The notes under the pieces were generated by a model. It saw only the letters and a list, made by a program, of their open reading frames with translations, had not been told where the DNA came from and did no database searches. DNA of 64,000 nt from Octopus vulgaris (lineage: Eukaryota), in assembly GCA_951406725.2 (NCBI GenBank), contig OX597815.1:64542001-64606000 (forward strand). Direction: 5' to 3'. The position numbers and the translations under genes were made by a program. The first letter of the stretch is position 1. Each line of letters begins with the position of its first letter. Positions 1 to 64,000 of this stretch are shown here, in pieces.

Positions 1-27
1 GACAGACAGACAGACAGACAGACAGAC

Positions 28-118
<91 letters not shown>
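1..118. repeat. (GACA)n/(GATA)n microsatellite
   Basis: Directly visible tandem tetranucleotides. Confidence 0.98.
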
Positions 119-149
119 CTCTCTCGTCATATGAAATACATGAGGTCAA

Positions 150-530
150 AGAATTTTACTTTGTTTCTTTACTCCATATTTTAGCGTTTGTATCTACTGC
201 GGTACACTAGACTTGCTTTGCTTTTGCAAACCAGAGCGCATCCTTCCCACACAAACGTTGGAAGGAGACTGCATTTATTTGAGCTTGCCTTAATTCGGTT
301 AGATGTTTAGAGCTTGCTTTGATATGTTTCCATATTACATTTTCACAGATTTTCCTCTACCTGAAACTGTCAGCAGCACATTCCTTAAATTCTGATATTT
401 TTATCCTAATATGCTCATCCTTGAATCTGAAGTTGACCAAAAATTAGAATTTTCGGTGGTCTTTCATCATTGATCCTTGCAACATAGTTATCCCATCTTT
501 AATTGAGACTGCATCAAGAAAACGTCTATA
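150..530 (-). mobile_element. Degenerate RTE-clade LINE 3' remnant
   Basis: Minus strand reads ARINDERPPKILIFGQL...RFKD...ECAADSFR*R, matching the RTE C-terminal pattern RMxDxRxPKxxLxGEL...RxKD...AxDRxxWR. Frameshifted. Confidence 0.6.
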
Positions 531-859
531 CTTTGTACATCACACACACACATACACACACATAATATGCACACACACACACACACACACATCTATATAC
601 ATATATATATATATATATAAAACAGTTTGATTAAAGTTCGTGTAAACGCACACCAACGAACTGATGTCGCTATCAAATCACACCCTACTTCCTAGACACA
701 GAATAGCCACCAACATCATATCTTAATAGATGGTCATAGGAATACAGACAGAAATAAAGACTAAACTGTAACTAAATAATGTACATAAACCCTACCAAAA
801 TTACAGAGTGCCACACTTGTCCACCCACTCGTGCAAGTGCCCCAAATTCAGTTGAGCTC

Positions 860-1730
860 AATCCACAAACATCGAATAAACAGTTTACAATGGAGAAGCA
901 ACCGCTGTCATACACTTTGAGAAATATCCAAATACCACTAAGAAAATTGTATTTAACGTTCCTCGACGAGAAAACAGGAAAGGTCAACAAGCGTTTGCAC
1001 TGGGGGCCTTCTTTTGTTCGTGAACCCATCCACCACAGCTAGGTTCGGCTTTAAATTCCGAACGTTCTTGCCACAGATAAAATACCTCGAGAGCTTAGAA
1101 GCTGACTTAATGAATACAATAATGATGGTAAGGTTTCAGCATCGTTCTAATTCTTTAAGCAACTACATCGCATGAAGCAATCCTCTAATGTACACATCCT
1201 TGCAGATAAAACAAAGAACATATAGGAAATAATACTTCCACGTACGCAAGACTTCTTACAAATTCAGTCATCAAAACACATAAGAAAACCAACATATCTA
1301 CATATAATGACATAAACACTGATGCGAAAGAGCTCGCCATCCTTCTAAAGATGGAGGATCGCGTGGTCCACCCCGACAAGCCCACTGCCATATTACGCAT
1401 ATGACTCATAAGCCCAACTTTCTATTCTTGAATGGAGTTGATGAGAACTCTCTAAGGGCGCGAAAGGCATTTCTAGCAAGCGTATTCTTAATATTATCAA
1501 CTCCAAGGACTACAGGAATGCACAACAAAAATCAACTGGTTCCGCAACATTGAGAATGAAATAGGCTGCAGGTTCACCCTGTTCGACATTGTAGATTTCT
1601 ATCTTTCAATCTCGAAATCTCTCCTCTTCAAGGCTTTAGGTTTTGGCGAGCAGTTCACCAACATCATCGAGCTCATCATATACGCTAGAAAGTCAATCTT
1701 GATTTATGATGATGGTCCCTACAGGGATAA
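860..1730 (+). mobile_element. Decayed Penelope-like element, N-terminal region and start of RT
   Basis: YTLRNIQIPLRKLYLTFLDEKTGKVNKRLHW, RFGFK...PQIKYLESLEADL, HKPNF, FDIVDFYLSISKSLLFKAL and YARKSIL are PLE RT-type motifs. Many stops and frameshifts. Confidence 0.75.
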
Positions 1731-1934
1731 TGTACGTATGTCATTATTCAGTTTTCTTTCAAGATTTCTTGCTAATAGAGAAAGTGCCAGTTTCTAACCT
1801 AGATCAAATTCATTGGAATTTCAACGCCAACAGGATATTTTTGCATGTATGTATATGTGCAGATTTGTATGTTTTGTTTTATGTATGTCTTCTAGTGCAT
1901 ATACTTGCATATCTAGACATGCTCGCATATAACT

Positions 1935-2066
1935 AAATGATAAACTTCTTGAAGGTTTTACAGATTTTTACTTCCAGTGATGGATTGGATCTATAGTCTT
2001 CGAATCAGCTACCTCCTTTTTGATTTTGAGAAGCCTAATTTCTTAAGATTGGTATTTAGGCATTGT
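1935..2066 (-). mobile_element. R4/Dong-like (RLE) LINE extreme C-terminal fragment
   Basis: QCLNTNLKKLGFSK...ICKTF is homologous to the C-terminus (VNTNLEKLGF) of the copy at ~26.4-27.1 kb. Confidence 0.55.
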
Positions 2067-2116
2067 ATGTATGTATGAATGTAGGTATGTTTTGTATGTG
2101 TATGTTTGTTTGTACG

Positions 2117-2147
<31 letters not shown>

Positions 2148-2379
2148 GAATGTATGTGTGTGTATGTACGTGTTGTGTGCGTTAGTGTGCGCGTGTGTGT
2201 GTGTGTGTATGCATGTATAAATATAATCTTCGTGTCTGTGTATAAGGACATAATTAGTTATAACGAACGACAGACGATGATAGAATAGATAATTTGTGTT
2301 TTTAATAAAGTCATTAACACGATGTAACACAGCTGTTCTCAGACTGACGTATATAACCCCCACTCACAACAAATATTGT

Positions 2380-2880
2380 TGAAAGTCTTGTTGATCTATC
2401 TCTTATATTAAATAGAATTGGTCTCTATAAAAGTTTTCCTCTACCATGATGTTTGGCCATGATAAATTAAAAAAAAAAACTAAACCGTCTTAAATTTATT
2501 AAACGTTGCAGTTTGTCCACCCTTGTTCAGTCCTTCAATCCTCATACCAAGGGTAATCTGTCTCCTTCCTTTTATGATAATCGCTGATTTATAATGTTTC
2601 ATAAGTCTTGTTCACTAATTGGTAGTTCTACACTAGAACAGATTTTCTTTTACTTGGAACTGTATTTAAGGATGGCTGTGGAGTTAAGGAAATATTCTAC
2701 ATCCTCATAATTCATCCGATGATTAAATCATTAATAATTCTAAAATCTGTGATGGTATGTCAGCCTCCTGCTTGAAGAAGATGAATTAGCACCAACTATG
2801 TCAAACTCGTCATCCTACATTTTATTTCAGCCTGGAATATTAGGAAGTGCCCATGAACTTCACTGTCCTTACAGGCTAAC
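2380..2880 (-). mobile_element. Possible very old piggyBac-like transposase remnant
   Basis: Only faint motif echoes (ALPNIPG*..DDEFD; DLIIG*IM similar to LSIDExM; VFFxNL). No open frame. Confidence 0.25.
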
Positions 2881-3163
2881 TCGAGCAAGGAGACACGTGC
2901 CTATGTTCTGAGGTAGGGAAGGTACATTACCAGGAGGAAGATTCCGTGTCCATGTTTGCTAAACCTTATAAATCCATGTTTGCTTTGAAAAAGACCAGAA
3001 ATATTTTCTTGTATAAAATGCAGAGCCATGTGGTTGGGAAACAAATTTCATGCCACACAGCCTCGCATGCACCTAAATATATGAGTGTGTGTGTTTGTGT
3101 GTGTGTGTGTGTGCGTGTCCATATGAATATACATATACATGTATATTTATATTTATACACACG

Positions 3164-3201
<38 letters not shown>

Positions 3202-3208
3202 CATACAT

Positions 3209-3610
3209 ACTCTTTTACATGCTTTAGTCATGTGACTACGGCCATGCTGGAGCGCCGTCTGAAGGGGTTTTAGTCGAAAAATCGAACCCAGGGCTTATTC
3301 TTTGATAGCTTAGTACTCATCCTATTGGTCTCTTGGACCAAACCGCAAAGTTACGGGGACATAGACACACCACCATCGGTTATTAAGCGACAATGGGGTG
3401 GGGACAAACACAGAGACAAACACACACACACACAGACACACACACACACATATGTATATACGACGGGCTTCTTTCAGTTTCCGTCTACCAAATCCACTCA
3501 CAAGGCTTTCGCGGGCCCGAGGCTATAGTAGAAGACACTTGCCCAAAATGCCACGCAGTGAGACTGAACCCGGAACCATGTAGTTTGGAAGCAAGTTTCT
3601 TACCATACAG

Positions 3611-3612
<2 letters not shown>
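3209..3612 (-). mobile_element. tRNA-derived SINE, family 1
   Basis: Reverse complement of the 48689-49168 SINE (head, internal microsatellite, tail CCAGCATGGCC...TGACT...AAAAGAG). Confidence 0.9.
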
Positions 3613-3683
<71 letters not shown>

Positions 3684-3695
3684 TGTATATATATA

Positions 3696-4740
<1,045 letters not shown>

Positions 4741-5283
4741 ATATGTACAAATAGATGAACATTAAATTCCGACATTTGCCGCACTAGACAAGACAACAAT
4801 ATAGCAAAATACACCACCATTGTAAGTTATTCTTAAACATATACTACTCTAGAACAATATAATGGAACAAGTTATAGTTTAAACCAAAATGTTCTCAAAT
4901 GTTTCGTAATGACAAGGTCACATTTAATGGCGGACCAGACGACATTTGTACCAAGACCAATCATAGACAGTCTACTTTATATATACTTTCAAATCGCTAT
5001 ATCTAGATATTCAATTATTGTCTGCTATATGGAAATTATTTTGTATGAATTTATGAGTTTTCTGAGATTTTTTGTTTATTTATTTTTTTTTTGCTGTCTC
5101 ATAAATATCTGTGGAACTTCCATTTATCTGAGACGTCATTGTCACTTTCGGAATGGCAACTTTGTGTCGCTAATTGGAAAATACACAAGCATAGTCGTCA
5201 TTTATGTTTTTTTCTGATTTCTTCTTGTATTATCACGCCAAAATTAATTTTACAATAGGGTTGTGTAATCAAACCTGTATTGA

Positions 5284-5350
<67 letters not shown>

Positions 5351-5474
5351 TATAAGTATACGTGTCCGTGTGTGTTTGTGTGTGCGCGAGAGGGTCTGTG
5401 TTCGTCCCCTACTACCGCTTGACAACCATGATAGGGAACTCAGACTCAAAGACATATGCACATACATATTTATG

Positions 5475-5558
<84 letters not shown>

Positions 5559-5687
5559 TAAAAAGAATTCCAACCTTGTCTGATTTTCACGTTTTATTTA
5601 CAATCTTATAATGATATATTATAAGATAATATATTATAATTGAATAAAATAAAATGAAATAGTAGAATGTTAAATATTCATTCTGAT

Positions 5688-5732
5688 TGAACTAGTACTT
5701 TCATGCATTGAATTCTGCAATCTTCGGGTTCA
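5688..5732 (-). ncRNA. Minimal type-I hammerhead ribozyme in PLE pLTR
   Basis: Minus strand: TGAAC CCGAAGA TTGCA-GAATTCAA-TGCAT GAAA GTAC TA GTTCA. Stems I and II, palindromic GUAC loop, U4C core variant. It lies downstream of the GIY-YIG ORF on the same strand. Confidence 0.75.
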
Positions 5733-5795
5733 TGTAGTAGTGTTGACAGTCATGCTTCACAATTTTTGACTGTAGCAAGATGAGTGATTCTGTGC

Positions 5796-5909
5796 TATAA
5801 ATACAGCTGGGTAGGCTCCAGAGTGCTAGGTTTTGCAAACTGTATTCTGACCAATCAGTGTGTAGTATCACTCAATTACTTAAGCTGATTGGTTGGTTGA
5901 GCTGATTGG
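5796..5909 (-). promoter_or_regulatory. Putative pLTR Pol II promoter (3 CCAAT boxes + TATA-like)
   Basis: ACCAATCAG-type boxes at 5851-5855 (+), 5888-5892 (-) and 5905-5909 (-). TATTTATA (-) at 5796-5803, ~65 nt upstream of the HHR. Confidence 0.45.
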
Positions 5910-6226
5910 TTTAGGCATCACGCTTTGTTGGACAGGTCAAGAGTCCTGTATCTTGACCCTGGCCGAAGCAGCAATTGTTGGGTTATTTTTAGAAATGTTG
6001 TAAATATCCTTTGTCAGAGATTTTTATATTTTTATATTTCAATTGTCATCATCATCATTGTCAGCACCTTAATTATTGTTGCTAGTGGTGATGGTGGTGG
6101 CAATAGAACTTTTAACCCTAAATAAGATAATTTTCCTGCTATCTTCGTCTTGATCACCTTTAGTATTGTTGTTGTTGTTAGTGGTCATGGTCGTAGCAGT
6201 GGAAGTAATACCTCTAAGTATTATTA

Positions 6227-7240
6227 TTATTGCTTATTTAGCTTGGGTTCGAATTTATCAATAAAATTCTTTTCTCTGATTTTCCTCTCGATTTCACTTG
6301 GGCTGTGTAATTTGTAGAATGGAAATATTATATATATTTTCCGACCACATGTTGCTAGGTGGTTACTCAAAGGTATCTGACGGACCTCTGGGTCTCTAAT
6401 CTGTTGCCGGTGTACACGTGAGCGTTCTAATAGTGCGTTTCCCGTCTGACCTACATATATTTCTTCACAATTTGGGCATTTGATGCAGTAAATTAAATTT
6501 CTGCTTTTGCAGTTCATATTCGCGTTTGTGAATATTTTCCCGGTTTTTGTGTTTATATATTGACCGGTATGTATGAATTGGCATGTGCCACATCGGCTAT
6601 CATTGCATTTAGATACCGTGAATGTTTGGTCTTTGTTGCTGAGGTCAAATTTTGCCTTTGTTAGTAATGTTTTCAAGTTTTTAGGCTGTCTTTTACTAAG
6701 CACCATAGCTCGATCCTTGATTATGTCTTTTAATTCATTACTTTGGGCAATGATTGGTAGGTTTGCTTTGGCAATGTTGAAGATATTCTGGTGACATGGG
6801 TTGTGTGTCACTATGAATGGTATGACTTGTTCTTGTTTTCCTCTTCCTTGGGTTGTCCTAAGTTGTTGTATAGGTATTTTTATAGCCCGCTGTATGCCAT
6901 TTTCTATAAGTAGAGATGGGTATTTTTGTTTGAGCAAAAATTCTCTTAGTTCTATTAGGCGTTTGTTCCTGATATTTGCATCTTCTACAATAGTACAAAT
7001 TCTTCTGGCTAGGCAGTATGGGATGTTACGTTTTGTATGTGGTGGATGGCACGACTTAAAATTTAGGTATTGATGTGTGTCTGTGTGTTTATAGTATATA
7101 TCTGTGGTGATGGTGGTGTCTTTTTTAATTACCATTATATCCAGGAATGGTAATTTGGTACTACTCATCTCCTTTGTAAATTTGAGAGATGGGTGTAGGT
7201 TGTTCAGGAGGATATTGAACTCTTCCAGAGTATTTAGAGA
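6227..7240 (-). CDS. PLE RT thumb + Cys linker + GIY-YIG endonuclease (5'-truncated, open frame)
   Basis: LPFLDIMV, IYYKHTDTHQYLNFKSCHP, CNDSRCGTC linker, NLIYCIKCPNCEEIYVGQT...RSRVH...NH, REKNFIDKFEPKLN. Confidence 0.93.
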   Translation of the reverse strand, partial: SLNTLEEFNILLNNLHPSLKFTKEMSSTKLPFLDIMVIKKDTTITTDIYYKHTDTHQYLNFKSCHPPHTKRNIPYCLARRICTIVEDANIRNKRLIELREFLLKQKYPSLLIENGIQRAIKIPIQQLRTTQGRGKQEQVIPFIVTHNPCHQNIFNIAKANLPIIAQSNELKDIIKDRAMVLSKRQPKNLKTLLTKAKFDLSNKDQTFTVSKCNDSRCGTCQFIHTGQYINTKTGKIFTNANMNCKSRNLIYCIKCPNCEEIYVGQTGNALLERSRVHRQQIRDPEVRQIPLSNHLATCGRKIYIIFPFYKLHSPSEIERKIREKNFIDKFEPKLNKQ

Positions 7241-7282
7241 TTATGCCCTACACACCGTCTAAGCAATTTTATTGACATTGTT

Positions 7283-8187
7283 TTGAAACCACTATGTACT
7301 TACATACCAAGTTTCATCAGGGATGACATCGACTTCCTGTCCCATCTTCCCAAAACAACAGAAACAAATTCAGTTTTACTAAGTTTTGATGTGGTAAGCC
7401 TCTACACCAATATTCCACACGATTTAGGAATAAAGGCGATTAAATACTGGTTAGAAAAACATAGAGAAGTGATTCCCAGCAGATTCACAGTGCCATTTAT
7501 ATTAGACACAGTCAAACTTATTCTAGAAAATAACACATTCTTCTTCAATGGAAAGAATTACATCCAAATTAGAGGCACGGCGATGGGAACGAGGTTTGCT
7601 CCCGTTTACGCCAACTCTGTAATGGGATACTTAGAAGAACAACTCTACCAAGAGGTGGAGGTAAACTATGGCACTGGATTTAGAAAGTATATTGAAAAGG
7701 CATGGAAGAGATACCTAGACGACTGTTTTATAATCTGGACAGAATCTCTAAATACTCTGGAAGAGTTCAATATCCTCCTGAACAACCTACACCCATCTCT
7801 CAAATTTACAAAGGAGATGAGTAGTACCAAATTACCATTCCTGGATATAATGGTAATTAAAAAGACACCACCATCACCACAGATATATACTATAAACACA
7901 CAGACACACATCAATACCTAAATTTTAAGTCGTGCCATCCACCACATACAAAACGTAACATCCCATACTGCCTAGCCAGAAGAATTTGTACTATTGTAGA
8001 AGATGCAAATATCAGGAACAAACGCCTAATAGAACTAAGAGAATTTTTGCTCAAACAAAAATACCCATCTCTACTTATAGAAAATGGCATACAGCGGGCT
8101 ATAAAAATACCTATACAACAACTTAGGACAACCCAAGGAAGAGGAAAACAAGAACAAGTCATACCATTCATAGTGACACACAACCCA
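7283..8187 (+). pseudogene. PLE reverse transcriptase core (1-nt frameshift near 7860)
   Basis: SFDVVSLYTNIP, QIRGTAMGTRFAPVYAN, WKRYLDDCFIIW, LPFLDIMV. The A-run is A5 here versus A6 in the minus copy. Confidence 0.93.
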
Positions 8188-8319
8188 GCATGGCCGGCAG
8201 TCTGTTGACTGACACAAATAAAAGAAGATAAAAGAAGATTAATGCTCTATGATATATTATCATATTTACACTACTTATATGTGTGTTATGTGTGTGTGTG
8301 TATGTGTGTGTATACACAT

Positions 8320-8442
<123 letters not shown>

Positions 8443-8515
8443 ATATATATATATATGGCGGTGCCCCAGCATGGCCACAGCTCATAGGCTGGAACTGGAA
8501 TCAATCAATCAATCA

Positions 8516-9536
<1,021 letters not shown>

Positions 9537-10139
9537 TTATTCATACACACGCGCACACACGAAGGCACACACACTCACACATACTGTATATCAGAAAATA
9601 TATGTCTGTTGTCCTCCACCGTGAGCATGGCATTGTCTTCGGCATTACAAGAACTTCTCTTGTGACAGAGTTATTGCCAAGGAGTGTGGATGTATAAGAA
9701 ACCACTAGTAGGAACTGGGGAGGTAATAAGGCCGAGCCAAATGCTGAGGAAATACAGAAAAATATGATTAATATCTCAAATATTTCTCACAATTCTTCAG
9801 ATCAGTTCTTGCGCATTCCCCTCTAAACCACCCACCTTACTATTATTACCTGTCACACAAAATATTATATTCAATGGCTACACACCGCACCACGTTCATC
9901 ACACACACCACCCCGCCTTCAAAATATTCCACGTAGTTCAGAAAACAGGGAGAAAAACAAACAAAAAGAGCTGCATTATAATTACGAGATATTATTATTA
10001 CATCATCTCACCAAAGTCAGCATGGCATTCATTAGGACGGCAAAACATCAAAGAACTACTTGTCGATTGTTTCGAATCAGTGAAGTTGATGATGGAGGAG
10101 GGATTCGGTGGAATGATAAAGCAGTATGCGGGAAGAGGT

Positions 10140-10366
10140 GAATATATGTGTGTGTGTGTGTGTGTGTATACATATATGTCTGTGTGAGTGTGTGTGTGTG
10201 TGTGTGTGTGAATGAATGTATATTTGTATTCATGCATACAGTATGTGTGTAGATATATATATAGTGTAAATGCATAGATATGCGCATATACACATACATA
10301 TGTATATATATATATATAGATATATATATATACACATATGTATATGTATATATAAATCAATGTATG

Positions 10367-10407
<41 letters not shown>

Positions 10408-10483
10408 CACACACATATATATATGTGTGTATATATATATTAGTATATAAATAGACAGATAGATAGACAGACAGACAGACAAG

Positions 10484-10548
<65 letters not shown>

Positions 10549-10762
10549 TAGATATACATATGCATATATACATGCATATATATATGTACGTATGGATGGA
10601 TGTTCCTATGTATATATGGATATATCTGCGTAAATGGATGGATGGGTGTATGTATAGACGTATGTAGGTATGAATGTAAACAAGAATGTAAATATATGCA
10701 TATAAGGATTGAATATGGAAAATATATGGTGGAAGCCAATATGTGCGAGTGTACACTTGTAA

Positions 10763-10801
<39 letters not shown>

Positions 10802-11189
10802 GTGTGTGTGTGTGTGTGTGTGTGTTTGTGTGTGCGTGCGTGCTTGTGTGTGTACTTGTGTTTAGGCGAATGTGTGTGCTTGTTTCTTTGAATGTGAATA
10901 TAGAGAAAAAGAGCGACAGATAAAGAGATGAACAGATAGATACACACATAAAACAAACGGAAATTGCCGAGAGAGAGAGAGATAGAGAGAGAGAGAGTGG
11001 TGGGGTGAAAAGCAAAATAATGAGAGACACAGATTGAGAGAGAGGGGCGAAGATTGTAAAGCAAAAAGATCGGTAAGGTTTTCTCAAATATAACAACCGA
11101 AACAAATTATAGAGGAATAAGAATGTGAAAAGAATTGCTTAAGCATGGCTGTAACTGGATGGTTCAGTAGAGCTTTGATTTATGTATGT

Positions 11190-11240
<51 letters not shown>

Positions 11241-11388
11241 GGTGTGTGTGTATGTGTGTGTCTGTGTGTGTGTGTGTCTGTGTGTGTGTGTATGTGTGCG
11301 CGTGTGTGTGTTGAAGGGCATACATATCTATAAATATGTCTACATATGTATGTAAATACAGGAATATATGCATGAATATACACATATG

Positions 11389-11448
<60 letters not shown>

Positions 11449-12342
11449 TATGTATGTATGTAAGAAATTATGTAGATTGTTAAGTAAAGGGTGTTGGATG
11501 ATAAGAAATATTTAGGATGATAGGGACAGATAAAAGAGGTTGCAAAATTATACATTTATATGCATGTATGAGCGTACATAGTTACACACATACATACATT
11601 ATTATATATGCATATATACAGTTATATGTATATACATATATATATACATATACATACATACAAATATATAATACATATATATATTCAAATATCCATATAT
11701 AAATTACATAATCTATATATAAATACGAATTTATGTACATATATACATAAATCTGTATTTCTGATATTTGTATAAATATGTATTGTACTTATATACTATA
11801 TTTGTATACACAAATGTATATGCATACTTACATAGATATAAGTGTTTAAATATATATACACACATATATACACACATACATATATTTATATATTATGCAT
11901 ATAGATATGTAAGCATGGATGCATATATATATGTATATATATACATATATATACATACATATATATGTATATATATATACATGTATACAATATATATGCA
12001 TATATATATATATATATATAGATAGAAAGATAGATAGAAAGATAGATAGATATATATATATACATATATGTGTATATATATATACATACATATATGTATA
12101 TATATATATATAATTCACATATGCCTGTGCGTTTGTGTATACACACATACATATATATATATGCACATGTGTGTGTACGTGTGAGTGTGTAAGTGTGTGT
12201 GGGGGGTCTATGTGTCAGTGTATGTAAGTAGGTATCTGTGTTTGTGTAGGTATTTGTGTGTGTGTCTGCGTGAGTGCGTGAGTGCGTGAATGCGTGTGCG
12301 CGTGTGCGTGAATGCGTGTGCGCGTGTGCGTGCGTGTGTGTG
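10140..12342. repeat. Compound (GT)n/(TA)n/(GATA)n/(GA)n microsatellite field
   Basis: Directly visible. It accounts for the [12 protein letters not shown] ORFs. Confidence 0.95.
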
Positions 12343-12779
12343 CCACTTAACTTGTCAGGTGTTTAATGGCCGCTGTAATTTCACAGATCTAAAGGACACA
12401 GGGTGTAATTAAACCCAGTTAATCAAGTGTGTCATTAATGAAGCTTAGTTAGAACGATATATAATTATTGGGTATTTAGCAGGAGAGAGAGGAACCTCCA
12501 TGTCCAGTACATATATAGCGTTAGGCTCTGCGCCTAATGGTCAAACTGTCGGTGTGTATGCAGATCTGTGTGTGTTTGTGTGTGCGTGTGCGTTTGTGTG
12601 TATGCATTTGTGTATGTATCTACGTATGTGAGTATTTGTATGCATGCATATGAATGTGTTGACCGAAGAATTAAAACAATGACTGAGATGCGTATGTGCT
12701 TGCCACAATTTAGGCCAAAATAATCAATAGTAGTGTATCTAATACGTATATGCGTGTGTATATGTATATATATATATGA

Positions 12780-12872
<93 letters not shown>

Positions 12873-12969
12873 CTTACATACATATATATATATATCGATA
12901 TATAGACATATATATACGTACGTACATATACATATTTGTGCATACATACATATATGTATATGTATATAT

Positions 12970-13180
12970 ATGCATATATGAGTACAGGACGTCACATTAC
13001 GTAAACAACATGAAATGCGAAGACAAACTTGGGTATGCGAACAACGAGAGAAAGAAACGGAAAACAAGATAAGTAACATAAAGAACGACTCTTCATCAGT
13101 TGTCGGTTGTCCATCTACAATTCATTTCGAGCTTTTAACAATATGAGCATTTAACGACAGACTGAAGGAAGAGAAAGCTT
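12970..13180 (-). mobile_element. Short interspersed element, same family as 4325-4740
   Basis: Reverse complement contains GATGGACAACCGACAACTGATGAAGAGTCGTTCTTTATGTTA, matching ~4576-4620. Confidence 0.7.
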
Positions 13181-13280
13181 TGCATATATGTATGTATATA
13201 TGCATATATATATATATATATATATTATTTATATTATTATATGATTGAACGCCACGCATCCATTTCCAAGTAAGTTTATC

Positions 13281-14399
<1,119 letters not shown>

Positions 14400-14404
14400 G
14401 TATA

Positions 14405-14485
<81 letters not shown>

Positions 14486-14499
14486 TGACCGAGAGAGAG

Positions 14500-15025
14500 A
14501 AAGAAAGTGAAAATGTACTGAGTGTGCTTTAGATGGTTTATTTTTAAAGGCACAACCAATTTCACAGATTTTTCTGATTGAAGTTCGAAAATTCTTTTGC
14601 TTTTATGAAGAGAACGTAGCTCATATTAGTATCTATTTAGGATACAATTTGATAAGCAGAGGTATATCACGTGATTAGATTTTAAAATCTTTCTATGTTC
14701 TCCGCTATGTTTGTGCGTTAGAGGCATATAACAAAAATTTTGATGCCGAAAGTTCAGCCAGCTGATTGAGTGGACGTGTCTAGTGACAGTCCTAAACAAT
14801 CAAGGCTCTCAACGTTTTATCTGTCAAGTAGATTGAGTGGACATGGGTGTATCGGGAAACTTGCAAAATATCTATGCTAATCAGTTGCGGCATAGCCCCA
14901 AGTCTTTCGATCTCATTTAACTTTTGAAAACCAGAAAAATCTGTGAAACCGGTTAATCTCTAAAAATATACCATCTAAAAGACTCTCAGTGCATTTTCAG
15001 CTTCTTTTTTCTCTATCTCCGCCCA
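14500..15025. mobile_element. Old MITE-like element with long imperfect TIRs
   Basis: GAAAATGTACTGAG...TTTAGATGG...TTTCACAGATTTTTCTG (~14510-14580) is mirrored at ~14930-15000. Confidence 0.65.
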
Positions 15026-15056
15026 CATGGAATAAAATAATTTCCTACATACATAA

Positions 15057-15125
<69 letters not shown>

Positions 15126-15249
15126 TACACACACACAGAGGAGAAAGAGAGAAAGAGAGAGAAAGAGAGAAAGAGATAATACTTATATATACATATATAG
15201 ATAGATCGATGCATCCACACACATTTTATTTTCCCAAATATCGTGATCA

Positions 15250-16030
15250 TTTTCTACTGTATAAATAATAAGTTGCGTTCCTTCCCCAAGCCCCAATTGT
15301 TTGCTTCAGGTGGGTCGGTATGCCTGTTGCTCCAGTAACAATAACATGTATGAAATAGATATATCTGGCAGGTCGTGTTTTAACTTGGTGGCTGATTAAA
15401 TTTTTAAGTCTCACCAATATTCTTTTGACCCGTTGATCTCAATTTGGTCAATTTTTTTTATCGGCACTTTCTTTTTTGTTATCCTGTTCCAGACTGCTCT
15501 AACCTTCGCATCATGCCTCATAGGAAGATAATACGCGGAAGACAGTCTTTTGCAGTTGGCAATAATGTGGTTGCTGTTTTCAGTCTTGGTCTTGCAGAGC
15601 CTACATCTGACGTCTGTCAATGTTTTCTGCCTTTCGTGCAGCAGGTATTTGCTCGGGATATGTTGTTCTTGAATTGCTTGGAGAAAGCCTCGAAAGTGAG
15701 ATGTGAGAAATTTGTCGATACACGATGCCAAACTTCTGATATGATCGATTTCTTCCATGATTTGCAACTTTCGTGCCAAGCACCGTCACTATTTTCTCAG
15801 TAAACTGATCCGTATTTTGGTTTGTTCTTTGGATAAACAGAGTTTATCGAAGCTCCTTGGTGAAAGAGCCGTATCACCTCTTATTTCATGTCTCTGTTCA
15901 ATTCATAAGCTATTCTAATAATGTTGTTTTCGTGTAAACTCAACTTCTGCGAGATAGTTACTGGCCTCTTTTCACTGACATTAACATAGATTTAAGATTT
16001 TCCAGGATGGAGATAAGCGCCAATATCCCA
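15250..16030 (-). mobile_element. R4/Dong-like non-LTR retrotransposon remnant (CCHC knuckle + RLE start)
   Basis: AIQEQHIPSKY...CRLCKTKTENSNHIIANC...MRHDA followed by KHDLPDI (similar to HNRPDI). Confidence 0.8.
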
Positions 16031-16215
16031 TGTGACAGACTTGCATGTAAATAAATATATATGTATATGTAATAGAAAAGGTACAAACAGGCAAACAATT
16101 GGTATCGGGTCAGACATTTATATATTTAGTACATTTATATATCTAGTTACTAGTTCTGTTCAAACTACAATCACACATCCTAACTTCCCGCAACCTCTGT
16201 CTTAACATAGTTGTA

Positions 16216-16259
<44 letters not shown>

Positions 16260-16385
16260 CGTGTATGCATGTACGTATGTATGTACGTATGTAAGTATAT
16301 ATGTATACATGTCATGTACATATACATAAACATATGTATATATATTCGACATGATTGACCGCTAAATGCACAAGTTTGTATCCCC

Positions 16386-16441
<56 letters not shown>

Positions 16442-16772
16442 TATATATATATATAACGCAAAGGACAAGATACGAACAGAAAACAAGACCTTTCATCACG
16501 GTCGAGACAATTCCAGCACATTATCAATAGGACTGCCTACTTCAGAGTACCTAGGATTGGTGGCAAATATGGGATGAAAATAAATCCTAATCTGGTACGA
16601 CGAATATCGAAGTTTGCCGACAAAGTGAAACGTGAGCACGTATGGCTAAATCATACAGAACTCAGCACGGTATGATAAAGTATTTTACTCAGTAAATGTC
16701 TTTCGTCTACGGTGAAAATATGACAACATACCGGAAACGAGTATACATAAAGTAACACTAAATATATTATAA

Positions 16773-16965
16773 ATATTGGTTTCAAATGTTGGCACAAGAT
16801 AAATCGGTTACAGCCCCATTGTTCAACTGGTACTTATTTCTTTGATCTCGAAAGGATAAAAGGTAAAGTTGACTTCGCTGGAATTTGGTCTTAGAACATA
16901 TAAGACGGATGAAATACCGCCAATCATTTTGTCTGACGTGCTAACGATTCTGAAAACTCGTTATG
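16773..16965 (-). mobile_element. SINE family 2 (diverged)
   Basis: Reverse-complement similarity to 23128-23290 (GAAATACCGC, AAAGTCGAC, CTGGTACTTATTT). Confidence 0.75.
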
Positions 16966-17538
16966 TGTCCCATCGTTTTGAAACACTTTGAATTTGAATA
17001 TAGAAGCACCCATGTGTGTGTAATATGTTGCTTTTTTATCTTCCACTGCGCGCGAGCATGTAGATGAATGCGTTAACAAGAACAAAGCATTGTATCTGTA
17101 TGCGCTGGAACTCACACCAGCTGCGTCATTTATTCTCTCGTCTGTTACAAACACCTCTACACGTGCTCACATATCTACCGTTATCATTTTTTCACCATAT
17201 TATGGACATTCCTACTTACCCGGACTTTGCATCAGTGTTGTGTTGTTTAAAAATTTTCTTCTTTCGCAGAATTTCTTTTTTTTTTTTTTTCTGAATCCTG
17301 TATTGTAATTAATTTTTCTACAATTGTCCTACAGTTTTTCTCTCACTTATCTTTTCTCCACGAATTCGCACATTTTCGCTTCTTTTGTTCATTTGTTCAT
17401 TTATTCATTTCTTCTCATTTTTCTTCCTTCTGCTTTGCATTCTCCTTTACACCCCCGCTTTACACTCCATCTCTGCACCAGCCTTTATCTCACTCTTTTC
17501 ATTTCTTCACGTGTTTCACTAATTTTCTTCACTCTCAG

Positions 17539-17582
<44 letters not shown>

Positions 17583-18647
17583 TTGAACCAGCGTCGCATT
17601 ATAATTATTCTTTCTCCAATTTTCTCTTATTCTTTTCTCACTTCCCATCTCCCACCTTTTTTATCCGTTTTCGTTCTTTGTTAATGCTTTCCTTCCATGC
17701 GACACTGTCTCACACCAATACTTTTGCACACTTTCCTTCTACAACTTCCATATTCCTCTCGCTTTCCCTTTTACCTCAAACTTTCACCCGCTCCCACCTT
17801 CTCGCATCCACTCTTTACTTTCAGACACAGTGCGATTACATACACGTACTATACGATTAGATACGCACATAATCCGACTAACCCACGCCACTATACTTAC
17901 GCATTTGCACACCTCCACACACACATAGGAACACCCCCAAAAGTCCACATACCACTCCCCTTTTGTGCACATCTCAAAACACTGTCGCACTTGAGTACTT
18001 GTACTCTCTTGCTTCCTCATTTCTGAACTTCATTCCCACCTGGCTTCTAACCCCACGCCTGTTTTTCTCTCCTTCCTTTTCAGCCACTTTTCTACTTACT
18101 TCACCACCCCTTTATGCCTTTCCTGACGTCCAAAACCTTAGGATTCTATCTCTTACTATTTTCGTGTATGAAACTGATTCAATATCAAACAAAATTTGTC
18201 CCTCCTGTGTTGTCATTTTTCACTCTGATTTAGTTTGTTTCATTTACCAAATGTGTGTGCGTGTGTGGGGGAGGGTGATGCACTTTCATATATATTGTCT
18301 ACGAGGAGTATTTTCTCTCGTGACTATTACCGCAGCGAAAGGTCTTCCCACGGCCGAATGTACATGAACATGTTATCATTATACAAGCTTCCATATATGA
18401 GCGCATATATGTGTATGTGTGTATGTGTATATGTGTGTACATGTGTGTACTTCCGTGAGTAAGTGTTTGTTATTTCTTTACAAGGTACAAGTGTATGTGT
18501 TCTTACTAAATACATTATCAAAAAGAAACAAAAACAATTTAGTCTCCGTGCGCAGAAGTGAAACCAGCCTGGGGAAAGGAAGTGGAAGGACAACAACAGC
18601 TAGATTGATAGTTGCAGTAGTAGTAGTAGTAGTAGTAGTAGCAGTAT

Positions 18648-18709
<62 letters not shown>

Positions 18710-19214
18710 ACGAAAAAGAGGGGAAGTTCTCTTTGGATCAAAACGGATGATTCTGTCGCCTTACATGAAAAATAATCGGTTGCGTGCGCGCACACACACA
18801 CACACACACTCAAATACACACGTATGCACGTTTATGCGTGCGTGTGCATTCGTGTTCATATATATATATGTTTGTGTGTGTATGCGTGTATACACAACCA
18901 ACATATACACACACACGCATACACAGACTTGTGTGAGCGTGTGTGTGTATAGATACATACATAAACGCACATATATATATATATACACACACACACATAC
19001 ATGCACAAGTACTTATGCATATGTGGATGTGTACGTGAGTGCGTGTATGTGGGTTGGCGGATATGTGTTTGTTTGGAGGATGCAGTGTATGTATATAGAC
19101 TTAAGAAGAAAAACAGGGCGAGAGTGATGTACGTATCGTAGACATGACAGCTTGAGGGTGAATATATTAAGAACAGCACGGTTTCCGCAGAATGTTCGAT
19201 AAAGTTACAAAGGA

Positions 19215-19751
19215 ATTTGAATAACAAAAACAACAACAAGGGCCACGGTGACGACGACGAGGGAACCAATGACAACAACAACGATAATAAAATGAAGAAG
19301 TAGAAGAAGAAGAAATAGAAGAAAAAGAAGAAGTAGAAAAAGAACAACAACAGCAACAACAACAACAACAATATTGTTTATTATATAACAATAACAAAAC
19401 AACGACAACAACGAGGACACGAGAAATAGAAGAAAAAGGAGGAAGAGGAGAAGGAGGAGGGGAAGTAAGAGAAGAGGGAGGAAAAGAAGGATGAGGTAAG
19501 GATGATGATGTTGATGACGACGATGACGACGACGTGTGAGAAGAATGCGAAGACGAAGAAGAAGAAGAAGAAGAAGAAGAAGAAGAAGAAGAAGAAGAAG
19601 AAGAAGAAGAAGAAGAAGAAGAAGAAGAAGATGATGATGATGATGATGATGATTAGAGAGAAGAAGGGGAAGAAATAGAAGAAAAAGAATACACAAAGAA
19701 ACAAAGGAAGAAACCAAGCAAAAACAGCAGCAAGGTAATAATGATAAGGAC

Positions 19752-19793
<42 letters not shown>

Positions 19794-19975
19794 AAACAAA
19801 TACAATAACAAAAGCAAAGTACTCGCAGGTTTCGGTAGGTTGATGCACGCAGATACCTACGCAGTGCAAACCCGACGGCACATGGAGTGGGGGGGGGAGG
19901 TCTGATGATGAGGCAGTAAAGTATGTATACACTGAGTGTAAAGTAATAATAACAACAATAATAATAATAATAATA

Positions 19976-20025
<50 letters not shown>

Positions 20026-20048
20026 CATCATCATTATTATTATTATTA

Positions 20049-20107
<59 letters not shown>

Positions 20108-20112
20108 CATCA

Positions 20113-20164
<52 letters not shown>

Positions 20165-20190
20165 CATCATTATTATTATTATTATTATTA

Positions 20191-20273
<83 letters not shown>

Positions 20274-20303
20274 ACAGCGATAATCACAAGAATAACAATA
20301 GTA

Positions 20304-20335
<32 letters not shown>

Positions 20336-20390
20336 GGTGGTGGTGGTAGAGGAGAAGGAGGAGGAGGAGGAGGAGGAGGACATGACAGTA
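19215..20390. repeat. Triplet-repeat cluster (CAA, GAA, GAT, ATT, GGT, GGA)
   Basis: Directly visible. It produces the poly-I/L/S/H ORFs. Confidence 0.97.
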
Positions 20391-20604
20391 TCGAAGGCAG
20401 CTTTGTTATGCATTGTTACTTGTATTTATATTTGATACTCTGAGTAATAGAAGTATGACTCATGAACTGTTTAACTACTTATATAGTGTGTAGAACGTTT
20501 TGAGTGCTCTTTCCTCACTTTAGTGTATATGTGCTGGGCTCCTCTCTAAATCCTTCTTCTGTTTTACTTATACGCATACGCACATACATACATTTATATA
20601 TATA

Positions 20605-20878
20605 TATATTGTATAAATGATCGTGGGTAAGGCCAAAACAATGCGAAGTAAATGCAAGGAAATCGCAAGAAAACAAGTATGTGAATTAATGTAGACTCAC
20701 CTTGTATTCAATATTTCGAGGTTATGATCCCATTTTCAAGAAATTGATGACTGTTGCCGACGTATTTGTAATTCACATATTTGTTTTCTTGTGATTTACG
20801 TTGCATTTACTTCGCATTGTTTTGGCCTTATTCACGATCTTTTGTGCAATATATTCTACACAATGCTTCATAGTAATT

Positions 20879-20883
<5 letters not shown>
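20605..20883. repeat. Diverged fold-back short element in (TA)n
   Basis: 20605-20688 is the reverse complement of 20769-20854. The spacer has a degenerate HHR-like TTGAAAA..GAAA on the minus strand. Confidence 0.75.
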
Positions 20884-20934
<51 letters not shown>

Positions 20935-20938
<4 letters not shown>

Positions 20939-22221
20939 GATGTACTCAAAGCCTTGGGAACAGGTTCGAACTCTGACGTCATATATCTTGACTTCAGTAA
21001 AGCGTTCGACAGGGTAGACCATAATATCCTACTCTCAAAATTGGCAAATGTTGGAATCCGTGGAAAAGTTCTACACTGGATTAAGTATTTCCTGGCGAAT
21101 AGAACACAACATGTTGTAGTTGATGGAGTCCACTCAAGCCCAGCAAAAGTCACCAGCGGTGTTCCCCAGGAGACTGTTTTGGGTCCGCTACTCTTCATAA
21201 TTTACATAAACGACCTTTCCAGTGTCGTACATTACTGCAAAGTGAAAATATTTGCTGATGACACTAAGCTCCAGCAAATCGTCAATGAAGAAGCAGACCG
21301 AACTCAACTCCAGTCTGATCTCTATGCTGTGAGTCAATGGGCAGACAGAAACAAAATGCAACTGAACGAGGGAAAATTTGAGCTGATGCATTTTGGAAGA
21401 AATTCCTCACTAAAACAACCATACTCTCTTACTTCAGGGGAACCGCTCACAGCCTCTAGCAATATCAGAGACCTGGGTGTAATTGTTGATGACGATCTCA
21501 GTTGGAGTGCACACATCAACAAGAAGGTCGATATAGCTCGTAGGATGAGTTCCTGGATCTTAAGAACTTTTCGGTCCAGAGAAAAAGATGTCATCATACC
21601 ACTTTTCTCCTCCTTTGTACGGCCACACCTTGAATACTGCTGCCCACTGTGGTCTCCCCATACAAGACAAAACATCTCCAGAATTGAGTCACCCCAGAGG
21701 GCACTCACTAAACGAATTGAAGGCATGGCTGCCCTCGATTATTGGGATCGCCTTAAAGCCTTGAAACTTTACTCCCTCCAGCGTCGCCGTGAGCGGTACA
21801 TCATTTGTACGATGTGGAGAATATACCACCAACTTTGCCCAAACGACCTTAACATTAGCTTCAAGGTTCATCCAAGACTAGGACCACGGGCCATACGTCC
21901 CCTGTCCAATTCAAGATCACAACATACATGTACACTGCAACATAATTTCTTTTCCTCAACAGGCCCTGCCCTATTTAACATTGTCCCGAGGGAGATCAAA
22001 GAGGAAAAGGATCCCATCAACTTTAAACGGAGTCTGGATAGATTCCTTCAAAGAATACCGGATAAGCCACCCATAATTGGATACAACTCACCCAACAAGA
22101 ACTCACTACTTGAACAAAACTTGACTTAAACAGGATTCGAATAATCCTATCAGGTGGTGCTATTAAGTTAGACATGGCCTGCACCAATCTTTGGTCGAAA
22201 CATATCTAAGTTATCTAAGTT
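20935..22221 (+). mobile_element. 5'-truncated CR1-group LINE with open RT-to-C-terminus frame
   Basis: YLDFSKAFDRV, SGVPQETVLGPLLF, FADDTKL, RDLGV, RPHLEYC, LYSLQRRRERY. Stop at 22129, short 3' UTR and tail (TATCTAAGT)x2, inserted in (TA)n. Confidence 0.93.
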
Positions 22222-22370
22222 ATATATATATATATAACTGTTGAAAACCGGTACAGTCGGAAGCCGGCTATAATCGGCTTCCAGCTGTACCGGCCTTCAC
22301 CAGTAATAAATATAGACTGCTCTGCTTCTTCTTCGGATTCATGTTTTTCCCAAAAAATACGATCTATATT

Positions 22371-22404
<34 letters not shown>

Positions 22405-22412
<8 letters not shown>

Positions 22413-22666
22413 ATGTTACATTACTCGGTAGTCAAGATAAAACTCTGAGTTTCAGATGCCGAAGTGGAAATCCACAACACCATCTCTTCGGTTATCTCTT
22501 CGGTTAGCCAGATAACCGAAGAGATGGTGTTGTGGATTTCCACTTCGGCATCTGAAACTCAGAGTTTTATCTTGACTACCGAGTAATGTAACATATTGTA
22601 TAGATAAATTTCCTCTATTTACATAATATTGAGGTCTCTTTCTTTCTTTTGTTATCTTACCGTTTT

Positions 22667-22670
<4 letters not shown>
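22405..22670. mobile_element. HHR-bearing pLTR family A, perfect fold-back in (TA)n
   Basis: Arms 22405-22497 and 22510-22602 are exact reverse complements. The long arm continues to 22670. Confidence 0.9.
22510..22572 (+). ncRNA. Hammerhead ribozyme motif (mirror copy at 22435-22497 on minus)
   Basis: AGATAA CCGAAGA GATG..GTGGATTTCCAC..CATC T GAAA CTCAGAG TT TTATCT. It has a 6-bp stem I, extended stem II and a quasi-palindromic stem III. Confidence 0.7.
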
Positions 22671-22722
<52 letters not shown>

Positions 22723-23100
22723 ATGGATGGATGTACACCACTGTTTTACACCAAACATACAATGTGTAATCTGGAAATATTTATTGGTTTGTCGTGCGTT
22801 ATTTGCTTATTCTTCTAAGGAATCGAAACCTTCCAGTCACTTTAGAGTTACTTCCCCAGGTACCTTATACATGGTACAACAGAGATCGACTAAGCCTGAA
22901 ATGCTTCAATCATTCCTTCTCGTGTGTGTTCTGGATTGACTTTTGTGTTTTTAACAACTCTCGCTTAAAACGAGAATGTTTCTGCATAGCAAACCGCATT
23001 AAAAATGCCTTTGGCCAAATCAAATGTGCCCTGAACATATATGGACTGATCTAAAGATTGTATATATAGATATAGATATAGATATAGATATAGATATATA

Positions 23101-23665
23101 GTCGCAAGAGTAGTTGTGTGGTAAGAAGGCGGCGAGCTGGCAGAAATGTAAGCACAACGGGCGAAATGCTTATCAGCATTTCGTCTGTCTATGTTCCGAG
23201 TTCAAATTCCGGCGAGGTCGACTTTGCCTTTTATCCTTTCGGGGTCGATAAATTAAGTACCAGTTACGCACTGGGATCGATCTAATCGACTTAATCCCTT
23301 TGTCTGGCCTTGTTTGTCCCCTCTTTGTTTAGCCCCTTGTGGGCAATAAAAAAAATAAAATAAAAATAAGAAGCTTGCTTCCGGGTTCAGTCTCACTGCG
23401 TGGCAACTTAGCCATGGGCCGACTAAAGCCTTGTGAGTGGATTTGGTTGAGGGAAACTGAAAGAAGCCCGTCATATATATATCTCTATGTATTTGTGTCT
23501 GTGTTTATTCTCCCAGCATCGCTTGACAACCGATGTTAGTGTGTTTACGTCCCTGTAACTTAGCGGTTCGGAATAAGTTCTAGGCTTTCAAACAATAACT
23601 GCTGGGGTCGATTTGTTTGACTAAAGGCCGTGCTCCAGCATGGCCACAGTCCAATGTCTGAAAGA
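23101..23665 (+). mobile_element. SINE family 1 interrupted by a family-2 SINE
   Basis: Head GTGTGGTAAGAAG resumes as AAGAAGCTTGCTTCC at ~23368. Tail CTCCAGCATGGCCACAGTC. Confidence 0.88.
23128..23370 (+). mobile_element. SINE family 2, full length, TSD TAAGAAG
   Basis: GGCGGCGAGCTGGCAGAA (A box) ... GAGTTCAAATTCC (B box) ... A-rich tail. TAAGAAG occurs on both sides. Confidence 0.88.
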
Positions 23666-23720
<55 letters not shown>

Positions 23721-23721
<1 letters not shown>

Positions 23722-25422
23722 ATATGACCATGACTTTGAGACTCAGTCTCAACTCATGGCTCGCCACTTCATCCTACGTGGATATCCCCTCACCACTATC
23801 CACACCGCCCTTGCCAGAGCACGTTCCGTGGACCGTGCATCTGCTCTCTCCCTCCCCCCCCCGAACTCGCCCTGCAGTCTCCCGCCTACCTTTTCCCCTC
23901 ACCTACCACCCCACCACCCTACCTCTCCAACGCTCCATTCTCCAAGCTTTTCGGCATCTCCGGTCCACTTCACACATCTTCCCTAACCGACCCCTCCCCT
24001 CCTTCAAACGAGCCCACAATCTACGAGACCTCTTGGTCCACAGCTTCTTCCCCAACCCTACCTCCCAACCTGGCTCGTTCCCCTGCTCCCGCCCACACTG
24101 CCGCACTTGCCCATACCTCTCCAACACCACCCGCCTCACCGGCACCTATCATCGACCCTATCGCATCATCGACTCCTTCCCCTGCACCTCCAGCAATATA
24201 ATCTATTGCATCTCCTGCTCTCTCTGCCATTCCCTGTACATCGAACAAACGAGACGCCGCTTGGCTGACCGATTCGCGGAACACCTCCGAGACATCCGCC
24301 TTGGCAATGACACCGCAGTCTCACGCTATTTCCGCTCCACTGGCCACTCTTTGCAACACCTGTCTGTGTTCGGATTTTCCTTACACAGAGGCCATCCGGG
24401 CTCCCGTTTGCATCGTGAACAGGGATTAATCTCTCTCTTTTACGCCATTTGGGCTCAACTCTCCTCCCCTCTTCATCTAATCTCCTCCCCGACTCCTACT
24501 TCTCTTCACTCCTACATCTTTTCACCCCTACTCTCTTTCCCTCTTCTCCCTTACTCTCTTGCTCTCTTCTCTCTTTCTCTCTGCCCCCACTCTCCTTCTC
24601 TCCTCTTCCCCTCTCTCCTCTCCTCCTCTCTCCTACTCTCTTTCTCTCTTTCTCTCCCCTCCTTCCCTCTTCCCTCTTATTCTCTTCTTCTCTTCTCTCC
24701 TACTCTCTTCTCTCTTACTCTCTTTCTCTCTCCTCTCTTATTCTCTTTCTCTCTTCTCGCCTACTCTTTCACTCTCTCTTTCTCTCTTCTCTCTTACTTT
24801 CTTTCTCTCTTCTCTCCTCCTCTCTCCCCCATAAACCCATCCACCCCTACACATCCCTACTCCACCTTCCCATCCCCCATCCTATCCCACACCCCTCCCC
24901 ACATACCCCACCTATACCCACAAACCCCAACCCCCAGCCGAACCCACACCCCACCCGTGCTTTCCGCACCCTCGTCTCCCCCACCTCCCAACAACATCAC
25001 ACAACACCACACCACACCATACACCATACAACATTACACATCACATCACAACATCCATCCCCACATTTTCCCACCTACACATACATATACGCACACGTCC
25101 AGACCACCAGCCCTCTTTCACACGCAACATACTCTATTATACACACACGCACCTTTGTGTTGGGGGTCATCTTTACCTTGTTATCTCCCCTACTTTCCAT
25201 CTCGTGTTTGACCTTTCTGTCCGGCACTAGTCGCCATGATAGATCGTTAGCCACAACACACATTTTTTCTCTCCTTGTTTTTTCTGTGTCCCTTTCTGTA
25301 GAATAGCGTAGGCTCGAAACGTAAAATACTTTTTTCTATTCCTGAGCGTTATACTAATACATCTGTTTGTTTTGTACACCACCTGTCTTCGTGTTTTGAA
25401 TTTTTCGTAAACTCTCCCTATA
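23721..25422 (+). mobile_element. 5'-truncated Neptune-type PLE: GIY-YIG, pyrimidine-rich 3' region and pLTR
   Basis: HFILRGYP, LRDLLVHS, CSRPHCRTCPYL, SSNIIYCISCSLCHSLYIEQTRRRLADRFAEH. The pLTR at ~25240-25422 is homologous to 47493-47647. Confidence 0.88.
25292..25327 (+). ncRNA. Variant minimal hammerhead-like motif (CUGUNGA core)
   Basis: CTTT CTGTAGA A TAGC-GTAG-GCTC GAAA CG TA AAAT. A6 is replaced by U, and the homologous motif at 47564-47594 also has U at that position. Confidence 0.5.
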
Positions 25423-25560
25423 TATTACGGAGATGTACTTGCATAGCAAGTGATTTGATCGGAGATCGTGTGCTGAAAACAATTGCAGCGTGGAAGGTAT
25501 TTGTAAGCCATTTAAGAAACACACAAAAGCCGTTCGATTCACTTCAACATTTAAGTTTAA

Positions 25561-25612
25561 TTTGTCAAAATATTTTCGTCGCTTTAAGACCGCGACCTGT
25601 TCACTGACGAAA
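25561..25612 (-). ncRNA. Minimal hammerhead ribozyme, G3-C8 variant, within a pLTR-like insert (25425-25632)
   Basis: Minus strand: TTTCGTCA GTGAACA G GTCGC-GGTCTTAAA-GCGAC GAAA ATAT TT TGACAAA. Confidence 0.75.
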
Positions 25613-25629
25613 ATACGTGCTGCATCTCT

Positions 25630-25697
<68 letters not shown>

Positions 25698-25758
25698 TCT
25701 TTTACTCTTTTACACGTTTCAGTCATTTGGCTGCGGTTATGCTGGAGTACCGCCTTTA

Positions 25759-25816
<58 letters not shown>

Positions 25817-26384
25817 AATAGTGGCACAGCGAGATACCAATGTTTGCTGGAAGTAGCAGTCGATAACAGTACGACGCTTGCTTTTCGCTGGAAAACAATA
25901 CTATTATATTGTAATAATATAATTTTTATAGAAAACTTGGTTCTGTTTATGGCTTGGCATATCAGCCGAGTCTACAGGGATTGATGTAGCGGATATTTTT
26001 AATTTTGTCTTAGGCGCACCTAGCTGACGAAGCCTAACCAGATTTACGATGAAAAACGTTTTCTGGAAAGTCCGAAATTCGAGTACTAGGTTGTTCATTT
26101 CTAGGTTGTCCATTTCACTGGCGTCCATCCAAGAATACACACACACACGCGCGCGCGCGCATGCATACATGCATACATACATACATACATACATACATAC
26201 ATACATACATACATACATACATACATACATACATACGTGCATACATACATACATACATACATACATGTGTATGTGAGTGCCTGTCGGGGTGAGGGAAAAG
26301 AACACAGAAAATGTAACTGATATGTTGTATATAATATACGTGTTCCTTTTCTTACATGGTGCGAAAAGGAACATGTAGTTATTA

Positions 26385-27140
26385 TATTGACCACCTTACT
26401 CAAAACACGAAAGAAAGGTGGTAGAGATTTAATACCGCTACAAACAGCATTTAAATACCCACATCATATCTCTTTGACAACATCTACTAACCATGAAACA
26501 TCGAAGTCCTACCGCGTATCAAGTCTGCACATGTGAAACCGATATCGTGAGAGTTGGAAAGGAGCTTCTCAGAAAGTATTCCCTAGCTGATGACTTAAGA
26601 TATACCCCTAGCTAAGTTGCACAACTCTGCAGCAATAGGTCGTCAGACAAGAGGTCATGGATGGCTGTATTCTTGGAAGACTTCAAAGTGATGGCAACGC
26701 TGACTAAAAGTGTAGTCCTTCCTGATCATACAACCAGGATATAAGCTCATTTTGTAGGGTATGCTTTTGTAATACAGGGGCAGGCATAGGGATACAGATA
26801 AGCTACCAAATGCAGCAGCCGATGCAGGCTTTGAAGAATTCAAACATAACATACTAGATATAATGATATGGGACATGGAAAAGAAACTATACACGGTACC
26901 TGAAATCGGTTGCTCAGCTGACGTCAACATAATGTTAAAGGTTAGTAAAAAAGAAAACATCTATGCCGAACTGATAAGAAATCTCCAGTTACACCATCAG
27001 GACTAAAATTCTAGATTTCTGCCAAAAGCTATTGGAGAACTTGGTTATATGACTAAAAGCGTCAATACCAATCTTGAGAAGCTGGGATTCACAAACAAGA
27101 AAGAACACTATCAAACTATGAAAAACATTCATAAATTTTA
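26385..27140 (+). mobile_element. R4/Dong-like LINE remnant with restriction-like endonuclease
   Basis: RKKGGRDL, then KHNILDIMIWDMEKKLYTVPEIGCSADVNIMLKVSKKENIYAELIRNLQ...IGELG, which fits the PD-(D/E)xK-type RLE pattern. Confidence 0.78.
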
Positions 27141-27677
27141 ACATGCAATATCCACATATGCAATGTTAGCCATATCTGCACCTAAGTGCATATGTGCAGA
27201 TATACATCGTGTGTGCATAAATATATATAAAAATATTATATATATGCATGTATGTATACACATACATACATACATACATACATACATACATACATACATA
27301 CATACAAGATCGCCCTGCTTGATGTCTAAATTCCAATGTTTTTTCTTGATTCTTGGCTCGAAACCGGTTCTTTAGCCATTGGTGAGAAATTCGGAAAATA
27401 AAACCAAGAACGAATATATATGTAAGTACATGTGTACATGCACATACATAAAAGCATACATACGTGTATACATACATATATACATAGATACACACAAGCA
27501 TACGCACATGTACATATACATACATGCAGTCATACATACACACATATAGACATACATATACACATACACGTATACATACACACGTGCATACACAAATACA
27601 TAAACATTTAAGCCTACGGAGATAAGCCTTGTAATGCGAACAGTGGTGTTGGTGGTGGTGGTGGTGGCGGCGGCGGC

Positions 27678-27732
<55 letters not shown>

Positions 27733-28067
27733 TCTGTGTCAAGATCAATAACAGAAAATACACAAGAACCAAAGCGAAAAAAGAAAAACTAAACCAAAGC
27801 ATTACAATAAAAAAATAACGTAAAAATATAAGTTAACTTATATTGACATTGTCACTGTTATTCTTGCTGATGGTGGCGATGGGGATGTGTGGCGACGATG
27901 AGGATGGAGGAGGGGTGTAGGAGGTGGTGCCGTTGGGGATTGTTGTGTTGTTGTTGTTGTAGGTATTGGTGGTGTTAGTGGTGGTACTAGGAGAGGAAGG
28001 GTTTTTGATGTTGATGTTACTGCTGCTGTAATCGTGATGGTGTTGGTGTTGGTGGTGGTAGTGCTGT

Positions 28068-28098
<31 letters not shown>

Positions 28099-28544
28099 GG
28101 ATGTGCTACTGCTGCTGCTGCGGTTGCTGCTGCAGTCTTACTATGTGCTGCGTGAGTGAGAATTTGTGAGTGAGTCAATGAAGTCACATACTGAAACCTA
28201 ATATGTTCTAATCTTCTTGTTACGACCACCATATTGGAAAAGCGTTCAAAGTTTACATCTCTCTCCCGTTTTCTCTCTCTCACTTTCTCTCTATCACTCT
28301 CTCCGTCAATATATAGAGATATATATATTACATATACACACACACACACACATATATACACAGGCATATACACATATACATATGTATATATGGACATATA
28401 TATATATGCATATATATATATATATATTCATATATATATATATAGGATTGTATATATGTATTTATATCATTGATGTATAATTGATGTATGTATATATTTA
28501 GATATATCTATAGCTATCTATGTATTTATCTATCCACTTTTTCT

Positions 28545-28577
<33 letters not shown>

Positions 28578-28621
28578 CCTTTCTTTCTCTTCTTCCCGCA
28601 CTTTCTCTAGATATGTATAAT

Positions 28622-28705
<84 letters not shown>

Positions 28706-29145
28706 CTGTGTGTGTGTGCGTACTATGTATACATGCACCCAATTATACATACTTACGTACATGCGTAAGTATAGATGTACAGACACACACACACACAGAC
28801 GTATATCTTCAATCTCATTTTTTTTCCTTTCTTTATTTTTTATATGATGTCGTAGTTTTGAAGAGCTTCTATTACTGTGGTCTCTGACTTTCCATTCCGT
28901 AAAACATATTGCAACTTTTCCGCTATCACTTACTTGTTTTTGATTTCTTCTTTTTTTTTTTTCTTTTTGTAGTCATTTTTATGTTTTATTTTTTAAATCG
29001 GTATTTCTGAACACTTCTCTGAACACTGCTCTGAGATCGTCGACCATTCTCTGCGAGTCGTATATTCATACCAAGCGTACATACATGCGAACATACATAC
29101 ATGCAAACGTACTTACATACATGCATACATATATACATACATGGC

Positions 29146-29197
<52 letters not shown>

Positions 29198-29842
29198 CAC
29201 ACACACACACACACACACACCAACACGTATGCATATATATAGTGAGAGACAGAGAGTGAGAGAGACACATAGATATACATACATACAGACAAATATATAT
29301 ATATTTATATATATATGTATGTATATGTATGTACGTGTGTATATATATATATGTATATATGTATAGACATTTATATGTAAATGTATACATGTATACATAT
29401 ATATGGATATGCGCGCGATGTGGTTTGTGTATGCGTGTGTATGTGTATGTACGTGTGTGTGGGCGTGTGTGTGTGTGTGTGTAATCCGTGTATAGGTGTG
29501 TCTGTGGCAAAGTGCTTAACGGAAGCAGCGGCACAAGCAGAGAAGATTTTTGAATAGAAAAATATCTCCCTTTGGATTGCCAACACTTCTCCGCATAGCT
29601 AGCACACAGACATACACACACGTCACAGACATTTACACACATCACAGACATACACACACATCCCAGACATACACTTATGCACAGAGGTCTTACACACACC
29701 TTCGCACACATTCACATACACACATAACAAAAGCCTCTTACATATAAATACCTAGAAATAAGAAAGGGAGAAAAAAACATACACTTATATATTTATATGA
29801 AGTAGAACTTAGACACAAACCATTAATGCTAAAGCAGTTTAC

Positions 29843-29947
<105 letters not shown>

Positions 29948-30267
29948 TATATATATATACATGCATATGTATATATATACATATACACATATATGTCTAT
30001 GTATGTATGCATATATATGCATATATATTGCGTTTATATATGTGTATGTATATATAAAGGTATATATAGATATAAATAATACATACATATATGCATATAT
30101 CTGTATATTATACCATGTATAAATTCATGTAATATATTTTAAATGTTTGTATGAATGACTTTATATATATATATATCAACACATATGTGCAATTATACAT
30201 GCTATGCAGAACTATATGTGTTGCAATATATACACGTATACATACACAGGTATGTCTCTCTAAGTCC

Positions 30268-30410
<143 letters not shown>

Positions 30411-30424
30411 AGCGTTTGTATGTA

Positions 30425-30460
<36 letters not shown>

Positions 30461-30574
30461 TGTATGTATGTATGTATGTATTATTGCGCTGAATGAAGCT
30501 TATAGAAGGTTATAGTGTATCACATCTTCAACTTCCTTTTGGCTGCTTTTAACAGGAAAAAATTTTTTATTTCC

Positions 30575-30872
30575 GCTATCTTAAGATTTCAAATCTTTAA
30601 AAGTATTTTAAATATTTAAAAGATTTCAAAATTTCAAGATTTAAAATTTTTATAAACGGAAGGTTTAAAGATTTTTGATAAGAGGTTTTAAAGATCTTAA
30701 ACTTCAAATTTGGAAGGTTTACGAGAGTTAAAATTTAAAGTTAAATTTTTAAAGACTTAACGATAAAAGTTACAAGATTTGTTAATTAAAATGCTTGAAA
30801 TATTTATTTTTTAAATTTTCAAGAAGGTTTTAAAGATTTTGTGATTGAAAAACTTTTTTATGATTTTAAAGA
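30575..30872. repeat. Degenerate AT-rich minisatellite (TTTTAAAGATTT-like)
   Basis: Recurrent TTTAAAGATTT/TTTCAA motifs. Confidence 0.55.
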
Positions 30873-31349
30873 AAATACGTAACAGATAACTAAAGCAAAA
30901 TTTACGAATCGCTTCTTCTGTATGTTTCCTTTTATTTATAAACATCAACATTAACTTAGAAAAAGATATCACTCTCTAAGTTGGTCCCTTGCGTATATAA
31001 ATCGCAAAGCTTGCTTAGACGGTTTCTTTCATTTCTAGTTAATCGATAAAAGATATAGAAGAAAAATATAGTTTGATTGAGTCTAAATTGCCTGGCATAT
31101 TTCTCTTCACAAAAAGTGTCCTTTGTTAGTGGAAAGAAATTATTTTTGTCAAAGTAAAGACGAAGGAGATTGTGTTGACTTGCAAAGATCCGACTTCCCA
31201 ATTCTGGAAACCAAGTTGAATGGTGTAGTAGTTATTATTGAATTAGGATGTATATCGTTGTATTACGTAATTACGTCAAGTAGAGTTATGTAGCATTATG
31301 GGTAATATGATTGTATTAGGGCAGCTAGTATCATATACAATTATTGTTA

Positions 31350-31726
31350 TGAAAGAAGAAAGGAAGGAAGGAAGGAAAGAAGGAAGGAAAGGACAACTGA
31401 CTGGAATTGAGAAGGTGAAAGGAACGAAGGAAACGAAGGAAGGAAGGAGAGAGGAAAGGGAAGAAAGAAGAAAAACAGATGGGAGGATGCTGGGAAAGAA
31501 AACTTGAAGAAAACAAAGGAAAAAGAGAAAGGAGAATGTGAAACAAGTGGCAGCAAGAGAGAAAGAGAGCATCAAGAGGAGAGAGAAAATGAAAGAAAGA
31601 CTGAATGAAAACATAAAAAGAATGACTGAATGAAGGAAAAACTAAAAATTAATAGTTTTGTTTAAATGTAATGAACTACTTATATACAAACAGAAAAAAA
31701 AACAAAGAAAGAAACAGAAAGAAAGT

Positions 31727-31757
<31 letters not shown>

Positions 31758-32518
31758 ACGAAAGAAAGAAAGAAAGAAGGAAAGAAATGAACACGCAAAA
31801 ACAAAGGAACAAAAACGAAAAAACGAAAGAAAGAAAGAAAGAAGGAAAGAAAGGTCAACAACTGATGACGATGTAAAGGCGAAAGGACAGAAGAAAACCG
31901 AACTTAGGGAAAAGAAAAGAAGGGAAGGAAAATTGAGGAGAGAGTTAGGAAAGAATACAAAGGAAGAGTGAAAATTGGAATGTAAAAGATATATAGAGAT
32001 AGCAAGAGCTAAAGAGAACATCTAGAGAAGAAATAAAGAAAGAAATGAAAGAATGAATGAAAAATGTTGAGAAGGAAGAAATTTATTAGGAAAAAATAGA
32101 AATTGTAATATTGGTTTCAAATTACGGTTCAAGGACAGCAACTTTGGAGTAGGGATTAAGTCGATCAAATCGATCACCAGTACTCGACTGGTATTTATTT
32201 TATCGACCCTGAAAGTATAAAATCGACCTCGGCGGTATTTGAACTCAGAAAGTAACAACGGACGAAATGCCGCTAAACGTTCTGCCAGCACGTCGCCCTA
32301 AGAAATGGCAATAAAGAGAAAAAACACAAAAAGGCAAATTGAAAGAAAAATGAAGGAAACACACAAAAGATGACAAATATTGATGACGGTAAGAAGAAAG
32401 AAAGAAAAAGGAAGGAAGGAAAAAGAAAGAAGGAAGGGAAGGAAGAGAAACACAGACAAGAAAGAGCGAAGAAGAAATTAATGAAAAGCGGTAGGCAAGA
32501 ATATATAGAGACAAGAGT

Positions 32519-32585
<67 letters not shown>

Positions 32586-32729
32586 CAAGAAAAGAAGAAA
32601 TAAAGAAAATTTTTAAATGGATGAATAAACCAATGAATGAATGAATGAATGAAAAATTAAAGAAATTTCTTTGAAACAAAAGAAATACTAATATAGGAAA
32701 AGAAACGCAATTAAAAAAAACGGAAAATA

Positions 32730-32767
<38 letters not shown>

Positions 32768-32930
32768 AAAAAGAAAGAAAGAAATCGTAAAACTAGAAAA
32801 ACAGTGTAAAAGATTTGCAAAAATAAACCAAGACAAGTATAAAGACGAATGACAGAGATGGGGGAGAGATACAAAATTAAAGAATGAAAGAAAGCAAAGA
32901 AAAAAAAAGAACGAACGAAAGAATGAGATA
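31350..32930. repeat. Purine-rich (GAAA/GGAA/GA)n low-complexity tract
   Basis: Directly visible. Interrupted by a SINE at 32110-32295. Confidence 0.9.
32110..32295 (-). mobile_element. SINE family 2
   Basis: Reverse complement of GCTGGCAGAACGTTTAGCGGCATTTCGTC...GAGTTCAAATACCGCCGAGGTCGA. Confidence 0.85.
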
Positions 32931-33292
32931 ATTCAATTGTAAGCGGTTCTCTAAGAGACGATCAACAGACTGAGTGTGCGTGCTAAGGCGAGATTCCATT
33001 ATAGCAATGTCTTCTACGAGAGAACAACAATACAACGGAAAAATTTAGACGAAAGATTTCGGTCTCCTTATTTTCCAGGACTGTATATATTTCATTGGAG
33101 AGTTTTCTGGAATAGAGCGGTATAAAAAAGTAACAAAAAGAAACTAAAGAATCGAAAGAAGGAAGAAAAGAAAGCAATGTCGTGGAGGAATGATGTAAAC
33201 AACGAGCGGGGAAGTGATTGTGGAGGGAATGGAGTGGAAGACATGATGCTGGAAGGGGAGAAAAAATAACAGGAAAAGTAGACAATATACAA

Positions 33293-33323
<31 letters not shown>

Positions 33324-33327
33324 TACA

Positions 33328-33389
<62 letters not shown>

Positions 33390-33669
33390 CATATATATAC
33401 ATATATGTATGTATATATGCATATATATGTATATATGCATATATATATACATATATATACATATAAGTATGTATATATGCATATATATATGTATGTATGT
33501 ATATGTATATGTTTTGTAAATATTTTATGTACATTTTGTTTTAGACGTTTTATGTTGGATGATGAAAAGTAGAGGAAATTTGGAAGAGCAGCAGAAGGAA
33601 GAAGGATTACACACATACATACCCATATACACAAACTCACACACACGCATATATATACATACATATATT

Positions 33670-33718
<49 letters not shown>

Positions 33719-33744
33719 AAATACATATAAATATACAAATACAT

Positions 33745-33865
<121 letters not shown>

Positions 33866-34499
33866 TGTGTTTGTATATATACATATGTTTACACTCGGTT
33901 ATTTATATTGAGATATATGTATGTGTATGTGTATGATAATATACATATATATTCATTTGTAGACATCCATTCGCAGAGGTTGAAATATTTTAAACTAACC
34001 TAAGGGGAAACCTGTGAAAACAACTTCGAATATTCGTTTATTACACTCTTTCCCAGACTGAGTTATGTTATTTTAGGTATCAGTTATATTCTAGGGTTCA
34101 TCTTATTGATGGGATATAATCAATGTCATGTAGACGTAAATTATTTAGTAGTTGTCTTTGCAGTAAAGAATTGGGATAATTACAAATTATTATCAGTAGA
34201 GTATGTGAGTGGACGACACACACCTTCATTCACTCTATCTATATTTCTCACCCTCTGTCTCTCACATACACATGCGAAAGCACGCACATTCTCACGCACG
34301 CACACACACAGATACACACACACACGTCCCTTTCATATAGACGTGCATAGGTCTTTCACTTTCTTTCTCTATTCTTTTCGGTTTATCCTTCAATTTCTGC
34401 TCTCTTGAAATAAACTTTTACGGATACAACTACTTACAAAAATAGGGATTAATATGGAATTTCTTTCTATGTTCATAACTTTTTGTTTACAATATTGAG

Positions 34500-35464
34500 A
34501 AAAATATGCCACCAAAGAAAAGACGTAATCACTCCAGATACAAGTACAAAGCAAGGAGGATTGTAGAAAACCGAAGGCGAGAGTCTGAAGATAGAAGCTA
34601 GATGAGATTTTCTCAACATCAGGAAACGCATGTGGCAATACTTAATGCTGGATCATTAAATCAATGTTTTAATGATTAGAGGTCCAATAGAATAGCTCTC
34701 ACAAACAGACTACTTACAAATTCGTTCTTCACAACTTCTGAAGCTGTTTTCAGATATGATCCATCCTATTCTTATAAAAATAATAACTCTGTCCAAATTG
34801 GTGCGCTAAACACAAATTTTCTTTTCTGAAGAGCTTTAAAATTTTCAAATGAAACAAATGGTATGTGCTGCTCAGGCGGTCAGGTAACATTGCCACCGCT
34901 ATCAGCACCTTCTCAACCTCTTATGGATCTTCTAGAAGGCATATCCATCCAGTCAAAGGATTTTCTGAACAATATCAGACAATTCAATTCTGCAAATGAC
35001 ATCATTTGGTGCATCTAAGAAGATAGATAAACATGAATTTACGACGACGTCAAAGTTCAAGGGCAAGTCTATCACCTCATTGGTTCCCTGTTACCCATAA
35101 ATGAACAACCACAGTTCCTCCAAATTTACTTTATGAGTGATGTAGGACACCAAACCCGAAGGAGGTGTCGACATTTCAGATGATAAGTCGTGTTAGACAC
35201 AGCGCCGACTGCTGCAAAAGAGAATATATCTACTGACATCTTCTCGGTGCGTTCAAACATCACATAACCCCCACAGGTTAGGGCCTGAAATACTCCAAAC
35301 AGACGCATAGTAAGTTACTTAGTCGAATTAGCCCATAATTTACTCCACAAATGCTTTTTTGTTAATGCTGCACTTTTACTATATTACCTGTTTCAACATA
35401 ACTGTAATATATTAAATACAAACTATGCCATTTTAATCCCGAGCAACGCCGGGTGTCTCTGCTA

Positions 35465-35465
<1 letters not shown>
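34500..35465 (+). mobile_element. Internally deleted Helitron (RepHel N-terminus + canonical 3' end)
   Basis: MPPKKR...FRYDP..Y...VQIG...ALKF..E..GMCCSGGQVTLPPL...FLNNIRQFNSA...MTSFGA...KVQGQVYHLIGSLLP...FLQIYF. 3' hairpin CCCGAGCAACGCCGGG (35438-35453), then CTAG (35462-35465) followed by T. The 5' TC end was not located. Confidence 0.85.
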
Positions 35466-35526
<61 letters not shown>

Positions 35527-35573
35527 ATATACACAGACACGAAGACACACACGTAGATATGTGTGTGTGTGTT

Positions 35574-35733
35574 CGACGGGCTTCTTACAGTTTCCGTTTA
35601 CCAAATCCACTCACAAGGTTTTGGTCGGCCCGAGGACATAGAAGACACGTACCAAAGATGTCACACATTAAGACTGAACCTAGCACCGTGTGGTTGGGAA
35701 GCAAGCTTGTTATCATACAGCCATGCCTGCGCC
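35574..35733 (-). mobile_element. SINE family 1, 5' half
   Basis: Reverse complement of the GGCGCAGGCATGGCTGT...GAAGCCCGTCG head. Confidence 0.85.
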
Positions 35734-36859
35734 TTTGTATAGATATATGAGAATTTGTTTGGGGGTTTGAAAATGCACCTGAATCGGTAAAACGTGTAGT
35801 CGTTTTCAATTCACATACCAAACTAGCTTCGCCAATTTTTTGCTTATCAACGGCACAAATATATAAAGAATGAAAGTGGGGTGGGAGAGTTTGAAATCAC
35901 AAGGTAAAAATTGGACTAACATGTTTAAACCATTAAGCGTTCAAATATTCACAGAAATTTCGATGACTTTCACAGGGATAAATAGCACTATCAATGTAAA
36001 TGTTCGGCGAAGACCATAACAAATGTACCATATTGAAAGTTCAATCATATTGAGTTTTTATAAAATAAATGAAAGAGAAAGAGAAAAAGATGGAGAGAAA
36101 GAAAAAAGAAAAGTTCTTTTACTATTTCTGTAGTGGTTGGTGTAGTTCTTGTTTTCAACTTCAGCTTCAGTGCACTGGTCTCTTTACCTTTCACAGTTTG
36201 ATGGAACTGGAAGTACTTCGGGTTCAACCTTTTAGTATATATACGTTTTTACGGCAAACAATCTAATTTTTGATTGGTTACAATTTTAATGACGTCTTAT
36301 TCATTTCTCGTGGATGTTTTGGTCAAAGTATTTTTGTTTTAGCAAAGTTTAGTGCTTTGGTTGGTTGACTTCCTGGTAACGACCACGGCCAAAGAACACG
36401 TTCTGATTGGTTGTAGGCTTCGTGACGTCACTTTATTTTGATCAAAAATATTTTGTTTTGGAAAAAATATTTTCATTTTCGTAAAGCTCGGCGTTCTGCT
36501 TTGTTGACTTCCTAGTTTTTGCCTGATGGTCATCTAGCGTTCCGGTTGGTTAGTTCCCTTAAGAAGTCTCTGTTTTTTTTTTCCAGAGTGTCCGGTTATA
36601 ACCAGAGGAAAAATTTCATTGGTTTCAGAATGAGTGTGGTGTTATAATTATTTGGAGTTGGGGTTTCGAATCCTTGGGGGAGCCTGTTACTTAAAATTTT
36701 CGAATTATATCTGTTGTCTCTGGTTGTTTTTCGTGGAAAAATTGCGCTTTCTCTTTACAGGAAATTTAGTTGCAGTTTGTATATCCTGAAGACATCAAAG
36801 TCCCGCAGAGAACAATGCCCCACATACATCAATTCCCCGCAGACATAAATCCGAAATAC

Positions 36860-37530
36860 TATATTGTCCTTCTATCAATGCACCGGAAACACTTCAACCC
36901 AACACCGAATGAATAAAGCACGCTCATTAAAAAATACATTATTGGAAGGTAAGAAATTTGTCGGCAAAATTTTCTTCGATACATCCTTCAAAGACGACAC
37001 CGATCGTTTTTTGTTAACCATTCTGGAATTCCTTCTGCTCCGTCAAATAATACATTAAATTGATCTGCAATCAAGTTATGACACCTGCTAAACGTTTTTG
37101 TCCAAAATCCCTGTACACCAACAGGTCCTTTTGCTTTCTTTTTGCTAACATTTCTGCTCATCTTTTTGTTCATATTACTGTCCTCGGTAAAAAGGATATC
37201 TTCTTGTTGGGGATAAGCTGTTCGCTTCAGACTGCAGAGTCATCCAGCCCCAGTATTGTGTTGTTCGTGCTTACCCCAAAACTGTCAATTTTGTTTTGCA
37301 TCAGAAATTAATCTTTCGCGTGCTAAATCATCATTAATTTCTTGGTAGATTCATTTTTGTCGATTCTAAACAATCGGTTTTGCTGCTATTGATTAATCCG
37401 TTGCTCAAACCTCGTTAGTTTTGCTTTCTTGGCAAGTATGCGCTACTTCAGCTCTTCAATCACAACATTCAGTCCTTTTGTATCAACACCATTTTTCTTC
37501 AATTTTTCAAATTTACGATCATTTTTCAAA
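36860..37530 (-). mobile_element. R4/Dong-like LINE remnant (pre-RT region and RT start)
   Basis: EELK*RILAKKAKLTRFEQRINQ*QQNRLF and KAKGPVGVQGFWTK...IPEWLTK...KD. It abuts (TAT)n at 37531. Confidence 0.78.
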
Positions 37531-38845
37531 TATTATTATTATTATTGTTTTTCTTGCTGTTATTCCTTTCTTTTGAAAAGTTAGTAGTTAACAATTTTTT
37601 GTTGCACATGTACAACATTATTCCAGATACTTTTTCTCAGCTGTATATCTCGAGATGAAAATATAATTTTCTTTAAAATTGTTCTAGTCTTAGATAATCC
37701 ATATCCTTAGTAAGAAATCTGATTTGGGATTTTACTGTAAAGCAAGCATTTTTTTTACTTCTTTTTACTTTTTTCTTGATAGAGTCATACTTTCCTTTTG
37801 TTAAACCAATGCACTATTCTATTTCTTCCTTCATTCTTTCATTATTTTGTGGTTAATGGAATAAAAAATCTCTATTCTTGCAATATAACGCCGACGAACA
37901 GTAACGTGCAATTCTTTTGATTTTTTTTATATGTATATCTTTTGTCCAACTGTTTGTTCTTTATTTTATTTTCTTGCTTTGACTAGATCCTCTCAATTAC
38001 AGACAATTGGCAGATGAACGAAGGATAGAAATCGTTTCGTTTCTATAACAGAAGATTCCAGCTTCTAATCCCCTAGGCCACATTTTATACTATTTTGGTG
38101 GAGCTTAAACTGTTCCTAATTGAAATAGTTGCTTGTATATTCTGAGATTGATATTACACAGTTTCTTTGTTTCACGTAATTTCCGTTTTTGTCCAGTAAA
38201 TTAGTTGTTTAATGACTGAACTTTATTTTTGTTAAACATTGTTGTGTTTATCAAACATTTTTCATTAGGACGAAGAAAGATTGACAGAGAGGGGGAGAGG
38301 GACGGAAGCTGGTGCGTAGAAACATGTTATTTGTTTTATCTTTGTGAAAAATCTCTATTTTAGTTTAGCTTGTATTAATGAACAAAATCAGAATATGGCA
38401 ACATTATGGATTTAATTAATTTATTCACACTTTACATCATCATCTTGCAATTTTCTCTAAAAAGAAATAAAATTTTAAAGTATTCTAAAAATACGACTAT
38501 GTTTAAACGAAAGAAGAGATAGCATAGAAAATCCGTTAAAATATAAAACAAATATAAAGAGGGAAGTGTTGCTATAACCAGGTTGTTGTCTCCTCGGTGA
38601 ACGAAGTTTTAAATATATAATTTACTAACTGAACTCAAAGACTTCGAATGAAATATCCAGTCATTAAACACAACCAAATGCTGACGCAGAATTTTATATC
38701 GAAACTTATGGACTGGTGATCAAATATTATATCTACCTATTTTTAAGCGCATATACAAAATGCACACACACCCATACACACAGACATACACGCACACACA
38801 CACATTATATATGTATTTACATATGTATGTATGTATGTAAGTATG

Positions 38846-38879
<34 letters not shown>

Positions 38880-38924
38880 TGCTTGTATGTATGTATGTAT
38901 GTATGTATGTATGTATGTATGTAT

Positions 38925-39300
38925 ACAGGTTGTTTGGATTAAATTTGACGCTGTTTTATGTCTAGTTATTTTCCAGAACTGCTTTGATGTATTAGAGAAC
39001 AATCAGTGGCGTTGGAAAGATTAATATTAAAGTTGTAGTTGAAAAAAGTTAGCTGTCATGGAGTGGACTGGGGGCCATCTGAATATTAGAAAAGAGTTAC
39101 ATGTATCATGATGATTCGAGCCGGGTATCAAAATATCAACATCATGACTGCTGCTCAATACTCTGTGAACACTGTAAAGTCTGTATAGACATGACAAGAA
39201 CAGCTGCGATGGAGACACCAGTAAGGGTGACTTTATGCCACCCAACATCTTTGAACAGGGACTTAAGCACGATTCAAACAGCTATGAGAAGCTGCTGAAC
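38925..39300 (+). mobile_element. DD37D-type transposon fragment
   Basis: TA-CAGGTTG...TAAATTTGAC terminus and the transposase motif GDFMPPNIFEQGLK..NSYEKLL. Confidence 0.55.
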
Positions 39301-39302
39301 AT

Positions 39303-39620
39303 TGTTCGCTTCAGACTGCAGAGCCAGCATTGGGCAGTTCTTGTTTACACCATATTCCACCCCAAAACTGTTAACTTTCATTTGCATCAGGAATTAATCT
39401 TTTGCATGCTAAATCATCATTAATTTCTTTGATAAGTTATTTTTTGGTCGATTCTAAACGGTCGGTTTTCCCGCTGTTGATTATTCCGTCGCTCAAACCT
39501 CGTTAGTTTTGCTTTCTTGGTAAGTATGTTCTGCTTCAGCTCTTCAATCACAACATTCAGTCCTTTTGTGTCAACACCATACTTCTTCAGTTTTTCAAAT
39601 TTACATTCATTCTTCAATTA
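39303..39620 (-). mobile_element. Second R4/Dong-like fragment, paralogous to 37217-37530
   Basis: KFEKLKKYGVDTKGLNVVIEELKQNILTKKAKLTRFERRNNQQRENRPF. Confidence 0.78.
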
Positions 39621-39984
39621 TTATTCCTCCAGCAATCCTCTCCAACCCTGATTGAAGAGGATTGCTGCAGGAATGCTATATGTGTGTGGTCGCAGGATTC
39701 GAATTATTGTCATACTTACAGAAGAAGTCAGAAGTGGTTGTTGGAGAATTACTTCGATTTCACCAGCCTCAATTTCTGGAGCGGTCTTGAGGCCCTGGTG
39801 GAAGCTGAGGGAGTAAATAGTTATCTCCTAGTCATAATCTAGTTGATTTTTTTTTGTTTTAAAATACCTTTATTTTGGGATGGGATATTGAATTTTCTTT
39901 TCGCAAGCTGTCAAATTTAGCCCAATATGTATATGTATATACATAAACACACACACCGATACACACACACAAGAATTTAATTTC

Positions 39985-40066
<82 letters not shown>

Positions 40067-40067
<1 letters not shown>

Positions 40068-40469
40068 TTTTACTCTTTTATTTGTTTCAGTCATTTGACT
40101 GTGGCCATGCTTGAGCACCGCCTTTAGTCGAGTAAATCGACCCCAGAACTTATTCTTTGTAAGCCTAGTACTTATTCTATCGGTCTCTCTTGCCGAACTG
40201 CTAGGTGACGGGGACGGAAACACACCAGCATCGGTTGTCAAGCGATGTTGGGGGGACAAACACAGACACACAAACACATACATATATATGTATATATACA
40301 TATATACGACGGGCTTCTTTTAGTTTCCGTCTGCCAGATCCACTCACAAGGCTTTGGTCGGCCCGAGGCTATAGTAGAAGACATTTGCTCAAGGTGCCAC
40401 GCAGTGGGACTGAACCCGGAACCATATGGTTGGTAAGCAAGCTACTTACCACACAGCTACTCCTATGCC
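40067..40469 (-). mobile_element. SINE family 1, full length
   Basis: High-identity reverse complement of 48689-49168. Confidence 0.93.
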
Positions 40470-40477
40470 TATATATA

Positions 40478-40510
<33 letters not shown>

Positions 40511-40544
40511 ATACACACACAAGAATTTAATATCCAAGGATTTA

Positions 40545-41015
40545 ATTTCTTCCTTTCTCTTCTGGTGGCTTCAAATTATTTGGTTCCGATGGTGATGAAA
40601 TACCACCAGTTGGTACGCTCACGGGTTTGTGTTTCAAACTATTTAGGTTGAAATTCAGCAGCTACAGGTGTTATTTTGAGTTGGTCCTAGTACTTTCAAA
40701 GAGGACCACCTCTGGTCTTTTCCCTGAAGTAAGCTCGCTTCATAAGTCTTTACGTGGGAACATTGCCTCTTCCATTTTTACTACATGTCCTGATCATCAA
40801 AGACAGAGTTTCATGGTCAGCGATTCATTGCCTTGACTGTTAGCTCAGTCCAGCTGGTGAAAGCGTTCTAATTTTTGGATGTCGCGTCGAAATAGCGTCC
40901 AGGATTCGCTGCCATATAGAAAGGTTGAAATGACAGCATTATAGAGCATAATTGTTGTTGCTAAGTATAGATTTTTGCTGTTGAAGTCGCGTTTGATTAG
41001 CTTTCGAAATGGCCC
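40545..41015 (-). mobile_element. RTE-clade LINE 3' remnant
   Basis: LYNAVISTFLYGSESWTL...KLERFHQ...ELTSGKRP.GGP..KY.DQLK...RTNW. Confidence 0.82.
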
Positions 41016-41039
41016 GTGTGCAATTTCAATTATGTGTTT

Positions 41040-44000
41040 CTCACCATTTTCTGAGGTTCATTTGTTTGATAAAAAGCTGGGATGTTAAGTATTTTAATTT
41101 GTGATGAGAAAGATGAAAGGATTTTGTAGTGCCTTTGGATTTTGGATTTTGGATTACACATATTTCGAAACAGATGTTGAGTTTCTTATTTTATTATAGA
41201 AAATGAATGTTTATATGATGATATTTCAAAATCCATATATATTCCGACGAAGATGTTCAGTGTTTTAATTTATGATTAAGAAATGAACTTTTTGCGATGA
41301 CACGTTTGGATTTAAATTTCGATACTTATTCCGAATGAGTTGTAGTGAGTTTTAACTCAAACGAGTCTTCAACAACTAACGTCTGAAAATAGCAACAAAA
41401 AGTATGGTTTATAATGCTGTTGTCATTTCAACCTTACTCTATGGCAGCAAATTTTGGACTCTGAAATTAGAACGCTTTCATCAGCAAAAGCTTCGATCAA
41501 TCTTGGACATCAAATGGGAACACCATGTAACCAACAACAATGTCCTGGAAAGAGCTAACAGTCAAGGCAATGAATCGCTGATCATGAAACATTGTCTTTA
41601 GATGGTCAGAACATGTAGCAAAAATGGAAGAGGCGATGTTCCCGCGTCAAGTTTTATTCAGCGAGCTTACTTCAAAGATACTAGGACCAACCAAAATAAC
41701 ACCGAACGCAACTGGATTTGAGCCTAAATCGTTTGAAACACAAATCCGAGAGCGTACCAACTGGTGATATTCCATCACCATTGGAACCAATATTTTGACG
41801 CCACCAGAAGGCAAAGGAAGAAATCAAACGACCAGAGAAAGGCTCCTCAATTTGAAAATAAATGTTCATCTGATAATTCCTCCTCATATGTGATTCTAAA
41901 TATATTTCAAAATATATGCTGCATATTGTCATTAATGATTTGATAAGGAAAAACTATGGTATGATTCATGCTGAATTCGGATGCCATATAATATTCCGAA
42001 AGAGATGTAGAAATTGTATATTTTATCAGAAAATTATTGTTTATGTATTGATATTTTTTATTAAACACTTCACATATCTTTAGAAAGAGGTGTTGGAATT
42101 TATGGAGAGAAAATGATTGTTCATGTGAGAATATTTGGTATTTATGATTCCATATATATATATTCTGACCAAGATGCTGAGTTTTCATTTATAAATAGCT
42201 TGAAAATGATTTTTTTATGAAACCTTTGTTCTTAAGATTCCATATATATTCCAAAACGATAATGGTGTTTAAACTCTTGATCAGTAAATAAAATGTTTAT
42301 GATCATGCATTTGGGTTTAATATTCCATATATATTACCAGACAATTGTTGATTATTATAATTTATTATTAGATAATAAATGCCTATTTGAGGATACATAT
42401 TATTTACAATACCAAATATAATCGGCAAGGTATATTAAGAGTTGTATATAATTATCAGAAAGTATGTGGTTATGCATTCGCGTTTCATACTTCATATGTG
42501 GTCCAAAGTAGAGTTGAGTATTTTAATTTATGATTAGAAAGTGAATGATTTTGTGATCATACCATATATTTCGAAAAAGATGCTGCATAGTCAGATTTAG
42601 GATTTGAAAGTAAATGCATAAAACGATTACAAAAGGAATAACTATGTTGTTGTACATTCTGATTTCAGACCCTATATATATATATTCTAAAAGAAATGCT
42701 GGAGAGTTTTAATTATGGTTATAATATGAATGTTAATATGTTGATATTTTTTATCTTAGATTTAAATATACTTCGAAAATTATGTAGTGTTTTCATTTAT
42801 GATGTGAAAAGAGATACTACAATTTCTGTTTACAATTCCATATAAATATTGACCGAGATGTTGAGTGTAAAAATTTATGTTTAGAAAATTTATATTTAAT
42901 CGTTCTTACTTTTGAATCTAATATTCCATATGCATTTCGAAAGAGATGCTGAACGCTTTAATTTATAAGTAAAAAGCAACGTTTTGTGATAATACCGTAA
43001 AATTTCATACACCATATTTATACCGATAGAGGTCTTTATCTTTTATCTTTAACTCTTTTCAGTCATTACATTGCAGTCACGCTGGAGCAACAGCTTGAAT
43101 ACTTTTAGTCGAACGAATCGACCCCAGAACTTATTTCCTTTTAAGGCTGATACTTAATCTATTTGTACCATACATATTCTGAAATCGATGTTGTATAAAT
43201 TCTTATGCAATTAGGAAATGGATGATAGTGTGATGCTATCCTCGGATTTAAGATTTCATATATATGGACGTTCAATGTTTTAATATTAGATAAGAAAATT
43301 AATGTTCTGTGGTGATACCTTTATACTTCAGACGCATATATTTTCCGAAAACGATACGTTGTTATGGTGATACATTTCCACTTAAAATTCCGTATATATT
43401 CCTAAAGAGATGTAGAATGTTTTAATTTATGATCCGAAGATTACTGAATTTGGATTTTAAATTCCATATAACAGGTCTTCTGTTATTTAATTTCAGATTT
43501 GGAAATAAAAGCCAATGTGATGATTACTTTTTATTTAAGATTTCAAATATAAACAGAAATTATGTTGAGTGATTTATTTTAAGTTTAGAAACTGAATAAC
43601 TATATGTTGATACATTTTGCTTTCAGGTTTCATATACATTCTAGAACAGATGTTGGTTCTTTTCATTTGTGATTAAGAAATGCATGTCAATATCTTGATA
43701 CTTTTCTATTTAAGATTTCATAAATAGGGAGATTAAATGTTTATATTTATGCTGACAAAATGAAAGTTTATCTTATTTTGTATTTAAGGTTCCATGTATA
43801 TTTCCAAAGTGCTGTTAAGATTTAGAAAATGAATGTTTATACGAAGATATTTAGTATTTTTGATTCCATATATATTCTGATAGAGATGATGAATGTTTGG
43901 ATTTCTGATTAAACTATTGATGCTTTAGGGTGGATAAATCACAGATATTTCAAAATCGACGTTGCGATTTAAATCTTTTATTAGAAAATATTTCCATTGT

Positions 44001-45890
44001 TATTTATGAAATTACAAATGCATTATAAAAGTGATCTTGTAAGTTCAAATTTATGATTTGTCACTTAATAATGATGAGGTGATACGTTTGTATTTTATTC
44101 CCTATATAGATTCTGAAAGACTTGCATATTTCAGTTTATGATTACAAAATGAGCGTTTATGTTTTGATAGTTTGGATTTAAGAGTTCATATACATTTCAA
44201 AAGAAATGTTGAATGATTTAAAACATGACTGGAAAATGAATATTTAGAGAAGGTATGTTGTATTTCATATGCGAAATATATCCCGAAAGAGGCGATATTG
44301 AGTATTTAATTTCTGCTTAGGAAATGAAATATTTTGCGATATATATTCCGTAGTCGATGCTGAGTGTTGTAAATTTTGATTAATAAATGTACGGTGCCAT
44401 GAGGATACATTTTGATTTAAGATACCATGTATATACCGAAAGAAATATTGACTGTTTTCATTTACGATCAGAAAATGAAGTCATGATACATTTTGCTTTG
44501 AGACAACATATACATATTAAAATAGATGTTGCATATTTTCTTTGTGATTAGAAAATGAATGTATACGCATTTTGGATTTACGTGTTTACGTGTTTTGGAT
44601 TTAAACTTTTATACATATTCTGAGAAAAGATTTCCTATGATATAATTTATGAGACGAAAATTAATGTTGAATGTCATGCTGTTCTAATTAAGAATCCATA
44701 TATGTCCCATAGTGATGTACAGTGATTTAATTTATGATTACAAAATGAATAGCTATGTGGTGATGCATTTGTATTTCAGACTCCATATGTATTGCAAAAG
44801 TGATGTTGAGTGATTTATTTCATGCTTAGAATGTGAATGCGTTTTTTTCTGATGATTCATTGAACATGCATGTCTATCTATCCTAAAAAGGAAGATGTTC
44901 AGCGTTTTCATTTATGATCAGAAGTTGAATATTTATTTGATAATAACTTTGCATTTAATATTGCGTATATATTCCCGAATGCAATGTCTTGTATTTACGA
45001 TTAGAAAGTGAATATCCTGCAATGATACCTTTGAATTTCAAACTCCATATATATTCCGAAATACTTGTTCGATGTTTTTACATTCTGAAAGAGATGTTGA
45101 GTGTTTTAATTTATCATTATAAAATTAATAAGTATGCGGTGTTACATTTTTATTTAAGACATCATAATATTATGAAAGAAATGTAAGATATTTTAATTTA
45201 GAAAATGAATCTTTATATGCTGATATTTTTGGATTTAATTTACATTTATATTTCGAAAGCAATGTTGAGATTTTTAAGGATCTAAAAATTGTATGGTTAT
45301 ATGATGATATTTTGTATTTATGATTCCAAAAATATTCCAACCGACACATTGACTTATAATTAAAGAATAAATTATTTTGTGATAATATATTGAATCTAAG
45401 TGCCCACATATATTCAGAATGTGATGTTGTGTATTTTCATTTAGTATAAGGAAATGAATATCTTTGTCATGATACCTATGGAATTAATATACCATGTATA
45501 TTCCGAAGCAATGTTAAGTGTTTTAATCTATGAGTATAAAGTGAACCTTTATATGATGATACATGTGGAATTCAGTTTCCAAAATAATGCTGAGCGTTTT
45601 AATTCATTTGGAATAAGTGCTTTGTCATAATAATTTTTGATTTAAGGTTCCATATATATTCCGAAACTGCCGTCGCATTTACATTTACGATTCGATAATG
45701 AATCTTTATGCGTGATGATAGCTTTGAATTTAAGATTCCATATATTTTACCCAAGAGATGTTGGCTTTTTTATTTTGATTGGAAAATTAATATTTATATG
45801 ATGATACCTTTGGATTATTTCTATTCCATATATATTCCGAATGTGATAAAGCATTTTAATTTATAATTAGAAAATTAATGTCTATGTGAC
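41040..45890. repeat. Diverged satellite, ~87-88 bp monomer, roughly 45-50 copies
   Basis: By-eye consensus CCATATATATTCCGAAAGAGATGTTGAGTGTTTTAATTTATGATTAGAAAATGAATGTTTATATGATGATACATTTGGATTTAAGATT. Anchors e.g. 42838/42926/43012, 44696/44783 and 45650/45738/45826. One more unit at ~47800-47882. Confidence 0.88.
41355..41830 (+). mobile_element. RTE-clade LINE 3' remnant within the satellite
   Basis: VYNAVVISTLLYGSKFWT...LERFHQQKLRSILDIKWEHHVTNNNVLERA...HVAKME..FPRQVLFSEL. Confidence 0.85.
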
Positions 45891-46078
45891 TGTGTGGTTA
45901 GAAGCTTGCTTCCTAACCACAATGTTCTGGTTTCAGTCCCACTGCATGACACCTTGAGCAACTGTCTTCTATTATAGTCTTGAGCCAACCAAATCCTTGT
46001 GAGTGGAATAGGTAGACGGAAACTGAGAGAATCCTGATGTATTTATATATATGTATATATATATACACACATACATAT

Positions 46079-46155
<77 letters not shown>

Positions 46156-46157
<2 letters not shown>

Positions 46158-47425
46158 AGGATTGGAGAAAATAATGGAAACACCTAGCATCATAGTATCA
46201 TAATTTTGAAATATCTATCAAACCATCAAAAGCTTATTTATTTTTTTATTATTCTTTTTAGTGTTGCTTAATACGTTTTGCTAAAATTGGTGTTTCTTTT
46301 CAGATAACATAAGAAAAAGGTCATTAAAATTCATTAAAATGACAGATCTATCGGACTTTCAAAGAGGTCAAATTGTTGGTGCTCGTATAGCATGCGCTAG
46401 CGCAACGAAAACAGCCGAAATGTTTGGTGTATCAAGAAGTACTGTCTCGAAAGTAATGACAGCCTTTGAAAAAGAGGGAAAAACCTCCTCATCGAAACAA
46501 AACTCTGGAAGAAAACCAAAACTTTCAGATAGGGACCGTCGGATTCTTACGCGAATTGTTAGAAGGGATCAGAAATGTTCATCTCCCAAAATTACTGCAG
46601 AGCTTAATGACCACCTCGAGAACCCAGTTTCCACAAAAACTGTTCGACGTAAGCTGCACAAAGCCGGATTTCACGGGAGGGCTGCTATCAGAAAACCACT
46701 ACTTTCAAAAACAAACGTTACATAGCGTTTAGAGTGGAGTGAAAACCTACAGAATTGGTCTCTAGAGCAGTGGAAGAATGTTATTTTCTCGGACGAGTCA
46801 TCCTTTACCATATTTCCAACCCCGGCTGAAGATACGTGTGTAGACAGCGAAAAGAAGCATTTGATCCAGACTGCCTTCTCCAAACAATCAAACATGGAGG
46901 GGGATCTGTGATCATCTGTGGGGGAGGGGCTATATCTTGGAAATTCGCCGGCCCTATGGTTTTTCCTCATAGCAGAATTAATAGCCAAGACTATTTAAGC
47001 ATTTTATCTTATTGAGTTCATCCTATGGTTGCGGAACTGTTTCTGGAAGGAAACGCAATCTTTCAGGATGATAATGCACCAATTCACACAGCTTAAGTCG
47101 TAACTGAATGGCACGAGAAACATTCTAGTGAAGATGGACATCTTATCTGGTCACCACAGTCTTTAGATCCCAATATTATTGAACATTTATGGTGCATTTT
47201 AGAAAAACAAGTGAGGAGTCGATATCCCCCATCATCATCTCTATAAGAACTGGAGGCTGTTTTAGCTGAAGAATGGACAAAAACTCCTTTGGAAACAATT
47301 CAAACTTTGTACCAGTCCATACCCCGTAGAATTCAAGCTGTAACTACTACCAAAGGCGGTCCTACCCATATCAAAATAAATTAGTTTGAAATCTTAAGGT
47401 GTTTCCAGTATTTTTCCAACCCCTG
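46156..47425 (+). mobile_element. Full-length decayed Tc1-like transposon with DD36E spacing
   Basis: TIRs CAAGGATTGGAGAAAATAATGGAAACACCT / AGGTGTTTCCAGTATTTTTCCAACCCCTG with TA flanks. ORF from 46339 (MTDLSDFQRGQIVGAR, SGRKPKL, FSDES, FQDDNAPIH, SLDPNIIEHLW) has stops and frameshifts. Confidence 0.95.
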
Positions 47426-47492
<67 letters not shown>

Positions 47493-47497
<5 letters not shown>

Positions 47498-47647
47498 GAA
47501 TTCTCAACAAAAAAAAATGACGAAGACGGGTGGTGTAGACAACAAACAGATGTATTAGTTTAACATTTCGAGCCTACGCTTTTCCAAAGAAAGGAACACA
47601 GAAACAAATAATGATAGAAAATAAAGAATGTGTAGTGGCTAGCGATC
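47493..47647 (-). mobile_element. Solo pLTR fragment of the 23721-25422 PLE family
   Basis: Reverse complement matches 25242-25420, including AGC-GTAG-GCTC GAAA. Confidence 0.85.
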
Positions 47648-48028
47648 AAACGTATACGTATCTATGTGTGTCTTTGTGTCTGTATTTGTCCTCCCAGCGC
47701 TTTAAAAAATCAACTACTAGGAATGATTTATTCGGCGAAAAATTTAAGTCGGTGCCCCAGCATGGCCGCATTCTAATGACTGAAACAAGTAAAAGATAAG
47801 ATACTTTGGGATTTAAGATTCCATAAATATTCCCAAGCGATTTTGAGTGTTTTAATTTAATATTAGAAAATGAATGATTGTGTGTGAGAGAGTGTGTGTG
47901 CGTGCGTGCGTGCGTACATATATATATATGCATGTATATATGCATATATATGCACATATATATATATATGTATATATATATGTATGCATATATATATATA
48001 CATATATGTAAATGTGTGGGTGGGTGTG

Positions 48029-48090
<62 letters not shown>

Positions 48091-48688
48091 GTATGTATAT
48101 ATGTATAGGTATTAACATGCATGCATGCTACGAGTTTGTCTTTTATATATAGATATCCCTAAGCAGTCATCTGTTTTGGATTTAAACTGTGATACAAAAT
48201 CTAAACAGTTACCGCACCATTCCAATCTTTCTGGTTACTTTTGATTTAATTTCTTACAATGTAGATTCTGAGTGTAGCAGACTTCTGTCTGATATTTTGT
48301 GGTTGTTAATCAGTACTTGATGCACTGCATTTTGGAAGATAATCTGGTACAATTTGATTTTATCTTTTCTCTTGTGCTTATAGTCCAGTTCTGTCAGGTA
48401 TATATGCAAGGCCTGTTTTTCTTTGAAAGAGTGAAATAGAGAGAAGTGAGAAAAAAGACTGTTTTACTATTGCCTCTATATCTCCATTGGCCCACTATTT
48501 CTAGTCTCTCTTTTTCTCTCAATCTTTCTATCTTTATCTTTCTCTATTTACCTTTCACAACACCCACATCTCTTCCGACGCTTCCACTAACACCATTGCC
48601 ATAACTACCAACTATTTATTTCTAACTTTGAGATACTTCTTTCGTTGTTGCACAAAATGTTGATAGAAACGTATTATGGTATATAATA

Positions 48689-48846
48689 GGCGTAGGAGTG
48701 GCTGTGTGGTAAGTAGCTTGCTTACCAGCCACATGGTTCCCGGTTCAGTCCCACTGCGTGGTACTTTGTCCAAGTGTTCTCTACTATGGTCTCGGGCCAA
48801 CTAGAGCCTTCTGAGTGGATTTGGTAGACGGAAACTGAAAAAAGCC

Positions 48847-48907
<61 letters not shown>

Positions 48908-49168
48908 CATGCATGTATGTATGTATGTATGTATGTATGTATGTATGTATGTATGTATGTTTGTGTGACATTGTTTGTCCCCCCAGCATCGCTTGACAAC
49001 CGATGCTGGTGTGTTTTCGTCTCCGTAACTTAGCGGTCTGGCAAAAGAGACCGATAGAATAAGTACTAAGCTTACAAAGAATAAGTCCTTAGGTCGATTT
49101 GCTCTACTAAAGGTGGTGCTCCAGCATAGCTGCAGTCAAATGACCGAAACAAATAAAAGAATAAGAGA
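48689..49168 (+). mobile_element. SINE family 1, full length (tRNA-like head, CORE-like segment, internal microsatellite)
   Basis: A box TGGCTGTGTGG, B box GGTTCAGTCCC, CORE-like ACTTTGTCCAAGTG, internal (TA)n/(TATG)n and tail AAAAGAATAAGAG. Confidence 0.93.
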
Positions 49169-49589
49169 ATAAAGACTGTCTTCCAATATTCATATCTCTC
49201 TCTCCGCCGAAATTGCTGGCCTTGTGCCAATATTTGAAACCAATATACATGTATCTTTGTATTGTGTATGCATTAGACAAAAAACATCCTTGCTTAGATT
49301 CAGTATATTCAAATATTTGAAGATTTACGGTACACTTTTCAAAAAGCACACACTACGGAATTTACAATGCTCACACATACTAACGCAAACACGTCCTGAC
49401 AAGCAAACACATTACAAATATGTACATATTTTTGTATATATGTTTGCATAGCTAATGTATATTTGTAAAATCTTAAATTATTCCTTCTGTAGATAAGAAT
49501 GAAGAGGCATCAAGTGTAATTAAATTCTAAATTATATGTCTTCGGAAATAATAAACATGACGTTCACATCAATATTCACATCAATATGT

Positions 49590-50358
49590 TGCCATAGTGC
49601 CATAGTAACGAAGCTAAAGCAAGCGGAGCGAAATCATTTGGCAAAGATTGACCTTGAACCTTGCTGTGCATGCGCACTAAGTTTTAACGTTCTAGCTCAC
49701 TTACACTGTTTACAGCACTGCTTGGAAGGAAGATGTGTCGCGTGTGATCGTCGCATTGACCATGACAGAGAAAGTTGTCATGGCGATACCTGCTTAGAGG
49801 CCTACGCAAGTGTATGGAGAGGAGTGTATGAGCCACACACAAGTGTACAAGAGGTTCAGACATTTCCAAAATGGTCGAAAAAATATCGATAATGACGAAT
49901 GACCAGCAGAACTGAAAAAACATCGCATGTGCGTGCAGCTGTGAGGGGAAATCGTCGATTCAGAGGATGTGCAGACTAGTTCAGTTCATTATCACTGAAG
50001 ATTTCGATGTCAGACGCGTATCTGCCAACTTTGTGCCAAAACTGCTTTTAACTGACCAAAGAGTCACTCGGAATTCAGCTGCACAAGATTTTCTTGATTG
50101 TGTCGAGGCCTCTGAGCAGGTATCGCTAGGTTTTTGGCAAAATGTGATGCAGATCTCTCTGCTCAACCTTCTCTGTCATAGTCAATGCGATGATCCCTCA
50201 CTACAGCACTGCTGTAAACAGTGAAAGTGGGCTAGAACGTTAAAACTAAATGTGCAAGCACAACAGAGATCAAGGTCAATATTTACCAAGCGGCTTTACT
50301 CTGCGTGCTTTAGCTTCGTTATGACAACAGTCCGGATACTTATTGATCAGACTACGTA
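49590..50358. mobile_element. Non-autonomous mariner derivative with long inverted ends
   Basis: ~49600-49725 mirrors ~50200-50325. Right terminus CCGGATACTTATTGATCAGACTACG-TA. Internal HTH remnants (FQNGRKNIDND, IITEDFDVRRVSANFVPKLL). Confidence 0.8.
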
Positions 50359-50655
50359 TATGCATGTGTGTGTGTATATATGTATGCGTGTATGTATATA
50401 TATATGTGCACACACACATACATACATATATATGTATATATATATATATACATGCACACATACATATACATACGTACACAAACTCACATTCACACACACA
50501 CACTAGTAAGTACCTAGGTGCAAAGCAAGGTGGGAAAATAGTACTCGACAACCAAAGTTAGAATGAAATGTTTCTCAGAGTTTCACGTAATCGTTCATAA
50601 GAGGACTATGATATGATCACAATTGCCTGATGAACTGTTAAGTGAAGCTCTGATT

Positions 50656-50743
<88 letters not shown>

Positions 50744-51478
50744 TGTACGTGTGCGAGTGTGTGTATGTGTGTGTGCGTGTGCGTTTATTAATTCGTCTTG
50801 TGAATATAAATATATGGATGAATATATGCATGTTTTAAGTATGAAAACTTCTGAAACTGTCATCGAATAAGTTTCATCTGCAGTTACTTGGAATACTCTA
50901 TCTGAGAGCAACAATGGGCTGCAGCCTTAGCTTCAAAAAAATAAATCTCTATTATTCAGTATTCTTCGAATAGGTATGCATACGCATGCGCACACAGCAC
51001 AACAAACACAGACATACTCATATATGTAGCGTGTGTGCGTATGTGCATCTGCATGTCCGTACGTAAGCATGTGTATGTGTGTGTGTGTGTATGAATGTGT
51101 ATAAGTAAAACACAAACTCTTGTGAGAATCTATATACCAATAACAAAATAATATAAACACACAGATAAATATAGATTGATTGATAAATAGACGGACAGGC
51201 AGACAGACGGATATACAGAGTACCTGAAAGTATACTGTCATCTCAATCCTTTAACATGTTCAACAAATGGTAACACTTCATATTCGTATGTGTATATACA
51301 CACATACTCACACACTCACGTATATATCACAAAATTTGACGTATTTGATGTATGTGTAATAGTCAATGGAGGTGTACAACGTGTAAAATATACAATATCG
51401 TGAAGTATATAATGCCTGATATATATATATACATACATGCATGCATACATACATGTATACATGCGTGTGTGTGCATGC

Positions 51479-51599
<121 letters not shown>

Positions 51600-52533
51600 T
51601 ATATTTATACATACACATTTATGTGTGTGTGATTGTATGTGTGAGAGAGAGATACACACACACGTGTATGTATGTGTGCATGTTTGGAAGGATGTAGAAT
51701 AAAACTTTAAGTAACACTTGACTTGTCTGACACTCAACACGAATGCTATTCAACGAACATAGCACTTTGTAACAAGTATCGTCTTTCAGATTTAAACAAT
51801 TTTCTTTCTCTTTTGTTATTGATTTTTGTTGGTGTTTTTTCTTTGTTTTTGTGGGGGTTTTTTGTGCTTTATTTTTCCCCCCATTTATTCCCATTCACGC
51901 AATGTCGTGGACCTGAAAGCTAAAATTGTATATTTAAAGAGTGTTTTCAGTTTTGTTCTGATTAACAAATCAGTCGAAATCCTTTTTCTTTCTTTTTTTA
52001 ATACCTACCTTTACTTCACGATCTTTCTCATTTGTTTAAGAGCTAGACACTTTGTACGTTAGATTTAGAGGTGGTTACGGTTTATGTTTAATACTCGTAA
52101 TTTTCAAATGTATTTTACATATTCAATATTTCCTGCCTTAAAATAACTTACACTTATTTTATTCACTGATATCGATGTCATCACTGAATTTGCATATCAA
52201 TATTGATATTCTGCTTTGTCAACTCTTCTGTTACCAAAATCGACATTCTGTATTAGTTACACTTCGCTGTTAGGTGACGTCATTATAAACTATCGTAGTG
52301 TCAGTGTCCTTATTTTTTAAATACTTTAAACTGCTTGAGAAAATTTAAACTGTTTTTCATCTAATAGTTCCTCTTAGTTTAATAAGAATGTCCAATTGCT
52401 ATATAAAAATACTTAAATACTGTACTGAAGTACAGTTGTTGATAGAACATATCCCGCATAGATCACTAAGCTCAAAAACTCAAGAGGCCGCCGATTACTT
52501 GACGAAACTGTACTGTTTCCTCTGCTACGTGGT

Positions 52534-52609
<76 letters not shown>

Positions 52610-53374
52610 TAAGGAAAAAATTTTTTTAAAAATGCAGAATGCTCAAATGAAAGAAAATTTTAATAAAATGAGAAAATGATAAAATATATAAATGTATATT
52701 TATTCAACCGGTTTTCGTCATTGTATGACTTGTCAAGAATATTTATGTTTTAAGAAGTTTTTTTAAAAATTAGAAAGGGGAAAAAAAGAAAATTGCATTG
52801 TTTTTTGTAAAAGAATAATGATAAAAATGTACAAAAATTAAAAAATAAGTTCTCCGATACATTGTGAGTTCGTTGTGTATCTTGCGTTTTATGGTTGTTT
52901 ACGAAAAAATTACCTTGAGGTGTTAAGATCCAAAGGGATTAAGAGCATGTGTTGTGTTGTGTTGTTAAATTCAGCATGTTTGCAGGACAGGAAGTAGTAG
53001 TAATTGTGGTCCTGGTTCTTCAGTTCCTGTGTTGTGAGTAAGGGGAGACAACTCTTTTGAGTTCTTCAATAAAACCCAAATTATAAAACTATCATTTTAG
53101 CTTCATTTGCATTATCTTTTTTATATAATTGCTTGTTAACTTAACTTTCAGATTTTAACACTTTATTTACATTATTTTCTAATAATATAAATCTGCATAG
53201 ACAATTGCATTTCAAATTGTCATATCATTTATAATAAAAATGATAGTAATAACAACAATAGTAAAAATGATATTTAAAGAATATAAGTTTTAGCTTGAAG
53301 TGATGAATGCATGGTATCTTTATATATTTGTGTTAGTCCATCCATGAAAAGTGAGGTAGAGAAAGGAAGTTTGA

Positions 53375-53898
53375 TCAACGAGGAGTTTGCATATTAAGTT
53401 GTGTTTGGAATTTTTCAATAAAGAGATTCTCCTTGTTAATTCTCTCCTGTGTGGTGATCCCGTCTTTACATTGGTAGAAGGGGAATATATAGAATTTGGG
53501 GTTTAAGTCTTTAGCACATGAGTCTAAGTGGTCACTCAGTGGAATTTGTCGGTATTCCGGGAGATTTATTTGTTCTTTATGCACCGTTACTCGTTTACGT
53601 AACGGGAGACTCGTTTGTCCAACATAATTATGTTGGCAACCAGCGCATGTGAGAACGTAGATAAGGTTCTCGGAGGAACAGGAGAAGTTAGTCTTGATTT
53701 TAAACTTCGTACCTTGTTTGAAGGTAAATTCAGAGCCTTCAAGTAGAAAGGGGCAGGTACCACAGTTTGAGCGTGCACATTTTTTTACTGTTGGGGGTGG
53801 ATGTGGTGTGTGAAGTTTGGCATTTGTCAAGAGTTTTTTTTAAGATTTGTGTTGCCTTTTGCATTTGAGGATTTTGTGTGTATTTATAATGTTTTTCA
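53375..53898 (-). CDS. PLE Cys linker + GIY-YIG endonuclease (5'-truncated)
   Basis: CARSNCGTCPFL, CSSENLIYVLTCAGCQHNYVGQTSLPLRKRVTVH...PLSDHLDSC...FPFY. Homologous to 6227-6740. Confidence 0.92.
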
Positions 53899-54360
53899 TG
53901 TCTATGCAGATTTATATTATTAGAAAATAATGTAAATAAAGTGTTAAAATCTGAAAGTTAAGTTAACAAGCAATTATATAAAAAAGATAATGCAAATGAA
54001 GCTAAAATGATAGTTTTATAATTTGGGTTTTATTGAAGAACTCAAAAGAGTTGTCTCCCCTTACTCACAACACAGGAACTGAAGAACCAGGACCACAATT
54101 ACTACTACTTCCTGTCCTGCAAACATGCTGAATTTAACAACACAACACAACACATGCTCTTAATCCCTTTGGATCTTAACACCTCAAGGTAATTTTTTCG
54201 TAAACAACCATAAAACGCAAGATACACAACGAACTCACAATGTATCGGAGAACTTATTTTTTAATTTTTGTACATTTTTATCATTATTCTTTTACAAAAA
54301 ACAATGCAATTTTCTTTTTTTCCCCTTTCTAATTTTTAAAAAAACTTCTTAAAACATAAA

Positions 54361-54401
54361 TATTCTTGACAAGTCATACAATGACGAAAACCGGTTGAAT
54401 A
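54361..54401 (+). ncRNA. Minimal hammerhead ribozyme, U3-A8 variant (mirror copy 52701-52741 on minus)
   Basis: TATTC TTGACAA GTCA-TACAA-TGAC GAAA ACCGGTT GAATA. Stems I and II are perfect, and the stem/loop III is the palindrome AACCGGTT. Confidence 0.78.
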
Positions 54402-54539
54402 AATATACATTTATATATTTTATCATTTTATCATTTTATTAAAATTTTCTTTCATTTGAGCATTCTGCATTTTTTTAAAAAGTTTTTCCTTACTTATCAT
54501 TTCTCCACGTGCGGTCAACACAACCCCACCATTTATTGA

Positions 54540-54583
<44 letters not shown>

Positions 54584-57262
54584 TCCGATGTCGCTGTATT
54601 ATCAATTTGTTCATATAATCGGAAGAAACCTCACCAAATATTTTCCCCTGAAGGGGAAATATTTCCGATATTGGTCTCGGGCGTCTGACGAATACGCATA
54701 TATGCGCTTAGGAAACTTTGAGAAATGTTGGTCTGAGTCAACTTGTTGAATTCTTACAACTCCAACTATATGAATGTTTCCTTCTGCTTGATTTTACACA
54801 TATATATACACACATATAGATAAATGGATAGATAGATACATATATACATACATAAGTGTGCGTGTGTGTGTGTGTTGTAGAAAAATTACTCATTGCAATT
54901 TTTAGTTGTACTCAGGCGGTTGCCACCTCCTTCTTAAAAAATTATTTAATCAGATGATGGAGCAGTTTCCATGCCCTTTCCAAATTCTTTAATAATGGGG
55001 AAATTCTTGGCGCTTTTCCTCAACTAATGCTTATTTACTCCTGTCTGGGAAAATATAGTGAGTGAAATGAATTCCAGCTTTCGCCAGTTCTAGTTGGTGA
55101 GTGTGATTCGAAAGGGGTCTAGTGCAGTGCTTAGGTGTGAGAAAGAAAGAGAGAGAGGAGGAGAGACAGACAGACAGAATGCGAGAAGTGACACACGTGT
55201 TGCGTTGACTTAGATGATATCAATACGAAGTTTTGTGGTATAAGTAAGAGAAATAGTTATAGAAGCTGTAAGAAATACAAAAAAAAAATGGTTCTTTGAA
55301 GCAGAGGTTGCAGTAGGTTTGTGTGAATATTTAGCAATCAGCTGAATAAGTTTCTTTTCGACGTGTCTACGCTATTTACTATTTACGTGAGTAGCATAGA
55401 AATTTCTGAGATAAGTGGCTTACACTTGAGATTTGTAGAAAGTCAACAAATAATCAGGGCACGAGTATTTTCTAGTCCTAAAGATGAAGCATACACACAT
55501 ATGTTTATATATATATGTGTATGTACATATATGTTTATATGTACATATATGTATATACGTATATATATGCACTTTCATATATATTTATGTAAGTGTATGT
55601 ATGCATCCGATCTCTCTCTATATATATGTACTCCCATAACATGAATTTATAGATCGTTAACGTATATTCCAGTGTTTACATATATCTGTGTGACTGTTTG
55701 TCTGTGCAGTTGACTATATCGTTAGGTTTAAGCAAACACTGAACGATGATAAATCATTAGTATTTTTATGATATATTTTGTTTTGTTACTTTATGTAACA
55801 TATTTGGTTTGTAAGACGTTGTTGCTCCTGCGAAGGAAACAAGTTTTAAACTCGACGCTTACAATCATAATAGATTGTGAGCCACCGAAGGAGTCAATCG
55901 CCCCACTAGAAATAGCAGTAAAATATTCCTCATATATTATGCTATTGTATTAAAACAAGTCCACATTAGATAAAGTGTTAGGAGGGGAAAAAAGCGGTAT
56001 ATTTACAGCTGCATCACTTTTAATGATAGATTTACTGGTTCAAGGCCGAGCATAGGCTAAACAATAACAGCAATAAAGTCTGGTTATTACAAACTTGAGG
56101 TTGCATGAGATACTTACTGGTATAATAATTTATATAACAAGTCGTTCATCTTTGGTTGTTAATGTAAAAACATATTAAACTGATCATGCACGCTGGGTGG
56201 ACTAGACTTCATGTGAGATACAAATTTAAACAATTTTCTACCAACAAGTGATAATGAGAACTGACGAAAAACTCCGATCAATGACACTGCGAGATACGTA
56301 TTTGGTATTGTGTCCATTGATGACGAGTATGGGAGACGAGATGAGAAATCAAAATTCCGCTTCAAAATCAAATCGAAGTGCTCAACCATTTCCATGATCT
56401 CAGTACTCATTCAATGCTGTCCAGTACGGTCACAAACAATTCCTTGAAACTTGTCATTACAAATTCTTCGTAGCCGATCCTATAGATTATTGTGATATCT
56501 AGGGAGCGTTTCATGAGTATGCTTTCTCATATCTTCTAATTTCTTTCTTTTCCTCCTTATAAACTGATTCAGCCTTTTTTATTTCTGCCCGAGAGCTGCG
56601 TGCAATGCAAGAGGTCATGTGTATAATTCTATACTTTACAAGGTGAGTAACGTACTCACTGCAAGAAAATATACGGAGCTTATGCAGAATACCTTTTAAG
56701 TTAGATACATCCACAATGTACATTAATTTCGGTTAAGAAATAGAATTAATTCTTCCTCTTTCTCTCTCTGTTCATTCTGAATATATTCGAAAATTAAATG
56801 ACAGTAGAACTGAAAAACTCACAAAACATAGTGGCCGTGTCTCTTGCCTCTTTAGTAGAGGTAAATGGCTGCATGTATGTATTAGATTTTGATTTGAAAT
56901 CTGGAAACATTGTATAGGCAGCTATAACTCACCTTAACACAAATAACACTGAATTTTTACTTAATAGCAACGGTATATTCTTAGCTGTATCGCTGAATAC
57001 ATTTATGATGTAGAGTGGGTTGAACCATGTTATGTTTCGGTGCCAGAGTCTAATTCTTTATAGAGGACGCTAACAGGCTACCATTTGCACACTAGCATAA
57101 TTTCTTAATAGTGGGTCGTAGTAACGGGAGCAGAATCACAGAAAATAACATGGTCAAGGCGAGAATTCACTTCCTCGTGCCATCTACAAATCGTTGGGGA
57201 TGGTACGATTTATTGCGTCTGTATATTGTGTACTGATATAAATGTTGGGGTGTATATTTGTG

Positions 57263-57300
<38 letters not shown>

Positions 57301-58182
57301 AATTTCTATTAATATATGTATCTTTATTTACACACACAAACACACAAACACACAAACACATAAACACATATATATGTGTATGTATGTATATATATATATG
57401 TGTGTGTGTGTGTATCAAAATATTATGAATATGTATGTGTGTGTATGAGTGTGTGCATGTATGCATGAATGTGTGAGTGTAAGTATCTAAGTATGTGCAA
57501 ATGTATATGTAAACAATGAGGAAAAGAAAGGCGATGGAGGTTGGTGAGAGAGAAGAGAAAGACAAACACTGGGAGATGGTGATCGAGATAGAAACAAACG
57601 TTTCAGATAGAGAATATTACTGAAAAATATAACATGAACAAAGCAACAACAACATCATTATCAGCATCATCATCGACAACAATATCAACAAACGAGAGTG
57701 CAAATAGAAAGAGCAGCGAAGAGAATTAATATGATCGATGGAAAGCAGGAGAGACTGAGAAACAGAGAGAAACTGGGTGGGAGAAAGAGAGTGAATGAGA
57801 GAGAGAGAGGAAGTAAGAGAGAGAGAGAGAGATAAAAGAAAAATATGAAAAACGTGAAAAAGAAGGAACAAATTGTAACTGAAAATGATAATGACAGCTC
57901 GGAAATAAAATTTTTCTGGCTTTAGTTCATTTTATGTTATGTTTAGACACACACATACATGCGCGTGCGCACACACTCACATAGACACACACACACATAC
58001 ACACATACAAATAAACAAACACTCAACCACACACACACACAGAGGAGCTCACACATGTGCGCGCGCACACACGCACAAGCACATATACATGTATATGTGT
58101 GTGAATATATATATATGATACATATGCATATATAGTATGCTTTATATGGTTTAGCAGATATATATACATATATATACACACA

Positions 58183-58238
<56 letters not shown>

Positions 58239-58375
58239 TGCATAAAAATATACACGTACACACAGAAAGATACATATACATAAAGACACATTAGATATCT
58301 ACATAATGAGATACGTGCATGCGTACACAGATATAGCGATAAATACATAAATATATATGTATATTTACATACATT

Positions 58376-58427
<52 letters not shown>

Positions 58428-58433
58428 CACACA

Positions 58434-58551
<118 letters not shown>

Positions 58552-58869
58552 CCCAATATATGCACGAAAAAGCGTGTATGTACATCTACATATTCGAAAC
58601 TTTATGTATTTCTTACCACTTGATACGCGTTGCCCAGAAGTTGAAGTTTTCCTGAGTAAAAAAAAAGGTTAAACACATTCACACTTTTGTAGAATTTGCG
58701 ATATGTTGTTTTGGCGTATGTAAATACCTATGCACATACGTGATATAGACATACACATATACATGCAAAATATACATGCATATTTATATACATACATGCA
58801 TACATATACATATATACATGTGCGTGTGTATGTGTGTGTGTCCATGAATGTATGCATGTATGTATATAC

Positions 58870-58938
<69 letters not shown>

Positions 58939-59191
58939 TAGTGAGACATATACGTATCTATGCACGCATACTCACACACACGCACCCACACACATATATG
59001 TATGTTTGCCTGTATGTCTTTATGTCTACATGTCTATGGATGATTTTCTTTCTGGAGTTTTGAGAAGATATATGCGCATGCGTTAGTGATACGATATTTT
59101 TTAATCTGAAAACGTGAGTGTGAATTTTCTATTTCTTTTTATTTCGGCCTGATACATATATACATAAATACATCCATACATTCATACATGT

Positions 59192-59265
<74 letters not shown>

Positions 59266-59413
59266 GTATATACATATATATATATATATATACATGTATG
59301 TTTATACATATATATGTATGTATGTATATAAACATATTTACACGCGCCAATACGCGCACAGGCACGGAAATGCTGTCGGTGTGTGTATCTACATAGAATG
59401 GAAAACATTTATC

Positions 59414-59484
<71 letters not shown>

Positions 59485-59726
59485 GTAAGTAGATAGAGAA
59501 ATAGCTGAAATAAAAAATGGTTACAAACACGCAATACCTCGTCTATATGTATATAAGAATATGAATGTATTTAATCACATATATGTGCGTATATATGTGT
59601 GTGTGTGTGTGTATAATTATGTGTATGTGTGTCTGTATTCCTATATAAATATGTGCATATGAGAAAAAATATACTTACATATATATAGCAGCACACAAAC
59701 ACACGCGCACACACACATACACATAC

Positions 59727-59783
<57 letters not shown>

Positions 59784-60368
59784 TATAAATATATATATAT
59801 ATATACGGATCTGTGTATAGTAGTGTGTATGTATAAAATTTCACACTGACATACATACTCACGCACATAAACACACAGGCACACACGCACACAAATATAC
59901 ATAAATGTACACACGAATCTGTTAATACGTGCTTGCATATATGTATGTAATTATGCATATAACTATGTTTCTGTTTGTATGTGTACGTTTGTGTGTATTT
60001 GTGCATATATATCTGTCTAAGTGCCTGTATGTACACGCATATGTGTACGTCCGTGCATTGTTAAATATTTCTTATTGTATCTATTTCGTAGCTGGGAAAG
60101 TATGCTACAATGAACATATATCCAATCTCTTTTACTTTCACTCTCTGTCTCTCCCCTTCTCTCTCTCTCTCTATCTATCTCTCTCTCTCTCTCACTTTCA
60201 CTTTGTATATATATAGTGAGAAAAAGAGAAGTGGAGAGACAGATGCATACATACGTATATGTGTATATATGTATGTGCATATATAAGCATAAATATATAC
60301 ATATATACATACATATATGCATATACATATATATATATGCATAGATATATGTATATAATATGTGTATG

Positions 60369-60411
<43 letters not shown>

Positions 60412-60414
60412 ATG

Positions 60415-60451
<37 letters not shown>

Positions 60452-60558
60452 CTTAAAAAGTGCGTATATGCATATACAAAAATATATATATCATATTTGT
60501 ATACGACGATAGACGCATACAAATTCATATATATTTATTTGTGTGTGTGTATATATAT

Positions 60559-60607
<49 letters not shown>

Positions 60608-61559
60608 CATACATACATACATATATACATACATACATATATACATACATACATACATACATACATACATGCATGCATGCATACATACATACATACATAC
60701 ATACATACATACATACATACATACATACATACATACATACATACATACGCATATACATATATAATTGATAGCAAGCAAATCTCCATGCAGGCTATCGGCT
60801 CGGCTCTCGCTATATAATCGATTTACTTGTTATTCGAAGCACGTTGGAAAGTAATCAATATTTAACCCCAGGAGAGAAGCTATCTGAAAATTACTCTCCT
60901 ATCTCTCATCCGAGCCAGTTTCGCTTCACACCTACCACCTCGTAGTATGCACAATGCACACCGTGTGTATGTGTAGATGTGTGGAAGTAAAGACATGTAT
61001 GTGTTTGTGAGTATATATATTTATGTATATGTGTGTATGTATATATATATATGATATATATATACGTATGTACACATAGAAATATATACATATATACATA
61101 TATAAAATGTAATGTATATGCACATTATATATATATGCATGTATGTGTATGTATGTATGTATGCATGTATGTATGTATGTATGTATGTATGTATGTATGT
61201 ATGTATATATGTATGTATATGCATATATTATTCATATACTCACACACATGCAATGCTCAAACATACATATATACACGCATATATACATACACTCACAGAC
61301 ACATACTCTTACCAATGTGATATTGTTCTTTTCGTTGTTGATTTTATTCTTCCAAGACGTTGTCGACATCGTCATTGCTGTCTCAGTGATGTTGTTATTA
61401 GTAAGATGGTGCCACTGTCTCTGGACGTGATATGGTATGGGAGATCGGTCTTGTTTGGTTTCGTAAGGTGTGGTGGTCTGGAGGTGAGTGTTCTAGCAAG
61501 GTGTTTGTGTTATAGGAGAATAGCGGATTTTTTCTTAGTCCAAATAGCAATGTTTTCTT

Positions 61560-61589
61560 CTTGTTGCATCATCATCATCATCGTCGTCG

Positions 61590-61638
<49 letters not shown>

Positions 61639-61800
61639 TATCATCATCATTATCATCATCATCATTATTATTACTGTTGTTGTCGTCTTTGCAATTGTTG
61701 TTATCGTTATCATTGTTATCGTCACCATCATCATCATCATCATCAACATCATCATCATCATCATCATCATCGTCATCATCCCCATCATTGTTGTTGTTAT
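61560..61800. repeat. (CAT)n/(GTT)n triplet repeats
   Basis: Directly visible. Confidence 0.96.
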
Positions 61801-62575
61801 GTTTGTTGTTTTTGTTTTTGTCTCGTAGCCGATTTTTCTGTTTACCATTTATATTTATTTCATATTTTTTATGTTGTTTTCGTTCATTCTTGTGATTGTC
61901 ATTGCTTATTATTTAATTTTTTTCTTTCTTTTTCGAAATAATTTTTTTTTACTTCTTCCAAGATTTGTATTTACATGCATACGTGTGTGTGAGTGTGCAT
62001 GTATATGTATATAGATATATATGTTTGTATATATGTAAATATATGTATGTATCTTTATGCATACGTGCACGTATATTTTTATATACATATATATGTATAT
62101 GTATGTGCGAACGTATGTATGTATGTATTCTTAATCTCGTAATTTTGTTTCAATTTTCTAGAATCCTTGGCAGGATATATATCGGTGATAGTAGGTGGAC
62201 TACAAAATTATTCAAGTTACAAAATTCTTCAATTTATAAAATTCAAGTATTTTCAGACACGACTGTCATCCAGATTCTTAAATATGGTATGTGTTGAGCT
62301 CATATTTCATACATACATTTTCTTCAGAAGAAATTTTTAAATAAGAAACACGATCTCTTAGGTTCTTCGAATTTAGCACTTTTAGTTTTAAAAAAAATAT
62401 TGTCCATTTTAATGTATCAAGATCTCTAACATTGTTACACATAATATATATTTAATATATGCGTCGTCTATAGATGAGTGTATTATATTTATATCAGAAT
62501 CACATTTTCTTAAATTTCACCAACACTTTGATTTTTCAACTGTTAAAATTGTATAATCTTTTCATATAGCTTTAA

Positions 62576-62626
<51 letters not shown>

Positions 62627-62795
62627 CGTGCGCGCGTGCGTGCGTGCGTGCATGCGTGCGTGCGTGCATTCGTGCGTGCGTGCATGCGTGCGTGCATGCG
62701 TGCGTGCATGCGTGCGTGCATGCGTGCGTGCATGCGTGCATGCATGCGTGCGTGCGTGCCTGCCTGCATGCGTTCGTGCGTGCATGTATGTATGT
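62576..62795. repeat. (GT)n followed by (GCGT/GCAT)n higher-order microsatellite
   Basis: Directly visible, with a TGCGTGCGTGCA-like 12-mer periodicity. Confidence 0.95.
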
Positions 62796-62903
62796 ACGTA
62801 TATTGTAAAGTTTATGAACAAAGACAAGAATAAAGACAACGCGGGATGGACAGTTATGAACAAGTATTGTGTGAGTTAAACGTTTAGAAAAGAAAGGAAA
62901 TGA

Positions 62904-62938
62904 CCTCAACGTTTCGGACACTAGTACTTCATCAAAGG
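62904..62938 (-). ncRNA. Degenerate minimal hammerhead-like motif
   Basis: Minus strand: CCT TTGATGA A GTAC-TAGT-GTCC GAAA CG TT GAGG. Stem registers are imperfect. Confidence 0.45.
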
Positions 62939-63234
62939 AGAAGTATAGAAGAAAAGTAAATGAAGCGTGCGAGAGGGAAATAGTAATGGGAGGGGGGAGG
63001 GCCTAAAAATGAAAGAAAAGTAAGGAGAAAAGGGATAAAGGAGACGTATGTTCGTATAAAGATCCAAAGAGTGCAGTTTTCTACTAGGGTTTGTCCAATA
63101 TACTGTTATTCTACAGATTCTATATAAGTATATATCTTTAATTACCATTTTCTTTTTCATCTCTCCTTCATATTTAAAGAAACATGAATAAAGGATTTTA
63201 AAAAAAACTGAGTTAAACAGAAGTTAAAATATTT

Positions 63235-64000
63235 ATCAGGTTGAGTAAAAAGTAAGCAACGTTTTGAACCATGAATTATACTGAATTTATACTGAATTTT
63301 TGTAGAATTTTGAATTTTTAAAAAACTTTTTTGCAATTGTCTGACAATACAGACATAGACTTGCCCAAATGCATCAATAAATTAACATAATTTTTTTTAA
63401 ACGTTATTACAATCATCTGAAATGGAACTATCAAAGCGCGATATTCGAGCAATATTGCTATTCAACTTCAAAAAAGCAGCTGAAACTACTCGCGATACCA
63501 ACGAAACATTTGGTGAGGAAATGACCAGTGAGTGGTCAGCTCAAAAATAGTTTAAACGATTTTGCAATGGGGACTTGAGCCTTGAAGATCGTGAGCGTAG
63601 TGGACGCCCATCTATCATTGCTGTCGGTCAATTAAAGACTCATGGAGAAAGATCCACGTAAAAGCACTCGAGAACTGGCAAAAGAACTTCGAGTTAACAA
63701 GAAAACTACCTGCAACCATTTGCATGCGATCGGAAAATCAAAAGGCTCGACTAATGAGTACCACACAATTTCATTGAAAATCAGAAAATGCGCAGATATG
63801 AAATTTGTTCGTCGCTTTTTCTCCATAACCAAACTGATCCATTTCTCGACCGTATTATAACTGACGATGAAAAGTGGCTTCTGTACAGTAATAAAAAAAC
63901 GTTCAACCAAAATGAAATACTGAAAACCTTCCCTAAACTCGAGCTCTTCAAAAAGGTTATGGTGACTGCTTGGTGGTGTATTGCTGGACTCATCCACTAT
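63235..64000 (+). mobile_element. Mariner transposon (decayed, runs off window)
   Basis: TA-TCAGGTTGAGTAAAAAG terminus. MELSKRDIRAILLFNFK, FKRFCNGDLSLEDRERSGRP, FLDRIITDDEKWLLY, KKVMVTAWW. Confidence 0.9.

Follow-up and report, generated by a model that had tools for sequence, protein, structure and literature searches.

The window analysed here is a 64,000-nucleotide stretch of Octopus vulgaris DNA (contig OX597815.1), AT-rich animal sequence in which microsatellites are frequent. Between 41040 and 45890 it holds a diverged tandem repeat, to which the first-pass annotation had assigned a period of ~87–88 bp. The repeat is real: 88 is the top lag of 6-mer matches within 41040–45890, and lags of 80–95 collect 189 such matches, against 57 ± 10 in 20 shuffles. 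TRF, which had been put forward as the means of defining period and consensus, does not report the array at a score of 50 or 30 because the copies are too diverged. The copies were instead aligned by cyclic profile alignment over 40900–46000. This gave 60 segments, with 37–51 copies at each column and 3938 aligned bases, corresponding to 44.75 units; the alignment score is 2675 bits, compared with 7–10 bits for three shuffles, the profile having been trained on the same data. The consensus unit is 88 nt long and the units run head-to-tail, amounting in total to ~46 unit-equivalents, which replaces the ~50-fold amplification first estimated. The array and the main features considered below, including a reverse transcriptase (RT) remnant of a Penelope element (PLE), are as follows.

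905..1722, plus strand: decayed RT remnant of a Hydra-clade PLE (ADKT motif; profile positions 3–298, best piece 68.6 bits)
41079..41358, minus strand (the endonuclease-sense strand): left block of the array, ~3 units (cyclic alignment and profile scan)
41360..41850, plus strand: LINE 3' piece inside the array (translation; unit phase nearly kept across it)
41850..43036, minus strand: middle block of the array (cyclic alignment and profile scan)
~43037..43167: presumed SINE piece inside the array (sequence; gap in the profile path)
43168..45889, minus strand: main block of the array (6-mer lags, cyclic alignment and profile scan; orthologous contig over 43625–45877)
45890..47800: nested insertion of 1.9 kb (unit cut at 45889)
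47801..47885, minus strand: terminal array unit, in phase, adjoining a (GT)n/(TA)n microsatellite

The repeat thus lies where it was first placed, at 41040–45890, but it is not continuous there and one more unit stands beyond it. This terminal unit was found by nhmmer at 47809–47884 (50.7 bits, E 9e-15); besides it, the whole-window DNA profile scan gave nothing outside the array below E 0.5. In the 39 of 60 segments with at least 60 aligned letters, on which the identity statistics are based, identity to the 88-nt consensus is 66–85%, with a mean of 78%. Two units carry partial internal duplications (45032–45148 and 42479–42616, of ~29 and 50 bases, respectively), apart from which the array shows no sign of local re-duplication.

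The LINE piece at 41360–41850, which from its translated motif we take to be RTE-like, is identical at 347 of 429 aligned letters to a second piece at 40540–41020. The two 3' pieces, the latter on the minus strand and the former on the plus strand, flank three array units in a back-to-back arrangement and are 81% alike, with nearly the same start point and a common internal joint, and the pair suggests a deleted non-autonomous family. The piece at ~43037–43167, presumably a SINE, resembles an element at ~40090–40230. We take the 1.9-kb insertion, as read by eye, to be a SINE split by (TA)n and containing a Tc1-like transposon at ~46157–47425. This transposon has terminal inverted repeats and lies in (TA)n, in the SINE, in the array, the four nested layers at 45890–47800 giving the order of events. 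The unit that is cut at 45889 resumes in phase at 47801, and the SINE, (TA)n and Tc1-like sequences were therefore inserted into the array. The LINE, SINE and transposon insertions all came after the array had formed.

Origin of the unit

Of the six reading frames of the consensus, five contain stops and one, on the minus strand, is open for 29 codons and reads NVSSHKHSFSNHKLKHSTSLSEYIWNLK, followed by Y or S. The first-pass annotation had traced this peptide to the segment that follows the YIG motif in the endonuclease of one group of invertebrate PLEs. That group can now be named. The Hydra clade, in the available parts of Craig et al. 2021 (PMC8557442), comprises endonuclease-positive PLEs defined by a DKT motif and lacking the CCHH finger, and is known from Mollusca, including an octopus family. 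Fig. S2 of that paper shows the pattern R-xxx-H-xx-SF-x(7)-[ST]-T-x-L-S-x-[YH]-[IV]-W-x-L-K of the unit in its four Hydra rows and in none of the rows of the other clades. By eye, the octopus Hydra element in its supplement is less like the unit than are the cnidarian ones.

An independent test set was chosen without use of the monomer. It consists of 120 metagenome loci fetched by an unrelated RT motif, with flanks for 80 of them, which yielded 117 reading frames bearing that motif; the 23 that reach the C-terminus were made into a 701-position profile. The tandem consensus matches this profile at positions 607–635, ungapped and on the minus strand only, with a score of 19.8 bits that is reached by none of 5000 base shuffles (maximum, 8.6) and none of 5000 codon shuffles (maximum, 10.6). 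Ten columns of the segment are conserved in at least 21 of the 23 elements, and the unit matches nine of them. The tenth is the catalytic Arg, which falls at the unit joint, where the unit has N or K. Individual raw copies are also recognised: of the 27 rows of at least 4 bits that the Hydra profile gives in the window, the array accounts for eight, without exception on the minus strand, and the single unit at 41206–41325 scores 11.4 bits against the independent profile. The 23 elements are distant ones, sharing 8–15 of 28 residues and 30–47 of 84 bases with the unit, and no parent at the DNA level was found among them (best, 47/84 bases). Identities of 9–17 of 28 residues were obtained with 120 further endonucleases, a set collected with monomer pieces and hence not independent.

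Broader searches returned little. Pfam gave nothing relevant for 12 read-through frames or for 18 of the 24 monomer pieces, a blank of little significance, given that even a full Hydra protein attains only E 0.47 for GIY-YIG there. A word-index protein search with the monomer alignment produced none from 3259 candidates, and a 27-position monomer profile run against 1.84 billion representatives found no PLE, its two matches being unrelated-looking tandem-repeat proteins. The ESM Atlas search gave no usable match, and viral contigs contained no exact match to a 28-base stretch of the window. A chance likeness in AT-rich DNA might be suspected, given a match of only 28 residues and nothing relevant from the library-wide profile search or Pfam, but it is most improbable, since none of the 10,000 shuffles, codon-keeping ones included, reaches the score, the residue spacing agrees without gaps and Pfam barely sees even the full protein. 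Judged on this protein-level likeness, the unit is almost certainly a fragment of a Hydra-clade PLE endonuclease, from the helix region after YIG.

Decay and age of the array

The copies show no sign of coding selection, since their changes fall into synonymous, non-synonymous and stop classes (88/350/48) as expected neutrally (88.5/351/46.5). Divergence is 22.6, 19.8 and 21.8% at the three codon positions (p 0.22). With a length of 88 nt and changes at neutral rates, the unit is not coding now, as had been proposed. The array is a non-coding, decayed tandem repeat and, consisting of head-to-tail non-coding units, is satellite DNA in the broad sense of the term. It is likely to have no function today. 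No RNA run among the listed public runs holds the stretch; run X10, which is guessed to be RNA, covers 20 of 30 bins.

Pairwise identity between copies is 64.8% in the 39 segments, close to the 65.4% expected if each had decayed independently. Neighbouring copies are no more alike than others (64.1% versus 64.8%; p 0.9), and no distance trend, gradient or higher-order period was found along the array. The stretch, or part of it, occurs in 20 of the 24 listed public runs, four of which were used for an orthologue comparison over 43170–45885. Run X18, from organism E, contributes a contig of 2301 letters spanning 43625–45877 at single-copy depth; the alignment contains 133 differences along with 34 gap letters. 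Orthologous copies are therefore ~94% alike, compared with 65% between copies within the array. A related organism thus holds the orthologous array at ~94%, from which it follows that the array is old and has not been homogenised; it is about eight times older than the split from organism E. The concerted evolution that marks a classical satellite is not seen, likeness being greater between orthologues than within the array. We conclude that formation of the array took a short time compared with its age and that no homogenisation has followed, and that a burst followed by a freeze is very likely its history.

Unit joints, flanks and amplification

The unit length has a counterpart in the endonuclease. 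All 23 elements have F-K ahead of the segment, and in 21 of them it ends with L-K, exactly 29 codons later; 106 of 120 endonucleases in the larger, non-independent set keep the same register. The unit is as long as this FK–LK spacing (87 nt) plus one base, and its joint falls in the same register. The F-K and L-K codons would mark the points between which the first unit was excised, the extra base being added at the joint, and the TTAAA that these codons would share in an AT-rich parent may have set the ends. Six of the 41 contiguous joints are without one base, a loss that would restore the frame. The dimorphic columns that pass the Bonferroni limit are 85, 2, 80 and 40, and the two least compatible with one ancestral base lie at the joint, within six bases of each other; linkage across the joint is not significant (p 0.15). 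An excess of T-to-G changes is seen in both TTAAA contexts, at column 40 in the unit body (10/46 copies) and at column 80 at the joint (11/45 copies), and is possibly context-dependent mutation. The variation at the junctions may, at least in part, reflect such mutation or alignment noise in A-runs.

Three routes to the array had been suggested: RT template jumping, a small circular template and unequal crossing-over. These results speak against slow unequal crossing-over accompanied by homogenisation; a circle and RT jumping look alike here. On balance, we lean towards a burst in which a small circle or a re-copied template of endonuclease origin was amplified, the product then being left to mutate. 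Amplification would have taken place away from the parent, either on an excised circle, by rolling-circle copying, or with the RT re-priming repeatedly, a step that we infer. The product would have been inserted here and probably elsewhere, after which the array froze and mutated. Given both an endonuclease origin and a burst followed by a freeze, amplification at a distance from the parent is the somewhat likelier course. It is favoured over growth in place by the lack of Hydra-type flanks together with the hint of a second array.

As regards the flanks, the Hydra profile found no Hydra-type RT or endonuclease halves beside the array in the window. The peptide at its left end, ENGEKHIIEIAH, was rejected as a PLE flank: compared with the columns that lie downstream in the endonuclease, it scored −3.8, which does not reach the 95th percentile obtained with random windows. 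Parental flanks can have disappeared or been displaced by insertions; younger repeats adjoin the array at both ends. The hint of a second locus comes from one 75-letter piece present in two runs. In runs X4 and X8, the contig matching at 45082 crosses a unit junction without loss of phase. Counted by eye, the loose ends there agree with the consensus at 21 and 22 of 30 letters, and the window does not contain the 20 letters searched from the X4 end. A genome of such size should yield short 80% matches by chance alone, and baseline read depth over the array is single-copy. Two further ends of this kind in X4, located at 43396 and 44750, were discarded, as they belong to the array's own left part (~41961 and 42547). 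Foreign-looking pieces of 34–45 letters near 80% were likewise dropped, being expected by chance, and one further loose end, absent from the window but of unclear phase, was not counted.

Growth in place would start from a microhomology duplication within a resident Hydra copy and proceed by fast unequal crossing-over or slippage, with the flanks later lost or displaced. The FK/LK register fits such a local duplication equally well, and the star-like pattern of the copies is also what fast local expansion by unequal crossing-over followed by long decay produces. We nevertheless consider it rather unlikely: flanks are wanting even though a comparably decayed remnant in the window scores 68.6 bits, the left-end peptide does not resemble downstream endonuclease, neighbouring copies are no more similar than distant ones and higher-order periods are missing, and there is the hint of a second locus. 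The array might otherwise have formed elsewhere and been carried here as a block, whether by a non-autonomous element or in a segmental copy. The hint of a second locus would agree with this, as would the dimorphic columns if they show variants already present in the founding array, and short arrays borne by transposable elements are common according to the available text of a 2025 review (PMC12692304). Set against this, no carrier ends were recognised, Rfam gave no match in the window and no hammerhead core was found in the unit, the array ends adjoin a LINE piece and a microsatellite, and the variants are unlinked to columns of the unit body; transport as a block is distinctly improbable.

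A more specific form of amplification from a re-copied template can be envisaged. The RTs of PLEs are the sister group of telomerase, and the array could be a fossil of reiterative synthesis by such an enzyme, which would have re-primed dozens of times on an 87–88-nt RNA stretch between TTAAA repeats, giving variable joints and uniform bodies, with insertion beside a microsatellite and a dispersed family as further consequences. We hold this to be speculative and improbable. If the joints were indeed scars of re-priming, they would be genomic evidence that PLE RTs repeatedly copy a short template.

Comparison with other repeats and PLE copies

The unit retains the conserved H, SF, T, LS, W and LK of Hydra-clade elements at the same spacing after YIG, but it is only 28–29 codons long and is without RT, YIG, catalytic Arg/Glu, ribozyme or terminal repeat, and so is not mobile. 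An intact, autonomous PLE carries RT and a full GIY-YIG domain in one frame, with the catalytic Arg; the 88-nt unit does not.

Satellites derived from transposable elements, PLEs included, are already known, and the array is a clear new example. The review cited above (PMC12692304), in the portions available, names Penelope elements among satellite sources and gives ~10% as the usual divergence of satellites. As in the cases it describes, part of a transposable element has here been made tandem; the present array differs in that a sub-domain of the coding core makes up its unit, its length is only ~4 kb, concerted evolution is absent and pairwise divergence is 35% rather than ~10%. HviSat02-2707 of Harttia catfish is described as Penelope-related in the accessible text of PMC11955569; its unit is long (2707 in its name), compared with 88 nt here. 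Non-LTR retrozymes are nearer in size. The excerpted account (10.64898/2026.07.22.740005) presents them as short, PLE-derived tandem repeats for which rolling-circle amplification is proposed, with an origin proposed in the terminal pLTR of PLEs and with a hammerhead. The array is likewise short in unit, PLE-derived and tandem, but its unit comes from the endonuclease coding region, lacks a hammerhead core and is less structured than shuffles, the consensus dimer being no more stable than these (z +1.3 and +0.9). Assignment as a non-LTR retrozyme was rejected, there being no Rfam match in the window and no hammerhead core pattern in the consensus.

Among the titles and opening lines of abstracts searched, none describes either the repeat of this array or a satellite whose unit was taken from the coding sequence of a PLE endonuclease; the available parts of PMC7859515 and PMC9977147 likewise contain no such satellite. 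Most satellite units cannot be traced to a source. In this array, the source codons, likely breakpoints and order of later insertions can be read, and the origin was recoverable by reading the consensus at the protein level although the copies are 35% apart and TRF misses them. A fragment of an old, perhaps extinct, PLE family also survives in the array.

Other PLE copies are present in the window. The decayed element at 860–1730 had been suggested to belong to the source clade. Its RT remnant, at 905–1722, is of Hydra type and so of the same clade, but it lies 39 kb from the array, ends before the endonuclease and cannot be demonstrated to be the parent family; a word-index protein search with it gave none from 144 candidates. 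Very decayed Hydra-type pieces at 56586–56774 (plus strand) and 56900–57228 (minus strand) stand in inverted order and include the endonuclease stretch; at the DNA level they do not resemble the unit, their score being reached by 16 of 300 shuffles. Two endonuclease-like matches, at 6359–6517 and at 53525–53683 (minus strand), were rejected as parents as they are of the CCHH type, the latter by eye. DNA of the CCHH-type copy in the window does not match that of the unit (25 of 300 shuffles reach the score), and by eye the post-YIG rows of Neptune, Naiad and Poseidon in Fig. S2, as available, differ from it (PMC8557442).

A CCHH-type PLE is well preserved at 6230–7260 on the minus strand, with an open frame over the RT end and endonuclease, and is presumably Neptune-like. 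An inverted partner, identical to it in the translated overlap, lies at 7360–8170 on the plus strand, and the pair has the inverted insertion form of PLEs.
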